NCBI GenBank assembly: GCA_035500675.1
Contig: DATJXA010000132.1
Location: 1-59,902 of the forward strand
Source of the DNA: Bacteroidota bacterium
GTDB lineage: Bacteria > Bacteroidota > Ignavibacteria > UBA10030 > UBA8401
DNA length: 59,902 bases
Reading direction: 5' to 3'
Shown: piece by piece, positions 1 through 59,902 of the stretch
Numbering within the stretch: the stretch's first letter is position 1
Layout of the letters: each line of letters begins with the position of its first letter
Made by a program: the position numbers and the translations under genes
The notes under the pieces: model-generated
The model's input: the letters and a program-made list of their open reading frames with translations, nothing else
Database searches by the model: none
What the model was told of the DNA's origin: nothing

Positions 1-381
1 TCAGGCCAATCCAAGGTCGTAAACGTGGATGCAACCGGCGCGGCAGACTGGAAGCAGCGCATTCTTTCCGCAGGGTTCCGATTTCACAACGGCGGCTCTC
101 CCGTTTATATCGATGCATTGTACGTGCTCACTCATGCCGAAGAGAGCATCGGAACGACGAACCCATCGGTCGACGTCCTTACGGCAAGCCAGAAAATCGA
201 CGACCGCGGATTTGCCTTCGCGTTCGGGTTCGCGCCGAGAATTGCCGGCCCGATCGCGTTGGATTTTGAACTTGAATATTCCTTCATGCTTCGACAATCG
301 TCTAATGATGCCGGGCGCCAAGTCCCGAACCTCGGCGGCCTCTATTATGGTGGCGGCATTTTGTTCTATTTCAATAACTGA
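1..381 (+). CDS. Partial (5'-truncated) outer-membrane beta-barrel-like protein
   Basis: Frame is open from base 1 (SGQSKVVNVDAT...) to TGA at 379-381. Alternating amphipathic strands and an aromatic C-terminus (YYGGGILFYFNN). Confidence 0.6.
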   Translation, partial: SGQSKVVNVDATGAADWKQRILSAGFRFHNGGSPVYIDALYVLTHAEESIGTTNPSVDVLTASQKIDDRGFAFAFGFAPRIAGPIALDFELEYSFMLRQSSNDAGRQVPNLGGLYYGGGILFYFNN

Positions 382-388
382 GGCGCTT

Positions 389-1453
389 ATGAAAGCGATC
401 TTTGTTTTTTGCATCGCGGTTATTTCTGTCTCGCTTTGGGGATGCACGCCCGTGCAGCAACAGAAAAATTCCGAAGATCTCTCGTCGCTTGAAATACTTC
501 CTCACCCCGACACGCTCAACCTTTTCGTAAATGAAACGCAGGCGCTGAGCCTGCGGGGCACCAGCATCAACTCATCACAGCAAACGATCTCAAATACCGG
601 CGTCATCACAGACGCTGAATATACCGTGAGCAGTACGGATACTACAACGAGAGCAATTCCGTCCGATACCGCGGCATGGTCATCTTCCAATACATCCGCG
701 GCAACAGTTTCTCAGGGAATCGTGATAGCGCGCGGTCCCGGATTTACAAACATCACGGCTGCGGTCGGCAGGGTAAGTGCAGTGCCGCTCCTTGTCAGGG
801 TCGCTTCCGTGAATACGGCGCCGGGGTTGAGCCTCGACCCGCCGCTCGTCTCTTTGATATTTCAGGACAGCATCGTCGTCTCTGGCAACGTCCAGCAACA
901 GGCGATTCTCGTTATGACTGAATCGTCTTCGCATTACAACAACACGCATGTCGCGTACGATGGTGCCGGGAACTTCAAAGTGACTGTTGCGGGGCTCCAG
1001 ATCGGATACAGAACCATTGTGGCGACCGCGCAGAACCCGAACCAGACAAATCTCGCGACCACGCGTTTCAAATATGTGCGCTACTATGAATACCTTACTT
1101 CTGGCGCGGATAGTATTTGCGGCGATTGGGTCGGGACGACGCTCGGCCGCAATTTTAATTTTAACATTTCGCGGAACAATTTATTGCAGCGCTACGACAT
1201 CAACGGACACATCGATATTCAGTTCGAAGGAATAGGCCTCGTGAAAGACATTACGCTCACGGGGATCGTGAACCGCGATGGAACGATAAATGCCTCACTT
1301 TCGGGAACATATCAGGGGTTCAGCATATCGGGAAGTCTCACGGGATATTTCACATCCTCGGGGACTGGTGAGGGAGGCTATGCGGCAGCGGCTAAAAAAT
1401 CCGGCTGGCCTTCGTTAAGCGGGTCCGCGGATTGGACCGCGGTGAAACAGTAG
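389..1453 (+). CDS. Lipoprotein with bacterial Ig-like (Big_2-type) domain
   Basis: ATG at 389, 7 nt after the upstream stop (the track start at 29 overlaps the upstream gene). Signal peptide with lipobox LWGC. Big_2-like AWSSSNTSAATVSQGIVIARGPGFTNITA. Confidence 0.75.
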   Translation: MKAIFVFCIAVISVSLWGCTPVQQQKNSEDLSSLEILPHPDTLNLFVNETQALSLRGTSINSSQQTISNTGVITDAEYTVSSTDTTTRAIPSDTAAWSSSNTSAATVSQGIVIARGPGFTNITAAVGRVSAVPLLVRVASVNTAPGLSLDPPLVSLIFQDSIVVSGNVQQQAILVMTESSSHYNNTHVAYDGAGNFKVTVAGLQIGYRTIVATAQNPNQTNLATTRFKYVRYYEYLTSGADSICGDWVGTTLGRNFNFNISRNNLLQRYDINGHIDIQFEGIGLVKDITLTGIVNRDGTINASLSGTYQGFSISGSLTGYFTSSGTGEGGYAAAAKKSGWPSLSGSADWTAVKQ

Positions 1454-1459
1454 CAGTGT

Positions 1460-2125
1460 CTATATCTTATTGATGATGAACCCGTAGTCCTTCGCAAACT
1501 GCACAAGGTTGACGACATCGGTGATGTCTAGCTTCTTTTTGAGGACGGTGAAATGTTTCTCCACCGCCGTCTTGGTGATCGATAGTCGTTCGGCGATCTG
1601 TTCGGGCTTGAGTCCCTGGGTCAAAAACGAGAGGATCTCCATCTCGATGTCGGTCATCGGCTCTCTGATCTGAGAAAGCGTTGCCAACTCTGCGGAATGT
1701 TTTTTCAGAAGCCCTTCGACCATGATGCGCGAGACGCTAGGGCTGAAGAATCTTTTTCCCTCCGCAACGACGCGTATGGCGTCCGCAAGCTCTTCTTTTC
1801 CCACATTTTTCACGACATATCCACCCGCCCCGGATTTCAGGATCTGCGTGACGTATTTTTCGTTCTCAAACCCGCTGAGAATCAGAATTTTTGTCTTGGG
1901 ATATTTGAGCTTGATGATCTTGGCGGCATCGACTCCGGACATTTTAGGCATTTCCAGGTCGAGGATCACGACGTCGGGCGAAAATTTTTTGACGGCAGCG
2001 ACCGCTTCTTCGCCGTCGGACCCTTGTCCTACAACATCGAACTCAGGAACGGTCGAGAGGAGAGCCGAAATTCCCAACCGCACGACATCATGGTCATCGG
2101 CCATCACAATACGGATCTTCTTCAT
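1460..2125 (-). CDS. NarL/FixJ-family response regulator (REC + LuxR HTH)
   Basis: ADDHDVVR, VVILDLEMP (phospho-Asp), C-terminal HTH GLKPEQIAERLSIT. Confidence 0.92.
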   Translation of the reverse strand: MKKIRIVMADDHDVVRLGISALLSTVPEFDVVGQGSDGEEAVAAVKKFSPDVVILDLEMPKMSGVDAAKIIKLKYPKTKILILSGFENEKYVTQILKSGAGGYVVKNVGKEELADAIRVVAEGKRFFSPSVSRIMVEGLLKKHSAELATLSQIREPMTDIEMEILSFLTQGLKPEQIAERLSITKTAVEKHFTVLKKKLDITDVVNLVQFAKDYGFIINKI

Positions 2126-2164
2126 TATCTTTGCCTGGAATCTTGATAAAAATTTTCCTGACTA

Positions 2165-2193
2165 AAAGTATTTAATAGCGGCGCCAAAGTCAA
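2165..2193 (-). promoter_or_regulatory. Putative sigma70-type promoter of the response regulator
   Basis: TTGACT (2193-2188), 17 nt spacer, TACTTT (2170-2165) on the minus strand. Confidence 0.4.
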
Positions 2194-2311
2194 GGCATGG
2201 GTAATGGATCACTTCGACGATTGACCGCAAACCTTCCGAAGGTTTCTAAAAGTGACCGACTACCTGCGCGGATTTTTTTGCGCAGGCCGCTAAACCTTTC
2301 ATGCGCTTTCA

Positions 2312-2340
2312 TTGACAAACCAAAGGGCGTTTCTTATATT
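2312..2340 (+). promoter_or_regulatory. sigma70-type promoter of rsmA
   Basis: TTGACA (2312-2317), 17 nt spacer, TATATT (2335-2340), 39 nt before the GTG at 2380. Confidence 0.65.
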
Positions 2341-2379
2341 TTTGCACGATCGAACATCGCCTCCTTCTTCCGGCATTGA

Positions 2380-3183
2380 GTGACCCGACCGAAAAAATCT
2401 CTCGGACAAAATTTTCTCCACGATGCAAACATTGCGAGAAAAATTGTCCGGTCTATGAATTTATCAGCATCGGACCGCGTCCTTGAGATCGGCCCCGGAA
2501 AAGGGGCGCTGACCTCCTTGCTGCTGGATGAACTTCAAACATTGGCCGCCGTAGAGATCGATACTGTCCTTGCGGAAGAGCTCAAAAGGAAATTTGGAAA
2601 AAAGTTGAAGCTGTATCATGACGACGTGCTCCATCTCGATCTTGGCTCAATGGCGGGTGCCATGGGAGGGAACATCCGCATCGTCGGGAACATTCCTTAC
2701 AATATCACGAGCGCTATCATCTTTTGGATCATCGACGCTTCCTCGTTCGTTTCCGATTGCACTCTTATGATGCAGCGTGAAGTTGCACAGCGGCTTGTTG
2801 CGAAGCCGCGTACGAAAGATTACGGGATATTGTCGGTGATGGCGCAATATTATTCTACCCCTTCGCTCCTCTTTACAGTCTCTCCCGCGTGTTTTTTCCC
2901 CGAACCGGAGGTGACGTCTGCGGTGGTCGCGCTTAACTTTGAAAAACCGAACGAGAAAAGGGCTGCGGACGATGTGTTGTTCCGGAGTGTTGTAAGGGCG
3001 ACATTCGGCAAAAGAAGAAAAACTTTACGGAACGGGCTTCGGGGCATGAACATTCCGGCTGCCGTTCTTTCGCGACTTTCGGCAAACCTTGATCGCCGCC
3101 CTGAGGAGCTTTCCGTCGCGGAATTTACGACATTGGCAGACGAGTTGGCGGATCTCGAGATAACAGCTCCACCGCTTAAGTAA
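2380..3183 (+). CDS. rsmA: 16S rRNA m6,2A1518/1519 dimethyltransferase RsmA/KsgA
   Basis: KKSLGQNFL, VLEIGPGKG, GNIPYNIT, MMQREVAQRL, FGKRRKTLRN motifs. Confidence 0.97.
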   Translation: MTRPKKSLGQNFLHDANIARKIVRSMNLSASDRVLEIGPGKGALTSLLLDELQTLAAVEIDTVLAEELKRKFGKKLKLYHDDVLHLDLGSMAGAMGGNIRIVGNIPYNITSAIIFWIIDASSFVSDCTLMMQREVAQRLVAKPRTKDYGILSVMAQYYSTPSLLFTVSPACFFPEPEVTSAVVALNFEKPNEKRAADDVLFRSVVRATFGKRRKTLRNGLRGMNIPAAVLSRLSANLDRRPEELSVAEFTTLADELADLEITAPPLK

Positions 3184-3211
3184 ATCCGATTTATCAGGCT
3201 AACAGTTGACG

Positions 3212-4156
3212 ATGAAACCGAAATATTTCAGATCGTTCACCTCCACCGACCTCATCACCGTTGTATTTCTCACCCTCCTTTCGCTCACGTGCATAGCATT
3301 TTTTGAGAGGATCTCCCATTGGTTTCTGCTTGTTGCGGCCAACACAGTAGGTACGGTGCTCATCGCGCTCGGTTCTTCGAAGATCCGTAAATCCAGTCCA
3401 CGCTGGTTGAAGTTTGCCAGAGATTGGTATCCCGTCCCCATGATTTTCTTTGTCTTCAAAGAAATGTATCTCATGGTACACCCGATACATCCTCAGGATT
3501 ACGACTGGCTGCTCATTGAGATCGATCGATGGATATTCGGCGGGGATCCGACCCGCTGGCTGACGACGATTGCAAACCCATTCATCACCGAGATCCTGCA
3601 GGTCAGCTATGCCTGTTACTATCTAATTCTCATCAGCGTTTTCTTCGAGCTGGACCTCGAGAAACGCCATACCGAATATTTTCTGGGAGCGTTCCTTGTC
3701 GTCTACGGTTTTTTCCTTTCGTATATCGGTTACATTCTTCTGCCGGCGGTAGGACCGCGATTCACGCTGTATGATTTCAATTCATTGAATCGTGACCTGC
3801 CGGGGTTGTGGCTCACGAACCCGTTGCGCGAATTTGTCAACGCAGGTGAATCGATCCCTGCGGGGGTAACGAACGCGATCGATTTTGCGCAGCGCGACGC
3901 CTTCCCGAGCGGCCACACGCAGTTGACCCTGACTATCCTTTATATTGCGTTCACAAATCGACTCAAGAGCAGATGGGTATTGCTGGTCGTCGGCTCGCTG
4001 CTCATTGTTTCGACAGTGTATCTTCGCTATCATTATGTCATCGACGTGATTGCGGGAGTTGCTTTCTTCTTCTTTACCATTTGGAGCGGAAAAAAGATAG
4101 ATGCGTGGTGGAGAGGAGTGAAGAAACGATGGAAGGATGAGGCCGGCTCAGCTTAA
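3212..4156 (+). CDS. Membrane PAP2-superfamily protein (PAP2_3/Aur1-like)
   Basis: Multiple TM helices; PAVGPR, FPSGHT and STVYLRYHYVID motifs. ATG at 3212 preferred over TTG at 3206. Confidence 0.85.
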   Translation: MKPKYFRSFTSTDLITVVFLTLLSLTCIAFFERISHWFLLVAANTVGTVLIALGSSKIRKSSPRWLKFARDWYPVPMIFFVFKEMYLMVHPIHPQDYDWLLIEIDRWIFGGDPTRWLTTIANPFITEILQVSYACYYLILISVFFELDLEKRHTEYFLGAFLVVYGFFLSYIGYILLPAVGPRFTLYDFNSLNRDLPGLWLTNPLREFVNAGESIPAGVTNAIDFAQRDAFPSGHTQLTLTILYIAFTNRLKSRWVLLVVGSLLIVSTVYLRYHYVIDVIAGVAFFFFTIWSGKKIDAWWRGVKKRWKDEAGSA

Positions 4157-4175
4157 GCATCGCAGTAAAAACGCC

Positions 4176-4204
4176 TTGCCTTGGAGAGAGAATTTTCGTA
4201 ATTT
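4176..4204 (+). promoter_or_regulatory. Putative tRNA operon promoter
   Basis: TTGCCT (4176-4181), 17 nt spacer, TAATTT (4199-4204), upstream of tRNA-His. Confidence 0.5.
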
Positions 4205-4217
4205 AAGAGATACAAAG

Positions 4218-4245
4218 AGCCTGTGCGGTATGCGACAGGCTTTTT
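4218..4245 (+). terminator. Hairpin plus T-tract, possible terminator of rsmA-PAP2
   Basis: AGCCTGT (4218-4224) / ACAGGCT (4235-4241) followed by TTTT. Confidence 0.45.
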
Positions 4246-4255
4246 GAATCTTTAC

Positions 4256-4330
4256 GGTGGCCATAGTTCAGTTGGTTAGAATGCCAGGTTGTGGCCCTGG
4301 AGGTCGTGGGTTCAAGTCCCACTGGCCACC
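4256..4330 (+). tRNA. tRNA-His (GUG)
   Basis: G-1 plus acceptor stem GTGGCCA/TGGCCAC, discriminator C. Anticodon arm CCAGG-ttGTGgc-CCTGG, T-loop GGTTCAAGTCC. CCA is not encoded. Confidence 0.96.
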
Positions 4331-4337
4331 CGAGAAC

Positions 4338-4435
4338 AATTAAGAATTATGAATTAATAATTAAGAATTAGGAGAGAATATAAATTCGAGATTTAGTCTT
4401 TCCAATTATTAATTCCTAATTCTTAATTATTAATT
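4338..4435. repeat. AT-rich 7-mer-periodic inverted repeat between the tRNAs
   Basis: Five AATTANN units at 4338-4372 and inverted NNTAATT units at 4408-4435. Perfect 21-bp inverted repeat 4352-4372 / 4415-4435. Confidence 0.85.
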
Positions 4436-4443
4436 GTACCCTC

Positions 4444-4516
4444 GTCCCCATCGTCTAGAGGCCTAGGACCGGAGCTTTTCAAGCTTCTAACACGAGTTCG
4501 AATCTCGTTGGGGACA
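4444..4516 (+). tRNA. tRNA-Glu (UUC)
   Basis: Acceptor stem GTCCCCA/TGGGGAC, anticodon arm GGAGC-ttTTCaa-GCTTC, T-loop GTTCGAATC. CCA is not encoded. Confidence 0.95.
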
Positions 4517-4575
4517 CATTCCAAAGGGATATTTTTCCCAACATACTTTTTCTCATTTATCGATAGACCTAATTC

Positions 4576-4704
4576 TCATCTCAGGATCTTCTCTAGTTTT
4601 CTGCTCGATGACCTATTGGACAAAGCCTTCCGCCAACTCACCGGCGCTTGTTCAAAATGATTCTCACAATTTCTGAAAGATTCAGCATTTTTTTCTCATT
4701 CTCA
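4576..4704 (-). CDS. Possible small ORF (42 aa, MRMRKNAESF...KLEKILR)
   Basis: Open 43-codon frame with AAGGAG 6 nt upstream of the ATG. No recognisable domain. Confidence 0.25.
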
Positions 4705-4931
4705 TGGCAAACTCCTTAATTTAACCTGCAATCGAGATCAAATTTCCAAAGCTCTGACTGCTTTTTTGCTTCTCTCCAATCCGCTTGAGCCCCCTCCTCT
4801 ATTCTTCGACCTGTCATGGTACTGCTCTTCCACAATTGGTCTTGCGACCCCTTCCGATTGAGCCTGAACCTTTAGACGAAGATTAGTATATTATTCAATC
4901 GTTGTTTATGATTACGCATTATGAGGGATGA

Positions 4932-6386
4932 ATGAAAAAATACTGGATATGGGCCATCCTCCTTCTGGCCATCGGGTTAAGACTTTACCACATAAATTTT
5001 CCGGTTGCCGGATGGCACTCGTGGCGGCAAGCCGACACAGCGGCGATTGCAAAAAACTTTTATGAAAATGGTTTCCGCTTATTATTTCCGCAGATCGACT
5101 GGGGTGGAAATTCCCCCGGTTACGTCGAAAGCGAATTCCAATTATATCCATTCCTTGTTGCACTCCTCTATAAAATTTTCGGTGTTGATGATATGATCGG
5201 GAGACTTCTCTCGGTCCTTTTTTCTGCGGCTACCGTTGGCGGTCTCTACCTTTTGACAAAAAAATATTGCTCCGACAGGGTCGCTCTCTGGTCAGCATTC
5301 ATCTATGCGGTGATTCCGCTTAATATCTATTTCGGGCGCGCATTCATGCCAGAACCTGCAATGCTCATGTTCTCAGTCTTTGGCATTTACTGGTTTTCAG
5401 AATGGCTTGATCGTGGAGGGACAATTTATTTCGTTTCTTCATTGTTATGTATTGCCCTTGCCGCCTTATTGAAGATCCCGGCATTGTACCTAGGGCTGCC
5501 TCTTCTCTTTCTTTCACACTGTAAATATGGAAACGGGCTCCTCAAACAAAAGCTTCTTTGGCTTTTTGTTCTCCTCGTATTTCTACCCGTTGCACTATGG
5601 TATTACCATGCTCATGAGATCTTTCTAGCTTCCGGATTGACGTTCCGCATTTGGGAGGTTGGTACAGACAAATGGGGAAATTTAGATATCATCACGACCG
5701 TTAAATTCTATAACGATGTATTCTTCAAAAGCATAGCGGAACGTCATCTTACTTATGCTGGATTTATTCCTTTTGCTACAGGGTTGTCTATCACGCGACA
5801 GAGAAAAGAAGAAAAGGTATTCGATTTTTGGTTGCTGGCAGTCGTGATATATATCATTATTGTCGCAAGAGGAAATCAGGTCCACGAATACTATCAATTG
5901 CCTTTCATTCTCCCGGCGTCAGTCTTTGCCGGCAAAGCTTTTGACAAGTACCTGTCCTTAGATAGCTTTTCGGAATCAATGGGGGCCCGATTAGTTGTCC
6001 CTTACTTCTTCAGCCTATGTTTCTTTGGTCTCCTTGTTCTATCATATTTGCGATACGCGAATTTTATGAAGGGGGAAGATGTGACCTCTCCCCTTTTCAA
6101 ACTGGGAGCTTCGGTTCAATCTCTTACTGAAAAGCATGCTTTGATTGTTGCTGTTGATGAGGGAAATCCGGTCGTGCTCTATCGGAGCGATAGGAAGGGG
6201 TGGAATAGCTCACCAGAGGATCTTGATTCTCTCTTTCTTACAGAGAAAAAGGGCTTAGGCGCAAAGTTTATTGCGGGAGAAAGAAGCGTTTTTGAAACGC
6301 CCGCTCGCCAACAGATCCTGAAATGGTTGTTGACGAAATATGATCCTGTGATTGAAAACAACGAGTATTTTATTTTGAAACTCTAG
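4932..6386 (+). CDS. ArnT/PMT-like integral membrane glycosyltransferase (GT-C fold, GT39/83-like)
   Basis: N-terminal WRQADTAAIAKNF, ESEFQLYP, GRAFMPE motifs and many TM segments. Confidence 0.85.
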   Translation: MKKYWIWAILLLAIGLRLYHINFPVAGWHSWRQADTAAIAKNFYENGFRLLFPQIDWGGNSPGYVESEFQLYPFLVALLYKIFGVDDMIGRLLSVLFSAATVGGLYLLTKKYCSDRVALWSAFIYAVIPLNIYFGRAFMPEPAMLMFSVFGIYWFSEWLDRGGTIYFVSSLLCIALAALLKIPALYLGLPLLFLSHCKYGNGLLKQKLLWLFVLLVFLPVALWYYHAHEIFLASGLTFRIWEVGTDKWGNLDIITTVKFYNDVFFKSIAERHLTYAGFIPFATGLSITRQRKEEKVFDFWLLAVVIYIIIVARGNQVHEYYQLPFILPASVFAGKAFDKYLSLDSFSESMGARLVVPYFFSLCFFGLLVLSYLRYANFMKGEDVTSPLFKLGASVQSLTEKHALIVAVDEGNPVVLYRSDRKGWNSSPEDLDSLFLTEKKGLGAKFIAGERSVFETPARQQILKWLLTKYDPVIENNEYFILKL

Positions 6387-6538
6387 AACGCTTCCTACAA
6401 ACTTTTCTTTATCATGGTACTGTGTTGAATATTTTCCTGTAGGTTAGCTATCTTTCGGGCATTGCCCTGCTCGCGCGCACCTTCAGGCCTTTCAAGCAAT
6501 GCGAAAAATCGCAGATTGATTTGGTTTTATCCATCTTA

Positions 6539-7363
6539 TCATTTTTTTTGAGCAATCAGCGATTGTTGATGGACTTGGTCGTTATAGATTTCGATAAGGG
6601 AAAGATTATTCGCTAAAAGGACCTCTTTAACTATATCGAGATCATAAGCAACTGCGGCTTCCGGATATTTGACGTTTTCAACATAACAGCGGTCAAGCTT
6701 GTGGGCAAACGTCCAACGGTCACCCAGCCTCTTCTTCAGATAGTCGATGAGGAAGACTGTAAGATGAAAATACCCCCCTTTTCTTAAAACCCGTGCGCCC
6801 TCGCTAATGTACCGGCAAAAGTCGGCATAAAGGAGATGGCTGAACAGCGAAAGGGAGATGATAAGATCCGTAGAACTATCACCAAGTGGGAACGAATAGC
6901 CGGCTGTTTCTTTCCCTTTTGGATTATAAACTTTGCTGTAAACATCCGCGAAATAGAAATGAATATTCGAAGAGCGAAGATGGTTGTCGCACCACTCAAT
7001 CATTTGATTGTCAACATCGATCCCGGTGTAAGAACCGTGACTAGATAAGAATCGACTGAATGAAGGAACGTTTCTTCCGCACCCGCATCCAATTTCAAGG
7101 ACCTTAGACTCAGGTTTCAAATACCCCTTTGCCGAGAGCTCAGGAACAATATTGTTTCCGGAGTCAATAAACTGTTGATGATTTCTCAGTATGCGGTTGC
7201 CTACCCCTGTTCTTAACCTCATGGAAGCCGGTGGGAGTTCCGACCATTCCTTGCGCCCTTTTTTTATGTAAGAATCTGCTATATCTAGGATACTGGCCAA
7301 AGGCGATCGAGAAAGGATGGGAACCGACGGTACCAACAGTCTAAGAAATTTATCTTTTTTCAT
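6539..7363 (-). CDS. Class I SAM-dependent methyltransferase
   Basis: VLEIGCGCG motif I, GIDVD, DLIISLSLFSH, ARVLRKGG. Confidence 0.88.
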   Translation of the reverse strand: MKKDKFLRLLVPSVPILSRSPLASILDIADSYIKKGRKEWSELPPASMRLRTGVGNRILRNHQQFIDSGNNIVPELSAKGYLKPESKVLEIGCGCGRNVPSFSRFLSSHGSYTGIDVDNQMIEWCDNHLRSSNIHFYFADVYSKVYNPKGKETAGYSFPLGDSSTDLIISLSLFSHLLYADFCRYISEGARVLRKGGYFHLTVFLIDYLKKRLGDRWTFAHKLDRCYVENVKYPEAAVAYDLDIVKEVLLANNLSLIEIYNDQVHQQSLIAQKK

Positions 7364-7664
7364 TCTTGTTCTGGTTTAAAAAAACATTCTGAACATATCT
7401 CTGGATTTAAGAGTTGTGCCTGGCTTCAAAAAAATTATTGATGGCAGATAGTGGGAATCCGACGATTTGCACGCAACACCCAGTCAACCCCTGCGTCGGC
7501 GGTAATAAATTAAGGAATTTTTGAGTAACCTCCAACTATCCATCTTAAACCAACGGAATGAACAAAAGAACTTTAATCCTTCAGGGATATTATTGTGGGT
7601 GATTAAGTGTGGGGATTGCTTTAAGGCCTTTGTCAAGTCTTAATCAAGTAGCTACGTAAAAATG

Positions 7665-7695
7665 AAAAAGCCGGAACCGAGCGGTTCTGGCTTTT
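7665..7695 (-). terminator. Intrinsic (possibly bidirectional) terminator
   Basis: AAAAGCCGGAACC-GAGC-GGTTCTGGCTTTT, 46 nt past the stop of 7742..8830. Confidence 0.65.
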
Positions 7696-7741
7696 GTCGC
7701 TTGTCCCCAACCTCGCGTTGGAAACAAGACCATATGTATTT

Positions 7742-8830
7742 TCATTCAGCCGTAGGAAACGTGAGAGTAACTTTCGTGCCTCCTGCCTCCGATCTATCTA
7801 CCATCAAAGAGCCGCCATAGAGATCACATATCTTTCTTACAAGCGCAAGTCCGATGCCGGCCCCCTGCTGTTCATTCCGCTTCCGGTCAAATTGTACGAA
7901 AGCTCCGATATTCCCAATCTGTTCCGCGCTCATTCCCTTGCCGTGGTCCTCAACGAAAATAGACACCCGGCCGGATTCGAGTGAAGTGGCTATGTTTACC
8001 TTCGATCCCTTGTGTGAAAATTTCAAAGCATTGGTCAGGATCTCTTCAATCACTTTCTGTAAGTGGGACTCGAGAACGCTGACCCTTGCTTCAACAATGG
8101 AGACCAGAATATCATCCTTCCTCTGTGTTTCTAAACCCTCATTCTCAACGACCCGGCCGATAATGGGTCCAATATTGGGGAAGGGACCGCTGAAGACCTT
8201 TTTACGCTCTGGACTTGCTACTATAGAATCCAGCTCAGAAAGCAATAGCATTCTTTCAAGGAGCTTGTGCAGCCTCGTGGCCGACTTATGAATGTGTAAG
8301 CCTATATGCACTGTCTCATCGGCAGATAGGTCCCGTGTTTCTTGGAGGATTTCTGCAAAGCCTAAAATCCCAGTGAGAGGAGTTCTGAATTCGTGAGGCA
8401 ATGAAAGATTAATGTTCTTACGAAACTCGTCCAAGCGTTTCTTAATGTTGTCCTGCATCAGTTGATGTTTGCTCAAACGCAATTCAACCGCTTTGATCAG
8501 ATCGTCTTGTTCAAACGGCTTTGTGATGTAATCATCGGCGCCGAGCAACATTCCCTCTCTTTGTGATGAACGATCTATCGCCCCGGTCAGAAAGATGAAT
8601 GGAATGTCTGCCGTGCGCTCAGATTTTCGCAATTCTTTCAGTAATCCGAATCCGTCGAGCTCAGGCATGTTGACGTCGCTGATGATCAAGTCGGGGTTGA
8701 ACGAGGCAAGGCGAGCAAGGGCTTCTCGGCCGTTTTGGGCTTCATCCACTTCATATTCAGCCAATCGCAGAACCTGGACAATTGATTCCCGCATGAAATC
8801 TTCATCGTCTACAACAAATACTCGTTTCAT
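7742..8830 (-). CDS. Hybrid response regulator / histidine kinase (REC-HisKA-HATPase)
   Basis: VVDDE...ISDVNMPELDG receiver; LPHEFRTPLTG H-box; NALKFS, DHGKG, GAGIGLA. Confidence 0.92.
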   Translation of the reverse strand: MKRVFVVDDEDFMRESIVQVLRLAEYEVDEAQNGREALARLASFNPDLIISDVNMPELDGFGLLKELRKSERTADIPFIFLTGAIDRSSQREGMLLGADDYITKPFEQDDLIKAVELRLSKHQLMQDNIKKRLDEFRKNINLSLPHEFRTPLTGILGFAEILQETRDLSADETVHIGLHIHKSATRLHKLLERMLLLSELDSIVASPERKKVFSGPFPNIGPIIGRVVENEGLETQRKDDILVSIVEARVSVLESHLQKVIEEILTNALKFSHKGSKVNIATSLESGRVSIFVEDHGKGMSAEQIGNIGAFVQFDRKRNEQQGAGIGLALVRKICDLYGGSLMVDRSEAGGTKVTLTFPTAE

Positions 8831-8887
8831 TGACCCATTATTTTTTTATGAGTTTGCGGCTCACCATACAGTGTTTCGTCACCCATT

Positions 8888-11800
8888 TCAGCTGCTGTGT
8901 TCTGTCTCATGAAGGAGCTTATCAATTGCGCGCAGTAATTGATCGGCATTGAACGGCTTCACCAAAAATTCATACTTCGCGATCTCACCTTTTTTTGCTG
9001 CGATCTCGGCAGGACTTCCGCTTGTCAAAAGAATTTTCACCTGGGGATCGCTGGTTCGCAATATTTGCGCCAAGTCAATCCCGCTCATCCTTGGCATATT
9101 GATGTCGGAACAAACAAGCGCGATTGAACTTCGACTTTCCCGGTTGTAGACGAGCGTCGCCTCTACTCCATCAGTGGCAGTGTACACCTTGTAATTATAC
9201 GCTTCAAGGGTTTCCCGCGCAATCTGTACAATGGACTGCTCGTCGTCGACAATGAGAACGCCTTCTCCGTTTCCTCTCGGGAGAACCGGATGTTCTTCCG
9301 GTTCGATGGTCGCTTGCTCTTGATCGATTGTTGGGAAATAGATTTTGAACTCTGTTCCGCGGCCAACTTCGCTGACAAGCTTGAGAAACCCTTTATGATC
9401 GCGCACGATGGAATTCACAGTAGACAGACCTAGTCCGGTCCCTTTTCCGATCTCTTTGGTTGTGAAAAACGGGTCGAATATTTTCGCTCTGATACCCTCG
9501 GGAATGCCCATTCCTGTATCGCTGACGGACAAACAGACGAACACTCCGGGGCGCACACCTGCATAATTCTCGACGTCGGATTTAGAAAGATCGGCTTTTG
9601 TGCCGGAGATCCGGATAAGCCCCCCGGAGGGCATAGCATCCCGTGCATTAACGCAGAGGTTCAAGAGTATCTGATGAAGCTGAGTGGAATCGCCGAGAAC
9701 GGGTGGGAGATCTTTGGGAATCTCGACCCTGAGTTCGATCTCCTTTGGAAAGGTTTGACGGATAAAGGATTGGATCTCGTTTACAACATAGCGTAGCTGC
9801 TGCGGACTGAATTCCTGCTCGGTCCCCCGGGCAAAGGCAAGAACCTGTTTCACAATCTCGCTCCCACGTTTGCTGCTGCTCCGGACGTTCTGAAGTATCT
9901 TCTGAGAAAATTCATCGGTCATCTTGTTTGATAAAATATCCACACCCAGTAAGATAGGGCCTAACACGTTGTTGAGATCGTGCGCAATTCCGCTTGCGAG
10001 ACTCCCTATGCTGTCCAAACGCTGAGTACGCCGAAGCTGTTCTTCAAGTTGTTTTCTTTCGGTGATATCGCGTCCAATACCCAGGACCCCTATGAGCTTT
10101 CCGTTTCTCGTTTGCGGAACGGTGCTCAACTCTACCAGCACATATTTGTCCGACCTGGTCCTGACACGAACCTCCTCAAGCGGTTGAGCTTCTCCCTTCA
10201 TCGAACGGCCGAAACGTTCGCGGAGCCTGGTTACATCGTTCGGATGGAGTATGTCCGTAAATGGTTTGCCAAGCCACTCTTCCCTCTTCCATTCCGTAGC
10301 GGATTCAAAAGCCGCATTGATCGAAGTAATGTTTCCATCGGTCGATAATGTAAAGATCGCATCTCGAGCCGTTTCGACAAGCTCACGATATTGCACCTCC
10401 CGTTCTTTGATCATTTCTTCGGAACGTTTCCGCTCCGTGATATCCTGCATCGTGCCGACCAACCCCGTAATGCTGTTCTGCTGATTACGGATCACCTGAC
10501 CCTTGGCCAAAACGTGGCGCAGCTCGCCATCCTTCCGAACGATATCCAATTCGAGGTCATACGGGTCGCCGGTCTCCATCGTCCTCGCAACCGCAAGGCG
10601 CAAGATGGCGTAGCTCTCCGGGGTATAGAGTTTTGCTCTTTCGGCATCCCTTGGACCGGGAAGTGAAGGGTCCCAGCCGGTAATACGGTAGAGTTCGTCT
10701 GACCATACGGTTGTGTCGGTCGCTGCATCCCACCGAGAACTCCCGATTAATGCAATATGCTGGGCTACTTTAAGCTGTTGTTCGCTTTCTCTTAATTTGT
10801 TTTCGATATTTTTCCGATCGGTAATGTATTCGACAAGAACCGTTACGCCGATCAATTTCTTCCCGGAATCGTAGATCGGGTACATCCTTGTTCTCAGCCA
10901 AAACACCTTACCTTGAATATCTTCTTGAAATGATTCCTGTTCAGTATATTTCCCCGCTACCGCATCATTAAACATCGTTATAAAAATACTTTCCGTGCCG
11001 GCATACATAAAATCTTTGAAGTTTGCGCCGATGTAAACTTCTTTTCCGAGGTTTGATTGTATCCGTTCCTTAGCCGTTTTATTGAATTGTAAAACTTTTA
11101 GATCGGGAGAAAGCAGCCAAATAGATTCGCTGGCATTGTCAATGATAGCAGAGAACGTTTCTGCCTGTTCTTTAATGGCTGCTTCGACATTTTTTCGTTC
11201 CGTGATGTCGCGGATGATGCCTTGCTGGAATTTCTTTCCGTCTACTTCAATGGATCGGGAACTGATTTCTACAGGAAAGGTCGTTCCATCTTTGCGGCTA
11301 TGGGCCGTCTCAAAGACCGCTCCTTTGTTCGACTCGGCTTTTTGAATGTCCGCTTCGAATTTGCCGACCTCACTCGGTGCGCGCAATTTTCGAGCGTCCA
11401 TCCCTACAAGCTCCTCATGAGTATATTCATAGGCGGTTGACGCACGATCGTTCGCTTCGACAATCCTGCCTTGTTCATCCATCAAAAGAATGATGTCGTT
11501 GGCATACTTTGTCAAATAATCAAAGTGTTCGGTAAGCGCTCGGCGTTCCGTCTCGAGCTGGAGTTGTCGGCGGTAAAACGACGAGGTATTGCTTTGCCAT
11601 AAGAATGCGACTCCTCCCCCCGCTCCGAGAACAAGAAATGCGATGAGTACCCCAATGCTCCATTGGTTTCGTCTCAGCGGTGCATTCACTTCAGCTTCAT
11701 CCTCTTTCACGATGATGTACCATGGAAAGCTGGCTAACTTCTGTGCAGCGGCGTATACGGGCAAGCCTCTGTAGTCGATGCCCTGAGCGATACCGACGTC

Positions 11801-13147
11801 GCCTTGGAGCACGCGGGACCAGGAAAGTTTTGGATTTGTCACGGGGATGCGCCATTGAGATGAATCATTCGTCGTGAAACGCAACCCGCTCAAATTTACA
11901 ACCTCATTCCCCTCCATTTGAAACAAAGCGGATTCTGTGGTACGGCTTTGAACGGGCCAACTTTGAACAAGCGGAAACAAAACGCGATTAGGGTCATTCT
12001 GCAGAACTATTAATCCAATGAGCGTTTTACCCGAATGGTCGAACACCGGGTCAAACAGATCCAGCCGAAAATTTTTGTCGCCCCGGGTCTTGTGGATGTC
12101 GGAAAACAGAATTTTTCCTGATCGAGCGGAAGAGTCGAATAAAGCTTCGAAATCGTTCCTTGCCTCGTTCGGCATGAATGCACCTGCTTGCAAAATAAGA
12201 TTGCGGGTCCGATCGAAAAAAGCAATGGAGCTGTAGCCATAACTCTCCCTGACAGATTCGAACAATTGCTCTATTTCTTTCCGAAGGTTTTTGTCCGAAG
12301 GATGCAACAAATATCGTCGAAGCAACTCGCTCATCGAGGCTTTCTCGGAAAGAACTTGTGCGTCTCCGACCCGTTCACGCCTCCAGTCCTCCACCTGACT
12401 TGCCTTGAGTCTGGATATGTTCAGCAAATCGTCTTCAGCTGATCTTGCAATTTGAGCGCCGAGATATCCGGAATAGAAGTATCCTGCGGCTATTATACTA
12501 ACGCAGAAAATCAGGAAAATTGTCAGGAGGATTGTCGGAATTTTTCGGGTTGGAGCCGATTCGCTTTCAGAAACAGAGGCTGCGGGTGACGTGCTCGATT
12601 CGATTCCCTTCGTATAGAAGAAAATAAAAACCGCGACGAACGCAAAAAACAGAATGTGAGCCACAAGTCTAGTTTGAACCGATTGTTGTACCGTCCCCTT
12701 AGGAAGAAGTGCGTTCGCCTCTGCATACGCTATGACGATCTCCGACACGATGCAAAGAACGCCAACGATGAACCCGGGAGTCGTTCCTAAAAGCAATCCC
12801 GCACTCAGAAGCACCAAAATGAAGCCAACGAACGCTGGCGCCACAGTACCTCCGCCCGTTGAAGAAAGCGCAGTAACAACTAACCAGAAGAGGAGAACAA
12901 ACACGTAGCTAGCGAGGCGGGTTTTGCCCCGATAGATCAATGGGAAGCAGATCAAACTTGAGACCAGAACAAAAGCTACGATGCCAAGTGCACGCAGAAT
13001 ACCAGCGGGGAACACAATAGAAACGGCGGCGGCGAAGGCCGTTGTGATGAGGAGAGCGAACAAAAGGAATCCATGGAGCAGCTTTGACTGACGGCGCTGT
13101 TCCGGGTCTTGAAATTCCGGAGGGGAAAAAATGCGCGGAAGCTTCAT
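8888..13147 (-). CDS. Large hybrid sensor histidine kinase (TM bundle, periplasmic sensor, ~4 PAS, HisKA, HATPase, REC)
   Basis: [10 protein letters not shown]-box; [27 protein letters not shown]; C-terminal receiver; repeated RDITERK PAC ends. Start at 13147 (MKLPRIF) preferred over 13222. Confidence 0.92.
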
Positions 13148-13421
13148 AAATCGTAACCGCTCGATTGTGCCGACGATAGCTGGACGGAACATACATAAAG
13201 CCACACCGAGAAGCAAGTACACCGCAAAACAGGACCCTTTCGAACAGTCAGCCGAAAAGTGATTGCAGCAGATCCTTACTTCGTAAAATGGGAAATGTGC
13301 GGCCTAAGGAGGGGCATATTACTTTATGAACAATCATTCGAAAGAGGAATATCCAGCAGGGGCCCGAGAGCGGTAAGCGTGGTAATATATTTAGAGATCG
13401 ATTAATCCACTTCTATAGTAT

Positions 13422-14018
13422 TTACTCATCGTCCAATCCCTTACCGTCGAGAATTTTCGGCATGCATTTTTCAACCCTCGACTCCCGAGTCTTGGATTGT
13501 TTGGGCTGAGAAAAATAAAAAATGTAGGCCCTTTGCCGTCCCGGCGTCAAGGCGTTAAATGCATTTTTTAAAGCGGAGTTTTTATTCAGCGCATGCTGGA
13601 ATTCTTCAGGAATAATAAAGTCTGCAGTCTTTTTATAGCTCACTTTCAAGCCGGCTTTTTCCACTTCAATTGCTTCATAGATATAAGCTTTCAGGATGGA
13701 CCGCATTGCAGCTATTTCCTGAACATTGGTGAACCGAATCTGGCGAGCCGACTGCACATTCTTCGTTTGTTGGATGAGAACACCTTCGACGTCTTTTAAC
13801 AGGGCGCCTTTGAAAAAAAGAAACGCGCAGTATTCTTTAAACCCATGGATTAACACGATGTTGTTTTTCTCATAAGTGTAACACGGGCAGCCCCACTTCA
13901 ATTCTTCCGTCAGCCCGCAGTCGAGAACGATCGTCCTCAACTTCTCAAATTCCTCGTGCCACGTTTTCGCTTTGCTAAAATAAAAATTGACCTTAGGATT
14001 TATGCTGCTCTTTGCCAT
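13422..14018 (-). CDS. YdeI/OmpD-associated family protein (DUF1801 + OmdA-like)
   Basis: EELKWGCPCY, FFKGALLKD, ALTPGRQRAYI, QPKQSKTR motifs. Confidence 0.85.
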   Translation of the reverse strand: MAKSSINPKVNFYFSKAKTWHEEFEKLRTIVLDCGLTEELKWGCPCYTYEKNNIVLIHGFKEYCAFLFFKGALLKDVEGVLIQQTKNVQSARQIRFTNVQEIAAMRSILKAYIYEAIEVEKAGLKVSYKKTADFIIPEEFQHALNKNSALKNAFNALTPGRQRAYIFYFSQPKQSKTRESRVEKCMPKILDGKGLDDE

Positions 14019-14036
14019 GGTATTGAAGTGTGAAAT

Positions 14037-14588
14037 TTAGATTTTCAACGAACCGCGAAACCCCCTGGCGGCATAATAGGAGTCTGCTCCGTTGTGATAC
14101 ACGAACACTGTGTCGTAGCGGCGGTCACAAAAGATGGCACCGCCGAGTTTTCTGATTTGAGAAGGCGTTTTCACCCAGCTCGATGTTTTCGCATCGAAGC
14201 TTCCAAGTTCCTGCAAATCCCGGTATTGTTCTTCAGTTAACAGTTCGATGCCCATGGCTGTGGCCATATCGACTGCGCTGTTTTTGGGCTTAAATTCTTT
14301 TCTTGCGTTTAGCGCTTGACGGTCGTAACAGAGGCTTCGGCGGCCATTAGGACTTTCAGCCGAACAATCATAAAAAATGTATTCGCGTGTCTTTGCGTCA
14401 TAACCAACAACATCCGGCTCACCGCCGGTTCCTTCCATTTCATTGAGCGACCATAGTTTTTCAGGATGAGCATCCAATTTTGCTTGTACTTTAGCCCACT
14501 CAAGACCTTTATGACGGCTCTTGTTTTTTTCAAATCGGGCCTTTAATGTTGTAAGCAACTCATCCTTTTGCTTTGGCGATAACTTCAT
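14037..14588 (-). CDS. DUF4256 domain protein
   Basis: LKARFEKNKSRH, MEGTGGEPDV, RRSLCYD, YHNGADSYYAARGFRG. Confidence 0.85.
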   Translation of the reverse strand: MKLSPKQKDELLTTLKARFEKNKSRHKGLEWAKVQAKLDAHPEKLWSLNEMEGTGGEPDVVGYDAKTREYIFYDCSAESPNGRRSLCYDRQALNARKEFKPKNSAVDMATAMGIELLTEEQYRDLQELGSFDAKTSSWVKTPSQIRKLGGAIFCDRRYDTVFVYHNGADSYYAARGFRGSLKI

Positions 14589-14615
14589 TTTGCTCTCCTC
14601 ATGGTGTTCATCTTC

Positions 14616-14990
14616 TTATATCTGTTGAAGGGGCTTTAGTATGAACCGTCCGTACGCAACAAATCCGCATATTGCAGCTACGATAAGCCAATAGCCCAAA
14701 TGGCCTACATTGATCTCGGCGGAAAAAATATTCAACCCGCAAAAGAGGAGCATTTCCGCGGCTATACACGTCGCCGCGACAGGAGCTAGAATGGCCAGGC
14801 GTTTATTCAATGCCGGGAAGACCAGGCCAAGGGCACAGAGCAGCTCAACGATACTCATCGCCAGCCACATTCCGTGAGGAATCGCATTGAGGGAGGGTAC
14901 GGTTTGCTCCGAATTCGAAAACTTCCATACCGCGCCTACGACGGTATGCAGGGCGAGAAAAATTTGAAGGACCCACAAGAGAATATTCAT
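14616..14990 (-). CDS. DoxX-like membrane protein
   Basis: MNILLWVLQIFLALH...GAVWK and four hydrophobic segments. Confidence 0.75.
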   Translation of the reverse strand: MNILLWVLQIFLALHTVVGAVWKFSNSEQTVPSLNAIPHGMWLAMSIVELLCALGLVFPALNKRLAILAPVAATCIAAEMLLFCGLNIFSAEINVGHLGYWLIVAAICGFVAYGRFILKPLQQI

Positions 14991-15030
14991 AATTTATTTC
15001 TGTAAAAAGTTTGGTGAACAGATGCGTTGC

Positions 15031-15138
15031 TTTGTTCTTATTTTCTAGGATGTCTTGTATTCGGCTCTGCGCCATATTGATACCTTGCGCAAAAGACAAA
15101 CGCAGCACCTGGTTGCTCCAGCCACATGATTCATATGT
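15031..15138 (-). pseudogene. Probable C-terminal remnant of an SRPBCC-family gene
   Basis: TYES...QVLRLSFAQGINMAQSRIQDIL resembles, from memory and unsearched, the C-terminal helix of Bacteroidota SRPBCC proteins that precede DoxX/DUF4256/YdeI genes. No intact 5' part is present. Confidence 0.4.
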
Positions 15139-15530
15139 ACATGCATTTTGACTCAACTAACTAAAAATATACATACAGTTGTTTAGGTTCGCAAGAGTGG
15201 CGTTGTTGTCAGCATTTCAGCGGATCACGTTGTAGATAGGTTTAGCAAACTTCCGCGATTGGATGTTTTTGCAATTTGATGTTTCTAAAGGGCCCGGTCA
15301 TAAGCCAAAAGAAGCGCATGTATAAATTGGGGTATATAAACGTTCGGGAATGACGATAAAATGGAGTCGTCATACCTGCGTGCTTCTGGCGGGCAATCAC
15401 ATGACGGTGAAAAAAATGGCAAAACGTACCACTACCTAAATTTGCTATCCGGAATAGAATATGATATTTTACGGCAAGGTTTAATCATGTAGTGCAGTGT
15501 GCATTTTTTTAGATCGACGATAGTTATCCT

Positions 15531-16415
15531 ATGAGACGGATTGTTGAATGCGGGTTGGCCTTTTGCTTATTCAGCCTCGCCGTGATTGCACAAACAAGAT
15601 CCGATTCGCTGGCCGCCATCAAACCGCCAATAGGGCATCCATTACAATCTATTGAAAACGCCTCATTAAACCCCGGAAAGCAAAATTTTTTTCAGACTTT
15701 TCTGATGGACGAATCTGCAATTTGGACTTCGCCCTTTCATCTTGATCAACATGAAGCCCTTATTTGGGGCGGAGTAGCCGCGACAACGGCAATTGCATTT
15801 ACATTCGACGAATCGATTTCCACGGATGCGGTCAGGTTCGAAAAGGAACACGTCTGGGCTCAAACAATCAGTCCCATCGCTACGCAGTTTGGCCAGTTCT
15901 ACGTTCCTTATGGCATTGCTGCGTTGTATTGTTTAGACGGCATGGCCCTTAATGACAACACGCGCACCGATACTGGAATTCTAGCGGTTCAAGCTATGGT
16001 TCATTCCGGGATTGTCGTTCAGGTGCTCAAACATGTATTCGGAAGAAGTCGTCCGTTTGTGCACAAGGAAGAGGACAACTGGGATGGACCGCGAGTCATT
16101 CTTGTCCGGTATTATAGGGGAGGATTTTCGCCATACGATTCATTTCCTTCCGGCCACACCATCACGGCATTTAGCCTTGCGACGGTCATCGCTGAGCGTG
16201 AGGAACCCTGGGTTGGCGTTGTTGCGTACTCTTGTGCCGGCCTCTGCGGCGCATCTCGCGTTACCCAAAACGATCATTGGCTGTCGGATGTGATTGTCGG
16301 CGGAGCTCTCGGGGTTGCAATTGGAAATTTCGAAGTGAACACTCACCAGGAGCGTTATGGAATTTCTCCAATAATAGGCGCACGCTCAGCTGGGGTGTCT
16401 ATCCAATTTAATTAG
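15531..16415 (+). CDS. Exported PAP2-family phosphatase
   Basis: Signal peptide; complete KHVFGRSRP, FPSGH and SRVTQNDHWLSD motifs. Confidence 0.88.
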   Translation: MRRIVECGLAFCLFSLAVIAQTRSDSLAAIKPPIGHPLQSIENASLNPGKQNFFQTFLMDESAIWTSPFHLDQHEALIWGGVAATTAIAFTFDESISTDAVRFEKEHVWAQTISPIATQFGQFYVPYGIAALYCLDGMALNDNTRTDTGILAVQAMVHSGIVVQVLKHVFGRSRPFVHKEEDNWDGPRVILVRYYRGGFSPYDSFPSGHTITAFSLATVIAEREEPWVGVVAYSCAGLCGASRVTQNDHWLSDVIVGGALGVAIGNFEVNTHQERYGISPIIGARSAGVSIQFN

Positions 16416-16457
16416 AAGCAATCCCAACTATGGCGCCTTCCCGCCCCTATTGATTCG

Positions 16458-17447
16458 ATGATGGAGTCTTCCCTTTCTCTCAATAAGCCCTTACAATGGT
16501 CTCACCGAGTATGCTTGGCGATGGGCCTTGCGACAATGTTGTTCCCGATCGCTAAAGCCGGAACCGGCAATCAAATAGTTTCGCTGAGCGATAAAACGCT
16601 CGCGTCCGTGATAGCAAGCTCGGATTCGACGGCGCGCAAAGATACTGCAAAGCAAAATCAAGGCAGCACTACAGAATTAAAGTGGTATGATATGATTGCT
16701 CATATCCCGGGGGATTGGGCTCAATACGCTAATATAACATTCCGCGAACAAAACATTCCTTTCTATCTCGGAGTCGGTACAGCTACCACGCTTCTCATGT
16801 TGACAGACAATCAAACATACGAACCGTCAAAAAAGTTGTACGCAAACTCTACGGACGCTCGGACAATAAGCGACATCTTTGTGCAATTGGGCGATGGCAG
16901 TTCTCAGTTTGCCCTGGCGGGGGCATTCGGTATCTACGGTTTTATGGAACACGATGAAAAATCATTACGAACGGGGAGTGAAATTGCCGAAGCGATCCTT
17001 GCAGCAGGAGGCGTTGTTCAGGTATTAAAGCATATTACCGGCCGCGAAAGTCCGTTCGTTTCTTCAAGCCCGACAGGGTTATGGCGATTCTTCCCGAATC
17101 AATTAAAATACAGCAAGCATGTCCCGCATTACGACGCCTTTCCCTCGGGGCATGTATGCACCTCTGTTGTCACTGTTGTTGTGATACAAGAAAACTACCC
17201 GGAAGAAAAGTGGATATCTCCCGTCGGGTATGCAATAACGGGATTAGTAGGGGTGGGGATGGTGAACTACGGCATTCATTGGTACAGCGATTATCCGCTG
17301 GCGATTGCCATCGGCTATACTTTTGGAAAGATTATCTCCCATCCTGAGCTTGTAGGTCAAAATGATTCGCATACGTCAAAGTCTTTATCATTTTTTCCCT
17401 TTCTATCTCCGCACGGATCGGGCGCGACTTTGGACTTCGTTTTTTGA
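16458..17447 (+). CDS. Exported PAP2-family protein with variant motifs
   Basis: KHITGRESP, FPSGH, GMVNYGIHWYSD; N-terminal signal-like segment. Confidence 0.82.
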   Translation: MMESSLSLNKPLQWSHRVCLAMGLATMLFPIAKAGTGNQIVSLSDKTLASVIASSDSTARKDTAKQNQGSTTELKWYDMIAHIPGDWAQYANITFREQNIPFYLGVGTATTLLMLTDNQTYEPSKKLYANSTDARTISDIFVQLGDGSSQFALAGAFGIYGFMEHDEKSLRTGSEIAEAILAAGGVVQVLKHITGRESPFVSSSPTGLWRFFPNQLKYSKHVPHYDAFPSGHVCTSVVTVVVIQENYPEEKWISPVGYAITGLVGVGMVNYGIHWYSDYPLAIAIGYTFGKIISHPELVGQNDSHTSKSLSFFPFLSPHGSGATLDFVF

Positions 17448-17498
17448 TGAGCGACCCGCCCTTCTTTTTCTATCATCGTCATTCCTCATAAAACGAAA

Positions 17499-18164
17499 TC
17501 AGAATCTTTCGATTTCTACTTTTCTGAAATCGATGGGATACCCTTCGTATTGAAGAAGGATCCGTCCCTCCGTAACCGAAGGGTTGCTCCCTTCGTTCAC
17601 CAGTACCCCGTTAAGCTCCTGCTTGATCGTTCCGTTGAGGAATGTGACGGTTAGCGTATTCCATTCTCCAATAGGCTTTTCTGTATCTTGAAGGCGGTTG
17701 ATAACCACACTTCTCCCGGGTTCAGTTCTTTTACCGTTGACTCTGAGTGTGACCCCCTGAAGCAAAATGAAGTCTCCCGTTGAACCCTCCTTGATCTGAA
17801 ACTGAATCCCTTCCGGCCATAACGTATCGACAATTTTCGGCGGCACCAAGTACATCACGCCGCTGTTTTTCGTATTATTTTTCCTGACAAACATTGTATC
17901 GGTATTCCACCTGAACTCGACCGTTAATTTAAAGTCGTGGAACGATTGGTCCGACATAAGGTAACCGGCCTTTGCGCCGTAGAGCCGGATCATATGCTGG
18001 TCGACCGGAAAAAGGTCCGAGGCATGAAGATGTTTTCCCGACTGCGGTTCGTACGAATACCATCCGTCTAGATTGCTTTGGTTGAATAGCTGAATGACCG
18101 TTTGAGCGGCCATACACCGGGGGATGAAAAAGAATGCAAGCAGCAAAGGATATCGATGATTCAT
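17499..18164 (-). CDS. DUF1080 (3-keto-disaccharide hydrolase-like) protein
   Basis: LFNQSNLDGW, DFKLTVEFRW, NSGV, EKPIGEWN, GRILLQYEG...FRKV. Confidence 0.85.
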   Translation of the reverse strand: MNHRYPLLLAFFFIPRCMAAQTVIQLFNQSNLDGWYSYEPQSGKHLHASDLFPVDQHMIRLYGAKAGYLMSDQSFHDFKLTVEFRWNTDTMFVRKNNTKNSGVMYLVPPKIVDTLWPEGIQFQIKEGSTGDFILLQGVTLRVNGKRTEPGRSVVINRLQDTEKPIGEWNTLTVTFLNGTIKQELNGVLVNEGSNPSVTEGRILLQYEGYPIDFRKVEIERF

Positions 18165-18197
18165 AGAAGAAGTTAATTTCGGATACCACAGTTTCGA

Positions 18198-19034
18198 TCA
18201 ACCGAATTTCAGGTGCACCATTTTAATCGCTCTGAAAAAATTCAAAAGTTGAAACGAAGAGACGATCTTCTTGTCCAGGAATTCTTCCAAATTGATCCCG
18301 GAGTAATACGGGAATTCGTCGACAACCGATATTTCGTCGCTCCATCTCGCGATGGCTTTGCCCGAATTGACGCCCCAATGCCAACGGGCGAGCAACTTCG
18401 ACCTTTGGACCTGTATCCGGGTGATAAGAACATTATTTCTCAGCCAAAGAAGCGGTTTTGAATATGCATCAAACATTATTTCGCTTCCGGGAAATTCCCG
18501 GATCAAATCGAGAAACAGCCCTTTGATCTCCTCTTCCTGCAAATAGACGAACACGCCGGCCGACATGAAGAAGATTTTCGACCGGCGCTCCTTGATTTCT
18601 TGAAACCAGCTTCTGTCGAAGACGGATTTCGCGATAGACTTGTTTCGCTCACCCTCCGGAATTAATTTTAGCCTTAGCTCCATTGAATCCGGAAGGTCGA
18701 GGTCGTACCAAAATATTTTGCCGTTGTCTATCCGATGAAATGTTGTGTCAAGGCCAGCCCCGAGATTGACGATCGTCGCATCCGGGTATTTCTTAATAAA
18801 GGCCGAAAGCGCGGCGTCCAAATGGTATGCGCGTATTGCCGAATTAACCGAAATCTGCACGGGCATGTGTTTGAAGACGTCGTTGAAATCAAAATCCAAC
18901 CGTTCTACAATATCGTGGGCATATTTATCCTTGATGAGAGGATGCTCTTTTTCATACTCCTTCGCCCTTCCGAACAACGGAATGAGAAGCGTCCTTTGGA
19001 CATCTCCAAGATCAATCTTTATTTTCTCTTTCAT
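18198..19034 (-). CDS. Class I SAM-dependent methyltransferase (TcmP/LCM-like)
   Basis: VQRTLLIPLFGRA, VNLGAGLDT, WYDLDLP, AGVFVYL. Start at 19034 (MKEKIKIDL) preferred. Confidence 0.88.
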   Translation of the reverse strand: MKEKIKIDLGDVQRTLLIPLFGRAKEYEKEHPLIKDKYAHDIVERLDFDFNDVFKHMPVQISVNSAIRAYHLDAALSAFIKKYPDATIVNLGAGLDTTFHRIDNGKIFWYDLDLPDSMELRLKLIPEGERNKSIAKSVFDRSWFQEIKERRSKIFFMSAGVFVYLQEEEIKGLFLDLIREFPGSEIMFDAYSKPLLWLRNNVLITRIQVQRSKLLARWHWGVNSGKAIARWSDEISVVDEFPYYSGINLEEFLDKKIVSSFQLLNFFRAIKMVHLKFG

Positions 19035-19331
19035 GCGTAGTTTCGCCTTGTTTCGATCGACCTCGCAAGGCCGTCTGCCCCTTCGACGAATAATGTAATT
19101 TCTTGGCAGTTGAAACGCAACGATTAACGGCCACACTTCCCATTAATCACGGGCTGAGTGCGAAAGATGTGATACCCACCAGTACGTGAAGATTTCTGCA
19201 AAAATTCGTCGACGTTAAGTAAATGGAAGCACATGCCATAACGCCGTTGCAAAATGAGCGGCTTGATAAGCTCCCCAGCAAATCGTACCTTTTGCCTCAT
19301 TACGATTGAGAAAAGACACGGAAGATTCGCA

Positions 19332-21092
19332 ATGGCAACAAAAGACTTAGCACAGATGGAGTTTAAGCCGGACCGCCCGTTAAGGAACTTTTTGCATATT
19401 TACAACGGACAGTACCTGAAATTGGTCTGCGCAATAATCCTTTACACAGTAAAGCATTCTCCCGTGTGGATACTCCCGGTGGTCATCGCGCGGCTCATCA
19501 ACATCATCAGCGACACCTCTAAATATTCAGTGCGCGATGTGTGGATGGTCGGCGGAATTTTCTTTCTGGTCATCATCCAAAATATTCCGATGCATACTCT
19601 GTACGTGAGAGTGTTCAGCAGCGCGGTCAACACGATGCAACTGAACCTGCGCTCGGCGATCATCAAGAGGCTCCAGGAATTGTCCATCGCCTTCCACGAT
19701 AAATACCAATCCGGCAAACTTCAAACGAAGGTCCTGCGAGACGTCGAAACCCTCGAAATACTTTCGCGCAATCTGATGAATTCCGTCTTCCCGGCAATTT
19801 TGACGATCATTTTTGCGTTTTCGTTCACGGTCTTTAAGCAGCCGGTCGTCGCTCTTTTTTATGTGATCTCCGTCCCGGTGTCGTCGAGTCTTATATTTTT
19901 CTTTTCGAAACGGATGACCTCGCGCAACCAGGAATATCGCAGTGAGATCGAGTCCCTCTCTGCGAACGTCGTAGAAATGATACAGATGATTCCCATCACG
20001 AGAGCGCACGGGGTCGAAGACGCCGAGGTGTCTAAAATGAAGTCACGGCTCGAGCAAGTGAAGAGCAAAGGGATACGGCTTGAGATGATCGGCGCGTTGT
20101 TCGGGGCGAGTTCATGGACATCGTTCCAGATCGTCATGCTCGTGTGTCTGATCTTTACTTCCATCCTTGCATTCAACAAGAGCATCAGCGTTGGCGACGT
20201 CGTGCTGTTCCAGAGTTTCTTTGCGATGATCGTCGGCGCGGTCAATATGATCCTCAATGCGTACCCCGACCTCGCCCGCGGCTTTGAATCGATCCGATCG
20301 ATCAGCGAAATTCTTGAATCTCCGGATATCGAACAAAACGCCGGGAAGAGACCTGTCGTGTCTGTCGAAGGACATTTCCTTTTTGGCGACGTCGGGTACA
20401 CATATGATAAGGCTCGAGACCCGGCGGTGAGAAATATCAATGTTGAAATATTTCCGGGGGAGTCGGTCGCCGTTGTGGGGGAGTCGGGTTCGGGGAAGTC
20501 GACATTGATGAGCCTTATTATCGGATTTCGAAGACCGACTGCTGGACGGATACTGCTTGACGGTCACGATATGCAGGAATTAGACCTTCGCCAGTATCGC
20601 AAGTTCCTCGCGGTCGTGCCGCAAACGACGCTGTTGTTCAGCGGTTCCGTCCGGGAAAATATTGCGTACGGCGTCGGAACAGTGGACGACCGCTTGGTGT
20701 GGGAAGCGCTGGAATCGGCAAACGCTACGGAGTTCGTTTCAAAAATGCCCAATGGGCTTAACACAAACCTCGGCGAACTGGGAACGCTTTTGTCCGGAGG
20801 TCAGCGACAGCGCATTGCAATCGCGCGGGCGCTTCTGCGAAACCCTAAAGTCATTGTGCTCGATGAAGCCACCTCGTCTCTCGACGTGGTCTCCGAAGCC
20901 TTGATTCAGGAAGCGCTGCAGCGCCTGATACAAGGCCGTACAACTTTCATTGTCGCACATCGATTATCGACTATCCGGAATGCTAAACGAATTCTGGTCA
21001 TGAAAAACGGCTCGTGTGTAGAGTCCGGAGCTCATGAAGAACTCATGAACGCAAAAGGGGAATTCTACAAATATAAACTGTTACAGCAATAA
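19332..21092 (+). CDS. ABC exporter, fused permease/ATPase
   Basis: TM domain, Walker A GESGSGKS, LSGGQRQR, VLDEATSSLD, AHRLST. Start at 19332 (MATKDL) preferred. Confidence 0.93.
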   Translation: MATKDLAQMEFKPDRPLRNFLHIYNGQYLKLVCAIILYTVKHSPVWILPVVIARLINIISDTSKYSVRDVWMVGGIFFLVIIQNIPMHTLYVRVFSSAVNTMQLNLRSAIIKRLQELSIAFHDKYQSGKLQTKVLRDVETLEILSRNLMNSVFPAILTIIFAFSFTVFKQPVVALFYVISVPVSSSLIFFFSKRMTSRNQEYRSEIESLSANVVEMIQMIPITRAHGVEDAEVSKMKSRLEQVKSKGIRLEMIGALFGASSWTSFQIVMLVCLIFTSILAFNKSISVGDVVLFQSFFAMIVGAVNMILNAYPDLARGFESIRSISEILESPDIEQNAGKRPVVSVEGHFLFGDVGYTYDKARDPAVRNINVEIFPGESVAVVGESGSGKSTLMSLIIGFRRPTAGRILLDGHDMQELDLRQYRKFLAVVPQTTLLFSGSVRENIAYGVGTVDDRLVWEALESANATEFVSKMPNGLNTNLGELGTLLSGGQRQRIAIARALLRNPKVIVLDEATSSLDVVSEALIQEALQRLIQGRTTFIVAHRLSTIRNAKRILVMKNGSCVESGAHEELMNAKGEFYKYKLLQQ

Positions 21093-21108
21093 ATTACGGC
21101 AGTTCCGC

Positions 21109-21531
21109 CTACATGCCCTGAACTTTGCCGGGCTTTTTTCCTGCGAGAAACCGCTTCATCGGGTTCCAGTAGTATGTTCGCCACCCGCCGTTGACTCCGG
21201 GCGCTTCTTTGTCGGGAACGTTCGCATGCGTCGCAAGGAGAGCAACGTCCTTTCCTTTTTGTTCGAGGTAGATAATGAACGTCGAGTCGGTAGCTGAACG
21301 GCTCCAGTCGCTTCCTCTCCACGATTGCACAATGAGTTTGTCTTTGATCAGGTGAAGGTTCCTGCCGGTGATGTAGCCGCCGTGCGCCGAAAATTTTGCC
21401 CCTTCTTTCGCGGATATTTTTGCCGGCGCTCCTGTCACCATTGAATGTTTCTTTGGATTCATATAAACGTCGTATACATTTTTTGCGGTGGTATTCTTGA
21501 ATACTACCTTCTGAACAATGGTCTTTGCCAT
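21109..21531 (-). CDS. SRPBCC/AHSA1-domain protein
   Basis: VYDVYMNPKKHSMVTG, LIVQSWR, GWRTYYWNPMK. Confidence 0.85.
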   Translation of the reverse strand: MAKTIVQKVVFKNTTAKNVYDVYMNPKKHSMVTGAPAKISAKEGAKFSAHGGYITGRNLHLIKDKLIVQSWRGSDWSRSATDSTFIIYLEQKGKDVALLATHANVPDKEAPGVNGGWRTYYWNPMKRFLAGKKPGKVQGM

Positions 21532-21602
21532 AGCTGTTCCTCTCCTCGATGTTTATTTTTTAAATCCGTGAATTGAATTCCCTGTGAAGGCAACGCGAAA
21601 TG

Positions 21603-22058
21603 TCATTTCGGTTGTAAGTTTCTCATAAGGTTGTTCACGCAGCCGATCCAGCCGGCATTGTGATGGTCTCGCGTTTCTTCGTTATCAAAGTGAGCATGAG
21701 TAAGATGGAGTTCCGTTTTACTCCCTTTTTCAGTCAACTCAATGGTCACGACCGTCTCATGTTTAGCCGGGTCGTCCTCCCAGCACCAGGTGAAAACGAG
21801 ACGATGCGGAACGCGGATCTCGCGATACACTCCCGACACTACTCGGACGATATCTTTCCCCTTTTCCTTGAACCCGATCCGGTATTTCCCGCCGACCCGA
21901 AGGTCCACTTCCGCAAGAGGGGTTTCAGTGTCGGGTGGGGCAAACCATCCTTTGATCGATTCGGGAGTAGTCCATGCATCGAACACTTGCTTCACGGGCG
22001 CTGAAATTTCCTGGCGTAAAAATAATTTGATATCGCCGGAGGGCTTATGCTGTGGCAT
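21603..22058 (-). CDS. SRPBCC/AHSA1-domain protein
   Basis: APVKQVFDAWT, DLRVGGKYRI, RLVFTW, HNAGW. Start at 22058 avoids overlap with the ArsR gene. Confidence 0.88.
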   Translation of the reverse strand: MPQHKPSGDIKLFLRQEISAPVKQVFDAWTTPESIKGWFAPPDTETPLAEVDLRVGGKYRIGFKEKGKDIVRVVSGVYREIRVPHRLVFTWCWEDDPAKHETVVTIELTEKGSKTELHLTHAHFDNEETRDHHNAGWIGCVNNLMRNLQPK

Positions 22059-22066
22059 AGAAATTC

Positions 22067-22402
22067 CTAATGTTTTTTGGGCTTGGTGACAAATTTTTCG
22101 AGTGCGTCGAGACGTAATTTCCAAAACTGTCGGTAATGTTCAAGCCAGTGTAAAGCCTCGCTGAGCGTATCGACTTCAAGCTGCAGACGGTGGATGCGCC
22201 CATCTTTGGTGCGCGAGACAAGCCCCGCTTTTTCGAGCACGCGAAGATGTTTTGAGATCGCCGGCAGGGACATATCGAACGGCTCCGCAAGCTCGGTGAC
22301 GGTCGCTCCTTCGCTCATCAGGCGCGCGAGGATAGAGCGCCGGGTCGGGTCGGAAAGCGCCCCGAAGACGGCGTCGAGACGGTGTGAAGAATACTTAACC
22401 AT
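22067..22402 (-). CDS. ArsR/SmtB-family transcriptional regulator
   Basis: LDAVFGALSDPTRRSIL, ELAEPFDMSLPAISKHLRVLEKAGLV. Confidence 0.93.
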   Translation of the reverse strand: MVKYSSHRLDAVFGALSDPTRRSILARLMSEGATVTELAEPFDMSLPAISKHLRVLEKAGLVSRTKDGRIHRLQLEVDTLSEALHWLEHYRQFWKLRLDALEKFVTKPKKH

Positions 22403-22438
22403 TTGGTTAAATATAATGGATCACCTTCTCGTTGTCAA
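22395..22438 (-). promoter_or_regulatory. ArsR promoter with overlapping palindromic operator
   Basis: TTGACA (22438-22433), 17 nt spacer, TATATT (22415-22410). Palindrome TTAACCA-TT-TGGTTAA (22395-22410) covers the ATG. Confidence 0.75.
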
Positions 22439-22513
22439 GCAAAAAATCGCATAAACTTTTTGAACCTTCACGGCATGTTTCAGCGTCTTGGCAATTCCAA
22501 ACCTGCCTAAAAC

Positions 22514-22544
22514 AACAAAGGCCGACATTAAGCCGGCCTTTGTT
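22514..22544 (-). terminator. Intrinsic terminator after the T9SS propeller gene
   Basis: AACAAAGGCCG-9nt-CGGCCTTTGTT followed by a T-rich tail on the minus strand. Confidence 0.6.
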
Positions 22545-22563
22545 CGAGGAGCGTTCAGCGCCG

Positions 22564-25500
22564 CTATTTCAACAAGAGCATTTTCTTTACGTCAACGAAT
22601 TTTGTCTCGGGGTCTTTAACTGAAACCGCCTCGATCCGATAAAAATACAGCCCGCTGGGGACTAACGCATTCCATACCACCTCCTGGTACCCGGCAGGCT
22701 GCTCACCGTTTACGAGTTCCGCCGTCAATTGTCCCAATACGTTATAGACTCTTAATCGGACCGCGCTGCGCGTAGGAAGATCGTAACGAATTGTTGTTGC
22801 GGGATTAAACGGGTTGGGAAAATTTTGCCCGAGCGCGAATTGAGCCGGTACATCGGCGCGCGACGAAAGGACTCCCGTCAACGGCTCCCCTATTCCGTCG
22901 ACTTCGATCGTATCCGGAGATGTGCTTGCGCTGCTATAGATAATCAGCGTCGACTGCACAATGCCGGGAGACGATGGGGAGAAGATCATCGTGTCCGTCA
23001 GCGAGTGGGCGGGTGGGATAACGCATATCGAAGGCTTCGCGTTGAACGCCGGGGATCCGCTTATGATGGCGCTAATCTTCAGCGTATCAGTACCGTTGTT
23101 CATAATGGAGAACAGGCTGTCCTTCGACTGGCCCACCGTAACATTCCCCAACGAAAAAGAATGCGCCACCAGATGTAATACGGCACTTCCAACCCCGTTC
23201 CCCGATACCATGATCGTGTCGGTCGAAGATGCATTGCTCATGACAAAAAATTCGGCGCCCGCGGAACCGAGTGCGGCCGGCGTAAACCGAATCGTATCGA
23301 CAAAAAATTGTCCGGGGGCAAGGCTCACGGAAGTAGTCCGTACTGAGAACGGGCTTCCGGTCGATATGATATTGGGAATGGTAAGAATGTCTGTTCCGTT
23401 GTTAGCTATTGTTAATGTCGAATCTTTGAAACTTCCTACGGCAACGTTGCCAAAATTTACGGCATTGGTTGATAAATTCAGGATGGGCGTCAAAACAATA
23501 GAACTGTCAATCAACACTGCAAAATTCTGCACGGGGAAATTTGATATTGAAAAAATCTGCCCAGCCGCAAGTAATGTGTGAGACGCCTCAGCTAATGCAT
23601 AGACCGTCCCTGTGCCGATATTGTTATTGATGGAGGAGCTCCACGATGAAACATCTCCGGTCCCCGCATCGAGGTAGGCCAGTTGCTCCCGGGTCAACGA
23701 ATTGATCGTCTCGAACTGTCCTCCGATGATAAGCTGATTTCCAGACGGCAATATTGCATTGACGTTGAGCTGGAGGTTGAACTTAGCGTCGAATCCGGTC
23801 AACAATCCCCCTGTCTCATTGTCTACTGCCGCAATGCTTTTGCGCGTCGTTCCCCCCACCGTCGTAAACCCGCCTCCGAGATAGACCGTGGACCCAAGCG
23901 TCGCAAGCGACCAACAGACATAGCTTGGGTTTGGATTCCATTCCGTCAACGTGTCGGTTGTAGTATCAAACGCCGCGGCATAATTGCGCGTCTGACCGTT
24001 GATCTTCGAGAAAAATCCGCTCGTGAAGACCTGCGTTCCGGATTTCGCGAACGAATAGACTCCACCGTTGTCAAGAACGGGATGCCACGGCAGCACAACG
24101 CCGGTGTTCTTATCGACTGCAGCGAGATAGCTGCGAAGAGAACCATTGACGTTTCCGAAATTGCCTCCAAGATAGAGCCTGTTGCCAAAAACCATCATCG
24201 CGAACACCGATCCTCCCGCCGTCCCGCTCCAGGATGAAAGCGGGATCAAAGAACCCGCTGAGGTATCGACGGCGGCAAGGTATGATCTGTTGCTCCCGCC
24301 GATAGACGTAAAATTTCCGCCGACAATGACCTTATCTCCGACGACCTCAAGCGTGCTGACGCCTCCGGAAGCATTCGGGTTCCACGAAGTAATCGTACCG
24401 GTCCCAAGATCCATCGCTGCAAGGTTATTGCGCGTGACCGATCCGGTCGATGTAAAAAGCCCTCCGGCGAAAAGAATGTTGCCGTATGAAGAAAGTGTAT
24501 ATGGATTCGCATTGAGTTGAGCGTCCCACGCAGAAGCAGTTCCCGTCGACGTGTCTACAGGTGCAAGATAACTCACGCTTTTCCCTCCAACTGCAGTAAA
24601 ATCTCCCCCAACAAAAAGTTTTGAGCCTGCAATCGCAACTGCCCGTACCGTATTATTGGGAGCGGGATTCCATGACGACGCTGCTCCTGTTACAAGGTCG
24701 ATCTTAGCGAGGTTCGTCACGGATTGCCCCCCTATGGAAGTGAACGATCCGCCGACGTATAAATTTCCGTTCGAAAGAGCCATCGACGATACCGTGCCAA
24801 AACCGCCGCTAATCGATGCAGCAGGCTTCCAATTTGTGATTACGTTTCCCGACGGATCCATTTTACCTAAACCGTAGAGGGTGACGGTATCGAGTTTGGT
24901 AAATGGCCCGCAGGCGTAAAGGTATCCACCGGTATAAATAAATTGCGAGACAGAAGGACTCCCAGACGGAACGGTGATGCCTGGCGACCAGCTGGTGACG
25001 TTCCCCGCAGTGTCGACCGAACCTAACAGAAAATGAAATTGTGCCGAAAGCGAAGAAAAGTAACCGCCAACATAGACAAGACTTCCTACTTGTTGAATTG
25101 CCGTGATCTCGTTATCGGCTTTCGGATCCCATGCAAGCAGGCTGCCCGTTGCGGTATCGAACGCCGCGCCGTACCCGCGCGTTTGTCCTGCGATCGTCGT
25201 AAAATACCCGCCAACGTACAATCGGTTGCCCGAAAGGGAAAGACATTGCACGAAAGCATTTGGCGAAGGATTCCATGGATCGACAGAGTGATCGGGGCGA
25301 ACGTGAACCAGATATTTGTGCTGAGAACCGCCGGCGTACGTGAAGTTCCCACCGATATACCATCCACCTCTTCCATCCGGAACCGAGGCGTAGATCCTTC
25401 CCTGCACTGGGTCGAGCTTAGGAAATGTCCGGTCTGGCTTTGCCGTCGCAGTATCAAGGAATGTTCCTGTGCCGCATGCGTAGCCGATTTTTGTGAACGT

Positions 25501-25659
25501 CCCGCCGAGGTACGCTTTGTTGCCGCTCACGACAATGCTGTTGACCTGGCCGTCGAGCGGTGAATCGAACCACGGCTGGACGGTTTGAGAGTGTAGGGTC
25601 GTCAAAGCGACAACGGATGCGACAATTTCGATCCATAGTAACCTTTTGATTATTTTCAT
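22564..25659 (-). CDS. Secreted beta-propeller repeat protein with two Ig-like (ASH/choice-of-anchor-D-like) domains and a T9SS-type C-terminal domain
   Basis: Signal peptide from 25659; 14 repeats of ~48 aa (LYVGG.FT..GG..R..LAA.D..TG...WNP); NFGNVAVG and SLGNVTVG Ig repeats; QNFPNPFNPATTIRYDLP...GLYFYRI...KKMLLLK. Confidence 0.88.
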   Translation of the reverse strand: MKIIKRLLWIEIVASVVALTTLHSQTVQPWFDSPLDGQVNSIVVSGNKAYLGGTFTKIGYACGTGTFLDTATAKPDRTFPKLDPVQGRIYASVPDGRGGWYIGGNFTYAGGSQHKYLVHVRPDHSVDPWNPSPNAFVQCLSLSGNRLYVGGYFTTIAGQTRGYGAAFDTATGSLLAWDPKADNEITAIQQVGSLVYVGGYFSSLSAQFHFLLGSVDTAGNVTSWSPGITVPSGSPSVSQFIYTGGYLYACGPFTKLDTVTLYGLGKMDPSGNVITNWKPAASISGGFGTVSSMALSNGNLYVGGSFTSIGGQSVTNLAKIDLVTGAASSWNPAPNNTVRAVAIAGSKLFVGGDFTAVGGKSVSYLAPVDTSTGTASAWDAQLNANPYTLSSYGNILFAGGLFTSTGSVTRNNLAAMDLGTGTITSWNPNASGGVSTLEVVGDKVIVGGNFTSIGGSNRSYLAAVDTSAGSLIPLSSWSGTAGGSVFAMMVFGNRLYLGGNFGNVNGSLRSYLAAVDKNTGVVLPWHPVLDNGGVYSFAKSGTQVFTSGFFSKINGQTRNYAAAFDTTTDTLTEWNPNPSYVCWSLATLGSTVYLGGGFTTVGGTTRKSIAAVDNETGGLLTGFDAKFNLQLNVNAILPSGNQLIIGGQFETINSLTREQLAYLDAGTGDVSSWSSSINNNIGTGTVYALAEASHTLLAAGQIFSISNFPVQNFAVLIDSSIVLTPILNLSTNAVNFGNVAVGSFKDSTLTIANNGTDILTIPNIISTGSPFSVRTTSVSLAPGQFFVDTIRFTPAALGSAGAEFFVMSNASSTDTIMVSGNGVGSAVLHLVAHSFSLGNVTVGQSKDSLFSIMNNGTDTLKISAIISGSPAFNAKPSICVIPPAHSLTDTMIFSPSSPGIVQSTLIIYSSASTSPDTIEVDGIGEPLTGVLSSRADVPAQFALGQNFPNPFNPATTIRYDLPTRSAVRLRVYNVLGQLTAELVNGEQPAGYQEVVWNALVPSGLYFYRIEAVSVKDPETKFVDVKKMLLLK

Positions 25660-25755
25660 ACGTCCTTTCTTAAATTGAAACGGTGAATGAAAAAAGGCTT
25701 TGCGATCGTGATTTTTGAATAACATGGGAACTTCCCTCCAAAGGCCCTCTGCATC

Positions 25756-25795
25756 TTATAATCTTTCAATCAAGCAATCTTGTAATCTTGCGATC
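25756..25795. repeat. Degenerate 8-mer tandem repeat (x5)
   Basis: TTATAATC TTTCAATC AAGCAATC TTGTAATC TTGCGATC. Confidence 0.5.
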
Positions 25796-26020
25796 TTTGA
25801 TAAACTGGAAGGGCAATACGGGTATGAACATTCTCGGCCAAACAATCGGACCATGCATGTCGAAATCCTGGACTCAAGAATAGCAATTGCCGGACGGAAC
25901 TACTGTGATACCGCTCATGGATGATGGATCGTCAAGGGGTGGTACGTTGCGGTAGATGAATAAAGACATGGAGGTTACATGTGATCGGAGAGCTAACACA
26001 TCAAAGCCAAAAGAGATCCC

Positions 26021-26722
26021 CTACGTTCCATACATCAGCCTGTACCCAAGTTCACGAGGCAATCCTGCGGCAAGAATCTTGTCCGCTGCCGTGTCAATAT
26101 CATATTCCGAGCGATTCAACTCGTATTCCCACGCACTCGAATCGAAGATGCCGAATGCGAGCATCGGGTTCCCGTCGCGCGGCTGGCCTACGCTCCCAAC
26201 ATTGACAAGATACTGTTCAGTGTCCGTAACTGATTTTGCGCGGCCGTGAGGCGAAAAAATTCCTGGGACGTGCGTGTGTCCGATGAAGCAGATCTTTTCT
26301 TCGAAATGGTCGATCGCTTCGATAGCATCATCGACGTTAACAATGTAGTCCCATGCCTCCGGGGAATGTGGTGATGAATGTACCAGGAAGATGTTTTCCT
26401 TTTTCGCGGTCATCGGCAATGAAGATAAGAACGATTTGCTTTCGCTCGTGAGATGTTCTGCAGTCCACACGACGGCTTTGCGAGCGATGGGGTTGAAATC
26501 GTGCGCAAGCGAAGTATTCAGCGCCGCTTGGTCATGGTTTCCCAAAACGATGGTTGAACAACGACCACGAACGATATCGACACACTCGTTGGGGTTTGCC
26601 CCGTACCCGACGATATCCCCAAGGCATACGATCTCGTCGACTTTTTTCGTGTCGATGATCTCGAGCGCCTTTTGCAGGGCTTCAAGGTTTGAATGGATGT
26701 CCGAAATAATGGCGTATTTCAT
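26021..26722 (-). CDS. Metallophosphoesterase (calcineurin-like)
   Basis: SDIHSN, GDIVGYG, GNHD, VHSSP, GHTH, NVGSVGQPRD. Start at 26722 (MKYAIISD). Confidence 0.92.
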   Translation of the reverse strand: MKYAIISDIHSNLEALQKALEIIDTKKVDEIVCLGDIVGYGANPNECVDIVRGRCSTIVLGNHDQAALNTSLAHDFNPIARKAVVWTAEHLTSESKSFLSSLPMTAKKENIFLVHSSPHSPEAWDYIVNVDDAIEAIDHFEEKICFIGHTHVPGIFSPHGRAKSVTDTEQYLVNVGSVGQPRDGNPMLAFGIFDSSAWEYELNRSEYDIDTAADKILAAGLPRELGYRLMYGT

Positions 26723-26730
26723 ATGCTTCG

Positions 26731-28803
26731 CTATTGCAAAAACTTTTTCATCCAATCGATCCACCTTTTATAGACATCCGTCCTTCGGACGATGTCGCCG
26801 GGAAAGTGTGTATCGACCGGATATACATAGAATGCCGTTTGGACGCCGTTATCGAGAAGCGCATGATACATTTCGTAACTGTTTACGATCGGGACGTTGT
26901 CGTCCCCTGCGTCTCCCATAATAAGAGTCGGGGCTTTCACATTCTTTGCCAGCACGATCGGGGATTGTTCTCTCCAGATGTTCCAATATTCGTCGACCCA
27001 GGGCGACCCGCCAAAGAAATATAGGTCGCCTTTCTGATAATATGCAATCGTATAATCCATCACCCAATCATTAAGGGCGGCCCCCTCGACGGCAGCTTTC
27101 CATTTTGTCGGATAGTAACCGGTGAGCCATGACGTCATGTAACCTCCGTACGACCAGCCGGACACGCCAACGCGGTTCGTATCGATGACGTTGAGCTGGA
27201 GAATTTTATCCAACCCTGCCATAACATCTTTACCCGGTCCTTCGCCCGTGTCTTTGAAAATTGCGTGCTGATATTCATCCCCCAAATTTGTGCTCCCGCG
27301 ATAATTCGGCTGAAAGACAAAAAATCCCTCCGTTGCTAACAGTTCAGGCAATGGCGAAAATTCCACGGTCGATGCGCTTTCAGGTCCGCCATGAATGACC
27401 AAGACAAGCGGATACTTTTGACCCTTTTTAAATTCAACAGGATATGTGAGAATGCCATCTTCATCGAACCCATCGGGGCCTTTCCAGTCGACGGTTACTG
27501 TTTTACCGAAATCCAAACTGTCGGCAAAACTATTTACATCTGTAAGCCGTCTTGGTTTCGCAGAGAGCGTTTGCAAAAGATATAGTTCCGACGGATGCTC
27601 GGAGGTAGCCCCAGTGAAAGCGAGGATCCCGTTATTTGACACGCTGATGCTTTGGCTTTCAACCTCAACATTGCCAAGGTCAATTTGTTCGGCATCTCCA
27701 TCGATCGGCTGACGCCATATAATAGAGTGACTTCCTTTTTCTCCGGCGATCAACACCGAAGCAGCATCGGGAAGCCAGAGATAATTGTCTATATTTCGAT
27801 CCAGTTTCTGAGTGATGTCGATATTTTTTCCGTCTCTTCTCAGATAGACCGCATTCCCATTATTTTGATCACCGTTGCGAGGCCGCATAAATGAAAGCAG
27901 TTCTGTTCCCGGCGCATATTGTGGGTGACCCGAACCCTCGTCTTCAATTAAAGCTCTCGCTTCACTGCCGCTTGTATCGACTTCCATGATCGTCGAATGC
28001 CAGGCATTACCGTCCCACACATCTGGGAATTGCTGAAAGACAATCGCACTGCCGTTTTTACTCCAGCTTAACGGAGAAATGGTTTCCTGGTCGGTGCAGA
28101 GGCTGACATCCCCCTTCGTTAATTGTTCGGCCTTGCCCCCTTTCGATGAGACGATCCAAAGATGCCACGGCTGCAATTCAGCGCGCACCAGATAATTGTT
28201 ATAGCTCACCTTGAATGCATCTTCATGATGCTTGATTTCTTTGGGATTGGGAATAGTATCTTGAGCCACAAAAGCAATTTTCGTTCCGTCTGGACTCCAG
28301 GTGAATTCTTTGACGCCCGTTTTTGATTCCGTAATCGGCACGGGGTCGCCGCCATTCATCGTCATCACATAGATTTGCGTCTCATCCGAATCGGGGCCTT
28401 TCGCGATGAATGCTAACTTGCCGCCATCGGGCGACCATTGCACTTCGGAAATACTTTTTCTCTCGAATGTAACGCTTCGGAGCGTGCCATCGCTCACATT
28501 GACAAGGTCAATTTCTTCCTTGTTCTTATCGCTCTCCCATTCGGGCCGGGAAACAACAACTGCGACCTGGCCTCCGTCGGGGGAAATCTGCGGATCGGAA
28601 AGCCGGACGATTTTTCTGACATCGTCCGGCGTAAAGACTTTCCTAGCGTTCTGCGGCAAGGCGATAGAGGGCAATAAGAGAATAACTGCCGACATATAAC
28701 ATGAATAGATCGGCTGCATAATAAAAAATCTTTTACGCCTACTCATTGTCCGTTCGCCCAACTTATCAAAAAATTTAGCCAGTAAAATTTTTTGGCCGGT
28801 CAT
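26731..28803 (-). CDS. S9 (prolyl oligopeptidase / acylaminoacyl peptidase-like) peptidase with WD40-like propeller
   Basis: IHGGP, NYRGS, GWSYGG nucleophile, PQISPDG/WSPDG repeats, DDNV, H. True start is uncertain and may be downstream. Confidence 0.92.
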   Translation of the reverse strand: MTGQKILLAKFFDKLGERTMSRRKRFFIMQPIYSCYMSAVILLLPSIALPQNARKVFTPDDVRKIVRLSDPQISPDGGQVAVVVSRPEWESDKNKEEIDLVNVSDGTLRSVTFERKSISEVQWSPDGGKLAFIAKGPDSDETQIYVMTMNGGDPVPITESKTGVKEFTWSPDGTKIAFVAQDTIPNPKEIKHHEDAFKVSYNNYLVRAELQPWHLWIVSSKGGKAEQLTKGDVSLCTDQETISPLSWSKNGSAIVFQQFPDVWDGNAWHSTIMEVDTSGSEARALIEDEGSGHPQYAPGTELLSFMRPRNGDQNNGNAVYLRRDGKNIDITQKLDRNIDNYLWLPDAASVLIAGEKGSHSIIWRQPIDGDAEQIDLGNVEVESQSISVSNNGILAFTGATSEHPSELYLLQTLSAKPRRLTDVNSFADSLDFGKTVTVDWKGPDGFDEDGILTYPVEFKKGQKYPLVLVIHGGPESASTVEFSPLPELLATEGFFVFQPNYRGSTNLGDEYQHAIFKDTGEGPGKDVMAGLDKILQLNVIDTNRVGVSGWSYGGYMTSWLTGYYPTKWKAAVEGAALNDWVMDYTIAYYQKGDLYFFGGSPWVDEYWNIWREQSPIVLAKNVKAPTLIMGDAGDDNVPIVNSYEMYHALLDNGVQTAFYVYPVDTHFPGDIVRRTDVYKRWIDWMKKFLQ

Positions 28804-28807
28804 CTAT

Positions 28808-30937
28808 CTACTTTCCTTTCATCAGTTCGATGTATTCCGGTTCATTCCGGATCGGGTCGAGATCGGGGTCACGCTTGATCCATTCATAAAATCCATACCC
28901 CGACCCGATTGCTTTCTTCAACGCCTGGAGCGCGAGCGCCTTGTCTCCAACATTTGCGTAGAAACATGCTGCATTGTAGAACATCAGCGGATCGTTCGGG
29001 CTCAATTCGATGGCTCGTGCCGCTTTGGCTTTCGCCTCGTCGAGATGGTCAGTTCGCACCAAGACAAGGGCGTAGAAGATATGAGCCCGCGCGTCGTCGG
29101 GATGCTGCAACAGGTAACGCGGGAACATTTCCATGGAAGCCGTGAGCCATTTCTCAACGTTTTCCTTTTCTTCCAGGCGGCTGTAACACAGCACGATGTC
29201 GCCATAGGCTGTATAAAAATCGGCGTTGAGTTCGACAACCTTCCGGAACATCTCTGCCGCTTCCCGCACGCGGTCGGTGGTGACATACGTTCGGCCGAGT
29301 ATCCAATAGGCGGTATGATTGCTCGGGTTCAGCTCGATCGCTTTCTGACTCGATTCCAGTGCTTCGCCGTGCGACTTCTTATAAAGATAGACGAGACCCA
29401 ACGCGGAATACGCCTCGGACAATGAGGGGTCGTACATCAACGCTTTGAGGCCTGCTTCCAGCGCTTTGTCCAGCAGGGTATCGTTCCTTTCGAACTGTTG
29501 GTAGAGGTGCGCGTACGCCTCGCTTAACCCCGCATACGCGTCGGCATATCGCACGTCATACTCGATTGCTTTTTGAAAAAGTTCGATCGCGATCTGCACG
29601 CCGTTTTTTGTGAACCGATACATCGAGTCTCGTGCGCGCAAATTGCAATCGAATGCCTGAGCGCTCAACGTCGGACGCTTTGTGAGCACCACCTGCTCTT
29701 TCGGGGTGAGTTTGACCATCAGGGCATCGACGATCTGTTTTGAAACTTTTTCCTGAATATCAAAAACGTCCTCGAGCTTACCTTTGTACGTTTCCGCCCA
29801 GAGCTGCGCGTCTGCGTCGACATCGACGAGCTCGACGGCGATGCGGAGGTTGTCCTGAAATTTTCTGACGCTTCCCGCAAGGATGTAGCGCGTGTCGAGC
29901 TCTCGTCCGATCGTCTTGACGTCCTTGGTCGTCGTTTTGTACTGCATCGATGTCGTCCGCGGCACGACCCGAATATCTTTGAGCCTAGACAAGTTGATGA
30001 TCAGCTCTTCCGTAAGGCCGTCGCTGAAATAGTCGCTTTCTTTATCGGGACTGATATTGCCGAACGGGAGTACAGCGATCGCTTTTGTCTGGGGTTGAGT
30101 CTGGGCGCTTTCGATCGCCTTGAGTGTGTCCTGTAAAGAGTGGAGCACTTCATCGGCAGTTTGATAGCGCTGCAACCGATCCTTCGCCAGCATCTTTTTG
30201 ATGAGAGAGTCTACTTGATGGGGAATTTTTCTGTCCATCAGGCTTGGAACGGGAGGATCTTCGTTCACGATCAGATAGAGCAATCCGGCTTCATGTTCCG
30301 ATTTAAATGGAAGGTCGGCGGTGAGTATTTCATAGAGCACGACACCCAGAGACCAAATATCGGACCGCTGATCGGCGGCTTCGCCCTGAGCCTGTTCGGG
30401 CGACATGTACGACAACGTTCCGAGCGATGTGCCGGTTCTTGTCAAACCGGAACTGCTTTTAAGTTTCGCGATGCCGAAATCCATGATCTTGAGCTTTCCG
30501 TCGTTCGTCAGCATGACGTTTTCCGGCTTGATATCCCGATGGACGATATTTTTTCCATGGGCCGCCTTGAGCCCTTCAGCGATCTGCGATGCCCACGCGA
30601 TCGCCTGCTGCACCGGAACGCCCGTCCCTGATTTCAAATTTGTCATGTATCTCTTCAGAGTCGTCCCTTCGAGATACTCCATCACGAGGAACATTCCGTC
30701 GTCGTGCTCATCGATCTCATACACGTTAAGGATGTTCGGATGATTAAGGGATGCAGTCGCCTTCGCCTCTTGAAGGAATCGCGCTTTACTGTCTGCAGAC
30801 GCTGAAAGGTGAGAAGGAAGGATCTTGATCGCGACCATACGGTCGAGCTTCAGGTCCTGGGCCTTATAGACAACGCCCATACCGCCTTCGCCGAGCTTTT
30901 CGAGAATTTTATAGTGTGAGATTGTTGAACCGATCAT
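28808..30937 (-). CDS. Hanks-type Ser/Thr protein kinase (STK1) with TolB-N-like domain and TPRs
   Basis: LGEGGMGVVY, VAIK, HRDIKPEN, DFG; AIAVLPFGN...YFSDGLTEELI; TPRs ending YNAAC...DPDLDPIR. Confidence 0.95.
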   Translation of the reverse strand: MIGSTISHYKILEKLGEGGMGVVYKAQDLKLDRMVAIKILPSHLSASADSKARFLQEAKATASLNHPNILNVYEIDEHDDGMFLVMEYLEGTTLKRYMTNLKSGTGVPVQQAIAWASQIAEGLKAAHGKNIVHRDIKPENVMLTNDGKLKIMDFGIAKLKSSSGLTRTGTSLGTLSYMSPEQAQGEAADQRSDIWSLGVVLYEILTADLPFKSEHEAGLLYLIVNEDPPVPSLMDRKIPHQVDSLIKKMLAKDRLQRYQTADEVLHSLQDTLKAIESAQTQPQTKAIAVLPFGNISPDKESDYFSDGLTEELIINLSRLKDIRVVPRTTSMQYKTTTKDVKTIGRELDTRYILAGSVRKFQDNLRIAVELVDVDADAQLWAETYKGKLEDVFDIQEKVSKQIVDALMVKLTPKEQVVLTKRPTLSAQAFDCNLRARDSMYRFTKNGVQIAIELFQKAIEYDVRYADAYAGLSEAYAHLYQQFERNDTLLDKALEAGLKALMYDPSLSEAYSALGLVYLYKKSHGEALESSQKAIELNPSNHTAYWILGRTYVTTDRVREAAEMFRKVVELNADFYTAYGDIVLCYSRLEEKENVEKWLTASMEMFPRYLLQHPDDARAHIFYALVLVRTDHLDEAKAKAARAIELSPNDPLMFYNAACFYANVGDKALALQALKKAIGSGYGFYEWIKRDPDLDPIRNEPEYIELMKGK

Positions 30938-30974
30938 GATATATCCTTTGTAATCCTTGTTCGTTTTATGTTGA

Positions 30975-31629
30975 TCGACCCCAAAGGGGTCGAATTGTAC
31001 AGGACCGGGGCAACGCCCCGACTCATATTGGAAACAAGCCTCTATGAACCCTGAAAGGGTGAAACAATTATGTCAATCCCAGATATAACGTTCATCAAAT
31101 TTGATCTTGTATGCATTCAAAAATGCACGATACTCATCTTGAAAAATTTTCTTACGATGATGCTCTTCTTGGTTTGCAATATATTTTTTTACACGCTCAA
31201 CCTCAGATTGACCTACAGAAAATGCGCCATACCCGTTCTGCCATGCGAATTTGGACAAGAGCCCCCCTTTCGACTTGATCCATTTCGATGACCCGCGTTT
31301 GATTTCGCCTACTACCTTTGCGATAGAGAGATTGCGCGACAATGAAGAAAGAATATGCACATGATCTGCAACTCCTCCAACAATCAAAACGGGACAATCG
31401 AGATTTTTACACGTGCCGCCGAGATAGGCGTGTAATTCTTTGCGTACAGTTTTGTCAACGAGAAATGGGAACCTGTGCTTCGTCGAAAAAACAATGTGTA
31501 TCAGAACGTTCGCAAGTGATTGAGACATATCCCCCCCCCATATAACCCTTTCAGGGTTACTGATTAGTACGGTTTGTTGTGTGCCGAGGACGATGTCCTC
31601 GGTTGAATTATGCTTCCCCCTTGGGGAAG
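30975..31629. mobile_element. Y1 transposase flanked by inverted three-hairpin modules (REPtron-like unit)
   Basis: Module 30975-31060 (+) and module 31543-31629 (-) enclose tnpA, with ACCCT-GAA-AGGGT hairpins nearest the gene on both sides. Confidence 0.7.
31073..31528 (-). CDS. tnpA: IS200/IS605-superfamily Y1 (HUH) transposase, RAYT-like
   Basis: IHIVFSTKHR, HUH motif DHVHIL, SSKWI, WQNGYGAFSV, catalytic Tyr in KYIANQEEHH. No adjacent tnpB. Confidence 0.9.
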   Translation of the reverse strand: MSQSLANVLIHIVFSTKHRFPFLVDKTVRKELHAYLGGTCKNLDCPVLIVGGVADHVHILSSLSRNLSIAKVVGEIKRGSSKWIKSKGGLLSKFAWQNGYGAFSVGQSEVERVKKYIANQEEHHRKKIFQDEYRAFLNAYKIKFDERYIWD

Positions 31630-32484
31630 GTTTAGGCGTTATCCTTTTTTAATGATTTAATAAAATTCTTTGATGAAAATACTTCCCAATCAATAACTGC
31701 AACGACCCTGAAAGGGTCCCATATTCAAGGTCGGGGCAACGCCCTAACCTGAAACGATCTAAATACAATGATGAACCCCGAAGGGGTGATATATTTCTCT
31801 TCTCAGGAGTATCTTCCATTGTATTTCTTCTTAAGTATGTAACCCTTTCAGGGTAACACGGTAATACGATTTGTCGCACTCCGCGGGCAATGCCCTCGGT
31901 TACAGTATTCTTCCCCTGCGGGGAAGAATCATGCTTTACATTATTATATTAACCACAAAACATCGCACTCAGTTAACGCGTTGCTCCAATTCGGGAAATA
32001 ATTGTTTTCAATCAGAAAATGTGATGACCCTGAAAGGGTTCGATATTCAAAGGCGGGGCAACGCCCCAACCTGAAACGATTTAAATACAATGTTGGACCC
32101 CGAAGGGGTGATATATTTTTTTCCGCACGGATACCTTGTTTATGTTTTCTTGATTATGGAACCCTTTCAGGGTATCGTATTAATGGGTTTGTCGTTTTCG
32201 AGGGCATTGCCCTCGGTTACAATATCCTTCCCCCTTTGGGGAAGACGATGGCTTTATCTATTTTAGAAATGCAAGAAAATCTTTTAATAAAAATATTTCA
32301 CAATCAATAAATGTGACGACCCTGAAAGGGTTCGATATTCAAAGGCGGGGCAACGCCCCGACGAAGAGGATTCGACTATAATGATGAACCCCGAAGGGGT
32401 GATATATTTCTCTTCTCAGGAGTATCTTCACCTTCGTAGAAGAACACTTTTCAAGAGTGTAATAGCGCGAGATTATTCAACCGA

Positions 32485-34458
32485 TCATTGCTGTTTGCTC
32501 CAAACGTTATTCGACAGATCGACGTCGGGCAATTGAAAATCGGGATCCACAATGACTGAATCTATTGCACTCGTCGAATGATACTTAAATTTCCACGTTT
32601 TGTGCGACAGCCAGATTTCAACGGGCAAATTAACTCTTCCGGATTTGCCGTTTGATTCCTTCACCTCGACGGTCACCGGCATGACCATCTTATCGTTATT
32701 CTGAATCGTGATGAGAGAACCTTTGGACGGATCGTTATCAACATACGCGACGTTCGTGACGGCCTGATCGAGTTTCCAATTTTTTACGAACCATCCCTTC
32801 CAGAACCAGTTGAGATTTTCCCCGGCTGCATTGTTCATGCACCTGAAAAAATCGAACGGACCGGGATGCTTGAACGCCCAATTTTTAATATAATTTCTGA
32901 ATGCATAATCGAATCGTTCGGGTCCAACTATATAATTTCTCAAAAGCACAAGGCCGAATGAGGTTTTGAAATACTCCAAGGGGTGAACGTACTTCCCAGG
33001 GATGTTATCGGCATAGGTTAAAATAGGAGGAAGAGTGTCACTCAAATAAGGAACGACCTCTCGCGCCGGATTTCCCCCATTCGGCGCATACTCCCCGTCC
33101 CGTTTCGGCGCATATTCGCCATGATTAAAATCCTCGAACGACAGGATATCGATGAATGTATTGAACCCCTCGTCCATCCATGCGTCCTCCCTTTCATTCG
33201 AACCGACGATCATCGGAAACCAATTATGCCCGATCTCATGATTGATCACCATCCATAATTCTTTTCTTGTCGACTTGTACCAGCAAAAAACAATCGCTGG
33301 ATACTCCATCCCTCCGACAGGTCCGCCGACCGTGACAGCGTTCGGATAAGGGTATTCAAACCAGTGCTTGGAAAAAATTTCCACGCTGTTTTTCAAATAT
33401 TCTGTCGCCCTCCCCCACGCCGTATCTCCATCGCTTTCAATTGGATATACCGAATGAGCCAAACACGGTTTGCTGCTCGGCAAATTGACCTTTGCCGCGT
33501 CCCAGATAAATGCCCTCGAGCTTGCCCAAGAAACGTCGCGGGCGTTGTGAATGATATAATGCCAAACATCTCTCCCTTCAGCAGTCGGCCGAGCTTCACC
33601 TTTGCCGATTTCTGACGGGGAAATAATATAGACAGTTCTATTGCTTTTTCGAGCTTTGTTGAGCCGGCCGATCTCGGTCTTCGTTAAAACTTCCCCGGGG
33701 TTGACCAGTTCACCCGACGCGGCGACAATCTGATCCCACGGGACGTCGACGCTGAAGTCGTAATCGCCATAGTCCAAATAAAATTCGCCGCTTCCTAGGA
33801 ACGGAAGCGTGTTCCATCCTTTTATATCATCATACACCGCCATCCGTGGATACCATTGAGCGATATCATAGACGAGGCCGTTCTTCGAGTTCATCCATCC
33901 GGATCGTCCGAGTCCCTGGGGCGCGATTTTGAAAGAATATCTGATATGGATCTGAATCTTTCCGCCTTTGGATTTCAGCGCCGCGGCCAGCCGTATTTGC
34001 ATCCTCGTATCGGTGATCAGGTAGTGAGCCGGCTGCAATTTGCCGCCTTCGGAAATTGAAACGTCTTTTATATCGAACCCTCCGTTAAATTCTTCTGTGC
34101 CGCTGAGGTTCGGACCGGAAAGCGCTCTCGATCGGGAATCGTTTCTAAATCTGTTTTGGTCCAGGTACAGCCAAACATAGTCCAGGTTATTCGGGCTGTT
34201 GTTTGTGTACGCGATGACTTCATCCGCAGTAATGCTGGCATCGCCTTCGTTCAATCGTGCATGTATTTTATAGTCGGCTTTGTTTTGCCAATACCCCGGC
34301 CCCGGCGTGCCGTCGGCACTTCTATAGAGTGAACCTCCGTTTGCGTCAAACAAGGGGTCAAAAGTTTCCCTCGGATCATAACTCGAATGCTCTTGAGCGA
34401 TCAATGGAGTAATGAAGAAGAGAACGGGAAGCCAAAAATATTTTTTCTCAATGCACAT
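32485..34458 (-). CDS. Exported M1-family metallopeptidase
   Basis: Signal peptide; GGMEYP, HEIGHNW (HExxH), WMDEGFN. Confidence 0.93.
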   Translation of the reverse strand: MCIEKKYFWLPVLFFITPLIAQEHSSYDPRETFDPLFDANGGSLYRSADGTPGPGYWQNKADYKIHARLNEGDASITADEVIAYTNNSPNNLDYVWLYLDQNRFRNDSRSRALSGPNLSGTEEFNGGFDIKDVSISEGGKLQPAHYLITDTRMQIRLAAALKSKGGKIQIHIRYSFKIAPQGLGRSGWMNSKNGLVYDIAQWYPRMAVYDDIKGWNTLPFLGSGEFYLDYGDYDFSVDVPWDQIVAASGELVNPGEVLTKTEIGRLNKARKSNRTVYIISPSEIGKGEARPTAEGRDVWHYIIHNARDVSWASSRAFIWDAAKVNLPSSKPCLAHSVYPIESDGDTAWGRATEYLKNSVEIFSKHWFEYPYPNAVTVGGPVGGMEYPAIVFCWYKSTRKELWMVINHEIGHNWFPMIVGSNEREDAWMDEGFNTFIDILSFEDFNHGEYAPKRDGEYAPNGGNPAREVVPYLSDTLPPILTYADNIPGKYVHPLEYFKTSFGLVLLRNYIVGPERFDYAFRNYIKNWAFKHPGPFDFFRCMNNAAGENLNWFWKGWFVKNWKLDQAVTNVAYVDNDPSKGSLITIQNNDKMVMPVTVEVKESNGKSGRVNLPVEIWLSHKTWKFKYHSTSAIDSVIVDPDFQLPDVDLSNNVWSKQQ

Positions 34459-34528
34459 GGTATATCTCTTCGAATAAATTATTTAGCCGGAGGAAAAAAC
34501 TTAATCGCTGAATTGTGAAAAACGCCTC

Positions 34529-36886
34529 TTATTTCACCAAACCGGATTTTTTCGTCAATGCAATGAACCTCGGTTCGGTTCGGATGTCATCCCACGCGTC
34601 GTCAATGAGGAGGTTCCCGAACCAGATGCTGTGGTCGTTAAAATCTTTCTCGAGCATTTCCAGGGCTTTTTCTTTATCCCCAAGCCCTGCATATATTCTG
34701 GCGATGTTGTATGCCGAACCGGTTCCTTCGTTGTACCTGCGCTCGTTCTCTTTCAGAAGCTTGAGGGCTTTGTCCCTCATGTTGTGCTTTGCATAGAAGT
34801 ATGCGAGAGAGGATATACATTCGCTCGAACGTCCCGACAACTCCACGGCTTTTTCGAGCTGTGCCTGGGCATCGGAATATTTTTTTAAGCGATTATTTGC
34901 GATCCCTTGCCATTCATACCCGACCGCAAACGACGGGTCGAGCTCGACCGATTTTGTAAAATAGCCAAGCGCGTCTTCATACTGTCCGCGAAGAAGCGGG
35001 ATGAGGCCTAAGTTAATTTCGATGATGGGGGAAAACGGGTCGAGCTCGTGCGCCTTTTGGATCATTGCCGAGGCCTCTTCTGTACGCCACGTCCTAACAA
35101 GCATGATGTTGTACCAGTGATACGCCGTCCCGTACCGCGGGTTCAGCGAAATGGCTTGTTTGAATTCCCGCTCCGCATCATCATATTTCCATTCTTGAAC
35201 ATAGCAGAGTCCGATTGTGGCGTGAGCTTCTGCGAGCGAATTATCGAGATCGAGCGCGCGACGGGCAGATGCCAATGCCATGGGCACCGTGACACTTGTC
35301 GGGATTCCAGAATATTGCGATTGGAGGACGTAACAGTCTGCCAGCCCCGAATAGGCGAGCGCATAGGTCGAATCCAGCACAATTGCTTGATTCAAATATC
35401 CGATCGCGCGCACTATCGAAGCGGCGGTGCGTTTGTTCCAGTAATACCGTCCTTGCAGATATAACTGATATGCCTGAGTGTTAACAGTGGATGGCTGGGT
35501 AATTTTTTCCCGAGTCTCCGTCGAGAGCCCGATGCCAAGCTTCGATGACACGTCGTCAGTGATTTGCTGCTGCAACGAAAGAAGGTCCGTCATCGAGGAA
35601 TGATAAAGATTGCCCCACAATTCCGATTGCCGGTTGACGTCGATCAGATCGACCTGAACGTCCAGGACCTGGCCACGATGAGTGATCGTTCCCGACAGAA
35701 CCGCCCCGACATTTAATTTCGACCCGATGGCCTGAATGTCCATCTCTTTTCCCTTGAACCGGAACACGGTGCTGCGTGGAATGACCCTCAACGATGATAT
35801 TTTCGTGAGATTGTTGATGATACTTTCGGTGAGGCCGTCCGAAAGATATTCCTGTTCCTGCGACGCGCCGGCATTTTCAAACGGAAGCACCGCGAGTGAA
35901 TCGATCCCCTTCGCGCGGCCGCTGTAAAAATAGGTCGCTAGTGCTATCAACACCACTGCGAGGCCCACGGAGCCGAAGATGAAAAAATTTTTCTTCGGCA
36001 TAGACTTTTTAACAACGGGATGATCTTGTTCCACCGGAGGAGCGGCCGCATCGACCATCGATGGACGCATGACTCTCGACGTTTTCTTTCGCTCGCGCCG
36101 CAATTCGCTCACCATGTCGGCGACCGATTGATAACGATCCTCCGGATTTTTTTCGAGCGCCCGTGCGATAATGCGCTCAAGTTCCGGAGATGCTCCCGGT
36201 TGAACCTTCGTTAACGGCGTCGGTTCCTCGTTGACGATGGAATAGACCATTGCTGCTTCATGTTCGCCGCGAAAAGGTAGCTTGCCCGTCAACATCTCGA
36301 AGAACAAGACGCCAAAGGAAAAAATGTCGCTCCTGTAATCGACTTCTCCTGCCTGGATTTGTTCCGGCGCCATGTAGCCGAGCGTTCCAACCGTGCTGGA
36401 GGTGCGTGTGAGCTTCAACGATCCTTTCAGCTTTGCCAACCCGAAATCCATCACCTTGACCTGGCCCTTCGAGGTCAGCATGATATTGTCGGCTTTGATA
36501 TCCCTGTGGACGATCCCTTTGGAATGAGCTTCTTGCAGCGCCTCGCCGATCTGCGCCGCTATAACGATCGCATCGTCGGATTTTGCAAAGGGAATCTTCT
36601 CGCCGAGAGTTCCGCCGTCGATGTATTCCATTGCGATGAAGAGCTGTCCCTCGTGTTCCTCGACTCCGTAGATCGTGCAGATATTGGGATGATTGAGTCC
36701 CGCTGCGGCTTGCGCTTCCTGAAGAAAACGTGCCTTTGCAGTCTCATCCTTCGTCACCCTGTCGGGAAGAAATTTAAGAGCCACGTTGCGGTTCAGCGTC
36801 GTATCGTGGGCCTTGTAGACAACGCCCATTCCTCCTTCGCCGAGCTTTTCAAGAATTTTATAGTGAGAAATAGTTTGTCCTATCAC
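34529..36886 (-). CDS. Hanks-type Ser/Thr protein kinase (STK2) with TM, TolB-N-like domain and TPRs
   Basis: GTG start; LGEGGMG, VALK, HRDIKADN, DFG; TM segment; SLAVLPFEN...YLSDGLTESII; TPRs. Confidence 0.95.
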   Translation of the reverse strand: MIGQTISHYKILEKLGEGGMGVVYKAHDTTLNRNVALKFLPDRVTKDETAKARFLQEAQAAAGLNHPNICTIYGVEEHEGQLFIAMEYIDGGTLGEKIPFAKSDDAIVIAAQIGEALQEAHSKGIVHRDIKADNIMLTSKGQVKVMDFGLAKLKGSLKLTRTSSTVGTLGYMAPEQIQAGEVDYRSDIFSFGVLFFEMLTGKLPFRGEHEAAMVYSIVNEEPTPLTKVQPGASPELERIIARALEKNPEDRYQSVADMVSELRRERKKTSRVMRPSMVDAAAPPVEQDHPVVKKSMPKKNFFIFGSVGLAVVLIALATYFYSGRAKGIDSLAVLPFENAGASQEQEYLSDGLTESIINNLTKISSLRVIPRSTVFRFKGKEMDIQAIGSKLNVGAVLSGTITHRGQVLDVQVDLIDVNRQSELWGNLYHSSMTDLLSLQQQITDDVSSKLGIGLSTETREKITQPSTVNTQAYQLYLQGRYYWNKRTAASIVRAIGYLNQAIVLDSTYALAYSGLADCYVLQSQYSGIPTSVTVPMALASARRALDLDNSLAEAHATIGLCYVQEWKYDDAEREFKQAISLNPRYGTAYHWYNIMLVRTWRTEEASAMIQKAHELDPFSPIIEINLGLIPLLRGQYEDALGYFTKSVELDPSFAVGYEWQGIANNRLKKYSDAQAQLEKAVELSGRSSECISSLAYFYAKHNMRDKALKLLKENERRYNEGTGSAYNIARIYAGLGDKEKALEMLEKDFNDHSIWFGNLLIDDAWDDIRTEPRFIALTKKSGLVK

Positions 36887-37023
36887 AATATTTTTCTCCC
36901 CCTCCCGCCAAAGAACGGCGGGATGCTCAAATTTTCAATCCCGCAAAAAAGCTGCGGGAGAAAATTTGGCACTTCGCCGAGCTTCTCGAGGATTTTATAG
37001 TGCGATATTGTCTGTCCGATCAT
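36835..37023 (-). repeat. 52-nt direct repeat (36972-37023 vs 36835-36886) flanking an 85-nt double-hairpin insert
   Basis: 43/52 identical; 8 synonymous changes plus ATG/GTG. Hairpins at 36928-36968 and 36903-36923. Confidence 0.9.
36883..37023 (-). CDS. Unannotated 46-aa leader ORF duplicating the STK2 N-terminus
   Basis: MIGQTISHYKILEKLGE-VPNFLPQLFCGIENLSIPPFFGGRGRKIL*. TGA (36885-36883) overlaps the STK2 GTG. An alternative ATG lies at 37026. Confidence 0.6.
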   Translation of the reverse strand: MIGQTISHYKILEKLGEVPNFLPQLFCGIENLSIPPFFGGRGRKIL

Positions 37024-37034
37024 CATCGCTTCAA

Positions 37035-39719
37035 TTATTTATTTTCCACCAGATTCTGCCAGTTAAAAATGAGCGACCCGTTTTTCAGAGATTGAGTGTT
37101 CAATGTCCGCGTCACCAAAATTTGTTTTCCGTCTCTCGAGATATCCATGACGTTTGTCTGAAATCCGGCGTCGATTTTAAACAGCTGTTTCGTTTGGCCG
37201 ACATTGATCTCATTTCCCGAGATGGTGACAGGGACTGAAAATACTTGCTGGTTATTGAGCGTGTACATAATCTCCCTGCCGTTATTGAGCCATCGGGGCT
37301 GCTCGCCACCGTTCGTCGATACCTGCCACTTGCTCGGTGAGCCGTCGGTCGGCCTGATGTAGACTTCGTTTTTGCCCGTTTCATCCGATTCATACGCGAA
37401 CCATTTTCCATCGGGCGAAAATGTCGCGAGCCATTCGTCAAACTCGGAGGTCAATAACGGAGTGTATTTCTTTTCTCTTATGTCGTACATCCCGACATCC
37501 CATTTTTGCACACCTTGCGTGTTGATGGACAGAAGCAATTTATTCCCATCATGTGAGACGTCGGTGACATAGGAACTGGTGTTCCCGGCATAGATCAAGT
37601 GCTCATCGCCTGTACCGTTGCTGTTTTTCTCGTAGATGCTGAAAACCCCGCTGGCGTTCGAGCTGAAATACACCTTGCTGTCGTCCGGCGACCATGAAGG
37701 GACGAGCTCGGTGCCTTTATCAAATGTAAGACGCGTGTCGGAGTTACGCTGAGTGTCATGGATCCATAAATCGGTATTCTTTGCCGATTCGTCCAATGCA
37801 TCGGTCGCAACGTATTTTCCGTCGGTGGAAAACGCCGCCCACGTTGTCGCAACTTTTGATTGCATCGTATGTTGGATGACGCCGTTCGCACCGTAAATGA
37901 CCATTTCATTATCGGATTTTGCCGTGCCGAGATACGCCAGTCGACCATCCCTCGAAAATGAAAAAGTCCCTTTGCTTCGCACCCTTGCGTATAAAACGCT
38001 TTCCAAAATCGGGATCGGCTCGCCTTTCAATTCCAAGGAACCGTCGTCGAATCGTTGGGCAAGCAAAGAATTTTGTTTATAATAGAGCACCCATCCGCGA
38101 TTGTAAACGATATTACTCGATGCGTGGACGACAATTTTATTCTTCGTATCGCCGAGAGAAGCTACACGAATATGGTCTGCGTCTTCCTCGAGCGACGGTT
38201 TGCTTGTCTGGACAGTGTAAAAGAAGTGGTCCCCGTCGGGCAAAAAATATGGCCAGCGATGATTTACTTCATACTCGGTCGAGTCGAGCCGAGTAAGTTG
38301 CTTCGCTGTTCCTCCTGCCGAAGAGACTTGATACAACGGCCCACTGCTGCTCGGCGCGAAGATAATCACCCCATCCTTATTCCACGTCCCGCCTCTTCCG
38401 TCCGTTGCGTCACAAACGGTGAATGACGGTCCCCCTTTTGCATCGATCTTTTTGAGCTTTCCGTCAGCAAAGTACGCGATCATTCTGCTGTCATACGACC
38501 AAAACGGATAGGACGCATTTTCAGTGCCCGATAAAAGCAAAGGCGTCGGTGCATCCAGTGGCCGCACCCAGAGGTGATCTTTCCCGAGAGAGTCGACAGC
38601 GACGAACGCAATCATGCTGCCGTCGGGGGAAATTTCCAGATGGCCTCCGACAGTTGAATTGAAAATATTTCCTTTAGGGGCTTCGAACGAGAGTTGAATC
38701 AACTCAGGCCCTTTCTTAATAAATAGAAAGTACCATCCTACGACAGCGATCAGCAACACCGACAAAGCAATCGAGGCAGCCATCCAAACATTGAAAGGTA
38801 ATGCCTTCTTCTGCGGAAGCGTTTCGTATTCCGCAGTTTGAGGAGCGATCCTCGTCCCGGATGAAATCTGGCTCTTGCGCACGGCAAGAATTCTGCTTGC
38901 GGTCTGGCGGCTCGATTCACGTTTAAGTTTTCGAAGATCCTTGACGATCTCCTTTGCGGATTGATACCGCTCGTCCGGGTCTTTTGCGAGACATTCAAGG
39001 AGAATTGCATCGAGGTCGGTGGGCACGTCTGGCTTGAGGATCGAGATCGGTTCGGCATCGACATTGACGATCTCGTAAATGATGGCGGTCTCATGAACGC
39101 CTTTGAACGGCGATTGCCCCGATATCAATTCATACAACAGAACGCCGAAGGAAAAGATATCGGTGCGGTGATCGACGTTGAACCCCTGCACCTGCTCGGG
39201 CGACATATACCCCACTGTTCCGACGGTATTGCCTTCCCGTGTCAGACGCGAAACGCCCTGAAGTTTCGCCAGGCCGAAATCCATGATCTGCACGAGACCG
39301 TCCTTCCGCAGCATCACATTTTCCGGCTTGATGTCCCGATGGACGATCCCCTTTTCATGGGCGGCAGCTAATCCCTCCGCAACCTGGATCCCGATGTCGA
39401 TCGATTGTTTGAAAGAAATATTGTTCTTCCTGTCGCGCAGCGTTTCACCGTCGATGAATTCCATTGCGATGAACAACTGGTCTTCATATTCCGCGACATC
39501 ATAGATCGTGCAGATATTGGGATGATTCAGAGTAGCGGCGGCTTTCGCCTCCTGCATAAATCGCTGGCGGTCGGACTCAGTGGAAGAGACGCTCTTCGTC
39601 AAAAATTTAAGTGCAACAAACCTGTCGAGTTTGGTGTCCCTGGCTTTATAGACGATGCCCATGCCACCTTCGCCAAGTTGCTCGAGAATTTCATACTGAA
39701 GAATCGTTTTACCAATCAT
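37035..39719 (-). CDS. Hanks-type Ser/Thr protein kinase (STK3) with TM and TolB/PD40 beta-propeller
   Basis: LGEGGMG, VALK, HRDIKPEN, DFG; TM; ISPDG, FWSYD, WSPDD, FSPDG repeats. Confidence 0.95.
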   Translation of the reverse strand: MIGKTILQYEILEQLGEGGMGIVYKARDTKLDRFVALKFLTKSVSSTESDRQRFMQEAKAAATLNHPNICTIYDVAEYEDQLFIAMEFIDGETLRDRKNNISFKQSIDIGIQVAEGLAAAHEKGIVHRDIKPENVMLRKDGLVQIMDFGLAKLQGVSRLTREGNTVGTVGYMSPEQVQGFNVDHRTDIFSFGVLLYELISGQSPFKGVHETAIIYEIVNVDAEPISILKPDVPTDLDAILLECLAKDPDERYQSAKEIVKDLRKLKRESSRQTASRILAVRKSQISSGTRIAPQTAEYETLPQKKALPFNVWMAASIALSVLLIAVVGWYFLFIKKGPELIQLSFEAPKGNIFNSTVGGHLEISPDGSMIAFVAVDSLGKDHLWVRPLDAPTPLLLSGTENASYPFWSYDSRMIAYFADGKLKKIDAKGGPSFTVCDATDGRGGTWNKDGVIIFAPSSSGPLYQVSSAGGTAKQLTRLDSTEYEVNHRWPYFLPDGDHFFYTVQTSKPSLEEDADHIRVASLGDTKNKIVVHASSNIVYNRGWVLYYKQNSLLAQRFDDGSLELKGEPIPILESVLYARVRSKGTFSFSRDGRLAYLGTAKSDNEMVIYGANGVIQHTMQSKVATTWAAFSTDGKYVATDALDESAKNTDLWIHDTQRNSDTRLTFDKGTELVPSWSPDDSKVYFSSNASGVFSIYEKNSNGTGDEHLIYAGNTSSYVTDVSHDGNKLLLSINTQGVQKWDVGMYDIREKKYTPLLTSEFDEWLATFSPDGKWFAYESDETGKNEVYIRPTDGSPSKWQVSTNGGEQPRWLNNGREIMYTLNNQQVFSVPVTISGNEINVGQTKQLFKIDAGFQTNVMDISRDGKQILVTRTLNTQSLKNGSLIFNWQNLVENK

Positions 39720-39862
39720 CGCATAATTTCCTTTCCCCTCCCGCCGAAAAACGGCGGGATTCTCAAAATCACTGCCACTCGCTGAGTAGGGCTCGTGGGT
39801 GATTTTGGAACTTCGCCCAGTTGCTCGAGAATTTCATACTGAAGAATTGTTTTACCGATCAC
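39668..39862 (-). repeat. 52-nt direct repeat (39811-39862 vs 39668-39719) flanking a 91-nt double-hairpin insert
   Basis: 48/52 identical; 3 synonymous changes plus GTG/ATG. Hairpins at 39764-39807 and 39739-39759. Confidence 0.9.
39716..39862 (-). CDS. Unannotated 48-aa leader ORF duplicating the STK3 N-terminus
   Basis: AAGGAG RBS then GTG; MIGKTILQYEILEQLGE-VPKSPTSPTQRVAVILRIPPFFGGRGKEIMR*. TGA overlaps the STK3 ATG (ATGA). Confidence 0.65.
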   Translation of the reverse strand: MIGKTILQYEILEQLGEVPKSPTSPTQRVAVILRIPPFFGGRGKEIMR

Positions 39863-39945
39863 AAGTCGCTCCTTTCAAACTGATAACTGCCACCGCACTC
39901 TACCGAACCCTCGATGTTAAACAAGAGAAGATAGGAGAAATCGTT

Positions 39946-40689
39946 TCAATGAGTGAACCATTCTGCCGTAAGACAGCGGTACACTTTTGTCGTCAGATCC
40001 TCGCTTGTCGCCGATGTTGTCGTCGCGCTCGCGTGAGAAACCCGCCAGCGGACCGAAGCCGGTAAAATTTTATAGATCGATTCCAACAGCTCGCCGATCG
40101 AATGGATACCGGGCGACTGAAGTTCAACGGTCTCGTCCCAGAATGAAATGACGTGGAACTTGTGCTGTTGACGGAGAAGGATCAGGTCGATGAACCCTTT
40201 ATGAGCTTTATATTTTGGATGGATCTCAGACGCGAAAAGAGCTTCGAATGTATTGACTTGATCTTCCTGGACAGTGAGCTCAAGGATCTGAACGGCAAAC
40301 GGTTTCGCTTTGAGCTTGCTGATGTTCTCCGAGCCGGCGACGGATCCGTCAAATCGTTCGATTGTCGGCTCTATTTGGATCGGAGTGTATTCGAGAGACA
40401 GGTCTTCCGTCAACTCCAGTTTCCATTCGTTTGAATCGGCAAAATATGGCCGGAGCGAATCGACCAATTTAGTATACAAGCCGCTCTTTTCATAGTCTTC
40501 CGAATCTTTGCGGGATTTCCAGATTGTGAGGGAAATACATTCCTGCGGTTTGTCGGTATTTTGGAGCAGCGAGGCAAATGCGCATCCCTTTGTGGAGCGA
40601 AGAGCAGAGAGCACCGACTGCGCATAGGCCTCGGCATTCTTCTCCGATTCCTCGGCGCGTATGATGTGAGTGACAAGCCTTAGAAACAT
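39946..40689 (-). CDS. Tandem ABM (dimeric alpha/beta-barrel) domain protein
   Basis: ALRSTKGCAFASLLQ...ISLTIWKSRKDSEDYE; second repeat HKGFIDLILL...VISFWD. Confidence 0.75.
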   Translation of the reverse strand: MFLRLVTHIIRAEESEKNAEAYAQSVLSALRSTKGCAFASLLQNTDKPQECISLTIWKSRKDSEDYEKSGLYTKLVDSLRPYFADSNEWKLELTEDLSLEYTPIQIEPTIERFDGSVAGSENISKLKAKPFAVQILELTVQEDQVNTFEALFASEIHPKYKAHKGFIDLILLRQQHKFHVISFWDETVELQSPGIHSIGELLESIYKILPASVRWRVSHASATTTSATSEDLTTKVYRCLTAEWFTH

Positions 40690-40732
40690 CGCTTCCTCAT
40701 CTGCAATTGTGGTGGGGACGACGATACTGTTT

Positions 40733-42031
40733 TTATTGCACTCGCTTAATGACCATCATCGTGATGTCGTCGGATTGGGGATGAGCGCCGGCATGTTTTC
40801 TCACTTCTTTGACCACCGCGTCGATGATGTCCTCGGCCGAACGGTTCCGTTGTTCGAGCAAGAGAGTTTGAAGGCGTTCATCCCCAAACTGCTCTTGATT
40901 GCTGTTCATCGCTTCGCTCACGCCGTCGGATTGGACGACCAGAATGTCCCCGGCGCGCATATCGATCCGTTCATCTTCATATTCTGCCTGAGGGAGTAAT
41001 CCGATCATCAGTCCGCCAGTTTTCAGCCGCTGGATCGTCCCATCGCTGCCGATCAAAAAAGGCCAGTCGTGACCGGCGTTGGAATAGTGTATGTTGTGAT
41101 GTTCGACGTCGATGATGCCGTAGAAAAGCGTTGCAAACTTTTCGGGGCTTGTGCTTTCGTACAGCAATTTATTCGAGCGCAAAAGACATTCGGAGGGCGC
41201 TTGAGACACCAGCGTCTGCCCTCGAAGCGTCGCTTGAAGGTTTGCCATGAGGAGCGATGCCGGCAGCCCTTTGCCCGAAACATCTCCGAGGCATAACGCC
41301 ATGCGTCCGTCGCTTTTCGGAATGAAATCGAAATAGTCGCCGCCGATAGACTGAGCGGCGATCGTGCGCGCAAAGATGTCGTACCCTTCAAGGCCCGGGT
41401 TGCTCCGGGGCAAAAGGTCTCGCTGGATTTTTGCCGCGAGGCCGACCTCCTGCTGCATCTTGATATACAGTTTCTCCTCTTCGATCAATCGGGCGTTCTC
41501 GACGACCTGCGCGGATTGCGCCGAGATGATTGCGAGAAGACGCTGGTCGTCCGTGTTGAACGATTGTCCTTCCTTCTTATTATAAACGGTGAGGACGCCG
41601 CGCAGCTCGGATTTGACGATCAAGGGCACGCACAAAAGCGTTCTGATATTGTCGTCCCAGTGTACACCTCGGAAACGTACGTCGTTTGCCGGATCGTCCA
41701 CGCTCAGCGGTTTTTTATTCAGGTGCATCCAACCGATCAACGCCTGGTGCATGTGAAATGCCGGCGCGCCCGCTGAAGACACCATCGTGCGGATCAGCGT
41801 CTTCATCGACTTCTGCTCTTCTTCCACCAGTGTGATGACACCTTGTTCCGCGTTGACTGCCCTGAGAGATTTCCGGATCAGCGTCTGCATGATCTCTTCG
41901 GCGTTCAACGAAGCGCTGATGGCCCGCGCGATGTCGTTGAGAATGGAAAGTTCTTCAACCGCACGGCGAAGCCTGCGCACTTCATCTTGAAGCGCATCGA
42001 TGGATTGAGTGGGTTGAGGTTTTTCAGCCAT
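40733..42031 (-). CDS. GAF + SpoIIE/PP2C Ser/Thr phosphatase (RsbU-like)
   Basis: GAF domain; IGGDYFD, GDVSGKGLPA, SNAGH, SDGVSEA, SDDITM. Confidence 0.93.
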   Translation of the reverse strand: MAEKPQPTQSIDALQDEVRRLRRAVEELSILNDIARAISASLNAEEIMQTLIRKSLRAVNAEQGVITLVEEEQKSMKTLIRTMVSSAGAPAFHMHQALIGWMHLNKKPLSVDDPANDVRFRGVHWDDNIRTLLCVPLIVKSELRGVLTVYNKKEGQSFNTDDQRLLAIISAQSAQVVENARLIEEEKLYIKMQQEVGLAAKIQRDLLPRSNPGLEGYDIFARTIAAQSIGGDYFDFIPKSDGRMALCLGDVSGKGLPASLLMANLQATLRGQTLVSQAPSECLLRSNKLLYESTSPEKFATLFYGIIDVEHHNIHYSNAGHDWPFLIGSDGTIQRLKTGGLMIGLLPQAEYEDERIDMRAGDILVVQSDGVSEAMNSNQEQFGDERLQTLLLEQRNRSAEDIIDAVVKEVRKHAGAHPQSDDITMMVIKRVQ

Positions 42032-42665
42032 TCGGTATTCATTCCTTGAAAACGATTATGAGCATGCGCTGAACAATTCTTCAACAGCGACGATTTCGTC
42101 AGAAAAGATCTACTCTATCTCAATTATCCAAAAGAGAGAGTTATGGTGTGTGGCTCTGCACTGGATATTAAGGCGATTCAACAGCGGCGGGATCGACAAA
42201 TTGGGGCAAGAATCTTGCCATTTTGTTCATTCACAATGGTTTACGCCTACAAATGTCCGTCAAAAGTACTCTTTCCGGTTGCTATTGTCAAGACAACACG
42301 ACGCGTGGCAATGGAACTGTCGTAGAAATACGGGATTGAAGGGATAAAAAAGCAGGATTGAGTCGTGGTTCAACTGGAAGTTTTCTCAAAAACATCTCAT
42401 CGTTCATTCAAAGGGAACAAATTGATGTGCCCCTTGTCAAGGTCAGGATGAACGCAGAATAAACGAAACAGCTGGTTCCATTTTCTTTAACGATCGCTAA
42501 AATGATTGATGCCATGGTTTGAAGCCATGGCATCGCTCATTACACCTAATAGCTTTAATTTACGGAAGCGCTTTCGGTCAGTGCAGATATTTTTTTGTCC
42601 GAAACAGTTATCTCTTGACAACTCGGACTGATCTTATTTTCTACTCTTTTAAAAATGTCATCCCC

Positions 42666-43439
42666 TCACTTTACCGCCCGTATTGTCCAAAAATCGTCCG
42701 AGAGATTTGCCTCGAGAAGATAAGAATACGGAAGCGTGAAGTAGTCTTTCATACCCCATCCCGTTCCCCACGAATTGCGCACGATGAACCATTGCTTGGC
42801 ATCGTCGTAGCCGACTGCAACAACGGCATGTCCTCCCTCCATTTGTTCATTCGGCTTCGGCATCGCGGCATGCCCGGTCTTTGCAACGGAAGCGCTCATA
42901 AAACTTTCGTAGACCGAAAAACCGAACACGAACGGATAGCCCGAAGCAAGACATCCCTTCATTTGATTAGCAGTTCTGGATACGCGTTGATACAACACCG
43001 CTTGATGCATTTTTGCATAACTGTAACATGATGCTGGAGGCTTGTCTTGAAAGTTTGTAATGTCGTACGGCCAAAGAGATTCCGGGCAATCTCCTTGCTT
43101 TCCAACGCTCTTGATCCCGTCGCGGATTTGCGCACCGCTGTCCGAGTCTACTGTTCCCTCCATCGCCCGCTCGTTGTAATAGATGAACAACCGCGACGGC
43201 ATAAAGTACTTTATTTTCTGTTTCATCTGGTCGAACTCGATCGCGGCCGCAATGGCATTTGCCGTGCAACTCCCGAGCTGCCCTTGATCGTACACCGGCG
43301 GACATTTTCCCCGTAGGTCTACCTTCGCGGGCAGTTTTGCCAGCCATTCAACGGGCGCAGCATACACATGATCCCGATGGTCGGGCACATCCGGCACCCA
43401 GCCGAGATGCGGTTTAGATAAAGAACGTACGCTTTTCAT
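42666..43439 (-). CDS. C1 (papain-family) cysteine peptidase
   Basis: DQGQLGSCTAN, GGHAV, RNSWG. GAGGAG RBS before the ATG at 43439. Confidence 0.92.
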   Translation of the reverse strand: MKSVRSLSKPHLGWVPDVPDHRDHVYAAPVEWLAKLPAKVDLRGKCPPVYDQGQLGSCTANAIAAAIEFDQMKQKIKYFMPSRLFIYYNERAMEGTVDSDSGAQIRDGIKSVGKQGDCPESLWPYDITNFQDKPPASCYSYAKMHQAVLYQRVSRTANQMKGCLASGYPFVFGFSVYESFMSASVAKTGHAAMPKPNEQMEGGHAVVAVGYDDAKQWFIVRNSWGTGWGMKDYFTLPYSYLLEANLSDDFWTIRAVK

Positions 43440-43858
43440 TGAGCCCTCCTCTGAAATATATTGTGTGACCAAAAAAATGTTTTGTTGTGGCCATCGCGGA
43501 TTGCCGGTGAGAAAAAATATATCTCTCACTGCAAAACTGCGTTTTTGCGTGCTTATGGTCTAAAAAAGGGGATAAGGAAATCGGTTGGACGGATGTGCTG
43601 CAACCATAGTAACCAATCCCTCCGTTTTTGGTTCTCTCCTTGATTGCTTCGATTAGAGGATACCCAATTCCCTTAATCTAACGGCAAAAATAAGCTGTTT
43701 TGGAAGAGAAGTCAAGTAATTTTTTGAATACTATGAAAATTTGCGATTGAGGCTTTTGCATCCCCCTAACAGGCAGTATGGTTAAAATCCTTGAGGCTCA
43801 ACGCGCGGGAAAGGAGACAACAATGCGGTACTAAAGGAAAGCGATGCTTGTGATAGAA

Positions 43859-46171
43859 TTATGTTCTTGGCTCACCAAGGACATTTCGTATCGTATTAAG
43901 CATTTCGTTCGGCACAAACGGCTTCTGAATAAAATCTTTCGCGCCGGTCTCAAATATTGTTTTCTTTTGGTCGGGTTCAACGTAACCGCTTGTGAGGATA
44001 AATTTGACCGACGGATTGATCTTCAGCAATTGCTTTAACACTTCATGCCCGTCTATCTTCGGTAAGCCTAAGTCGCACACAACGAGGTCTATTTCTTTTT
44101 TATGCGAGCGATATATTTCAACCGCTTGTTCCCCATCGGAAGCGGTAAGCACGTGATATCCTTTCCCTTCCATCGATGCCAACGCCAATTCCTTGAGCAC
44201 ATCTTCATCTTCGACAAGGAGAATTGTCTCCGTTCCTCCGGGGCCTTCGCCTGAGAGGTCTTTTTTTAATTCGCCGCCTTCTACTACCTCCGGGGTATCG
44301 GGAAAGTATAAAGAAAACATCGTCCCCTTACCCGGAGCGGTTGTCAGATCGATGAATCCATAATGGAGCTCCATGATGCCAAATACGACCGAGAGCCCTA
44401 GGCCAGTTCCTTTTCCCAGCTCTTTCGTCGTAAAAAACGGCTCGAAAATGCGGCGGCGAGTTTCCTCATCCATTCCCGTTCCCGTATCGCTCACTTCGAC
44501 GAGAACGTGATTGATGTTCTTTGCTTTTGGAAATTTCGCAATAACGTTCGTGCCTTTTGCCTGCTTCGTTTTTATCGTTATGACTCCTCCGTTGGGCATA
44601 GCGTCGCGGGCGTTGATGCTGAGATTGAGGAGGACTTGATGTATTTGCGTTGCATCCGCATAGATCAAGGGGAGGTCTTGTGCGAGCTCAGTTGAAACGG
44701 TAATAGTCTTGGGGAGAGTTTGACTCAGGAGCGAAGTAAGTTCTTTGACTGAATCGTTCAAGGAAACTCGACTAAAGAGAACGTCGCTCTTGCGCGCGAA
44801 TGTCAGGAGTTGGCGGACGAGACCCGCACCGCGCTGCGCGGCTTTGGTGATCGTGCTGATGCTCTGAGAGACCTTTTCCTTATCGATACGGCCGCGCTCG
44901 ATAATCGTGCTATGTCCGATGATGATGCCGAGGATATTGTTGAAATCGTGGGCGATCCCGCCGGCGAGCGTCCCGAGGCTTTCAAGCTTTTGTGCCTGGA
45001 TCAACTGATGCTCCAACGATTTCCGTTTGGTATCGTCGAGCATGTATGAGTTGATCCAGAGGAGGTTATGCTTGTCATCAAACTTCCCTACAACGTTCGC
45101 AATAACATCCACCGGGGCACCGGTTTTGTTCACCATCGAGATACCTTGGTTTTCCACTTGCCACCGCGATCGTATTTTTCGGATCAACTTGTCCCTGTCC
45201 TCCGAGTGCTTATACAAACGAGTCATATTCATCGACTTGGCTTCCTCGACGGAAGCGAATCCAAACAGCCGCACGAAAGCTGGATTACATTCCAAAATGG
45301 CGCCATCTGGCATCGAGGCGACGGTTGCGGCAAGATTGCTTTCAAAAAGATTCTGATATTTTTCTTTCGATTCTTTGAGCGACTCCCGTGCTTTTTTCTG
45401 TTCCGTAACGTCCCTGCCGATTCCGACAAGGCCCGTGATCTCTCCCTTCTGATTTCTGAGAGGCAGTTTCGTAGTGAGAAGCCAGTGCTTTTGCCCATCC
45501 CCGTCAATAAAATATTCTTCTTTATCGACGATCGGAGTCCCTGTGCGTATGACGCTCATGTCGTCCGCGTGAAACCCCTCCGCCAATGCTTTTGGGAAGA
45601 AGGCAAAGTCGTCCTTTCCCAACGCTTCATCCTCGGACTGCAACCCCATGTTGCGCAAATCCGCCAGGTTTGCGAGCGTTTTGCGGCCTTGCAAGTCTTT
45701 GACATAGATCGCATCGGGCAAATTATCAATGACGGTGCGTAGGAGAATTCTCTCTTGCTTAAGGTCTTCGTTCGCCTTTTTTTGAAGCTTGCGCGCCTGG
45801 GCGTCTTCAAGGGCACGCTTAATTGCAGGGATCAGGCGTGCGTTCTTGCTCTTCAGGACGTAATCCGTTGCTCCGCGAACCATGCCTTCGATGGCTGCGT
45901 CCTCGCCGATCGTACCCGATACGAAGACAAACGGGGTCTCCGGGCACTTTACCCGCGCAATTTCCAAAGCAGATTTTCCGTCAAAGGATGGCAGCGAGAA
46001 ATCGGAAATGATGAGGTCGTACGGCATCTGATCGATCGCGTTGGTAAATTCATCACGGGTCTGCACGACCTGAATGACACAAGGAATTGCGGCTTCGTCC
46101 AATTTGGCGCGCAGAAATTCGGCGTCGGTCGGATTGTCTTCGAGATGTAAAATATTCAACATCGTGGCCAT
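43859..46171 (-). CDS. Hybrid kinase REC-PAS-PAS-HisKA-HATPase-REC
   Basis: N-terminal receiver, IAHDFNNIL H-box, GTGLGL, C-terminal receiver. Confidence 0.93.
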   Translation of the reverse strand: MATMLNILHLEDNPTDAEFLRAKLDEAAIPCVIQVVQTRDEFTNAIDQMPYDLIISDFSLPSFDGKSALEIARVKCPETPFVFVSGTIGEDAAIEGMVRGATDYVLKSKNARLIPAIKRALEDAQARKLQKKANEDLKQERILLRTVIDNLPDAIYVKDLQGRKTLANLADLRNMGLQSEDEALGKDDFAFFPKALAEGFHADDMSVIRTGTPIVDKEEYFIDGDGQKHWLLTTKLPLRNQKGEITGLVGIGRDVTEQKKARESLKESKEKYQNLFESNLAATVASMPDGAILECNPAFVRLFGFASVEEAKSMNMTRLYKHSEDRDKLIRKIRSRWQVENQGISMVNKTGAPVDVIANVVGKFDDKHNLLWINSYMLDDTKRKSLEHQLIQAQKLESLGTLAGGIAHDFNNILGIIIGHSTIIERGRIDKEKVSQSISTITKAAQRGAGLVRQLLTFARKSDVLFSRVSLNDSVKELTSLLSQTLPKTITVSTELAQDLPLIYADATQIHQVLLNLSINARDAMPNGGVITIKTKQAKGTNVIAKFPKAKNINHVLVEVSDTGTGMDEETRRRIFEPFFTTKELGKGTGLGLSVVFGIMELHYGFIDLTTAPGKGTMFSLYFPDTPEVVEGGELKKDLSGEGPGGTETILLVEDEDVLKELALASMEGKGYHVLTASDGEQAVEIYRSHKKEIDLVVCDLGLPKIDGHEVLKQLLKINPSVKFILTSGYVEPDQKKTIFETGAKDFIQKPFVPNEMLNTIRNVLGEPRT

Positions 46172-46189
46172 TGGGACCTCTCGACTCGC

Positions 46190-46645
46190 TCAATTCATTT
46201 TCTTAACACTGCCTTGTGGCGCTTCGTTGATGAGCGCCCAAAAGACCCCCAACTCTTTGACCGCATCGACGAATTCCTGGAAATTTACCGGCTTCACAAC
46301 ATAGGCATTCACCCCAAGTTTGTAGCTCATAACAAGGTCCTTCTCCTCCCGCGACGATGTCAGCATGACCACCGGAATCGTTTTCAGTTCAGGGTCGGAT
46401 TTCACTTGGCGAAGCACTTCGAGGCCGTCGACTTTCGGCATCTTGAGGTCAAGAAGGATCACGGCAGGGTTTCCCTGGCCTCTAAGCTTGAAGTTCCCCT
46501 CTCGGCGTAAATACTCTAGTCCTTCTGCTCCATCGCGTGCAACAACGACCTCGTTGGCGAGTTTGTGTTCTTCAAGGGCAGCAAGTGTGAGTTCGACGTC
46601 TTTCGGGTTATCTTCAACGAGTAGAATCCGTTTCAATTCGCTCAT
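46190..46645 (-). CDS. Single-domain response regulator (Rcp1-like)
   Basis: ILLVEDNPKD, ILLDLKMPKVDG, LTSS, YVVKP. Confidence 0.93.
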   Translation of the reverse strand: MSELKRILLVEDNPKDVELTLAALEEHKLANEVVVARDGAEGLEYLRREGNFKLRGQGNPAVILLDLKMPKVDGLEVLRQVKSDPELKTIPVVMLTSSREEKDLVMSYKLGVNAYVVKPVNFQEFVDAVKELGVFWALINEAPQGSVKKMN

Positions 46646-46660
46646 GTGGTCTCCATAGAT

Positions 46661-48499
46661 TTATACAGTGTGTGCCGTCTGATGTGGAAGAGAAAAATAA
46701 AATGTCGCGCCTTCATTGACTTTCCCTTCTGCCCATGTTCGGCCTCCATGCCGCTGGATGATGCGGCGAACGTTCGCGAGGCCGATCCCCGTTCCTTCAA
46801 ACTCGTCAAGACGATGAAGCCGTTGGAACACTCCGAAAAGTTTATCGGCATAGTTCATATCGAAACCTACTCCGTTATCCTTCACAAAAAACTCGACCTC
46901 GTTCCCATTATCGACGGACCCAACTTCAACTTCAGGTTTCTGCTTTGGCCGGCTGTATTTTACCGCATTCCCCAGCAGGTTTTGAAAGACAAGCCGAAGC
47001 ATCGACTCATCGGCCTCCACTTGAGGCAGGGGCTGTACACGCCATGAAATCTCTTTTCCCCGGGCTTCTTCTTTGAGGAAACCGATCATTTCATTGACGA
47101 TTTTCACCGGATCGACTTTCGTCGAACGCATTTCGGTCCGCCCCATGCGCGAAAAGACCAGCAGCTCGTCGATCAGCACGCCCATTTGTTTTGCAGAATC
47201 GGAAATTGTGCGAAGAAACCGCTGTCCCTTTTCGTCGAGGATGGCGGCTGCGTGCCTGGTCAACATATCGGCAAACCCATCGACGTGGCGCAACGGAGCG
47301 CGAAGGTCGTGCGAAACGGAGTACGAAAAGGCCTCAAGTTCACGGTTCGCCGATTCTAACTGCGCGGTGCGCTCGGCCACACGGTTTTCAAGCTCTGCAT
47401 TAAGCTTCCGAACGTCTTCCTCGGTTTTTTTACGTTCCGTGATATCGATGGAGAGGATGAAGATCCCTTCGGGCACGGGCTGAAAGCTGAGGTCGAACCA
47501 GCCGACGGTGTTGTCGGGAAACGTGAATTCGTTTTCCAGTTGGATCGCCACGCGCTCGTCGAAACATCGCTGATACACTTTGTACACCTCGGTGCGCTCG
47601 ATGCCGGGATATAATTCCTGCACCGTGTGGCTGAGCAATTGCTCTCTGGAATATTTAGCGTGTTTTACAAAGGCGTTATTGACATAAAGATACCGCCAGT
47701 CGAAGCTGATGATCTGACATCCTTCCATCATATTGTCGAGCGTCGATCGGTAGCGCTTCTCCGCGGCCTGGAGCGTTTCATTCGTTCTGCGAAGGTTTGA
47801 ATCTCGTTCCTGAATTTGGGCCAGCATCTCATTGAATGAATCTGCCAACAGACCCGTTTCGTCGTTGGTCATCCGGGGCGCGCGTAACGAAAAATCCTTT
47901 GATTCTGCCACGTGCTTTGTCGTGGCTGCCAGTCTCAAAATGGGGGCGGCAATGTTACGCGCGAGTATGGTGGCAACAACGTACGTCACGGCGAGAGTGC
48001 CGATGAGCACAAGAAAGGCAATCTCGATATACGACCAGAACCGCTCCTTCTGTCCGACGAGGTCCATGCTAAGATAAATGGAGCCGATGGGCGCGCCGTT
48101 CAAATCGATCGGCTTGAAGAGGATCAGATCATTATCTTCATACCGGGATACGCTTGAAAGGGGACGAGGGGGAAACACAACGTTTTCGCCCTTTCTGACG
48201 TATGAAGCGAAAAGCTTTCCGTTGTTATCGTAGATCGCGCCGGCAATGATTCGTCGTTGAGAGGCAAGAGAATTGAGAACGTGCGCCGCGTCGACTGAGT
48301 CGTGAAATGCAAGCGCTGCGTTGCTGTTCTCGGCGATGATGTCGGCCTTCGTGATGATATCGTTGACCTGACTTTTTCTGTACGTGATGCGTTCGTAAGT
48401 AAAGAATCCGCTGAAGACGAGAATAATCGTAAGAAGCACGGTCGAAAGAATGACCAACTTCAATTTCGTCCGGATCGGCGTCTTGTCGAAAATTTTCAT
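46661..48499 (-). CDS. Sensor histidine kinase: CHASE8-like periplasmic domain, HAMP, PAS, HisKA, HATPase
   Basis: AALAFHD...AIYDNNGKLFASY; HAMP with DETGLLADSFNEML; FSYSVSHDLRAPL H-box. Start at 48499 preferred. Confidence 0.9.
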   Translation of the reverse strand: MKIFDKTPIRTKLKLVILSTVLLTIILVFSGFFTYERITYRKSQVNDIITKADIIAENSNAALAFHDSVDAAHVLNSLASQRRIIAGAIYDNNGKLFASYVRKGENVVFPPRPLSSVSRYEDNDLILFKPIDLNGAPIGSIYLSMDLVGQKERFWSYIEIAFLVLIGTLAVTYVVATILARNIAAPILRLAATTKHVAESKDFSLRAPRMTNDETGLLADSFNEMLAQIQERDSNLRRTNETLQAAEKRYRSTLDNMMEGCQIISFDWRYLYVNNAFVKHAKYSREQLLSHTVQELYPGIERTEVYKVYQRCFDERVAIQLENEFTFPDNTVGWFDLSFQPVPEGIFILSIDITERKKTEEDVRKLNAELENRVAERTAQLESANRELEAFSYSVSHDLRAPLRHVDGFADMLTRHAAAILDEKGQRFLRTISDSAKQMGVLIDELLVFSRMGRTEMRSTKVDPVKIVNEMIGFLKEEARGKEISWRVQPLPQVEADESMLRLVFQNLLGNAVKYSRPKQKPEVEVGSVDNGNEVEFFVKDNGVGFDMNYADKLFGVFQRLHRLDEFEGTGIGLANVRRIIQRHGGRTWAEGKVNEGATFYFSLPHQTAHTV

Positions 48500-48503
48500 C
48501 GCA

Positions 48504-49106
48504 TCAGATCGGGTTGATGACTCGCGCAAGCCGAAGAAGCTTCGAACTGGCTTTAAGGTCAGCAACTTTCAGGGCCTGCATGTTGATCTCAAATCGCAAT
48601 TTGTTGTTGTCCATAAAAAAGCCGATCCCCCCTCCCTGACCGCCAAAATCGTCCATGTCGCTCACCGTGAGGGTCGATGAATCCCCGATGCGGCGCAGGA
48701 CCGAATGGAACGATTCTTTTTCGGAAGAACTCACAAAGAGCACCTGGCATGGACTGAATTCGCCGAGAGAGTGGAAGCGTTTGACGACGATCGAACGCGC
48801 GCCGATCTTTTCCGATTGCACCGTCTCGTCAAGAACTTTTCCAAAAGGATCTTCTCCAAGGACTGCCAGGACAATCGGGGCATCCTGATTCGGAAAAGCC
48901 GAATCAGGCCATTCGACAAATTGGAGAAAATTCAGGATATACACGGCTTTAAAACGGTACTCAACTTCCTTCGATGTCTGTGCGTGCGCAATACTTGAAC
49001 GAAAAATACATATCGATGCAATAATGACGATCGTGCATCGCTTTGCGAATGACCCTCTCATCATTGTCAACCGTCTAAGCATTGCGTTCGCGCTCGTAGT
49101 GCTCAC
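48504..49106 (-). CDS. YfiR-family periplasmic protein
   Basis: EYRFKAVYILNFLQFVEWP, LAVLGEDPFG, LRFEIN, SSKLLRLA. Exact start is uncertain. Confidence 0.85.
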   Translation of the reverse strand: MSTTSANAMLRRLTMMRGSFAKRCTIVIIASICIFRSSIAHAQTSKEVEYRFKAVYILNFLQFVEWPDSAFPNQDAPIVLAVLGEDPFGKVLDETVQSEKIGARSIVVKRFHSLGEFSPCQVLFVSSSEKESFHSVLRRIGDSSTLTVSDMDDFGGQGGGIGFFMDNNKLRFEINMQALKVADLKASSKLLRLARVINPI

Positions 49107-49115
49107 TATACGTAA

Positions 49116-51188
49116 TTACAAGGAATACGATATTTGTCCATATCCGCTCCGCACGATCTCTTCGCGCCCCAAACCCGGATACCCGTATTCGGGATGGCGC
49201 GGATGCAAAAGATTCTCTCCGACAAGCGAAATTTCAAACCGTTTACCCGGACGCCACCCCAGCTGGAGGTTTAACTCGAAATAGCTTGCCACGATGCCTG
49301 GAGTCGGGCCATTGTTCACATGCAATTCATCGACCCAACGTGGAATAAGGTCGAGTTCTATATTATGCAACAGGTCCATCGAAGAATGAATCGAGAATTG
49401 CTGTTGGGGATCGGCCGTTTCGTTGAGCCCGTTGGTAAAATCCGAGCTGCCGGATTTGACATGGATACGTTCTATGAGAAGATCGTAACCCCCGCGTAAT
49501 AACCACCAATCCAGCGCTTGCACATTGGCGTTGAGTTCAAACCCTTTTGTAAAGCCTTCAAGGTTATTGTTGAATATTAATGGAATCGGTAAAATCGGCG
49601 TGGTCGGTGTAGGAGTTAAGCTTCGGACGTTCTTGTAATCATTATAGAATGCCGAAAGCGAAACGGAAGCTTCGGAGCCGATCTGGAATCGGTAACCCGC
49701 CTCATAGGCAATAACCGTCTCAGAAATGAAATTCGTTCCCGCGTCATACAAATAACTGTAGGGCGCTGGAAGTCCCGTCGGCGAAGAAAAATCATGGTCG
49801 ATGCGCGACGGCGTTCGAACCGCACGGGAGACCGCGGTCCACAGCGTGTGCTGATCCAGAAAATTCCATTGAAGGCGCGCGTTGGGCTCGTACTCATACC
49901 CTGTGTAATCGTTGTGCTCGATTTTACTCCCCAAAGTAAAGAATAGGTCTTCCTGGAGAGTAAGTTCATCCTGCAAAAATCCATTGTAGAGATTCTGATT
50001 CAGGACGGAGGGCGTAAACACGACCGTCGGCGAATTTCCAACGACATCGTGCGTACGACGGTACCCAAAACCCCAGATTATCCGATTGATCCCGCCGAGA
50101 GGGAATCTGTGCTGGAAATCGACATCGTACGTATCGAGCCCGTCGGTTAAGTTCCCAGCAGGAAGAGGTTTCGCAGCGGGCTTCGGGGATAACAGATATG
50201 TGTGATCGTAATACAATTGTACCTTGATGTCCGACTCGCTCGAAATAGTATGCGTCCATCGGCTCAGAACATTGCCCCCGCTCACTTTGCCGTTGCCGCC
50301 CGTCTCCTGGTTTTCCGTGCCGCTATAGTAATCTCCCTGAAGCGTGATATTATTGTTTGGCGACGACGCGGCATCGATCCGAAAACCGCCTTGGCCTTTT
50401 TTCCAGGAATCCGACGTGTCGTCTCCGTTCGCCGCCACTTCGTCACCGCGGTTAAAATATTTACCGTAGGCGCGGAAGAAGACGTTGGGGGCCAGTATCC
50501 CGCCATACCGCACATCGGCAAAATCTTGTAACTCGCTGCCGCCCCCCGCCGATACAAACCAGCCTTGCGTTTCTTTTGCGCTTTTTGTGATGATATTGAT
50601 CACCCCGTTGACTGCATTCGCGCCCCAGAGTGTCCCGCCCGGACCGCTGATGACTTCGATGCGGTCGATATCTTGCAATTCATAATCCTGCGCGTCCCAA
50701 AAAACTCCGGAGTAAAGAGGCGAGTATACGGTTCGCCCGTCGATCATGACAAGAAGTTTATTGGACAAATCCGTGTTGAATCCGCGCGCGCTGATAGCCC
50801 AGTCGTGCGAATTCTTTTGAGCCACATCCAAATTAGTCGCGAGCCGTAAAGCTTCCGGAATACTCGAAGCTCCCGATCGTCTGATCTCGTCGGCAGTGAT
50901 GACCTGAATTGCCGAGGGCGTTTCGGAGAGTTTCTCCGGGCTTTTTGAAACTGAAGTGACCTCAATATTCATCAGGTCTTCGAGGCTGATTTTTTTCAGC
51001 TCGGAGGTCGAGAGCGTGTCGGCGCCCATCGTTGCGCTTCTCATTTCAGCGCCGAACGCAATAAAAAAAATCATACAGAACACCAGCGTCTCAAATCGTC
51101 GATGGAGAATGTTGCGGTGAAGCGAAGTTCGTCTTGCTGCGAGTCTGGGCTGTTCCTTCTCGCTGAAGCATATGCGGCTTTCGTTCAT
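49116..51188 (-). CDS. TonB-dependent receptor
   Basis: SLEDLMNIEVTSVSK plug start, IDRIEVISGPGGTLWGANAVNGVINIITK, barrel ending GQISYSL. Start is uncertain. Confidence 0.93.
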   Translation of the reverse strand: MNESRICFSEKEQPRLAARRTSLHRNILHRRFETLVFCMIFFIAFGAEMRSATMGADTLSTSELKKISLEDLMNIEVTSVSKSPEKLSETPSAIQVITADEIRRSGASSIPEALRLATNLDVAQKNSHDWAISARGFNTDLSNKLLVMIDGRTVYSPLYSGVFWDAQDYELQDIDRIEVISGPGGTLWGANAVNGVINIITKSAKETQGWFVSAGGGSELQDFADVRYGGILAPNVFFRAYGKYFNRGDEVAANGDDTSDSWKKGQGGFRIDAASSPNNNITLQGDYYSGTENQETGGNGKVSGGNVLSRWTHTISSESDIKVQLYYDHTYLLSPKPAAKPLPAGNLTDGLDTYDVDFQHRFPLGGINRIIWGFGYRRTHDVVGNSPTVVFTPSVLNQNLYNGFLQDELTLQEDLFFTLGSKIEHNDYTGYEYEPNARLQWNFLDQHTLWTAVSRAVRTPSRIDHDFSSPTGLPAPYSYLYDAGTNFISETVIAYEAGYRFQIGSEASVSLSAFYNDYKNVRSLTPTPTTPILPIPLIFNNNLEGFTKGFELNANVQALDWWLLRGGYDLLIERIHVKSGSSDFTNGLNETADPQQQFSIHSSMDLLHNIELDLIPRWVDELHVNNGPTPGIVASYFELNLQLGWRPGKRFEISLVGENLLHPRHPEYGYPGLGREEIVRSGYGQISYSL

Positions 51189-51235
51189 GCGATTAAGAAT
51201 ATGTTGTATGAGGATGTTTTGCTACGACAATTCTT

Positions 51236-51637
51236 CTATCGGGCTGAAATGTGGAGCGACGCAACAGTTTCATGGAACAATGATTCGATGAGCCGTGGTA
51301 TTTTACTCGTAATCTCCGACTTGGTCACAAAGTCGTCCGCTCCTGCCACTCGTGCGGCCTTTCGGTACTCGTTGCTTTCATGGATCGTAAGGATGACGAC
51401 CTTTGACGAATGGGTCTCCTGCTTGATCAACTTCATCGCAACCAGTCCGCTCATGCCGGGCATGGCGAAATCCATCAAGACAAGGTCCGGCTTTAATTCT
51501 GCAGACATCCTCACAGCTTCCTCGCCGGAGGTGGCTTTGCCGATACATACAAGATTGCTGTTGCCCAGCGACACCAAGTATCGTTCGATCGAGTCGAGAA
51601 AGCTTTCGTTATCGTCAACTAAAAGAAAACGGACCAT
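51236..51637 (-). CDS. Single-domain response regulator
   Basis: FLLVDDN, VLMDFAMPGMSG, DFVTK. Start at 51637 preferred. Confidence 0.85.
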   Translation of the reverse strand: MVRFLLVDDNESFLDSIERYLVSLGNSNLVCIGKATSGEEAVRMSAELKPDLVLMDFAMPGMSGLVAMKLIKQETHSSKVVILTIHESNEYRKAARVAGADDFVTKSEITSKIPRLIESLFHETVASLHISAR

Positions 51638-51817
51638 GGTCGTTTCCGCGTTTGTAAAGCACAAAATTGGTTCTTTGCGTTGGTGCAAATGTAGAGCTAT
51701 CAACCTAGTGCGTCAATCGGGGAAAGACCTGAATACGGAGGGGAAAAAACCTGAAGGCCCCCCTGAAAAAACACAATCTAGCCCTTTTTTGTCAGGGCAC
51801 TACTTTGTCCGGAATGA

Positions 51818-52471
51818 TCAACCTTCCGGAGATACGACGCCGGCCCGTAAAGCATATCGAACGAGGCCGGCGATATCGTGAATATTAAGACGCTCCATGA
51901 GCTGGGTTCTGTGAGTTTCAGCCGTTTTGGGACTCACGTTGAGAATAGAGGCGATCTCTTTCGTCGTGCGCCCCTCCGCGATCAATTGAAGGATCTCGCG
52001 CTGACGAGGAGTCAAACTTTCGATATTTTGTTCGTGGTCGGGAGAAAGCGCCGTGTACTCTTCTACAAGGTATGTCGAAATTGCGGGTGAAAGATATTTT
52101 TGGCCCCGGGCGATCGCTGTCAATGCGACTTCGAGTTCGGACGTCGCAGCATCTTTGATCAAATATCCCATGACGCCGATGTGCAACGCCTTCATGACAT
52201 ATTCTTTTGAGGAATGCATGCTGAGTATGATGACCCTGCAATCGGGATGCGATTTAATGATCCGCTCCGCGGCTTCAAGACCGTTGAGCCCGCTCATGGC
52301 AATGTCCATCAACACTGCTTGCGGCCGTAATTTTTCGACAAGCTCAACTGCCTCGCGTCCGGTGCCCGCTTCCGCAACAACTTCAACCCACGCGACATCT
52401 TTCAAAAGAGATCTCATACCTGCGCGTACAAGGGTATGGTCGTCCGCAAGAAGTACACGAAGCTTTTGCAT
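51818..52471 (-). CDS. NarL-family response regulator (REC + LuxR HTH)
   Basis: LADDHTLVR, LMDIAM, LTPRQREILQLIAEGRTTKEIA. Confidence 0.93.
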   Translation of the reverse strand: MQKLRVLLADDHTLVRAGMRSLLKDVAWVEVVAEAGTGREAVELVEKLRPQAVLMDIAMSGLNGLEAAERIIKSHPDCRVIILSMHSSKEYVMKALHIGVMGYLIKDAATSELEVALTAIARGQKYLSPAISTYLVEEYTALSPDHEQNIESLTPRQREILQLIAEGRTTKEIASILNVSPKTAETHRTQLMERLNIHDIAGLVRYALRAGVVSPEG

Positions 52472-52485
52472 TATTCCTCCTTCGG

Positions 52486-55164
52486 TCATTTTGTTGGACT
52501 GTCGCTTTGTGCCATCCCAACGGGCAATCGCACTTCTACCGACGTTCCCTTTCCGCGAATCGATTTGAATTCCAGAACTCCGCCAAAAAGGGAAACTCTT
52601 TCCTGCATTCCAAGGATCCCGAATGACTTGCTTTGGATCGCATCGGTCATAGCTCGGTCAATATCAAACCCGATACCGTCGTCGCGAATACTCATGGCAA
52701 GGCTTATGCCGTTGCGCTGCATTTCAATCTCTACATGACTGGCCCTGCTGTGCTTGGCAATATTTGTCAGCGCTTCTTGGGCGATCCGGAAACAGATGGT
52801 TTCGAGGTCCGGGTTAAATCTTTCCGAAACGCCATCCGCTATAAGCCTTCCCTCAAAACCGACTTTGGTTTGAAACCGCTCCAACTGCCATCTCAGCGCG
52901 GCGAGAAGGCCAAGGTCGTCGAGAATTGACGGGCGGAGGTCGAGGGAGAGATTTCTCACTTCGCGTAAGCACGCATCGAGCATCAAGACGTCGTCGTTCA
53001 ATCGGTTGATCAAGTCGACGGGTAGAGGGTTTCGGCGAATGACTTCCAAGTCGATCTTCGTCGCTGTAAGAATTTGTCCGATCTCATCGTGGAGTTCTCG
53101 TGCAATCTGCCGGCGTTCGTTCTCCTGGATTTCCAGAAGCCGGTGTGAAAGCCGTCGAAGACTCCGCTGTGTCGTATGGAGCGCAACTTCTGCTTTTTTT
53201 CGCTCGGTGATATCGACGCATACGCCCGAAACAAGTCTGTCGTCGAGGGTCGCGCTCATGATAATTGTCTTGACCGAGCCGTCTTTCATCAGCAGCTCAG
53301 TTTCAAACCCGTCGGACTTTCCTTCAGCACACAGAGCGTCGACAAATCGTTTATGATCGCCTGCATTTCTGTGAAGTTTTTGAAAGTTCAATGCACTAAG
53401 TTCATGAAGACTTTCATATCCAATCATCCGCAGGAAGCCATCGTTCGCAAAAATAATTTGACCATCCGGGGCAGATTGAAAAACGCCCACCGTAGCAGTG
53501 TCCACGAGGTCGCGATACTTTTTTTCCGACGCAATTACGGCCTTTTCTGTGTGGATACGCTCGGTGATATCCGAAGTGACAACGACGACCCGCTCGCCTT
53601 GAAGCGGCGCCGCGCTTACATTCGTCCAAACGATCTGGCCGTTTTCTTTTACTATACCGATCTCGGAATTAAGCACCGTCCGTTGCTCTTTAATCGCTAC
53701 TGTGCTCGGGAACTCTTCATTTGGTTTCGGCGAGCTATCGCCGCGTATAAACTTCCGGCTTGAGGCTTCTCCCTGAAATATTTTCCCTTTTGGCATCCCA
53801 ATAATCGACGCAAGAGCGGAATTCATTTCAAGAACTTTATACTCACGGTCCATAATTGAAATCCCGACGGGAAGTATTTCAAAAATGGCTTTCATTTCCT
53901 GCTCCCGAGACAGCAATTCTTCCTCTGTTCGTTTTCTTTGAGTGATATCAATGCCTATCCCAAGACTCGTTCCGTCAGAAAGTTCGAACCTCGCCCACGT
54001 CGTATCAATAATCCGCCCATCACGTACGCACATTTTGAAATCTTCCCATCCCCCGTCGGATTCACGGACAAAGTTCAACACTGATTGGCGATAGCCAGGG
54101 TCGGGATAACATTCGACAAAAATGTCGCGATGTTGTTCTTCCAATTCTTTGAGCGTCCATCCGAGCTTTAGCTCCCATTCCTTATTGACGAACAAAATTT
54201 TCCCCCTCTTGTCGGCAACGCTGAGCATCGCCGGAAGGTTGTCAAAAATGTTCTGCAGAAGTTCCTTCTGTTGTTTCAACTCCTCCAATGCGCCCCTATG
54301 TTCGGTGACGTCTTGACACGTGCCGAACAGACTGACCACTCTTCCTTGCACATCCTTTGCGACGCGCCCAACTTCGCGCATGACTTTGACTTCCCCCGAC
54401 GGAAGGACAATCCTATATTCGACCGTAAAATCCTTCCCGTGACTGCGTGCATTCAGATTCGCATCGATCACGATCTGACGGTCTTCTTCACAAACACGAT
54501 TCAAAAAATCCTCATGCTTTCCGGAGAAATGAGCTTTATCGAAACCGAAAAGGCGGTACAATTCATCCGACCACATGATCGTTCCTGCGCACACGTCGTA
54601 CCTCCAGTTCCCGATTTTCGCCACTCGTTGCGCCATTGCAAAATCCTGCTCGCGCACGCGCAATTTTCCATCGAGTTTGTTCCGCTCGGTTATATCCAGT
54701 GCAAACGACAATAGCTCTTCCTCACCGTCATGCTCGACAGCCACAACCGAGGTAATGACATCTCGCATCGCTCCCGATTTAGTTCGGATGGTAGCCTCTA
54801 ATTCCTGGATTTCTTTGTGTTCTTCCAACGTCTTTCTCACCAAGGAAAACGTTTCTTCGGATGTGTACATATTGAGGTCGCTGGAAGTATGTCCGATCAA
54901 TTCTTCTCTGGTATATCCAAACAGTTCTTGAAATTTCTGATTTGTGTCTTTAATCCTCCCGCTAGAACGATCGGTGATGCACAAAGCAATAGGACTCGAG
55001 CAAAAAACCTTTCTGAATCGCTCTTCGAATTGCCGCAATGTTTGCTGAACTCCAGTGTGTCCCGGAATTTTGTTTAACGCGAAATTTTTCAGTTTTCTGT
55101 TTTGATCCCGGAGAGACTTGAGTTCACTGATCAATTCTAATTTTGTTTTAGATTCGTCTCTCAT
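52486..55164 (-). CDS. Cytoplasmic multi-PAS histidine kinase (HisKA_3)
   Basis: About five PAS/PAC repeats; ERRQIARELHDEIGQ; EALTNIAKH, DDGIGF, GILGMQER. Confidence 0.93.
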   Translation of the reverse strand: MRDESKTKLELISELKSLRDQNRKLKNFALNKIPGHTGVQQTLRQFEERFRKVFCSSPIALCITDRSSGRIKDTNQKFQELFGYTREELIGHTSSDLNMYTSEETFSLVRKTLEEHKEIQELEATIRTKSGAMRDVITSVVAVEHDGEEELLSFALDITERNKLDGKLRVREQDFAMAQRVAKIGNWRYDVCAGTIMWSDELYRLFGFDKAHFSGKHEDFLNRVCEEDRQIVIDANLNARSHGKDFTVEYRIVLPSGEVKVMREVGRVAKDVQGRVVSLFGTCQDVTEHRGALEELKQQKELLQNIFDNLPAMLSVADKRGKILFVNKEWELKLGWTLKELEEQHRDIFVECYPDPGYRQSVLNFVRESDGGWEDFKMCVRDGRIIDTTWARFELSDGTSLGIGIDITQRKRTEEELLSREQEMKAIFEILPVGISIMDREYKVLEMNSALASIIGMPKGKIFQGEASSRKFIRGDSSPKPNEEFPSTVAIKEQRTVLNSEIGIVKENGQIVWTNVSAAPLQGERVVVVTSDITERIHTEKAVIASEKKYRDLVDTATVGVFQSAPDGQIIFANDGFLRMIGYESLHELSALNFQKLHRNAGDHKRFVDALCAEGKSDGFETELLMKDGSVKTIIMSATLDDRLVSGVCVDITERKKAEVALHTTQRSLRRLSHRLLEIQENERRQIARELHDEIGQILTATKIDLEVIRRNPLPVDLINRLNDDVLMLDACLREVRNLSLDLRPSILDDLGLLAALRWQLERFQTKVGFEGRLIADGVSERFNPDLETICFRIAQEALTNIAKHSRASHVEIEMQRNGISLAMSIRDDGIGFDIDRAMTDAIQSKSFGILGMQERVSLFGGVLEFKSIRGKGTSVEVRLPVGMAQSDSPTK

Positions 55165-55933
55165 GTTAATCTCCTCGATCTAACGCTTGCTGCGGAAATC
55201 TTAAAGAAGGGCGCGAATAATGCTTTCCGGATGGACTAAGCTCCGTATTGGCTTATTCGTTCTTCGGCTTAATCATCGCCAGCCGTTACTGCAGTGTTTA
55301 GCCACACCTGCAACGGCTTTGATGAAATTGCTTTCACAAATATTAAACGTAAACTTCGGCAATCTCAGACCTCGGTGGGGTCGGTCTGAGTCAATCAAGT
55401 CTACCTCTTTTAAGGTTCTATCACAATACCTTACATGAGGTATTCTATGTCATATGCTCGTTTTTGATAACGTGATCATTGACATTCAAGTTACAAACGA
55501 AGGATTAGCCCTTGTGATGAGGGCTAGCAGACTGTGGGCTTTGCGAAGGACAGGACAGAGTTTTTGCCGAATAAGTATGCCAGCACAGTCTGAATACTCT
55601 AAACATAAAACCTGAAAATTGGTTTCCGTTGGACCGATTCAAACAAAGGATTCAAATGATTGTAACTTCTACAAAATTGAAATATCCATCAGATGCTAAG
55701 TAAGTCCGGATTCGGTTTTCAGGATTGTACAATTTTTATACACTAAGAACAAAGGGAAAACAGCGATTTTCTATACAGGCAATAGCGAGACGAAACAGCA
55801 TTGTATTATTTTCAATTATGGTGAAATTAGCTTAAAATAAGCACTTTTTTGACATCAAAGATCAACCATTAAAACCTTCATAACCGTATGACCTACAATC
55901 GATTACGGGAATTTTGTTCTTCCTGGCATTCTT

Positions 55934-55948
55934 GGAGTGCACTTTGCA
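55934..55948 (+). promoter_or_regulatory. Possible sigma54 (-24/-12) promoter
   Basis: GG (55934-35), N10, GC (55946-47) in TGGAGTGCACTTTGCA; the -24 box is non-consensus. Confidence 0.25.
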
Positions 55949-55981
55949 ACTCTCCTAGCCATGAATCAAGGAGAGAGCAAA

Positions 55982-56560
55982 ATGAACCGATCGAGAAACT
56001 TAATAACCGCAGTCTGGGTAGTGGTGATCATCCTTTCCGTTGGGACCACCGGTTCTTACAGCCAGACCTTCGACCTGCTTTCGGCGAAACCGAGCGATAA
56101 AGTTGCCTCAAGCCTTTTCTTCGCAGTCGACAGTAATAAAATCGTGAATGCCTATAAGATGTTTTCATTCTCGTCTCCTGTGATGAAAATTCGTGATTCG
56201 GTTTTTGTCATCGGCGAAGTCAATAGCGCTGTTTCAGCGGTGAAGAGCAGCGATCCAGGCGTCGCCCGCGATTTCTCTCTTGAGCAAAATTTTCCAAACC
56301 CTTTCAACCCCTCCACGACCATCCGTTTTACAGTTAGAAAGAGAGCAAAAGTTTCCGTAGTATTGTACGACGTCACCGGTAAAGAGGTAACGACCTTAGT
56401 GAACGATGAACGGGAATCCGGATCCTACGACTTGCATTGGAACGGAACATCGGACAAAGGCGTTTCGGTTGCATCGGGCACGTATTTTTATCGCCTCTTA
56501 GCGACTGCCGACGACGGAACCAAGACAAGCGACACCAAAAGAATGGCGCTCATCCGGTAA
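55982..56560 (+). CDS. Small secreted protein consisting mostly of a T9SS-type/FlgD-Ig C-terminal domain
   Basis: GGAG RBS; signal peptide; QNFPNPFNPSTTIRF...WNGTSDKGVSVASGTYFYRL...KRMALIR. Confidence 0.85.
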   Translation: MNRSRNLITAVWVVVIILSVGTTGSYSQTFDLLSAKPSDKVASSLFFAVDSNKIVNAYKMFSFSSPVMKIRDSVFVIGEVNSAVSAVKSSDPGVARDFSLEQNFPNPFNPSTTIRFTVRKRAKVSVVLYDVTGKEVTTLVNDERESGSYDLHWNGTSDKGVSVASGTYFYRLLATADDGTKTSDTKRMALIR

Positions 56561-56562
56561 AT

Positions 56563-58971
56563 ATGAAAAAACTTATTCTCATCGCTATCGTTGCCTGTCT
56601 TGCGCCATGGAGTAATTCTGCGACTGCACAAAACCTTATCGTAAAAAATTTCGGTGCGAGTGACAGCCTTCAAAAATTCCCTCCACACACTGCAATCTTA
56701 AACGTGGTTCAGGGAAACAAACCTCTTTCGGCAACAAGCGTTCATGAAGATGAAAAAGTGAACGTCATCATTCAATTTTCCTCGCCCCCAAAAAGCTCCG
56801 TTAAAGGATTATCTTCATCCAAAAGTACCGCAGCATCAAAACAACAGTCTTCTTTTATCAGCAATATTTCTGCTATGCATCCGACGACAGTAGTTTCGCG
56901 TCGGTTCACCGAGGTGCTCAACGCCATGGCAATCACTGTATCGAAAAAAGAAATCGGCGCCATCGCACAGGAGCCGGGCGTGCAACGTGTTTATGAAGAT
57001 AAAAAAGTTTCTGCTCTTGCAGTCACGACCCCCTCGGCAATCGACAGCCCTTCCAGCGATGAAGATTCTGATTCGTCGGGCGGGAATGGAATCAAAATAG
57101 GGGTGATCGACACGGGGATAGATTATCTGCACGAAGCGTTTGGCGGTGGTTTCGGCCCCGGCTTTACCGTCGCGGGTGGATACAATTTTGTCACAAACAA
57201 TCCCGACCCGCGTGACGATAACGGACATGGGACTCATGTCGCCGGCATTATTGCGGGCAATGCGCCCTCGTTTAAAGGAGTGGCTCCCCATGCCCGGTTG
57301 TACGCTTACAAAGTGCTGGATGCGAACGGAAACGGCAGCATGTCGACGGTGATTGCAGCGATCGAGCAGGCCGTGAAAGACAGTGTGCAGATCATCAATC
57401 TCAGTCTGGGCACGTCCGACGGGGATCCGGACGATATCCTTTCACAAGCGGTCGACCAGGCTGTTGAAGCCGGCGTCGTCGTAGTCGTCGCTGCGGGCAA
57501 TGACGGGGACTACGGAACGATCGATTCCCCCGGAGCTGCACGCGAAGCGCTAACCGTCGGAGCTACCAACGCAGAAAATTCCGTGGCTTCATTCAGTTCC
57601 AGGGGACCTTCGAACAAGATCTACGGATGCAAGCCTGATATTGTCGCGCCCGGAGAATCGATTCTCTCAGCAAAAATGAACGGCGGCTATATCGCCATGA
57701 CCGGCACATCGATGGCGGCGCCGTTTGTTGCGGGCGCCGCTGCGCTCCTCAAACAGCGCCACCCTGAATGGAACGCATACCAAATCCGCGACGCTCTTAT
57801 AGCTTCGACGCGAGATCTGCATGCTCCTATTTTTTCAGAAGGAAGGGGAAAACTCGATACGGCGAGGATCTCGACAGTCTCCGCGACCGTCTCACCGTCG
57901 ACGATCAGTTTCGGGTTCGACAACCCATCGATCGCCAAATGGAATAGGGGCGACACCGTGCTTATCTCGAACCTTTCATCCACACCGAAGACGTATTCCA
58001 TCAAAAACTCCTCCCCCGCTCCGGGTATTACCGTTGTCGTCTCCCCGACAACGTTCAGCATCGACGCGAACGGCTCGCAGAATGTTGCCGTTGAATTGTC
58101 CGCGGATAACACAGTACTTCCTGACAATGCCGTTTTTCCGCTCGGATACGGCGGCAACCTTCTGGCGATATCCGATGCGGATACACTCACGATCCCGTAT
58201 GTGTTCTTCAAGGGGTCTGTGTTCCAGATCTCCTTCAACGAAACGCCGTTCCAGGTCCTTATCCATGATGGAAAAAAGAATGCATTCTATTATAATCCTA
58301 GCGGGACGTTTCTTTCGGCATTTGTCCCTCCCGGCACATACGATATCGTCACCACATTTACGGGGTCGGCGTACGTCGTAAAAGAAAATATCAACACGAA
58401 AGACTCACTCGATTTCAAGGTCAACAGGAGCCAGGCATCGCATGAGGTCGTCGTCTCTCCGACAGATGAGAATGATTCTGCGTTTGTCACCGCCGGGTCA
58501 AATATGACATACAGTTATATCGAAGCACTGCGGCACACCGCCTCCGGCATCAGCGAAGTGACTCTCGGAGGGGGCAATGTCGAAACGCAGTCGCTCGATC
58601 AAAAAATGTTCTTTTCGGATATGAGTCCGCGTTACTCCTTCGGCTATGCGCTCAACATTCAAATGGGGAATTCGCGATCGTATACATACGACGTCGAGCT
58701 CGACACCGGAATCACGTCCGCCCACACCGTGGCGTTCACGTCTTCAGATTTCAAGCGCATCGATTTCAAATACGACGTCGATTCGACCACCCCGAGAATA
58801 TTTCCGGTCATTTGGTCGGCATTCGCTCCTTCCAGCGGTGTTGTTGCGGTGACCTACTTCGACGGCAACAGCGCCCCTCTTACATATCCTTTTATGCAAA
58901 CAGGATATTATACCCGCCGCACTTCCATCGACTTCCCCATCCTCCATTTCAGAGAGGCGTATAAATATTGA
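56563..58971 (+). CDS. Secreted S8 subtilisin-family peptidase (I9 propeptide, S8, Fn3-like)
   Basis: Signal peptide from the ATG at 56563; VIDTGIDY, HGTHVAG, GTSMAAP triad motifs. Confidence 0.93.
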   Translation: MKKLILIAIVACLAPWSNSATAQNLIVKNFGASDSLQKFPPHTAILNVVQGNKPLSATSVHEDEKVNVIIQFSSPPKSSVKGLSSSKSTAASKQQSSFISNISAMHPTTVVSRRFTEVLNAMAITVSKKEIGAIAQEPGVQRVYEDKKVSALAVTTPSAIDSPSSDEDSDSSGGNGIKIGVIDTGIDYLHEAFGGGFGPGFTVAGGYNFVTNNPDPRDDNGHGTHVAGIIAGNAPSFKGVAPHARLYAYKVLDANGNGSMSTVIAAIEQAVKDSVQIINLSLGTSDGDPDDILSQAVDQAVEAGVVVVVAAGNDGDYGTIDSPGAAREALTVGATNAENSVASFSSRGPSNKIYGCKPDIVAPGESILSAKMNGGYIAMTGTSMAAPFVAGAAALLKQRHPEWNAYQIRDALIASTRDLHAPIFSEGRGKLDTARISTVSATVSPSTISFGFDNPSIAKWNRGDTVLISNLSSTPKTYSIKNSSPAPGITVVVSPTTFSIDANGSQNVAVELSADNTVLPDNAVFPLGYGGNLLAISDADTLTIPYVFFKGSVFQISFNETPFQVLIHDGKKNAFYYNPSGTFLSAFVPPGTYDIVTTFTGSAYVVKENINTKDSLDFKVNRSQASHEVVVSPTDENDSAFVTAGSNMTYSYIEALRHTASGISEVTLGGGNVETQSLDQKMFFSDMSPRYSFGYALNIQMGNSRSYTYDVELDTGITSAHTVAFTSSDFKRIDFKYDVDSTTPRIFPVIWSAFAPSSGVVAVTYFDGNSAPLTYPFMQTGYYTRRTSIDFPILHFREAYKY

Positions 58972-58984
58972 GGTAAAAGACAAG

Positions 58985-59135
58985 TTTAAATTTCAAAATG
59001 CAAAGGGCAAAGTTACAATGTAAAATTCAAAATGTCTCTACGATAAAGAAATGTACTATTTCAGATTGCGCGTTTTACTTTTTAATTTTTCACTGTAACT
59101 TTGCCTTTTACCCTTTGCACTTTGAACTTTTAATT
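58985..59135. repeat. 7-mer-periodic imperfect inverted repeat between convergent genes
   Basis: Left arm CAAAATG CAAAGGG CAAAGT TACAATG TAAAATT CAAAATG. Perfect matches 59006-59017 / 59094-59105 and 58999-59007 / 59111-59119. Confidence 0.8.
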
Positions 59136-59167
59136 GCCAATCGGCCGGAGCGTTGGCGAACGGAGAG

Positions 59168-59902
59168 TTACTTCTTAACGATGTTGAATTGCTGGATTTT
59201 TGTGTAGAGGGTCTTCAAGCTGATGTCAAGAATTTTCGCCGCAAGCTTTTTATCCCACTTTGTCTGAAGAAGAACGCCTTCGATATGATGCTTCTCGAGA
59301 TCGCGAAGCGATATTGCGCTCCCAATTTTTTCCGGGCCGGCGGTCGGAGTTTGCTCCGTCGACGGCGTCCGTGGAAGGGCCAGGTCTTTAAGCCGGATGT
59401 ATTCGTCTGAAGAGAGAATAGCTGCGCGTTCCAAAACATTCTCCAGTTCTCTCACATTGCCCGGCCAATCGTAACGCATGAGGGCGTCGACAGCGTCGGG
59501 ATGGAGTTTTTTGGGAGTGCGGTTTCTCAGGCTCTTGGAGACAATTTCATTCGCGATGACCGGAATGTCCTCTTTGCGCTCACGCAAAGAAGGAATAGTG
59601 ATCGTGATGACGTTGAGACGATACAGCAAATCCTCTCGAAACCGGCCTTCTTTCACTTCGTCAATAAGATGCCTGTTGGTTGCCGAAATAATGCGGACAT
59701 CCGATTTCTGAGTTTTGTTCCCTCCTACTCTGCGGAATTCACCCGTTTGTATGAACCGAAGGAGTTTCGGTTGAAAGACGGAGCTGATCTCTCCGATCTC
59801 GTCGAGGAATAACGTCCCACCGTTAGCCAACTCCACCAGTCCCTGATGCATCGCATGAGCGTCGGTGAACGCTCCTTTTTCATGACCGAAGAGCTCGCTC
59901 TC
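59168..59902 (-). CDS. sigma54-dependent (NtrC-like) activator, 5'-truncated by the window edge
   Basis: ESELFGHEKGAFTDA, GTLFLDEI, RIISATN, FREDLLYRL, WPGNVREL, Fis-type HTH. Confidence 0.93.
   Translation of the reverse strand, partial: ESELFGHEKGAFTDAHAMHQGLVELANGGTLFLDEIGEISSVFQPKLLRFIQTGEFRRVGGNKTQKSDVRIISATNRHLIDEVKEGRFREDLLYRLNVITITIPSLRERKEDIPVIANEIVSKSLRNRTPKKLHPDAVDALMRYDWPGNVRELENVLERAAILSSDEYIRLKDLALPRTPSTEQTPTAGPEKIGSAISLRDLEKHHIEGVLLQTKWDKKLAAKILDISLKTLYTKIQQFNIVKK

Follow-up and report, generated by a model that had tools for sequence, protein, structure and literature searches.

The window, by which we mean the whole 59.9 kb stretch of DNA that was analysed, contains a lone tnpA gene for a homologue of the HUH/Y1 single-stranded DNA (ssDNA) transposases. 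The gene lies between a Ser/Thr kinase gene and an M1 peptidase gene and is bracketed by the first two (A and B) of seven repeat modules, each of ∼95 nt with three GC-rich triloop hairpins. The modules alternate strictly between the + and − orientations, and five further modules (C–G) lie beyond the bracketing pair. The features are listed below; bit scores refer to a covariance model of the module and fold energies are computed for DNA.

31073–31528, − strand: tnpA, 151-residue HUH/Y1 ssDNA transposase homologue, with DHVH at residues 55–58, WQ at 96–97 and YIANQEEHH at 116–124
30971–31066, + strand: module A, 3′-type, beginning 6 nt past the tnpA stop codon; 61.8 bits; fold −21.2 kcal/mol, z −4.6
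30975–30993, 31006–31020 and 31048–31060: hairpins of module A from the hairpin scan, TCGACCCCAAAGGGGTCGA, CGGGGCAACGCCCCG and ACCCTGAAAGGGT, respectively
31539–31634, − strand: module B, 5′-type, ending 10 nt ahead of the tnpA start codon; 68.1 bits; fold −19.9 kcal/mol, z −5.9
31543–31559, 31584–31602 and 31613–31629: hairpins of module B
31698–31793, + strand: module C, 3′-type, left half of the tnpA-less doublet C–D; 63.3 bits; 60% identical to A and 79–89% to E and G
31836–31931, − strand: module D, 5′-type with a GTAA foot, right half of doublet C–D; 66.9 bits; 71% identical to B
32020–32115, + strand: module E, 3′-type, left half of doublet E–F; 56.9 bits
32155–32249, − strand: module F, 5′-type with a GTAA foot, right half of doublet E–F; 66.4 bits
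32312–32406, + strand: module G, 3′-type, a half doublet followed by 29 nt of C–D-type inner spacer and an abrupt end; 63.7 bits
31531–31539, − strand: G9 run (C9 when read on the + strand) separating module B from the tnpA start codon; purine-rich, resembling a ribosome-binding site
32447–32488, − strand: decayed kinase-gene stump, the first 14 codons (MIG*IISRYYTLEK), whose ATG overlaps the M1 peptidase stop codon (ATGA)

With filters off, the covariance model gave exactly seven matches in the window (57–68 bits) and nothing convincing outside the array, which agrees with a previous reading made from the sequence alone (the sequence-only reading) that had described seven alternating three-hairpin modules around a lone Y1 gene. 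The 21 short GC-rich hairpins counted there need qualification: 18 are perfect with 3 nt loops, and the rest have 4 bp stems, a mismatch or a 4 nt loop. The 18 perfect hairpins (stem of at least 5, loop of 3) were found in 1091 nt of intergenic DNA, dinucleotide shuffles of which gave a mean of 1.6 and a maximum of seven in 300 shuffles; the rate is 16.5 per kilobase at the array versus 1.05 per kilobase across the remaining window. ACCCTGAAAGGGT occurs seven times, every time at the tnpA array, with none expected. The gaps from + to − modules (54 and 51 nt) and from − to + modules (74, 97 and 74 nt) are as first described (54, 51 and ∼74–97 nt), and the repeats are spaced 322/291 and 297/319 nt apart. 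In computed folds of ssDNA all seven modules form three hairpins (−13.9 to −23.5 kcal/mol, z −1.8 to −5.9). The + and − modules are two distinct subtypes, with identities of 55–89% among A, C, E and G and of 65–71% among B, D and F, and of only 44–52% across types.

Upstream of tnpA there are two and a half further doublets (5′-type module, ∼52 nt, 3′-type module). Doublets C–D and E–F mirror the A–tnpA–B layout, with ∼52 nt in place of tnpA and the 5′-type and 3′-type identities kept. Over 53 nt, a repeat family at module G (D3) shares 98% identity with the sequence from the third hairpin of C into its spacer. The outer edge of the inserted block is marked by the kinase-gene stump at 32447–32488, identified from a direct repeat (D7; 30900–30937 versus 32451–32488, 79% identical) and read against two other loci, one with an intact M1–ATGA–kinase arrangement (L219) and one with a stump, a hairpin and the kinase gene (L220). 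The window has no tnpB: between the kinase and peptidase genes there is no tnpB-sized open reading frame, all other frames being shorter than 110 residues. Two-hairpin 'kinase leader' cassettes at 36887–36971 and 39720–39810 were considered as relatives of the module and rejected; they give no model match and have different hairpins without GAA loops.

An IS200-related enzyme

TnpA is a member of the HUH/Y1 superfamily, having its HUH metal-binding motif, catalytic tyrosine and ferredoxin-like fold. The open reading frame matches PF01797 (Y1_Tnp) with an E value of 2.8e-27; His56, His58, Tyr116 and the WQ pair are invariant across 44 homologues, and the Y---Q--HH motif is kept in 90 of 93. The AF2 model has a pLDDT of 90.2, and its best relatives in the PDB are the TnpA proteins of IS608 (Foldseek E value of 1.9e-8) and ISDra2. 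The sequence-only reading had assigned the protein to a RAYT class, and this assignment failed. Against the NCBIfam models TnpA scores 72 bits for the IS200 equivalog (NF033573; cutoff 55) and 21.1 bits for REP_Tyr_transpos (NF047646; cutoff 80). Escherichia coli RayT gives no BLAST match to the window TnpA and an hhalign probability of 0.3, and the RAYT signature Y---NP is absent, the tyrosine motif being YIANQ. An alignment of the GTAG-contact residues of E. coli RayT to TnpA was also attempted; the profile alignment was not significant and no claim is drawn from it. A tree of the kind proposed in the sequence-only reading, with three outside references that are all long branches, sets TnpA and its homologues apart as a clade closer to IS200 than to RayT, and resolves nothing beyond that.

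TnpAY1 subclass 1.2 is defined by DH[IV]H, WQ, Y---Q--HH, a length of ∼148 residues and a conserved C-terminal tail (Quentin, Siguier, Chandler & Fichant, 2018, PMC6006769, Table 1). The motifs of the window protein match exactly (DH[IV]H, WQ, YIxNQxEHH; ∼148–151 residues; conserved tail). Judged by its sequence, TnpA belongs to this IS200-related subclass and not to the class 2 RAYT/TnpA(REP) proteins.

The IS200 equivalog score and the IS608 and ISDra2 structures would also suit an ordinary IS200-type insertion sequence with elaborate ends, in which the extra modules arose by slippage or unequal recombination (a ∼300 bp tandem duplication) and the transposase does not spread tnpA-less copies. 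The distribution of the gene speaks against this: the exact protein was found at one locus only, one homologue was seen on 22 contigs in essentially a single context, and homologues of more than 35% identity were found on only two of 72,556 plasmids, both of which are replicons of more than 600 kb.

These same properties, an apparently single-copy gene essentially absent from plasmids, could instead point to a domesticated host function without mobility (fork handling, local recombination or control of the kinase gene), with the modules kept as binding sites. The protein is strongly conserved (71–78% identity over 151 residues, at constant length) in many Ignavibacteria and Bacteroidota metagenome-assembled genomes (MAGs), and both in the window and at locus L006 a co-oriented Ser/Thr kinase gene lies immediately downstream of tnpA. 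Such a role is nevertheless very improbable. The context of tnpA differs among relatives (STK/M1, PrsW/STK, DUF2277/trigger factor–ClpP and Wzi/GAF–SpoIIE), an Acidobacteriota tnpA pseudogene is still accompanied by its modules, and relatives with an orthologous M1 peptidase (75–77% identity) have neither tnpA nor modules. The downstream kinase of these relatives is only 32% identical, so that this insert-free comparison, which the sequence-only reading had suggested, stands at the level of the neighbourhood and not of base-exact sites.

A module conserved in structure and in its association with tnpA

A gene-keyed sample was assembled by picking loci on TnpA similarity alone (52–77% identity). 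The module is present at 79 of the 82 homologue loci (96%). Upstream, 59 of 77 loci have a + module with a median end ∼12 nt before the start codon; downstream, a − module is found at 53 of 73, with a median start ∼6 nt after the stop codon. Modules lie on both sides of tnpA at 44 of 68 loci; the module–tnpA–module layout, proposed as the unit, is conserved among homologues. Module density is 6.5 per kilobase within 150 nt of tnpA and ∼0.03 per kilobase beyond 1 kb (a ∼200-fold difference), and control loci (E. coli rayT, two canonical IS200/IS605 loci and two relatives' loci without tnpA) contained no module matches. The pairing of gene and module recurs in about a dozen bacterial phyla, including Acidobacteriota, Planctomycetota, Verrucomicrobiota/Lentisphaerota, Chlamydiota, Chloroflexota, Fibrobacterota and Calditrichota, and over this range the loops and cores of the hairpins hardly vary. 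The subtype rule seen in the window also held at other loci in 16 of 18 decided cases: extra modules oriented as the 5′ module are 5′-type (8/9) and those oriented as the 3′ module are 3′-type (8/9).

Each module consists of Ha (a GAA-type triloop mini-hairpin), a central GC hairpin Hb with an RTAG-type foot on its 5′ side, and Hc (a second GAA triloop), which is nearest to the gene. Across 130 modules 93.3% of cells are paired versus 77.0% in shuffles, with a covariation score of 0.426 versus 0.133 that none of 500 shuffles reached. The independent gene-keyed set of 112 modules gave 89.6% versus 70.7% and 0.541 versus 0.175, with double-sided changes at 21 of 22 pairs. Covariation is strong in all three stems; the module hairpins are under structural selection.

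The modules are also asymmetric between strands. The closing pair of Hc is T–G in 62 modules, T–A in 59, C–G in nine and C–A in none, with a search pattern that permitted all four, and a second set gave T–G 29 times and C–A once. Summed over the 14 inner stem pairs there are 62 G–T versus seven A–C, in an alignment fitted by a model that favours G–U pairs. The excess of G–T over A–C thus marks the strand carrying the GAA loops as the folding strand. It follows that the modules on either side of tnpA are read from opposite strands, a poor fit to a function in one mRNA. A GAA triloop closed by C–G, as in the d(GCGAAGC) of Hirao and co-workers, is reportedly a hallmark of very stable DNA mini-hairpins.

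The sequence-only reading had seen no GTAG-type foot, and this has to be revised. At least 90% of modules have AG directly 5′ of Hb, a dinucleotide that the search pattern did not include; the commonest forms are AATAG and AGTAG. The family consensus is RTAG, with the canonical GTAG in Acidobacteriota. In the window, the central hairpin is immediately preceded on its 5′ side by GTAA in D and F (GTAACCGAGGGCAWTGCCC...), whereas B has TCAA and A, C, E and G have (C)AGG or AAGG.

Part of the module coincides with a known Rfam family, Acido-Lenti-1 (RF01687), which is typed as 'Gene; sRNA' and for which the source paper noted only occasional nearness to group II introns (Weinberg 2010, PMC2864571). 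Matches to RF01687 coincide with Ha, the foot and Hb of module variants, with the third GAA hairpin 25–30 nt away; the family thus corresponds to two of the three module hairpins, read on the opposite strand. Matches above the gathering score (37 bits) lie on both sides of a subclass 1.2 tnpA at two loci (L200 and L206), and homologous modules at other loci score 37–58 bits. The window modules are below the RF01687 threshold, and no Rfam family matches positions 30500–33000 at an E value of 1 or less. The partnership between gene and module appears to explain this orphan 'RNA family'.

The modules might conversely be structured RNAs, either the Acido-Lenti-1 sRNA itself or a cis-acting leader or terminator-stabilizer of the tnpA mRNA, with a regulatory link to tnpA. 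The RF01687 matches and the strong covariation are compatible with this, and Hc, ∼10–15 nt ahead of the start codon and beside a Shine–Dalgarno-like purine run, could affect translation. The G9 run in the window is identical in five independent assemblies, and homologues have a G-rich or GGAG-like stretch at the same place. We nevertheless regard an RNA role as improbable. RF01687 lies on the strand opposite to that favoured by the G–T versus A–C asymmetry, the window modules themselves match no Rfam family at an E value of 1 or less, and the modules flanking tnpA are inverted, so that no single transcript could include both in their favoured sense. The doublets are convergent palindromes, like REPINs, and C–G-closed GAA triloops are, as noted above, reportedly typical of very stable DNA mini-hairpins. 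Terminator-like matches are not enriched (four versus 2.2 ± 1.8 expected); three of them, the module hairpins, are on the + strand, antisense to tnpA and to both neighbours.

Doublets without tnpA and a possible mechanism

The sequence-only reading took the downstream inverted pairs to be REPIN-like derivatives of the tnpA unit. The derivation is supported, in that C–D and E–F copy A–tnpA–B and doublets in relatives keep stumps of the tnpA ends; a genome-wide spread was not seen in the window or in two metagenomes. One case is Persicobacter sp. JZB09, where six doublets surround the tnpA unit within 13 kb and their inner spacers align by eye with the tnpA 5′ UTR and last codons; another is an array in a different Ignavibacteria or Bacteroidota species, in which codons 1–11 of tnpA come after a 5′ module. 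The spacers of the window doublets were also examined as descendants of the tnpA ends, and their similarity was too weak for this to be claimed; it is clearer in Persicobacter and at locus L209.

Doublets can lie far from tnpA. At 106 of 120 pattern-keyed genome loci there is no tnpA within the 8 kb locus, and most of these have convergent doublets. Two tnpA-less doublet sites are ∼1.4 Mb apart on one Acidobacteriota chromosome, and in one MAG doublets occur on six contigs; local slippage cannot be the source of these. In Persicobacter sp. JZB09 modules are found at 9 + 1 places on two replicons, seven of them within 13 kb of tnpA. The Persicobacter doublets have ∼55–60 nt of outer flank in common, and the open reading frames around them are nearly equal in length and may be paralogues, so that segmental duplication could have multiplied them.

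In the source organism, spread was seen only within the locus (59.9 kb window and two metagenomes). The two metagenomes holding the organism showed no extra contig depth on the modules at a likeness of at least 80%. Three full-length and two partial independent assemblies agree on the window array with 100% identity, and thus give no indication of ongoing movement. For one identical TnpA elsewhere, the downstream array is 874, 820 or 159 nt long depending on the sample. The AT-rich gaps between the window doublets are homologous to one another (75–81% identity), which tandem duplication fits at least as well as transposition, and the array of a relative has 54 nt tandem sub-repeats. The homologous gaps, the sub-repeats, the static array and the lack of copies outside the locus in the window and two metagenomes all suit the ordinary IS200-type insertion sequence considered above. 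The distant doublets do not, and nor do ends that are inverted and each fold on their own GAA strand, since IS200/IS605 elements have non-inverted ends that are both processed on a single strand. We therefore judge it unlikely, if less so than an RNA role.

The locus is probably a REPtron/REPIN-like unit built on an IS200-related enzyme and not on a classical RAYT. We infer that TnpA binds, cleaves and mobilizes the modules. In DNA exposed as a single strand, such as at a replication fork, the GAA-loop strand of each module would fold; a TnpA dimer would then bind the central hairpin with its foot, in the way that IS608 TnpA and E. coli TnpA(REP) recognize their own hairpins. Cleavage through a phosphotyrosine intermediate at Tyr116 and rejoining nearby could copy or move doublets, and replication slippage and unequal recombination between repeats could make the array grow or shrink. 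The further doublets upstream of tnpA would be copies of the tnpA unit from which the gene has been deleted. Activity would have stayed local in this Ignavibacteria genome, whereas in other phyla modules are scattered far from tnpA.

More broadly, we lean slightly towards the view that the subclass 1.2 enzymes and the module form a third, unrecognized lineage of REP/REPIN type, rooted inside the IS200 class or at its base, independent of or ancestral to the classical RAYTs and long kept, with Acido-Lenti-1 being the complementary DNA strand and not an sRNA. This would give a testable function to two orphans: the subclass described in 2018 with neither IS properties nor REPs, and an abundant Rfam family of unknown function since 2010. 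It suggests that partnerships of REP type are not confined to the classical RAYTs, which bears on whether Y1 transposases were domesticated once or repeatedly, a question raised for 'IS200 Group 3' by Bertels 2017. The conservation of the module over phyla and the enzyme size of only 151 residues make the system attractive for structural and biochemical work on HUH recognition of a composite ssDNA hairpin site. For annotation, these elements break metagenome assemblies, with Logan contigs ending inside the array, and are now labelled as IS200 transposases or sRNA.

Relation to known systems

The IS200/IS605 elements (IS608, ISDra2 and IS200) contain the closest relatives of the enzyme in sequence and in fold, and presumably share its chemistry: an HUH metal site, a tyrosine nucleophile and recognition of ssDNA hairpins. 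Their ends are non-inverted, have a single subterminal hairpin each and are processed on the same strand, in contrast to the inverted three-hairpin modules described here. They occur in multiple identical copies, frequently on plasmids and often with tnpB, none of which is true of the window element.

The TIRYT/TIRtron systems (Di Nocera 2013, PMC3733652) are alike in that long terminal inverted repeats (TIRs) flank their Y1 genes and also form moderately abundant families of dimers and clusters, Acidobacteria included. TIRYTs are mostly of subclass 2.1, with an HTH tail and a GGGGWSAS TIR motif; the window TnpA has neither and its modules do not follow the motif. The module words are absent from the text of that paper, and a literature search with them returned only unrelated NF-κB probe papers.

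TnpAY1 subclass 1.2, reported without REPs and without IS properties (Quentin et al., 2018, PMC6006769), resembles the window system, beyond its motifs, in an apparently low copy number and apparent lack of IS properties, and in its presence in Bacteroidetes. The differences from the published description are that a module accompanies 96% of the sampled loci and that the taxonomic range is far wider.

The REP/BIME–RAYT systems, or REPtrons and REPINs (Nunvar 2010; Bertels & Rainey 2011, PMC3116915; Messing 2012, PMC3479197), differ in their enzyme, which is of class 2 (Y---NP) whereas the window enzyme is of the IS200-related class 1 (Y---Q--HH), and in their repeat, which is one hairpin and not a ∼95 nt composite of three. 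REP sequences are species-specific, whereas the sequence of the three-hairpin module is conserved across phyla, and unlike in REPIN systems the copy numbers seen are low to moderate, with the copies in the window confined to the locus. The likeness is otherwise extensive: an apparently single-copy Y1/HUH gene without tnpB is flanked by inverted palindromic repeats; two repeat subtypes alternate in orientation, as do the Y and Z REPs in BIMEs; inverted doublets lack tnpA and repeats cluster beside the gene; and, at the level of the module family, a foot resembling GT[AG]G lies 5′ of a GC hairpin.

Anatomy of the array

The tnpA gene is flanked by genes for a Ser/Thr kinase and an M1 peptidase.

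Features of the locus
28808-30937, minus strand: Ser/Thr kinase gene (Pkinase and TPR)
31073-31528, minus strand: tnpA, a 151-amino-acid open reading frame (PF01797 Y1_Tnp, E = 2.8e-27)
32485-34458, minus strand: M1 peptidase gene

The 1091 nt of intergenic DNA around tnpA hold 18 perfect hairpins (stem of at least 5 bp, 3-nt loop), against 1.6 in dinucleotide shuffles of the same DNA (maximum of 7 in 300); the hairpin rate is 16.5 per kb at the locus versus 1.05 per kb in the remaining window. On its own strand each module reads Ha, ∼14 nt, Hb, 27-30 nt, Hc, for example GACCCTGAAAGGGTC for Ha, CGGGGCAACGCCCCG for Hb and ACCCYGAARGGGT for Hc. A search with R1, a covariance model of the module, with filters off gave exactly seven ∼95-nt modules, A+, B-, C+, D-, E+, F- and G+ (57-68 bits), and no further convincing match in the 59.9 kb of the window; folding as single-stranded DNA gave three hairpins in all seven. 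Hairpin scan, model search and folding thus confirm the seven alternating three-hairpin modules around a Y1 gene that the sequence-only reading described. Weak matches at 17273-17346, 19954-20037 and 22306-22413 (8.7-11.2 bits, E = 0.19-0.99) lack recognizable hairpin triplets and were taken as noise.

The modules form two subtypes, the + modules (A, C, E, G) being 55-89% identical and the - modules (B, D, F) 65-71%, with 44-52% identity between subtypes. Read along the sense strand of tnpA, the locus starts with half-doublet G, continues with doublets F→←E and D→←C and 5'-type module B, and ends, past tnpA, in 3'-type module A; a doublet is an inverted module pair without tnpA. By this order D-C and F-E mirror B-tnpA-A, except that 54 and 51 nt, respectively, separate their inner hairpins in place of the gene. 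On the tnpA strand, nine consecutive G (31531-31539) stand between the start codon and the 5' module, similar to a Shine-Dalgarno site or a slippage tract; their number was equal in five assemblies, so that no phase variation was seen, and homologues carry GGAG, GAGG or runs of G at the matching position. Short-read contigs (L002, L005 and those of runs X1 and X2) end within the array at 31787-31796, 32038-32055 and 32347-32400, so module arrays are probably under-represented or truncated in metagenome-assembled genomes (MAGs).

The enzyme and its partnership with the modules

The tnpA product scores 72 bits against the NCBIfam IS200/IS605 equivalog (cutoff 55) and 21 bits against REP_Tyr_transpos, below the cutoff of 80. 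Its only sequence relatives in the PDB are IS608 and IS200-type TnpA, and its AlphaFold model (pLDDT 90.2) matches IS608 and ISDra2 TnpA at E of about 1e-8 and E. coli TnpA(REP) (PDB entry 4ER8) at 1e-4. BLAST returned canonical IS200 TnpAs at 31-34% identity and no match to E. coli RayT; a profile comparison of the TnpA family with RayT was not significant. The family forms its own clade in a small tree (93/91 support), closer to IS200 than to RayT. The proposal of a RAYT class was therefore not borne out: judged by its sequence, the enzyme is IS200-related and not a classical RAYT. Its motifs (DHVH, WQ, YIANQEEHH), length of 151 amino acids and conserved tail (…DERYIWD) are, at the sequence level, the exact signature of TnpAY1 subclass 1.2 (Quentin et al., 2018). 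Y---Q--HH is present in 90 of 93 homologues examined, and His56, His58, Trp96, Gln97 and Tyr116 are invariant among homologues. Subclass 1.2 was published as low-copy, not IS-like, 'REP: no' and mostly limited to Cyanobacteria and Bacteroidetes (Quentin et al., 2018; PMC6006769). It is possibly identical to 'IS200 Group 3' of Bertels et al. (2017), which has no duplicates, is absent from plasmids and has moderately abundant 16-mers as flanks.

Loci were chosen by protein similarity alone: 80 metagenome contigs (52-77% TnpA identity) and two others. R1 found 237 modules in these 330 kb, with at least one module in 79 of the 82 loci. A + module lies just upstream of tnpA in 59/77 loci, its end usually 4-15 nt from the start codon, and a - module just downstream in 53/73, usually starting 1-8 nt past the stop; both sides are occupied in 44/68. 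In the 150 nt next to tnpA the module density is 6.5 per kb; beyond 1 kb it is about 0.03 per kb. Three or more modules occur in 29 of the 82 loci, two of which have eight and ten (matches of at least 25 bits); the array of seven is thus at the high end of the range and not unique. Extra modules in the 5'-module orientation resemble the 5' module in eight of nine decided cases, and those in the 3'-module orientation resemble the 3' module, also in 8/9. R1 gave zero matches in E. coli rayT, two canonical IS200/IS605 elements and two relatives' loci without tnpA. The association of modules with tnpA homologues in other genomes, as anticipated from the window, is general. One homologue in an Acidobacteriota MAG (L018:1780-2226) is interrupted by an in-frame stop and its Y motif is degenerate (YIAGQKERH), yet well formed modules (81 and 77 bits) flank it on both sides.

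Module structure, foot and folding strand

A scan for the Hb...Hc pattern, with one genome per species, gave at least 120 stretches where we estimate about 1.4 chance matches. The matches listed come from Acidobacteriota, Planctomycetota, Bacteroidota, Ignavibacteriota, Verrucomicrobiota/Lentisphaerota/Kiritimatiellota, Chlamydiota, Chloroflexota, Fibrobacterota, Calditrichota, Hydrogenedentes, Sumerlaeota and Desulfobacterota; among them Ha, absent from the search pattern, is a hairpin at the expected place in 135 of 139 instances. Stems are paired in 93.3% of cells of a 130-module alignment versus 77.0% in shuffles, and the covariation score is 0.426 versus 0.133, a value reached by 0 of 500 shuffles; Ha pair 9-22, for instance, is A-T in 52, T-A in 34 and G-C in 33. 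The independent 112 modules chosen through tnpA, in an alignment fitted to the model, are 89.6% paired versus 70.7% (score 0.541 versus 0.175), and 21 of 22 pairs show changes on both sides. All three stems of this ancient structure are under selection. Exact pattern matches also occur in a contig labelled as an Akkermansia muciniphila MAG (L097, a provisional assignment) and in the Gemmataceae isolate CJuql4 (L116), convenient for experiments as contigs assigned to well studied or cultured organisms.

The loops are conserved: Ha and Hc have GAA (about 60% in Ha), and Hb has AAC or ATC. The absence of a GTAG-type foot, noted from the window, fails for the family. Directly 5' of Hb the foot keeps AG in 90% or more of modules, most often as AATAG or AGTAG, and in Acidobacteriota foot and Hb read GTAG-CCGGGGGCAACGCCCCCGG, a canonical GTAG REP. 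Within the window the foot is GTAA in D and F and degenerate in the other modules. The closing pair of Hc, left open to all four combinations in the search pattern, is T-G in 62, T-A in 59, C-G in 9 and C-A in 0 in the first set, and T-A in 63, T-G in 29, C-G in 13 and C-A in 1 in the second; inner stem pairs are G-T versus A-C in 62 versus 7. The GAA-loop strand is therefore the only one on which wobble pairs are tolerated. C-GAA-G triloops are exceptionally stable DNA mini-hairpins, which fits a role for the modules as single-stranded DNA.

Some module variants match an Rfam family, Acido-Lenti-1 (RF01687): the window has no Rfam match, and in other loci the matches are the opposite strand of Ha, foot and Hb, with a third GAA hairpin 25-30 nt past them. 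In L200 and L206 both modules flanking a subclass 1.2 tnpA exceed the gathering score. For Acido-Lenti-1, Weinberg (2010; PMC2864571) gave phyla and occasional nearness to group II introns, nothing more, and our literature search found no paper tying it to a transposase. Being inverted, the modules around tnpA read on opposite strands, as in REP/REPIN doublets; neither a single mRNA nor IS608-like single-strand excision would need this. We regard an RNA function of the modules as improbable.

Copies without tnpA and the proposed mechanism

Among the matches listed, 106 of 120 pattern-selected loci lack a tnpA homologue in their 8 kb; their modules are mostly convergent doublets, Hc inward, with inner gaps of 0 to about 160 nt, mostly near 0-3, 11-17 or 37-42 nt. 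Also among these matches, doublets lie about 1.4 Mb apart on one closed Acidobacteriota chromosome, on six contigs of one MAG and on three or four in several others. The cultured Persicobacter sp. JZB09, a cultivable organism for testing the system, has a tnpA (49% identity) flanked by modules, and six tnpA-less doublets plus one tnpA unit lie within 13 kb in uniform orientation (L225; CP012861.1 266725-306819); BLAST located nine places on the 632-kb replicon and one on another. The doublet inner gaps are 37-39 nt each, and the spacers align by eye with the tnpA 5'UTR and last codons. Outer flanks of about 55-60 nt are common to the doublets, and open reading frames of similar length (535/535/538 and 405/406 amino acids) alternate with them; besides transposition, segmental duplication may have played a part. 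In the species carrying homologue P0079, samples of closely related populations with identical TnpA have downstream arrays of 874, 820 or 159 nt (L209:3440-4345 versus L212 and L213); the long array (L209) has a stump of the first 11 tnpA codons behind a 5' module and, in tandem, four 54-nt sub-repeats, each made of one hairpin and its flank. These data show that slippage or recombination reshapes arrays. They also support doublets as internal-deletion derivatives of the tnpA unit, in keeping with the non-autonomous pairs of the sequence-only reading.

In the source organism, the exact TnpA has one locus only, with neighbours unchanged in seven contigs. Five independent assemblies, three of them full-length and two partial, agree at 100% identity in the 1.6-kb block. 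Two wetland metagenomes containing the organism gave no extra contig depth on modules at 80% likeness or more, while the nearby kinase N-terminus piles up 25-fold; no module spread was seen in the 59.9-kb window or in the contigs of these metagenomes. This local confinement is what a plain insertion sequence with locally duplicated ends would give; set beside the distant doublets elsewhere, that explanation is unlikely. Neighbourhood comparison showed that relatives with a 75-77% identical M1 peptidase have no tnpA or module within 5 kb. The peptidase stop overlaps an intact kinase start (ATGA) in L219:6955-7040; in L220:6955-7110 ATGA leads into a stump and one hairpin, then the kinase. In the window, ATGA over the peptidase stop leads into a decayed 14-codon kinase stump (MIG*IISRYYTLEK, 32447-32488, minus strand), and the array, tnpA and module A lie between it and the intact kinase start (30900-30937). 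The block is thus a lineage-specific insertion or replacement. We consider a non-mobile host function very improbable. Kinase 5' ends seem to be recurrent insertion-with-duplication sites in these genomes.

On the model of IS608 TnpA and E. coli TnpA(REP) (PMC3479197), TnpA dimers would bind the footed Hb on the GAA strand of transiently single-stranded DNA. Ha and Hc may position or stabilize the complex or present cleavage sites; a conserved A-T-A four to seven nucleotides 3' of Hc is a candidate. Strand cleavage and rejoining by Tyr116 would copy or move doublets, and slippage and unequal exchange would also expand and trim local arrays. We consider it probable that TnpA acts on the module hairpins in this way. 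A Y1 enzyme with cognate palindromic repeats is a known kind of system. Against the literature searched, what appears to be new is that the enzyme belongs to an IS200-related subclass, 1.2, published as REP-less, and that its repeat is a three-hairpin composite, conserved in sequence across phyla and overlapping Acido-Lenti-1.

Follow-up and report, generated by a model that had tools for sequence, protein, structure and literature searches.

Why would a bacterial kinase gene be preceded by a short ORF that opens with a copy of the kinase's own first codons? The question is raised by a contig of an uncultured member of the Ignavibacteria (phylum Bacteroidota; GenBank assembly GCA_035500675.1, contig DATJXA010000132.1), of which a stretch of 59,902 nucleotides was analyzed (hereafter, the window). 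On the minus strand of the window, the genes for two Hanks-type kinases, STK3 and STK2, each lie downstream of a leader ORF of 46-48 codons, in which a copy of the first 52 nt of the kinase (copy A, or the stump) is followed by a long hairpin (P1), a GC hairpin (P2) and a purine-rich spacer, and which ends at a stop codon overlapping the kinase start. The features of the locus, in the direction of transcription, are as follows.

39869-39875, minus strand: AAAGGAG, Shine-Dalgarno-like site 6 nt upstream of the GTG of the STK3 stump
39716-39862, minus strand: STK3 leader ORF, 48 codons, GTG start, with the TGA stop overlapping the STK3 ATG as ATGA; orthologous leaders were found, including P0009
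39811-39862, minus strand: STK3 stump (copy A), the first 52 nt of a kinase coding sequence, VIGKTILQYEILEQLGE plus G; 48/52 identical to copy B
39760-39810, minus strand: STK3 hairpin P1 (type A), a 12-bp lower helix with one bulged A, a 2-nt 3' bulge, 4 bp, tandem G.A, 2 bp and an 8-nt loop
39739-39759, minus strand: STK3 hairpin P2, TCCCGCC/GGCGGGA, 7 bp
39720-39738, minus strand: STK3 purine-rich spacer, Shine-Dalgarno-like GGGGAAAGGA ahead of the kinase ATG
37035-39719, minus strand: STK3, Hanks-type kinase, Pkinase domain at residues 9-260, PD40 beta-propeller; copy B at 39668-39719
36883-37026, minus strand: STK2 leader ORF, 47 codons from the first ATG, with the TGA stop overlapping the STK2 GTG as GTGA; starts 8 nt past the STK3 stop
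36972-37023, minus strand: STK2 stump (copy A), with the family consensus MIGQTISHYKILEKLGE plus G; shares 43/52 nt with copy B
36924-36971, minus strand: STK2 hairpin P1 (type B), base helix as in type A, apical part swapped for CCCGCAGC-T6-GCGGG
36903-36923, minus strand: STK2 hairpin P2, a match to the P2 pattern
36887-36902, minus strand: STK2 purine-rich spacer, GGGGGAG ahead of the kinase GTG
34529-36886, minus strand: STK2, Hanks-type kinase, Pkinase domain at residues 9-253, TPR repeats; copy B at 36835-36886
28808-30937, minus strand: STK1, paralogous kinase used as comparator, with no leader module and no covariance-model match

Every part of the four-part architecture that the original prediction had described as shared by STK2 and STK3 was located. 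Both copies A end with GGCGAAG, followed by GT(G/T)CCAAA...TTTGAG(C/A)A, which contributes P1, TCCCGCCG-N5-(C/T)GGCGGGA, which contributes P2, and the GGGG-rich spacer. The predicted offsets between copies A and B, 143 nt at STK3 and 137 nt at STK2, are exact, and all differences between the copies outside the start codon are indeed synonymous (4 of 52 nt at STK3, that is, the start codon and three third positions; 9 of 52 at STK2, the start codon and eight others). Each leader matches its own kinase at 17 of 17 residues, and STK2 and STK3 differ from each other at 5 of these 17. At both genes, the kinase copy gives way to P1 after Glu17 of L-G16-E-G-G-M-G, within the Gly-rich loop, the Pfam Pkinase domain beginning at residue 9. 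The P2 pattern has only two sites in the window, in the STK2 and STK3 leaders, against an expectation of 0.

The cassette formed by P1 and P2 was found to be a real conserved structure, as had been supposed. In a MAFFT alignment of 20 cassettes, 99.1% of the cells are paired and both sides have changed in 10 of the 22 pairs, which was reached by none of 500 shuffles, and RNAalifold independently recovered the identical fold; with 115 distinct cassette sequences, 97.9% of the cells are paired and 23 of the 25 pairs covary. The G.U pairs fall on the sense strand. The apical nucleotides of P1 are conserved, with the tandem G.A nucleotides (CGAG/CGAG) invariant, and the apical part can be replaced as a whole: STK2 carries such a variant, the type B hairpin, which is also present in locus L001 (10222-10299). 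A covariance model built for P1-P2 matches the STK3 cassette at 39737-39811 with 90.6 bits and the STK2 cassette at 36901-36972 with 67.9 bits. The alignment fold holds this single structure, with no conserved alternative pairing, and leaves the spacer and the start codon downstream of P2 predicted to be unpaired; a pairing of the CGAG of the P1 loop with CTCG in the Leu-Gly codons was dropped from consideration because these codons vary synonymously. In a search of the whole window against Rfam 15 at the gathering score, two tRNAs pass and nothing else does. When positions 36700-40000 were searched in E-value mode, the best match was group-II-D1D4-5, which at 16.8 bits (E = 1.7) falls short of its gathering score of 34.5 and which we attribute to chance, and an E-value search of three loci carrying the X-module (see below) returned nothing credible. 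That P1-P2 is a new RNA motif, without a credible match in Rfam 15, is well supported. A search of the literature found no description of such kinase leaders; the general theme of leader ORFs and translational coupling is taken up in reviews (PMC5972666, PMC8876359, PMC13285730).

The complete module, consisting of the stump (from the start codon, usually 17 codons plus 1 nt), about 75 nt of structured RNA fused to the stump at the base of P1, with P1 long and bulged and P2 a 7-bp GC hairpin, and about 20 nt of Shine-Dalgarno-like purine-rich spacer, is widespread and often tandem in uncultured Ignavibacteria. Small ORFs resembling the leaders yielded 809 database matches with the consensus MIGQTISHYKILEKLGEVPKSPTSVFQRVAVILRIPPFFGGSG, and the covariance model identified 126 distinct copies of P1-P2 in about 730 kb of Ignavibacteria/Bacteroidota contigs from MAGs and metagenomes; all carriers found are uncultured MAGs or metagenome contigs. 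A search with the DNA pattern likewise located P1-P2 beside kinase starts. The proposed association with kinases proved nearly exclusive: almost all copies precede the starts of Hanks-type kinases, at 1 to 5 modules per kinase. A recognizable stump together with a downstream start resembling a kinase N-terminus accompanies 95 of the 126 matches; most of the remainder are stumps of 4 codons or with insertions, copies cut by contig ends, or non-kinase copies associated with the X-module, the last being the chief component of the approximately 8 matches that lack both a stump and a kinase-type start. Counted by cassettes, recognizable stumps stand ahead of at least 95 of 105. A module may stand alone or in a tandem run of 2 to 5, and it either separates co-directional kinase genes or opens an array; both kinase-leader-kinase chains and tandem modules were observed. 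The cassettes at sites unrelated to kinases, which according to the original prediction would speak against it, are found in one MAG lineage, with at least 6 intergenic copies of X-module, P1 and P2, so that they count against the prediction only marginally. No P2-like hairpins were detected elsewhere in about 700 kb of sampled contigs.

Several features of the modules are those of translated ORFs. Modules are between 116 and 239 nt long; in 84 of 95, the length is 2 mod 3, which as a rule brings the end of the leader ORF onto the next start, and in 77 of the 95 the stop is placed exactly there. The 2-mod-3 class encompasses 20 distinct lengths (84 units), whereas the two remaining classes together have 11 lengths (11 units); the frame stays open across both hairpins and closes at the TGA within the next ATGA or GTGA, insertions of 24 to 99 nt remain in frame, and, in junction classes that differ in stump phase, the length of the cassette compensates. 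Since the TGA in ATGA comes free with Met-Ile in the kinase frame, the real signal is the length class and the open frame rather than the overlap. Shine-Dalgarno-like motifs precede 98 of 108 post-cassette starts, compared to a 14% background; among 76 stumps at the heads of arrays, 28 have such a motif and 26 lie no more than 30 nt from the stop of a long upstream ORF. The window contains both arrangements, with AAAGGAG (39869-39875), probably the ribosome entry point, ahead of the GTG of the STK3 stump, and the ATG of the STK2 stump near the STK3 stop. By contrast, about 12-19% of the modules end early or are frameshifted. The tail peptide of the leader varies with the stems and the frame. 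Taken with the coding-type codon pattern of the stumps, the lengths and stop positions of the modules suggest that the leaders behave as translated ORFs, as originally proposed.

The stumps themselves show a coding-type substitution pattern. Their variability at the three codon positions (0.096/0.042/0.423) is like that of real kinase N-termini, and they are conserved at the amino acid level as strictly as these, with G16 retained in 97% and E17 in 100%; the same site-by-site conservation is seen in "orphan" STK3-type stumps that are unlike the downstream kinase. The notion that the cassette covaries with its cognate gene did not generalize, however: identity within a stump's own pair averages 13.55 of 16 residues compared to 12.95 for permuted pairs, and the excess stems from 11 of 44 stump-kinase pairs that resemble recent copies or gene conversion, about three quarters of the stumps resembling their own kinase no more than they resemble random ones. 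The perfect match of the STK2 leader is explained by the STK2 stump being the family consensus, and, in syntenic relatives, an STK3-type stump precedes another kinase with a different N-terminus and 33% identity to STK3. Similarly, the placement of the switch point inside the Gly-rich loop, correct for STK2 and STK3, is no general rule: across the family, the kinase copy gives way to P1 after nt 13, 30, 52, 63 or 76, and the junction is thus not specific to the P-loop. A role of the stump as a decoy N-lobe peptide appears unlikely given that stumps accept in-frame hairpin insertions and that some are only 4 codons long. As for an excisable switch, no deleted form was found in metagenome contigs, which cannot reveal rare variants. 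A search of sequencing runs for the STK2/STK3 locus sequence returned no RNA runs and only two DNA metagenome runs, kept as contigs; in these, the layout was confirmed, and the listed joints all came from paralogous kinase domains.

Among the roles initially suggested, translational coupling seems to fit these sequence patterns best, and we put at about 0.5 the probability that the module is a translated relay leader that acts by termination-reinitiation coupling through a structured RNA. A ribosome would start at the stump, either via the Shine-Dalgarno site (STK3) or by reinitiation past the stop of the upstream gene (STK2, 8 nt after STK3), melt P1 and P2, terminate at the kinase start codon and reinitiate there with the help of the Shine-Dalgarno-like spacer; within the window, such coupling would chain four ORFs, namely, leader, STK3, leader and STK2. 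P1-P2 would be the regulated or insulating part, which may hinder independent loading of the 30S subunit or bind a factor that gates passage, and the invariant CGAG/CGAG nucleotides, along with the presence of P1-P2 in sRNA-like intergenic copies, appear to point to specific recognition. Local duplication, gene conversion and deletions ending at the base of the P1 palindrome, within arrays of tandem kinase paralogs, might both create the modules and spread them, in line with the gains and losses described below and with the recent copies among the stump-kinase pairs. Several observations sit uneasily with the relay. With the spacer and start codon beyond P2 predicted to be unpaired, translation of the kinase might not require the leader. 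The leader is dispensable, since paralogs and orthologs lack one (STK1; position 1951 of L001), and the 12-19% of modules with an early end or a shifted frame do not fit. Finally, the strictness with which 17 stump residues are preserved, equal to that in real kinases, is not accounted for by coupling alone.

The same data can be read as a non-adaptive by-product, which we consider possible although on balance unlikely: the stumps would be scars that tandem kinase paralogs acquired through unequal recombination, partial duplication or deletion, with no regulatory role; P1, P2 and the extra small hairpins would be selfish palindromic modules using short ORFs as a safe haven; and the frame would be kept solely because a leader ending elsewhere would disturb the kinase start. 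Indeed, modules are gained and lost between orthologous loci: one STK2 ortholog has no leader, and a locus syntenic to the window has two STK3-type leaders ahead of a different kinase. Decayed and frameshifted copies occur, the several junction positions all fall at the base of the P1 palindrome, one and the same 30-nt two-hairpin insertion, about 4 times less diverged than its flanks, is found at the same stump site (between HY and KIL) in different loci, P1-P2 belongs to a dispersed intergenic repeat in one lineage, and the 11 of 44 pairs noted above bear the mark of gene conversion or recent duplication. (A candidate case of the HY-KIL insertion within an intact kinase, L084, was rejected, the L084 copy being frameshifted after about 50 residues.) Against this reading, the P1-P2 pairing has been maintained through many compensatory changes, with the invariant unpaired nucleotides kept, across many genomes; P2-like hairpins are not scattered through the approximately 700 kb but are restricted to kinase leaders and the X-module; and stumps with N-terminus-grade amino acid conservation before at least 95 of 105 cassettes are unlike neutral scars. 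A recoding event, whereby the stump would be the genuine kinase N-terminus, connected by a ribosome hop of about 140 nt from the last stump codon, ahead of P1, to its counterpart in the next copy or by RNA-level removal of one unit, with read-through and reinitiation as a fallback, is the sole reading that directly explains the site-by-site conservation of the stumps, orphan ones included. Furthermore, the GAA in front of P1 is found again at the equivalent position of the next copy, P1 begins with the first nucleotide past the end of homology in every junction class, and the take-off and landing codons match by construction, although duplication yields such a match trivially. We nevertheless regard recoding as improbable: the codons after the junction are GTN CCA AAN, with no stop after the putative take-off codon, and the gap is an open frame to the next start, an unnecessary feature if it were bypassed; the junction falls in different codon phases in different classes, many intervening GAA/GAG codons would compete for landing, some stumps have 4 codons only or carry in-frame insertions that would disrupt strand beta-1, 140 nt is far beyond known bypasses, and the Rfam search of the window produced no ribozyme match, nor is there a splice-like signature. 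Were recoding true, a tandem array would provide alternative N-termini and entry points for one kinase, and a hop or excision would be expected to yield the peptide IGKTILQYEIVEQLGEGGMG where the stump and kinase N-termini differ (the L002/L066 type).

A transcription attenuator or riboswitch-type device, with P1 and P2 as alternative or terminator structures under the control of leader-peptide translation or a ligand, would have the classical layout of a leader ORF running into conserved hairpins and could account for the conserved apical nucleotides of P1; it is very improbable and was rejected because P2 lacks a trailing U-tract (GGGG/GCGG purines follow instead, and a terminator scan does not call P2). 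In addition, the alignment fold contains no mutually exclusive antiterminator, the leaders contain no regulatory codon runs, the tail peptide shifts with the stems and the frame, no credible Rfam match exists, and the apical part of P1 is replaceable. Although short-read graphs do break at repeated N-terminal segments, the chance that the arrangement is an assembly artefact or a chance repeat is negligible, in agreement with the original assessment: one unitig of an independent metagenome run spans 36803-39697, including the whole STK2 module, with zero differences, the copies differ at 4 and 9 positions, and the layout recurs in dozens of independent assemblies. Other candidates were discarded on specific grounds. 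A programmed -1 frameshift fusion is incompatible with a kinase frame that is open across the cassette in only 34 of 50 units, being closed in 16, STK2 included, and no slippery heptamer is conserved because the junction classes read P1 in different phases. The P1 base, (G/A)TNCCAAA ... TTTGAGNAT, has no AAC/GTT cores of the integron attC site (RYYYAAC ... GTTRRRY); the defining sequence features of group II introns and ribozymes are missing; and a generic genome-wide REP is rejected for the sampled contigs, in which P2-like hairpins are not scattered.

Known systems resemble the kinase leaders in part. Bacterial leader ORFs can act by termination-reinitiation via an overlapping stop and start, such as AUGA, and ORF-11 across attI of class 1 integrons is a short ORF that opens structured RNA for the downstream cistron. 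The kinase leaders resemble such uORFs in that the stop of the short ORF overlaps the main start, an overlap (ATGA/GTGA) conserved in relatives, a Shine-Dalgarno-like sequence precedes the main start, structured RNA lies within the uORF, and conservation applies to the frame and not to the tail peptide. Unlike known uORFs, they open with a copy of the kinase N-terminal codons under amino acid-level constraint, pass at a set point into a single conserved RNA fold, and are iterated in tandem and common to a whole paralogous gene family. With Rickettsia palindromic elements (RPEs) and REP/BIME, the leaders share small hairpin modules in frame inside translated ORFs and near-identical recurrent modules, for example, the 30-nt insertion and the P2-like hairpins; P1-P2, in contrast, is not dispersed in the approximately 700 kb sampled, being confined there to kinase leaders and one intergenic repeat family, shows no terminal repeats or target duplications, and bears the imprint of long-term compensatory evolution. 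As in programmed bypassing (phage T4 gene 60; mitochondrial byps), a hairpin is located right where coding homology ends, the same codon recurs downstream and the nascent peptide upstream is conserved, whereas the kinase-leader gap of about 140 nt is kept as an open frame that ends on the next start, no stop follows the take-off codon, and a separate Shine-Dalgarno sequence and start serve the downstream copy. The attenuators of trp, his and pheST similarly place a translated leader before hairpins upstream of a gene, and differ from the kinase leaders in the U-tract, conserved alternative pairing and regulatory codon runs that the latter lack.

If the relay reading is correct, a single post-transcriptional device would serve a whole expanded family of Hanks-type sensor kinases of uncultured Ignavibacteria, namely, a conserved structured RNA inside a translated leader made from the 5' end of the gene family itself, and the locus would be a natural case of chained termination-reinitiation through strong hairpins. 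The leader peptide held to the sequence of the kinase N-terminus poses a puzzle. More generally, these loci are an example of 5' gene ends being remodelled by arrays of tandem paralogs and by small hairpin modules, and they affect gene calling in MAGs, where leader ORFs of 40-80 codons are now labelled "hypothetical protein."

Three Hanks-type Ser/Thr kinase genes are located on the minus strand of the window, and two of these, STK2 and STK3, are each preceded by a leader ORF:

4257-4330 and 4444-4516, plus: two tRNA genes, the sole Rfam gathering-score matches in the window
28808-30937, minus: STK1, third kinase, without a leader of this kind
34529-36886, minus: STK2, Hanks-type kinase, Pkinase residues 9-253 and TPR repeats
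36883-37026, minus: STK2 leader ORF, 47 codons, 5' of STK2
37035-39719, minus: STK3, Hanks-type kinase, Pkinase residues 9-260 and PD40 repeats
39716-39862, minus: STK3 leader ORF, 48 codons, 5' of STK3

Each leader opens with a repeat of the first 52 nt of the kinase (hereafter, stump), at a spacing of 143 nt for STK3 (3 synonymous differences in addition to the start codon) and 137 nt for STK2 (8 in addition to the start codon). Both upstream copies leave the kinase homology after GGCGAAG and continue into a long hairpin (P1), a 7-bp GC hairpin TCCCGCC/GGCGGGA (P2), a G/A-rich spacer, and a stop codon sharing bases with the start of the kinase (ATGA for STK3, GTGA for STK2); the original prediction described this architecture correctly in every detail. 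The P2 pattern occurs at these two sites only in 59.9 kb. An assembly artefact, which the original prediction had considered, is ruled out for the STK2 module (stump, P1-P2 and spacer, up to the next start codon) because a unitig from an independent metagenome spans 36803-39697 with zero differences. The 5' region of STK1 (30975-31020, minus) contains two short GC hairpins, CGGGGCGTTGCCCCG and GACCCCTTTGGGGTC, unrelated to the P1-P2 cassette. Upstream of the STK3 stump (39874-39900, minus), intergenic GCGGTGGCAGTTATCAGTTTGA weakly resembles the P1 3' arm, GCGAGTGGCAGTGATTTTGA (33 of 1000 shuffles score equally high), and may be what is left of an additional, decayed module.

The cassette has a conserved sense-strand structure. 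When 20 cassettes are aligned with MAFFT, 99.1% of the cells are paired and 10 of the 22 pairs changed on both sides; 0 of 500 column shuffles, and none of the slid registers, come close to the observed covariation. RNAalifold independently predicts the same fold and lengthens the base of P1 by T-A, N-N (CG 13, GC 4, UA 3), and C-G pairs, so that the hairpin starts exactly where the kinase homology stops. Among 115 distinct model-aligned sequences, an alignment that leans towards the covariance model, 97.9% of the cells are paired and 23 of 25 pairs covary. P1 opens with a lower helix of 12 bp that contains one bulged A. Above it, a 2-nt bulge on the 3' side and 4 bp lead to an invariant CGAG/CGAG box, which we read as putative tandem G.A pairs, followed by 2 covarying pairs and a loop of 8 nt. 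G.U pairs are found on the sense strand, where the antisense would show A-C mismatches. The P1 of STK3 (type A) and that of STK2 (type B) share the base helix and differ in the apical stem; type B recurs at 10222-10299 of L001, one of the stretches with related loci from other assemblies and metagenomes. Rfam 15 yielded no credible match for the cassette in window region 36700-40000, and a literature search found nothing like these kinase leaders.

The leader is a family rather than a local oddity. A profile built from both leader peptides matched 809 proteins (consensus, MIGQTISHYKILEKLGEVPKSPTSVFQRVAVILRIPPFFGGSG) from JGI, ENA, and NCBI assemblies; the best 120 of the 809 are all 29-81 residues long, and the few named matches are labelled Ignavibacteriales, Ignavibacteriae or Bacteroidota. 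In the fetched contexts, leaders lie 5' of kinases, often two or more in tandem with each stop overlapping the next start, and kinase-leader-kinase chains are present. The search of other genomes proposed originally also recovered kinase-associated relatives in Ignavibacteria/Bacteroidota MAGs and metagenomes: a DNA pattern comprising the P1 3' arm and P2, and blind to ORFs, produced 31 stretches from species-representative genomes, namely, 18 in Ignavibacteria/Bacteroidota-labelled MAGs with a kinase N-terminus directly downstream, 4 decayed or X-module copies (see below) in Ignavibacteria, and 9 chance matches in unrelated phyla, along with 63 additional stretches from metagenome contigs. 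A covariance model of P1-P2 only (75 positions; stump and start codon left out) gave 140 matches, 126 of them distinct, in ~730 kb. In 95 of the 126, the cassette has a recognisable stump before it and a kinase-type start after it; the remainder mostly have very short or insertion-bearing stumps or are cut by contig ends. Of the 90 intact kinases whose upstream sequence was long enough, 28 have no module, 50 have one, 9 two, 2 three, and 1 five, counts biased by the selection of loci for carrying a cassette.

P1-P2 can also exist without a kinase stump, as indicated by copies in one Ignavibacteria MAG lineage, where it is preceded by another conserved segment of ~75 nt, …CTGCAGTTCCGTAACC…GGTGCAGAAGGTTCCCTTTAGGGCTACT (X-module), at 6 or more intergenic sites with unrelated flanks:

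L048 1590-1790, plus: X-module and P1-P2
L052 3502-3640, minus: X-module and P1-P2
L079 903-1040, minus: X-module and P1-P2
L021, L075, L097, L015/L062, L049: further loci with X-module and P1-P2

At least twice (L048, L079), a canonical intrinsic terminator follows, GAGGCAAT..CCGG…CCGGGATTGCCTC TTTG. The element has no match in Rfam and resembles either a family of small RNA genes or a dispersed repeat/MITE. Speculatively, the invariant CGAG box and the X-module copies would fit a trans-acting partner, with such transcripts as decoys. Cassettes at random non-kinase sites would refute the original prediction, and these copies, from a single MAG lineage, count against it only marginally; otherwise, the P2-like hairpins of Ignavibacteria contigs are confined to kinase leaders.

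Module length varies from 116 to 239 nt through inserted extra small hairpins and loop changes, and the leader frame appears to be under selection. Lengths of 2 mod 3 account for 20 distinct values (84 units) versus 11 (11 units) for the remaining two classes. The ORF of 77 of the 95 units is open across both hairpins and ends on the TGA of ATGA/GTGA, and leaders that have acquired several insertions and reach as many as 86 codons stay in frame. Where the stump ends in another codon phase, the cassette length differs by one nucleotide in either direction, which again gives a total of 2 mod 3, and the tail reads ...NFEDPPSLWRRR as opposed to ...RIPPFFGGSG; therefore, the translation end point is conserved, not the tail peptide. 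An SD-like motif precedes 98 of 108 post-cassette starts compared to 14% of random positions; stumps heading an array have an SD in 37% of the cases and directly follow a long upstream ORF in 34%. Together, frame and SD pattern look like the mark of termination-reinitiation coupling, which in the window would join leader, STK3, leader, and STK2 in one chain (4-nt overlap, then 8-nt gap, then 4-nt overlap). Translational coupling, one of the roles originally envisaged, is the best-supported reading given the length class, the open frame, and the SD motifs: the leader would be a translated relay that couples kinase translation to upstream translation via structured RNA.

The pattern in the stump codons is likewise that of genuine coding DNA. 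By codon position, variability amounts to 0.096/0.042/0.423 in stumps and 0.107/0.069/0.499 in true N-termini, the residue profiles are nearly equal site by site (G16 97%, E17 100%), and STK3-type stumps before unrelated kinases differ from one another almost exclusively at synonymous sites. At least 95 of 105 cassettes with a downstream start have a recognisable stump; decayed stumps are therefore rare. Gene conversion seems not frequent enough to have kept three quarters of the stumps clean. Recoding, whereby the stump serves as the real kinase N-terminus, would account for this conservation; it is at odds with the open frame conserved beyond the junction, and it has no other support. Against a folded decoy N-lobe peptide, another role proposed originally, argue the in-frame hairpin insertions that stumps accept between HY and KIL and elsewhere, and the shortest stumps, of four codons.

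One such insertion, 30 nt with two hairpins, GCGCCAAAGGCGC ATCCGCCTCTGGCGGAC, reads APKAHPPLAD and lies in frame at the HY/KIL site of stumps in several loci:

L001 10168-10197; L001 4332-4361; L037; L046; L066/L002 10194-10223; L007 6432-6461: 30-nt insertion

It is ~4 times less diverged than the adjacent codons, the site also holds 48-nt and 66-nt variants, and the insertion may be a site-specific hairpin module. A palindromic repeat unrelated to P1-P2, CTCGTTCCCAATCTCGGATTGGGAACGA and CTCGTTCCCAAACTGAGTTTGGGAACGAG, occupies the spacer between two kinases in L002 (5130-5245, plus).

Two further claims, that the junction targets the Gly-rich P-loop and that the leader co-varies with its cognate kinase, did not hold in general. 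P1 always opens with (G/A)TNCCAAA and joins the kinase coding sequence after nt 13 (following MIGQ), 30, 52, 63 (GGM) or 76 (VVYK), and some derivatives lack P1 or both hairpins; with one end always at the base of a long palindrome and the stump end variable, the hairpin might direct deletions or template switches. Arrays of four to five tandem modules before one kinase (L034 3969-4790 and L073 6797-7353, both plus) mix the nt 13, 52, and 63 classes, with one L034 unit in a shifted frame. Across 44 stump-kinase pairs, identity to the own kinase is 13.55 of 16 residues versus 12.95 for permuted pairs, a significant, small excess carried by 11 pairs, probably recent copies or products of gene conversion, that share 11 or more of 16 third positions; the other 33 stumps diverged from their own kinase as much as from any kinase. 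The STK3 pair (13/16) belongs to the recent class; in the STK2 pair (8/16), the perfect amino acid match reflects that stump and kinase each carry the family consensus.

In loci syntenic with the window, which share its ABM-domain gene upstream, two tandem STK3-type stumps, IGKTILQYEIVEQLGE, lie before a kinase that starts with MIGQTISHYKIIEKLGE and is only 33% identical to STK3. No leader precedes an STK2 ortholog (79% identical). Gene conversion does occur: one L001 stump, interrupted by a 30-nt insertion, is identical to its own kinase at 51 of 52 nt. Leader turnover is probably driven by duplications and deletions, together with conversion, within tandem arrays of kinases. Kinases with an LGGGGMG rather than LGEGGMG loop (L089, L095, L053, L057) have LGGGGM stumps in 4 of 4 cases, a match at the level of the lineage that fits a local origin of those stumps. 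At L001 7338-9975 (plus), the kinase behind a 79-codon leader is split: after a 388-codon kinase-domain ORF, the PD40 part is read in the +1 frame, owing to either a frameshift in a pseudogene or an error in sequencing. The N-terminus of this kinase, MIGKTVGQYTIMELVGE, is strongly unlike the stump of its leader.

The leader feature is real, conserved, and, as far as could be checked, undescribed; its sequence pattern would be compatible either with regulation of kinase expression or with mere tolerance of the module by the kinase genes.

What the first reader, a model, noticed from the sequence alone, without database searches (positions are those of the whole stretch)
36883..37023. 46-aa leader of STK2: 8 synonymous and 0 non-synonymous differences from the kinase start
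Leader codons ATC CAG ACA ATA TCG ATC CTC GAG vs kinase ATA CAA ACT ATT TCT ATT CTT GAA all encode the same residues (MIGQTISHYKILEKLGE). A dead duplicate would be expected to accumulate replacement changes too. The frame stays open for 29 further codons and ends TTG TGA on the kinase GTG. It starts 11 nt after the STK3 stop, so it lies inside the operon. It is too short for the supplied ORF track.
Basis: seen in the sequence. Interest (0 to 1): 0.8.

Follow-up and report, generated by a model that had tools for sequence, protein, structure and literature searches.

The report
Kinase gene stump beside hairpin cassette
The 46-codon "leader" is the displaced original start of the kinase gene, cut off by a small gene-less hairpin element that spreads among kinase and tRNA genes of Ignavibacteria, and the stump is kept readable so that ribosomes run through the element and stop on the kinase's start codon.

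Summary
The ORF at 36883-37023(-) copies STK2 codons 2-17 with 8 synonymous and 0 replacement differences (P about 5e-6), and its TGA overlaps the STK2 GTG.

It is not a kinase-specific invention.
- STK3 has the same layout at 39716-39862(-).
- About 55 relatives in Ignavibacteria-like genomes have a kinase start fragment of 4-39 codons joined to a conserved two-hairpin element, here called E. E has 19 P1 pairs, 14 of them with compensatory changes, and no Rfam match.
- E also sits beside about 20 tRNA genes. There it lies behind a truncated copy of the neighbouring tRNA or flush against a tRNA 3' end.
- A tiny GIY-YIG nuclease gene sometimes lies next to E.

A related wetland strain has the same STK3-STK2 junction without E. 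Its kinase start matches the leader in 49 of 53 bases. In an STK3 orthologue, the stump keeps the STK3-type N-terminus while the gene's working start is generic.

I conclude that the leader is the native gene start and the working start came in with the cassette. That explains the synonymous-only pattern.

The stump reading frame is under selection. About 45 of 55 stumps read through E to a stop on or overlapping the next start codon, at 25 different lengths that all equal 2 mod 3. This points to translational coupling. How the element moves is unresolved.

The parts
36973..37023 (-). Stump: start codon plus 16 codons of a kinase N-terminus (MIGQTISHYKILEKLGE). I read it as the displaced native 5' end of STK2. 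A further in-frame ATG lies at 37024-37026.
   Evidence: The run X3 contig with no cassette matches 36972-37024 at 49/53 and follows an STK3-type C-terminus LVENK*.
36923..36972 (-). Element E, hairpin P1 (GUGCCAAAUUUUCUCCCGCAG...UGCGGGAUUGAAAAUUUGAGCAU). The stump ORF reads through it.
   Evidence: Covariance model R1 hits 36917-36972(-) at 64.6 bits. Fold energy is -39.3 kcal/mol, z = -3.8. On 76 copies, 97.3% of cells are paired and 14 of 19 pairs have changes on both sides.
36904..36922 (-). Element E, hairpin P2 (CCCGCCGUUCUUUGGCGGG).
   Evidence: The same hairpin lies at 39740-39758 before STK3.
36887..36903 (-). Spacer with a Shine-Dalgarno-like run (AGGGGGAGAAAAAUAUU) before the STK2 GTG.
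   Evidence: A GGAGG-like run lies at this place in nearly all copies.
36883..36886 (-). GTGA overlap: the STK2 start GTG and the stump ORF stop TGA.
   Evidence: An overlap of this NTGA form (ATGA in relatives) is found in 39 kinase-linked copies.
34529..36886 (-). STK2: Hanks-type Ser/Thr kinase with a TPR C-terminal region. I infer that its first ~17 codons arrived with the cassette.
   Evidence: Pfam Pkinase 1.9e-57 plus TPR families. The import is an inference.
39716..39862 (-). Second instance. The STK3 stump ORF is (GTG)IGKTILQYEILEQLGE|VPKS...GRGKEIMR*, 48 aa, with 3 synonymous and 0 replacement differences from STK3. It reads through E (P1 39753-39811, P2 39740-39758) and ends in an ATGA overlap with the STK3 ATG.
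   Evidence: (73.4 bits).
37035..39719 (-). STK3: Ser/Thr kinase with a PD40 beta-propeller region. Its stop lies 8-11 nt before the STK2 stump start.

Best explanation
The leader is the original 5' end (a "stump") of the STK2 gene. A small non-coding cassette of about 86 nt sits right behind codon 17. It consists of element E (hairpin P1, hairpin P2) and a spacer with a ribosome-binding site. A second copy of the gene start follows, and that copy now heads the working kinase.

E belongs to a repeat family of Ignavibacteria-like bacteria, found at two kinds of place:
- In the first 4-39 codons of many Ser/Thr kinase genes, with a truncated upstream copy of the gene's start and an intact gene downstream.
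- Beside tRNA genes: in most copies behind a truncated copy of the neighbouring tRNA with the intact gene beyond (11 upstream in the same orientation, with a 5' fragment; one locus antisense, with 3'-half fragments), and in a few flush against a tRNA 3' end.

Some family members carry a tiny GIY-YIG nuclease gene. The window's two copies carry none.

Shown:
- The family exists, and its structure covaries.
- Its association with both kinase and tRNA genes.
- An allele without the cassette in a related strain, whose gene start matches the stump.
- An orthologue in which the stump keeps the gene-specific N-terminus while the working start is generic.
- One pair of paralogues in which the cassette plus both gene starts was recently copied as a block, beginning exactly at the stump ATG.

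Inferred:
- The working start came in with the cassette, through break repair or recombination that uses the conserved gene start as homology. This resembles the endonuclease ORFs of fungal mitochondria that carry a replacement gene end.
- The synonymous-only differences are the divergence between two functional gene starts.

How it works now, also inferred. Ribosomes start on the stump, possibly by re-initiation after the STK3 stop 8-11 nt upstream. They translate through P1 and P2 and terminate on the UGA that overlaps the STK2 GUG. This melts the hairpins and hands ribosomes to the kinase start. Selection for this read-through keeps the stump frame open.
For: 1. Architecture repeated in the window. 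STK3 has its own stump, E and an ATGA overlap. The break point (GE|VP) is the same and P2 is 80% identical.

2. Family.
- Covariance model R1 finds 76 strong copies in about 55 loci.
- In 100 unrelated loci (760 kb) the only hits were two copies in an Ignavibacterium album MAG.
- P1 has 97.3% of cells paired, 14 of 19 pairs with changes on both sides and 208 compensatory cells. None of 500 shuffles reached these values, and slid controls gave 31-47% paired.
- There is no Rfam family at E <= 10.

3. Not kinase-specific.
- E lies behind tRNA 5' fragments (10 nt, or 33-37 nt up to the anticodon loop) followed by the intact tRNA: Gly-CCC, Ala-CGC, Arg-TCT, Arg-CCG. At Val-UAC it lies antisense, behind 3'-half fragments.
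- E abuts the 3' ends of tRNA-Glu and tRNA-Gln.
- After E, the interrupted copy continues for a few bases, or for a whole 3' half in L223. E is therefore an insertion in the truncated copy.

4. Empty site. A 381-nt contig from run X3 reads: STK3-type C-terminus LVENK* with synonymous changes, then a spacer, then a kinase start 49/53 identical to 36972-37024, then straight on into GGMGVVYKAE with no E.

5. Imported start. L030 holds an STK3 orthologue (87% identity over residues 1-111). Its stump reads MIGKTILQFDIVEQLGE (STK3-type) but its working start reads MIGRTISQYKILEKLGE (generic).

6. Block copying. The two L242 loci are 98% identical from the stump ATG through E to about kinase codon 45. 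Identity is nil upstream and 76% further downstream.

7. Divergence pattern. Pooled stump versus own kinase gives pS 0.85 (saturated) and pN 0.11, the same as unrelated kinase pairs at 0.91 and 0.12. The copies are generally not recent self-duplicates.

8. Frame selection.
- 39 copies have the stump stop in an ATGA (here GTGA) overlap with the kinase start.
- 3 more overlap the next stump's start codon, and 3 more overlap the kinase start by 1 or 7 nt.
- 25 different stump-to-kinase distances (113-302 nt) all equal 2 mod 3, against 6 exceptions.
- In tRNA-linked copies the three frames across E are open in only 6, 11 and 3 of 20.

9. Nuclease link.
- Pfam GIY-YIG ORFs of 87-92 aa lie next to E or E-like modules in L214, L230, L211 and L207.
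- L257 has an 8-codon kinase stump, then a GIY-YIG cassette, then an intact kinase.

10. Published analogue. Endonuclease ORFs carrying a replacement gene terminus leave a native copy with low DNA identity but high protein identity (PMC3630166).
Against: - No enzyme is tied to the window's two copies, and the window holds no GIY-YIG gene.
- Among 80 relatives of the kinase-adjacent GIY-YIG, only 2 lie before kinases and only 1 lies near E. The nuclease link therefore rests on five loci.
- No excision or copy-out joints were seen, but only assembled contigs could be laid, not reads.
- In STK3 the stump and the gene share the same unusual N-terminus with only 3 differences. That fits a donor of the same gene, or equally a local duplication.
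- Stump-to-stump comparisons still give pN/pS 0.19 at saturated pS. Selection on the peptide itself is therefore not excluded.
- The empty-site contig is known only from its laid coordinates and two 30-nt loose-end consensus strings. I could not read it in full.
- Translation and coupling are inferred from comparative frames alone. No RNA data exist.
- The spacer carries its own Shine-Dalgarno-like run, which the fold leaves unpaired. The kinase may therefore also initiate on its own.
Confidence: 0.68

Rival explanations
1. The leader is a dedicated regulatory leader peptide. The small ORF and the RNA structure evolved to control kinase translation, and the peptide's kinase-like N-terminus is itself selected. 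It might act, for example, as a nascent-chain sensor or as a decoy of the kinase N-lobe.
For: - Synonymous-only differences in both window pairs: 11 to 0, with P about 1e-5 even if only the kinase copy is constrained.
- Stump-to-stump pN/pS is 0.19 at saturated pS.
- The frame and the ATGA overlap are conserved.
- P1 favours G-U pairs on the sense strand and has a conserved tandem G-A motif, and E is in sense orientation before every kinase.
Against: - The same element with truncated gene copies stands at tRNA genes, including one antisense case.
- The kinase-derived part ranges from 4 to 39 codons.
- Stumps carry radical changes at positions invariant in kinases (G16D, G16R, Y9C, L15P) and 30-48 nt in-frame hairpin inserts.
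- Some stumps are broken while E is intact: L010, L009, L213.
- An orthologous allele lacks the whole device.
- There is no terminator or antiterminator pair.
Confidence: 0.15
2. The layout is the scar of a tyrosine-integrase island or a similar site-specific integration. On this reading E is the conserved end of a larger element that has since been deleted, and the two gene starts are attL and attR-type repeats.
For: - Partial tRNA copies beside inserts are the classic mark of integrase sites.
- Breaks lie at the anticodon loop and at the tRNA 3' end, which are known integrase sublocations (the sublocation point is general knowledge).
- Later checks recorded in earlier scan notes favoured this for look-alike cases.
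Against: - The units are only 100-300 nt long, and no integrase gene was seen among the ORFs listed around nine E copies.
- Break points within one target vary: 7 classes in kinases, and D-arm, anticodon loop, T-loop and 3' end in tRNAs. Each shows only 1-2 nt of shared sequence.
- Perfect tandem arrays of the small unit occur in L201 and L226.
- The interrupted copy continues after E, which fits an insertion in a truncated copy rather than an att core.
Confidence: 0.1
3. The leader is an inert remnant. A paralogous kinase between STK3 and STK2 was deleted, leaving its first 17 codons and some intergenic hairpins, and these have no present function.
For: - Kinases of this family stand in tandem.
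- The N-terminal 17 residues are the family consensus.
- STK1's start is as close to the leader as STK2's start is.
Against: - The frame is conserved across 25 length classes, and stops are avoided within E only in the kinase context.
- The same break point and element occur before STK3 and in about 55 other loci.
- The empty allele shows that the stump is STK2's own start, not that of a third gene.
Confidence: 0.05

Closest known systems
Mobile endonuclease ORFs (mORFs) of fungal mitochondria that carry a replacement gene terminus: Allomyces atp6; Glomus atp6, atp9, cox2 and nad3 (PMC3630166)
   Same: - A mobile insert sits inside a conserved gene and brings a foreign copy of the gene end.
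- The native end stays beside it as a displaced duplicate.
- The two copies have low DNA identity but high protein identity.
- Some of these inserts encode GIY-YIG enzymes.
   Different: - Here the gene START is replaced, not the C-terminus.
- The host is a bacterium.
- The targets are Ser/Thr kinase and tRNA genes.
- Most copies, including both in the window, have no nuclease gene and consist of an 85-100 nt two-hairpin module.
- The displaced piece stays translated and is coupled to the working gene.
Free-standing GIY-YIG homing endonucleases, such as the Seg proteins of phage T4 (general knowledge, plus the pointers in the notes)
   Same: A small nuclease gene lies next to tRNA genes. It spreads by break repair that co-converts the flanking sequence.
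   Different: No cleavage activity or target has been shown here. The proteins are only 87-92 aa, a bare catalytic domain. The hairpin module has no counterpart in those systems.
In-frame palindromic repeats such as the Rickettsia palindromic elements, and transcribed MITEs such as Correia and ERIC elements (general knowledge)
   Same: These are short structured repeats in many copies per genome. They are tolerated inside transcribed and even translated sequence when the reading frame stays open.
   Different: E does not sit inside the working protein. It sits in a truncated duplicate of the gene start. Terminal inverted repeats are only 5 nt (GTCCC...GGGAC) and occur in only some copies. A target-site duplication could not be established.
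Integrase-made partial tRNA duplications (attL/attR) and the tRNA-linked repeats of E. coli (named in the notes; PMC8144298 was listed by the literature search but not read)
   Same: A part-copy of a tRNA gene stands next to an insert beside the intact gene.
   Different: In most copies here the gene's start is repeated, upstream of the intact gene. The unit is tiny and carries no integrase. Protein-coding genes are targets too.
Translationally coupled upstream ORFs with an ATGA overlap in bacterial operons (general knowledge)
   Same: The stop of the small ORF overlaps the start of the main gene, and a hairpin lies next to the ribosome-binding site.
   Different: The upstream ORF is a relic of the main gene itself and is interrupted by a repeat element.

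Membership tests
Gene-terminus-replacing mobile cassettes (mORF-like; hairpin with or without a GIY-YIG gene) | A truncated copy of the target gene's end lies on one side of the insert and an intact gene on the other. | tested here: met
   Window: stumps at 36973-37023 and 39812-39862, each before an intact kinase. About 55 kinase loci and about 12 tRNA loci show the same layout.
Gene-terminus-replacing mobile cassettes (mORF-like; hairpin with or without a GIY-YIG gene) | Presence or absence varies between orthologous sites, so an empty site exists. | tested here: met
   The X3 contig has the STK3 end, a spacer and a kinase start 49/53 identical to the stump, with no E. The L001 orthologue of STK2 also has no cassette.
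Gene-terminus-replacing mobile cassettes (mORF-like; hairpin with or without a GIY-YIG gene) | The working terminus is of foreign descent and the displaced copy is native. | tested here: inconclusive
   Met in L030, where the stump is STK3-type and the working start generic. The X3 allele is also consistent with it. For STK3 both copies are of the same type. No tree could be built from 51 nt.
Gene-terminus-replacing mobile cassettes (mORF-like; hairpin with or without a GIY-YIG gene) | The cassette contains an endonuclease gene. | tested here: not met
   Neither window cassette holds an ORF other than the stump, and the window has no GIY-YIG motif. Nuclease-bearing relatives exist in L214, L230, L211, L207 and L257. 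The window copies would be non-autonomous members.
Gene-terminus-replacing mobile cassettes (mORF-like; hairpin with or without a GIY-YIG gene) | The nuclease cleaves empty alleles and the cassette spreads by repair. | not testable with these tools
   This needs biochemistry or genetic crosses. Only the L242 block copy hints at homology-driven spread.
Leader-peptide attenuator or regulatory upstream ORF | Alternative terminator and antiterminator structures, or a regulatory codon run, in the leader. | tested here: not met
   No terminator-like site lies in 36887-36972. P2 is followed by AGGGGGAG, not a U run. No codon run is present.
Leader-peptide attenuator or regulatory upstream ORF | The ORF is conserved and coupled to the main gene. 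| tested here: met
   39 ATGA-type overlaps, and 25 lengths all equal to 2 mod 3. The control frames in tRNA-linked copies are mostly closed.
MITE (miniature inverted-repeat transposable element) | Terminal inverted repeats and a fixed-length target-site duplication. | tested here: inconclusive
   A 5-nt GTCCC...GGGAC repeat occurs in some copies only. The sequence after E can be read either as a duplication or as continuation of the target.
Known RNA families (Rfam 15) | A match to a curated covariance model. | tested here: not met
   The best hit over the region is group-II-D1D4-5 at 16.8 bits, E = 1.7, against a gathering score of 34.5.
Diversity-generating retroelement template/variable repeat pair | Differences confined to adenines of one copy. 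| tested here: not met
   The 8 differences are C/A, G/A, A/T, A/T, G/T, C/T, C/T and G/A. There is no adenine-specific pattern.

The most novel reading that the evidence does not exclude
E would be the non-autonomous form of an undescribed class of bacterial mobile element. In this class, a structured hairpin, together with an 87-92 aa bare GIY-YIG nuclease supplied in cis or in trans, invades the conserved 5' parts of tRNA genes and of a large Ser/Thr kinase gene family. It keeps the host gene alive by bringing a replacement gene start. In kinases the displaced start has been co-opted as a translated, coupled upstream ORF, and the hairpins now gate kinase translation.
Probability: 0.3. Interest if true: 0.8.

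Novelty: new variant of a known kind. Interest (0 to 1): 0.6.

Why it matters
Three points would follow if this holds.
- Short "self-copy" ORFs in front of bacterial genes can be footprints of mobile cassettes rather than purpose-built leaders. A synonymous-only pattern between such copies is not in itself proof of selection on the small ORF.
- It would extend gene-end replacement by selfish elements, known so far from fungal mitochondria, to bacterial chromosomes, to gene starts, and to protein-coding signalling genes.
- It offers a testable case of a host keeping a gene working after invasion, by translating through the invader and re-starting on an overlapping stop and start.

About a quarter of the kinase loci sampled from this family carry the cassette, so it may shape expression of a whole signalling family in Ignavibacteria.

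Tried and rejected
- Rfam scan of 36700-40100: nothing above noise.
- Diversity-generating retroelement reading: no adenine bias.
- Attenuator reading: no terminator.
- Plain tandem duplication of the unit [E plus gene start]: rejected for the window, because no E lies upstream of either stump. Real tandem arrays do occur elsewhere, in L201, L226, L229 and L011.
- Deletion of a third kinase: rejected by the empty allele.
- A 16-base pattern scan of genome contigs was too unspecific. Of the 100 loci screened with the model, only one held real copies.
- A general link between the kinase-adjacent GIY-YIG subfamily and E: not found in 80 relatives.
- The IS200-type Y1 transposase at 31073-31528 as the mover: its flanking repeats are different hairpins, and nothing ties it to E.
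- Excision or skipping joints in public runs: none seen, but only contigs were available.
- RNA runs: none listed.
- Literature searches for a description of this element: none found.
In run X2 only the window's own contig holds the leader 51-mer at 92% identity or more.
Full report
**1. The observation**

All genes here lie on the minus strand.
- STK2 is 34529-36886. It starts with GTG and has a Pkinase domain plus TPR repeats.
- STK3 is 37035-39719, with a Pkinase domain plus a PD40 propeller.
- STK1 is 28808-30937.

The small ORF 36883-37023 reads MIGQTISHYKILEKLGE|VPNFLPQLFCGIENLSIPPFFGGRGRKIL*. A further in-frame ATG lies at 37026.

Codons 2-17 differ from STK2 at eight third-codon positions, and all eight differences are synonymous. 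With 21.5% synonymous sites, P is 4.6e-6. The stop overlaps the STK2 start as GTGA.

One detail already points away from a simple self-copy. The leader is no closer in nucleotides to STK2 (41/51) than to STK1 (41/51).

**2. A second copy in the window**

A repeat search showed that STK3 has the same device.
- Its ORF starts with GTG and reads IGKTILQYEILEQLGE|VPKS...IPPFFGGRGKEIMR*.
- It has 3 synonymous and 0 replacement differences from STK3's own, unusual N-terminus.
- It breaks at the same point (GE|VP).
- It has the same proximal hairpin, CCCGCCGTTyTTyGGCGGG.
- It ends in an ATGA overlap with the STK3 start.

**3. A widespread structured element**

I fetched 79 loci holding relatives of STK2. 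Fifteen pairs of kinase-start motifs lay 98-277 nt apart.

Between the two starts lies a conserved element, which I call E. It has these parts:
- Hairpin P1, roughly GUCCCAAAAUUGCCCACGAGCG-loop-GCGAGUGGUUGCAAUUUUGAGGAU, which includes a tandem G-A/A-G motif.
- Hairpin P2, CCCGCC-loop-GGCGGG.
- A short spacer with a GGAGG-like run, followed by the kinase ATG.

A covariance model of P1 (R1) gave these results:
- 21 hits in the kinase loci. All were on the sense strand just before kinase starts.
- In 100 unrelated loci, the only hits were two copies in an Ignavibacterium album MAG.
- 71 more hits after a pattern scan.

On the 76 strong copies, 97.3% of cells pair and 14 of 19 pairs show changes on both sides. 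None of 500 shuffles reached the observed covariation, and slid controls gave 31-47% paired. Rfam 15 has no match.

**4. Not kinase-specific**

About 20 copies lie at tRNA genes.
- 11 copies lie upstream of the intact tRNA in the same orientation. There a 5' fragment of the tRNA abuts the 5' end of E. The fragment is either the first 9-10 nt or the first 33-37 nt up to the anticodon loop. The tRNAs are Gly-CCC, Ala-CGC, Arg-UCU and Arg-CCG.
- At tRNA-Val in Ignavibacterium album the same geometry appears on the opposite strand, with 3' halves as the fragments.
- At tRNA-Glu and tRNA-Gln, E abuts the tRNA 3' end.

After E the interrupted copy continues. In L223 a whole 3' half follows. At tRNA-Ala the continuation is 8-12 nt, and in one kinase class it is CTCGACC. 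E is therefore an insertion in a truncated upstream copy.

Arrays occur, some with perfectly identical units (L201, L226, L218, L229). The general rule is: a truncated copy of whatever gene follows, with E inside it, then the intact gene. That is the signature of a repeat element, not of a kinase regulator.

**5. What the stump is**

(a) An empty site.
- In run X3, a wetland metagenome that holds a relative of this organism, a 381-nt contig matches the leader 36972-37024 at 49/53.
- On one side it continues with TTATTTATTTTCGACGAGA. This encodes the STK3 C-terminus LVENK* with synonymous changes.
- On the other side it continues straight into GGMGVVYKAE.
- This is the STK3-STK2 junction without the cassette, and its kinase start corresponds to the window's leader, not to STK2's present start.

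(b) An imported start.
- L030 holds an STK3 orthologue, 87% identical over residues 1-111 and 65% over the C-terminal 634 residues.
- Its stump keeps the STK3-type N-terminus, MIGKTILQFDIVEQLGE.
- Its working start is generic, MIGRTISQYKILEKLGE.

(c) A block copy.
- Two paralogous loci on one contig (L242) are 98% identical from the stump ATG through E to about kinase codon 45.
- They are unrelated upstream and 76% identical further downstream.
- The cassette with both gene starts has been copied as a block, using the gene start as homology.

Pooled over 34 pairs, stump versus own kinase gives pS 0.85 and pN 0.11. Unrelated kinase pairs give the same, 0.91 and 0.12. The two copies are usually old relatives, each shaped by purifying selection as a working gene start.

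That accounts for the 8-to-0 pattern without selection on the leader peptide. The same pattern, low DNA identity with high protein identity between native and inserted gene ends, is described for endonuclease ORFs of fungal mitochondria (PMC3630166).

**6. The frame is under selection**

Of about 55 kinase-linked copies:
- 39 have the stump ORF open through E with its stop in an ATGA (here GTGA) overlap with the kinase start.
- 3 more overlap the start of the next stump in an array.
- 3 more overlap the kinase start by 1 or 7 nt.

The stump-start to kinase-start distance takes 25 different values between 113 and 302 nt, all equal to 2 mod 3, against six exceptions. These lengths include copies with large extra hairpins.

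In tRNA-linked copies the three frames across E are open in only 6, 11 and 3 of 20. E is therefore not free of stops by nature. Indels have been filtered to keep ribosomes reading to the kinase start.

I infer translational coupling. Ribosomes start on the stump, 8-11 nt after the STK3 stop. They melt P1 and P2, terminate on the overlapping stop, and re-start on the kinase.

The predicted fold leaves the Shine-Dalgarno-like run unpaired, so direct initiation may contribute as well. There is no terminator in E. No RNA data exist.

**7. The nuclease lead**

Small Pfam GIY-YIG ORFs of 87-92 aa lie next to E or E-like two-hairpin modules in several loci:
- L214: tRNA-Gln, then E, then the GIY-YIG gene.
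- L230: tRNA-Pro fragment, module, fragment continuation, GIY-YIG gene, intact tRNA-Pro.
- L211: tRNA-Arg.
- L207: a kinase context.

L257 shows an 8-codon kinase stump, a GIY-YIG gene framed by a 12-nt inverted repeat, and then an intact kinase.

Earlier notes of this scan describe the same tRNA layout in other phyla. They are leads, not evidence.

The link is thin. Of 80 relatives of the kinase-adjacent nuclease, only two precede kinases and one is near E. The window itself holds no such gene.

**8. What remains open**

- How E lands, and how the second gene start arises, are not established.
- Break points vary and share only 1-2 nt with the target.
- A target-site duplication could not be told apart from continuation of the target.
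- Integrase scars remain a rival.
- Only assembled contigs could be laid, and no excision joints were seen.
- The unit at 39676-39817 has 2-2.5 times the depth of its flanks in two runs. The STK3 cassette may therefore be doubled in reality, or present elsewhere.

**9. Verdict**

The inference of a purpose-built leader peptide is not supported.
- The best reading is a displaced native gene start beside a small hairpin cassette of a mobile repeat family, with the stump retained as a coupled upstream ORF.
- I class it as a new variant of a known kind (gene-end replacement by selfish cassettes), of moderate to good interest.

Noticed in passing
window 39668-39817: In runs X1 and X2 the unitig covering the STK3 start, the spacer and E has 2-2.5 times the depth of both flanks (82.6 against 32-35, and 10.5 against 5). 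It also differs from the window by one letter. The 143-nt cassette unit may be tandemly doubled and collapsed in the assembly, or present at a second locus.
   Followed up: partly
window 26731-28803 (-): The S9 peptidase ORF just after STK1 begins MTGQKILLAKFFDKLGERTMSRRK. This looks like a decayed kinase-start stump fused in frame ahead of the peptidase signal peptide. The model finds no E there.
   Followed up: no
window 31073-31528 (-) and 31540-32430: An IS200-type Y1 transposase (Pfam Y1_Tnp, 2.8e-27) is flanked by arrays of unrelated short hairpin repeats such as ACCCCGAAGGGGT and ACCCTTTCAGGGT, with 2-3 copies of 50-160 nt units. This looks like a REP/RAYT-type system. Nothing links it to E.
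   Followed up: partly
L030:750-3089: The STK3 orthologue here lacks about 150 residues of the kinase domain, matching STK3 residues 1-111 and then 261-894. It may be a pseudokinase or a deletion allele.
   Followed up: no
L257:1440-1790 and L255:1480-1780: An 87-aa GIY-YIG gene is framed by a 12-14 nt inverted repeat (CACCCCGTGAGATAA ... TTATCTCACGGGGTAA), the second arm forming the end of the ORF. In L257 it splits an 8-codon kinase stump from an intact kinase.
   Followed up: partly
L031:8850-8960, L034:3080-3180, L011:3060-3170, L253, L246: Stumps carry extra 30-90 nt hairpin inserts after codon 9 (HY). The insert reads APKAHPPGVD in L031 and SAFWNPASKRNPKERD in L011. All are in frame, which suggests further small palindromic elements tolerated only when the frame is kept.
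   Followed up: no
L211:7180-7830 and L218:5100-5470: Arrays at tRNA-Arg and tRNA-Gly hold two or three successive truncated tRNA copies. Each is plugged by a different hairpin module (E, an E variant, or a GC-rich hairpin), and the L211 array also holds one GIY-YIG gene.
   Followed up: partly
window 39946-42031 (-): Upstream of the STK3 cassette lie an ABM-domain protein and a GAF plus SpoIIE/PP2C phosphatase. The phosphatase is a plausible partner of the kinases in the same strand cluster.
   Followed up: no

Follow-up and report, generated by a model that had tools for sequence, protein, structure and literature searches.

Two kinase genes preceded by leader reading frames

The window, a stretch of 59,902 nt from a genome of the Ignavibacteria (assembly GCA_035500675.1, contig DATJXA010000132.1), carries on its minus strand two Ser/Thr kinase genes, K2 (37035..39719, 894 aa), which encodes a Pkinase domain and PD40 beta-propeller repeats, and K1 (34529..36886, 785 aa), which encodes a Pkinase domain and TPR repeats. 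The first-pass annotation had described two inserts that share a double hairpin, one before each kinase. We find that both inserts lie inside small minus-strand ORFs (39716-39862, 48 aa, and 36883-37026, 47 aa) which were absent from that annotation, and that in both of them the first 17 codons are a repeat of the downstream kinase's 5′ end. The locus may be read as a chain of leader 2 (a stub plus a cassette), K2, leader 1 and K1.

Leader ORF 2 (39716..39862, minus strand, 48 codons) is opened by the displaced native 5′ end of K2 (D-left 2, 39811..39862), which consists of GTG, 16 further codons and a G, with AAGGAG located 7 nt upstream. The second copy of this segment (D-right 2, 39668-39719) provides the first 52 nt of K2, and the two copies differ at 4 of 52 nt, comprising three synonymous changes and the start codon. 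Between them lie cassette 2 (39738..39811, model columns 1-74), with a distal hairpin at 39760-39810 and a proximal hairpin at 39739-39759, and spacer 2 (GGGAAAGGAAATTATGCG, 39720..39737), which places the Shine-Dalgarno-like sequence GGAAAGGA before the K2 ATG. The TGA stop of the leader overlaps this ATG (ATGA), 143 nt (2 mod 3) separate the two starts, and the cassette is matched by the covariance model described below at 95.2 bits (E 1e-21).

Leader ORF 1 (36883..37026, minus strand, 47 codons) is built in the same way. It begins 8 nt past the K2 stop codon with a displaced kinase 5′ end (D-left 1, 36972..37026; ATG ATG, 16 codons and a G), runs through cassette 1 (36902..36972; distal hairpin 36924-36971, proximal hairpin 36903-36923; 78.6 bits, E 2e-17) and ends at a TGA that overlaps the K1 GTG (GTGA), 137 or 140 nt (2 mod 3) from its own start. 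Spacer 1 (GGGGAGAAAAATATT, 36887..36901) contributes the Shine-Dalgarno-like GGGGAG before this GTG, and the second copy of the segment (D-right 1, 36835-36886) forms the first 52 nt of K1. The two copies show 8 synonymous and no non-synonymous differences. The nearest match of D-left 1 is the gene located after K2 in genome G011 (4 differences); that the K1 stub is nearer to the 5′ end of another paralog than to K1 fits recombination from cassette to cassette rather than a simple duplication at this site.

The shared 35-mer was located at 36899-36933 and 39735-39769 (plus strand) with the reported 31/35 identities (4 differences), and a search of the window for its 26-nt core (written with two Y positions), tolerating up to 3 mismatches, gave exactly two matches, compared with matches in 0/100 shuffles. 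On the coding (minus) strand, the proximal hairpin reads TCCCGCCG-TTCTT-TGGCGGGA at K1, with a G.U closing pair, and TCCCGCCG-TTTTT-CGGCGGGA at K2, with a G-C closing pair, so pairing is kept on this strand as claimed, and the second difference falls in the loop. The distal stems are both present and differ in sequence (CAAATTTTC/GAAAATTTG and CAAAATCAC/GTGATTTTG), and the nested TCCCGC-N9-GCGGGA palindrome of the 36887-36971 insert was likewise found, as a mini-hairpin that replaces the apex of the cassette 1 distal hairpin. Both inserts folded as the first-pass annotation had predicted (-39.3 kcal/mol for cassette 1, -36.9 kcal/mol for cassette 2), with z values of -4.9 and -3.9, and 0/200 shuffles folded equally well.

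A family of structured elements in kinase and tRNA genes

A covariance model built from the cassette alone detected about 100 full-length copies in 9 of the 12 genera of the taxonomic family (E 1e-8 to 1e-20). An exact pattern with an internal gap of about 7 nt, checked on known copies before the collection was scanned, found 35 loci in 185,579 species genomes, all of them in Ignavibacteria MAGs; the 26 matches that a pattern with a 12-18-nt internal gap gave in GC-rich genomes (L135-L160) were discarded as chance. A codon-degenerate search of the family for the peptide IPPFFGGRG returned the window's own copies only, and the lineage specificity first drawn from it was dropped, since the search overlooked variants such as CTTTTT loops. 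Similarly, a partial model match (G048:C62) considered as a full-length 'master' element proved to be merely a contig end. Rfam 15 gave no match at E <= 1 to 36500-40200 on either strand, and no description of the element was found in the literature searched.

The element measures about 72 nt. Its distal hairpin is long and bears a conserved motif at the apex (CCYRCGAGYG...RCGAGYRG), and a short GC-rich proximal hairpin follows directly. The proposal that its structure is conserved while its sequence changes is well borne out, with compensatory double changes at 10/24 pairs among seven copies and at 20/24 among 95 distinct copies; in the latter 97% of cells are paired compared with 33-49% in slid controls, a percentage inflated by the fact that the alignment was fitted to the covariance model. 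The additional argument for a sense-strand RNA, taken from the G-C and G-U closing pairs and from the G.U pairs in seven copies, fails to generalise: the stems of the 95 copies are almost purely Watson-Crick (97.5%), with 24 G.T against 11 A.C, and the two strands fold equally. It had also been considered that the palindrome might be an abundant REP. This holds in part for the 21-nt proximal palindrome in relatives, where it forms on its own the core of an abundant MITE-like repeat of two sister species (about 78 in G016 and about 56 in G020), and not of the present genome, in which a count across 3.32 Mb gave 2 exact copies and 1 match with two mismatches. The complete cassette is present at low copy number, from 2 to about 20 per genome.

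Wherever a target was identified, it is a tRNA gene, in which the same element occurs in both orientations, or a Hanks-type Ser/Thr kinase gene, in which the copy lies in the 5′ part, so the cassette is not tied to kinases as the first-pass annotation had supposed. In almost all readable copies the gene segment upstream of the insertion point is directly duplicated; the original segment stays upstream of the cassette as a stub, and an intact gene follows the cassette and a short spacer. The cassette (model columns 2-73) sits between adjacent target nucleotides with no short target-site duplication, and its left junctions are variable (..AAG, ..ATG, ..TAG, ..TAA, ..TTC, ..AAC). Kinase junctions fall at codons 4, 18, 21, 26/27, 30 and 38, with stubs of 13 to 114 nt. 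In tRNA genes the cassette enters after position 9/10, in anticodon loops or in T-arms, and an intact gene again follows every time. Direct repeats of the tRNA gene end surround the insert at tRNA-His, Arg, Val and Gly loci, and the gene is regenerated. The integrated units measure 95-205 nt, with the leader as their only ORF, and units of stub, cassette and spacer also form tandem arrays, such as the four 137-nt units in G015 and the six 95-nt units in G030.

The K2 locus provides an empty site. The K2 ortholog in G016 (84% aa identity) has no insert, and its native upstream region aligns with the upstream flank of D-left 2, whereas the G011 ortholog (80%) carries the insert. Thus, the 52-nt repeat is single at the empty site and double around the insert in the window and in G011, with no mobility gene inside. 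The K2 cassette resembles the cassette of its ortholog in G011 (80%) less than it does one found at another paralog in G019 (86%), and two further loci, L190 and L180, have flank, stub and cassette in common with different kinases behind them. Mosaic cassette pairs were also observed, showing that cassettes recombine.

Proposed translation through the cassette and probable origin of the arrangement

The leaders follow a common rule of frame and stop. The distance from leader start to kinase start is 2 mod 3 in 30/32 leaders and in 13 of the 15 distinct lengths (binomial P 3e-5), the leader ends on or just after the kinase ATGA in 30/32 cases, and 28 of the stops lie at position +1 and 3 at +4. 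Through the cassette, the leader's own frame is stop-free in 32/32 cases, compared with 28/64 of the unused frames. These figures lend indirect comparative support to the earlier suggestion that a ribosome on the leader could open the hairpins. Two different cassette frames are in use among the leaders, which indicates that the encoded peptide is not what is conserved; accordingly, a functional cassette peptide (VPKSP..IPPFFGG) was rejected, as the second junction class uses the other frame (SRNCLRAF..). Termination of the leader on the kinase start suggests that kinase translation is coupled to leader translation. At the same time, the predicted folds leave the Shine-Dalgarno-like sequence of the spacer free, so kinase translation may not strictly depend on coupling.

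We consider it probable that the cassette represents a family of structured miniature repeats of about 72 nt that insert with a long target duplication, and that its insertions in kinase genes are tolerated through translational coupling. According to this model, the element would insert between two nucleotides of the target gene and the long duplication would rebuild the gene, leaving a stub that retains the native ribosome-binding site and start codon. Ribosomes initiating at the stub would then translate through both hairpins and terminate at the TGA of the (A/G)TGA on the kinase start, to which the spacer would contribute its own Shine-Dalgarno-like sequence. It is the coupling that would make insertions in kinase genes tolerable. 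The element presumably is, or formerly was, mobile, and its hairpins may be kept because a propagation machinery of its own, acting in trans, or recombination needs them as DNA. The duplication could have originated by Campbell-type or site-specific integration of a unit carrying a gene end, by template switching, or by insertion into a pre-existing partial duplication, all of which fit. As only two copies are present in this genome, the element may be inactive here; no mobilising enzyme, product of excision or insertion polymorphism was seen for the cassette, and assembled contigs of public runs contained no joint from which the cassette had been removed, which speaks neither for nor against excision. 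In the same public runs, a 142-nt unitig over cassette 2 had 2.5-fold depth. The window's contig is present in two wetland samples rich in Ignavibacteria.

The strong covariation and the frame and stop rule, together with the stop-free used frame, could also be expected of a dedicated cis-regulatory leader, in which selection acts on leader translation and the stub ORF and double hairpin serve the host as translational control of Ser/Thr kinase genes, for example by making kinase synthesis depend on translation capacity or on a factor that binds the hairpins, with an RNA function conserving the structure. Such a role would also agree with the retention of the K2 leader since the split of the window genome (G000) from G011 and with the fact that in this genome the cassette is found only at kinases. 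We nevertheless regard it as unlikely, because the same cassette and architecture are present at tRNA genes, where they are untranslated and in both orientations, and because the leader is sporadic among orthologs, occurring within the genus at roughly 5 of 50 kinase starts and lacking from K2 of G016 and from the K1 ortholog of G013. Moreover, G.U pairs are few in the stems, which form near-perfect palindromes and fold equally on both strands, the Shine-Dalgarno-like sequence is unoccluded in the predicted folds, and tandem multimers exist.

It is also conceivable that neither insertion nor duplication took place, and that each stub is the 5′ end left by an upstream tandem kinase paralog that lost its body, either when intergenic REP-like cassettes recombined or through a deletion adjoining the cassette end, so that stub and kinase would be alike only through an N-terminus conserved among paralogs. 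Kinases do form tandem arrays of up to seven, and the K1 stub is nearest to K4, the gene after K2 in G011 and G016 and one that G000 lacks (4 differences, against 8 to K1). The synonymous excess (221:104) is what would be expected of two formerly functional genes, and the common flank, stub and cassette of L190 and L180 before different kinases can be read in the same way. However, the K2 stub contains K2-specific residues (IGKTILQYEILEQLGE) and the segment is single-copy in the same flank at the G016 empty site, the stubs of G016 and G019 each vary together with the kinase behind them (EKIGE versus EKLGE), and the G019 copy, considered a recent insertion, has a stub identical to the 5′ end of its own kinase at 52/52 positions. 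Deleted paralogs can hardly account for stubs of 13 nt or for tRNA targets such as tRNA-His, which are mostly single-copy, and no long-pseudogene intermediate was present among 57 instances. Loss of paralog bodies therefore seems an improbable origin for the arrangement.

Programmed translational bypassing, with take-off at the stub end and landing on the matching codons of the second copy, has in its favour the identical codons (..GGC GAA G) on either side of a strongly structured insert, but is very improbable given that no stop follows the putative take-off codon and the leader stays open for about 30 more codons, that the leader ends exactly on a kinase start with its own start codon and Shine-Dalgarno-like sequence, that codons 1-17 of the second copy would be superfluous and yet are intact, and that the tRNA insertions would be unexplained. 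Mutagenic repeats of the DGR type were rejected as well, as the two copies do not differ specifically at adenines.

Relation to known elements and significance

REP/MITE-type repeats are often co-transcribed with neighbouring genes, their copies are recombination substrates, and Rickettsia palindromic elements can sit inside genes. The cassette resembles REP, BIME and REPIN repeats and prokaryotic MITEs (Correia, ERIC, RUP and Rickettsia palindromic elements) in being short, non-coding, hairpin-forming and multi-copy within a lineage. It differs from them in its low copy number, in the lack of terminal inverted repeats with a short target-site duplication, and in targets that lie inside essential genes rather than between genes, with a gene-rebuilding duplication of 12-114 nt. 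In place of the high intergenic copy number of REP/REPIN-RAYT systems, the genome holds two copies, both in gene 5′ regions, and one weak match. Classical MITEs have terminal inverted repeats and a target-site duplication of 2-10 bp, and IS200/IS605-derived PATEs insert without duplication on the 3′ side of a fixed tetra- or pentanucleotide; here the junctions vary and the duplication is long and variable. The window does contain a Y1_Tnp ORF (31073-31528, Pfam E 2.8e-27) adjoined by other hairpins. The cassette model matches nothing at this ORF, whose transposase goes with a different hairpin family, and no RAYT with the same REP flanks, or other RAYT or IS partner of the cassette, was identified.

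A further precedent is provided by DNA insertions bounded by direct repeats, tens of bp long or longer, that are single at the empty site, described in 2010 with reference to earlier Helicobacter pylori work (PMC2853133). Those units contain no transposase or integrase and have repeats of variable length, and the K2 locus shows the same pattern, with an empty site in G016, filled sites in the window and G011, and a 52-nt repeat. They are kilobase-sized gene cassettes at varied sites, in contrast to a structured element of about 72 nt that is specific for gene ends and uses two target classes recurrently. Among elements that integrate into tRNA genes, those whose attP supplies a replacement gene end likewise regenerate their target, leave the displaced fragment as a direct repeat, use anticodon-loop and T-arm positions and form tandem arrays. 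The present units are only about 95-205 nt and contain no tyrosine or serine integrase, nor any ORF except the leader; they also hit the 5′ ends of protein genes, and in the same-orientation tRNA cases it is the 5′ part that is replaced and not the 3′ part.

Integron attC sites and IS200/IS605 ends share with the cassette a conserved hairpin that covaries freely and a short conserved motif in a variable stem-loop. No R/L box organisation, GTTRRRY core, fixed target tetranucleotide or associated IntI or TnpA was apparent for the cassette; in a reading by eye for attC cores (RYYYAAC / GTTRRRY), many junctions are G|TT, with arms off consensus in the right orientation. With regard to translation, the leaders resemble known ATGA overlap coupling and leader-dependent unmasking, in that the stop overlaps the main start and structure lies between the two starts, and differ in that duplicated first codons of the main gene itself create the leader, which crosses a repeat element. 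Bypassing of hairpin inserts is known from phage T4 gene 60 and from the yeast mitochondrial 'byp' inserts; in the cassette leaders, no stop follows a take-off codon as it does in gene 60, and an independent start is present.

Taken further, it is possible, and we propose this only tentatively, that the cassette belongs to an undescribed class of bacterial miniature mobile element, defined by its hairpins, about 72 nt long and mobilised in trans or by copy choice, which invades the conserved ends of essential genes (tRNAs and one large family of kinases) and is 'self-healing', the gene being regenerated at each integration by a long target duplication. Within protein genes, it would persist only where the displaced start forms a coupled leader ORF, and hosts may co-opt such leaders to tune kinase expression. 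In Ignavibacteria MAGs, cassette loci yield spurious small ORFs, apparent pseudo-tRNA arrays and contig breaks, and the cassette model could serve to mark such loci. With these sequences, the way in which the duplication is created becomes open to direct testing. If the proposed reading is true, dozens of independent junctions constitute a natural data set in which selection on coupling through a stable double hairpin can be seen, and a small repeat element is able to colonise the inside of essential genes without killing them.

The inserts, their setting and their fold

The two double-hairpin inserts lie within short leader reading frames, all on the minus strand, that end at the starts of two Hanks-type Ser/Thr kinase genes. 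Leader 1 (36883-37026; 47 aa, MMIGQTISHYKILEKLGE-VPNFLPQLFCGIENLSIPPFFGGRGRKIL), containing the insert at 36887-36971, precedes K1 (34529-36886; 785 aa, Pkinase and TPR), and leader 2 (39716-39862; 48 aa, (V)IGKTILQYEILEQLGE-VPKSPTSPTQRVAVILRIPPFFGGRGKEIMR), containing the insert at 39720-39810, precedes K2 (37035-39719; 894 aa, Pkinase and PD40 repeats). A third kinase paralog, K3 (28808-30937, minus strand), is found downstream of K1. At both loci the order is flank, a displaced gene 5′ end or stub (D-left, 52 nt), the cassette (~72 nt), a spacer of 15 or 18 nt carrying a Shine-Dalgarno-like sequence, and a second copy of the gene end (D-right) that continues into the rest of the kinase. Codons 1-17 of each leader repeat codons 1-17 of the downstream kinase, with 8 synonymous and 0 non-synonymous differences in pair 1 and, in pair 2, 3 synonymous changes and a different start codon. 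The TGA stop of each leader overlaps the start of its kinase, in GTGA or ATGA, and the arrangement forms a chain: leader 2 carries an AAGGAG of its own, and leader 1 begins 8 nt past the K2 stop. The related genome G011 carries seven Hanks-type kinase genes in tandem (L056, G011:C2:38500-58400); the array studied here has only three, with two distant kinases elsewhere in the genome.

The first-pass annotation described these inserts accurately: 31 of 35 nucleotides are identical around the proximal hairpin, its closing pair is G.U in one and G-C in the other, the distal stems differ in sequence, and a nested TCCCGC/GCGGGA palindrome is present. Folding gives two hairpins side by side for each insert (-39.3 and -36.9 kcal/mol; z -4.9 and -3.9), and the opposite strand folds equally well (-37.2 and -36.3 kcal/mol). 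No Rfam family matches the inserts. With two copies and one weak match in 3.32 Mb, the palindrome is not a genome-wide REP here.

Seven copies share one fold, with 97.6% of cells paired in the common structure versus 36-47% when partners were slid; compensatory double changes occur in 10 of 24 pairs, and values this high arose in none of 500 shuffles. A covariance model trained solely on the cassette, excluding kinase sequence, matched over its full length (E 1e-8 to 1e-20) in 9 of the 12 genera of the family. In 95 distinct copies, 97.0% of cells were paired, in an alignment whose fitting to the model biases it towards pairing, with double changes in 20 of 24 pairs and 356 compensatory cells. 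The 22 inner pairs are nearly pure Watson-Crick (canonical 2002, G.T 24, A.C 11, other 17). The fold is therefore real and under selection, but no feature assigns it to RNA in preference to single-stranded or cruciform DNA.

Targets and junctions

Among 57 distinct copies found with nhmmer, a kinase start follows 38; most of the remaining 19 belong to arrays of kinase leaders in which the next start is that of a further stub or the contig breaks off, and the others sit at tRNA genes (His, Arg-TCG/ACG/TCT, Val-TAC/CAC and Gly-CCC, with the cassette in either orientation). The target is not identifiable at L172, and the tRNA-linked L124 and L182 deviate from the standard arrangement. Kinase genes are interrupted after codon 4, 18, 20/21, 26/27, 30 or 38, so that their stubs measure 13, 52, 60, 76-82, 90 or 114 nt; in tRNA genes the break lies behind position 9/10, in the anticodon loop or in the T-arm. 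The bases at model columns 1 and 74 are always those of the adjoining target, so the element proper (columns 2-73) sits between two target nucleotides and is free of a short target-site duplication. The broken copy extends 6-14 nt past the cassette before the intact copy begins. This is clear both at tRNAs (for tRNA-Arg, CTCAATCGG follows the cassette) and among the 60-nt kinase stubs, whose spacer GGTGTGATCT+ATG parallels codons 21-25 (GGT GTG GTC TAT A..). Stub, cassette and spacer also recur as tandem units, four of 137 nt directly upstream of a kinase in G015 and six of 95 nt in G030, the last leading into an intact tRNA-Arg. In public run X2, a 142-nt unitig over cassette 2 and its flanking repeat (39676-39817) has a depth of 82.6 versus 32-36 in adjacent contigs; tandem units collapsed by assembly, or sharing with other strains, could account for this excess.

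Within the genus the hairpin lies at -36 to -39 in 5 of ~50 kinase starts, all five with the stub-cassette-spacer architecture, and these span three paralog lineages (K1; K2 and its G011 ortholog; a K3-type gene in G016 and G019). Another genus (G048) yielded a seventh copy and a serial arrangement. The K2 ortholog of G016 (84% aa identity) has no such structure, and the D-left flank aligns with the region natively upstream of that gene, so the window, compared with G016, carries an insertion with a ~52-nt target duplication.

A longer MITE-like repeat (..aaatgtcatgctgaTCCCGCCG..GGCGGGAgaagcatccatgaca..gaagcctcgtagattcac..tgtcatggattcttcac) also has the 21-nt proximal palindrome as its core. 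It occurs in the sister species G013-G020 (L033, L037, L078, L082, L083, L090, L091, L093, L094, L101, L103) and, in G016, ~330 nt ahead of the K2 gene (L007); it is plentiful in G016 and G020 and missing from the present genome. Truncated tRNA copies hold other mini-hairpins (TCCCTAAGGGA.., TCCCGCATAAAGCGCGGGA, GGGATCTCCCGAAGGGATTCC; tRNA loci L116 and L127, and L128 and L164), and the K1 cassette apex (36937-36957) is replaced by a similar TCCCGC-N9-GCGGGA mini-hairpin, so that a second, smaller family of inserting hairpins is suggested. At L163, L169 and L187, in Ignavibacteria MAGs, a different insert (..GGCGG|CCCTGYCCRCCGG..) interrupts kinase 5′ stubs and is likewise followed by a new start codon and N-terminus, so several kinds of insertion accumulate in series at kinase 5′ ends.

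Probable translation of the leaders and origin of the duplication

The kinase leaders obey a coupling rule. Stub length modulo 3 is 1 in 25 of 37 leaders, 0 in 12 and never 2, so that two cassette frames are in use; they yield unrelated peptides (VPKSPTS..LRIPPxFGG versus SRNCLRAFSASS..), and the conserved feature is not the peptide that the cassette encodes. For stubs of at least 50 nt (n=32), leader start and next start are separated by a distance of 2 modulo 3 in 30, as they are in 13 of 15 distinct lengths (134 to 206 nt; binomial P 3e-5, a guide only since copies are not fully independent). The leader stop lies at +1 (NTGA) in 28 and at +4 in 3, and the used frame is stop-free across cassette and spacer in all 32, versus 28 of 64 unused frames. 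The 13-nt stubs (n=5) fall outside the frame rule. This comparative evidence argues for ribosomes translating the leaders across the hairpins and for the importance of terminating at the kinase start.

Stub and kinase codons differ mostly synonymously (221 synonymous versus 104 non-synonymous differences). This excess may reflect selection on the stub peptide; alternatively, the two copies may derive from two functional genes, and such selection is then not required. In both pairs here, the left copy is nearer to insert-free orthologs than the right. In G011 the gene that comes after K2 differs from stub 1a at 4 positions and from its counterpart 1b at 8, and 1b is no closer than 7 differences to any kinase of the genus; for stub 2a the differences from the K2 genes of G011 and G016 number 7 and 9, and for 2b 9 and 12. 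All eight changes from 1a to 1b are synonymous, with third positions shifted towards A/T. The K1 stub may be a remnant of K4, either of its leader or of the gene itself; the K4 paralog, found after K2 in G011 and G016, is absent from this genome. The non-orthologous loci L190 and L180 form a mosaic, 95-98% alike in flank, D-left and cassette and only 67-74% downstream, and the K2 cassette is closer to that of the G019 K3-type gene (86%) than to that of its G011 ortholog (80%); these patterns indicate that cassettes move or recombine between loci.

Three routes to the duplication fit the data: an integrated unit could bring the gene end with it, by Campbell-type or site-specific integration; template switching could copy the cassette with a short donor flank and return out of register; or the cassette could have entered a pre-existing partial duplication. 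No mobilising enzyme was identified in this analysis, and public runs, as assembled contigs only, offered no informative joints at cassettes. An IS200-like Y1 transposase ORF (31073-31528 within region 30975-31528, minus strand; Pfam Y1_Tnp, E 2.8e-27) lies directly upstream of K3. Three small, unrelated hairpins (ACCCTTTCAGGGT, CGGGGCGTTGCCCCG, CGACCCCTTTGGGGTCG) come after it, and the hairpin family to which this transposase belongs is distinct from the cassette.

A repeat element of the Ignavibacteria

A validated exact-pattern scan of one genome per species (185,579 species) returned 35 loci, all in Ignavibacteria MAGs. Submitters labelled some element-bearing MAGs (L168, L179, L183, L162, L192) Chitinophagaceae, Chitinophaga pinensis, Zixibacteria or Chlorobiaceae; these look like taxonomic misassignments, since L168 is the same contig as G019:C261, from an Ignavibacteria of the genus studied here.

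Like REP elements, MITEs and attC sites, the cassette is structure-defined, and like tRNA-targeting integrative elements it leaves its target regenerated; however, by their defining tests it falls outside REP elements, MITEs and such integrative elements. Compared by eye with attC, many junctions have G|TT, but the arms do not match the consensus in the correct orientation. Literature searches found no description of the cassette. The first-pass annotation had proposed a functional RNA or ssDNA motif at kinase loci, whose proximal stem a ribosome on the leader could unfold. That interpretation is partly right: the structure is conserved and functional, and ribosomes could plausibly pass through it. 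The motif is, however, a repeat element found across the lineage and not a regulatory RNA specific to kinases. It constitutes a structure-defined repeat family that has two target classes and leaves a gene-restoring duplication, a combination of features that appears to be undescribed so far.
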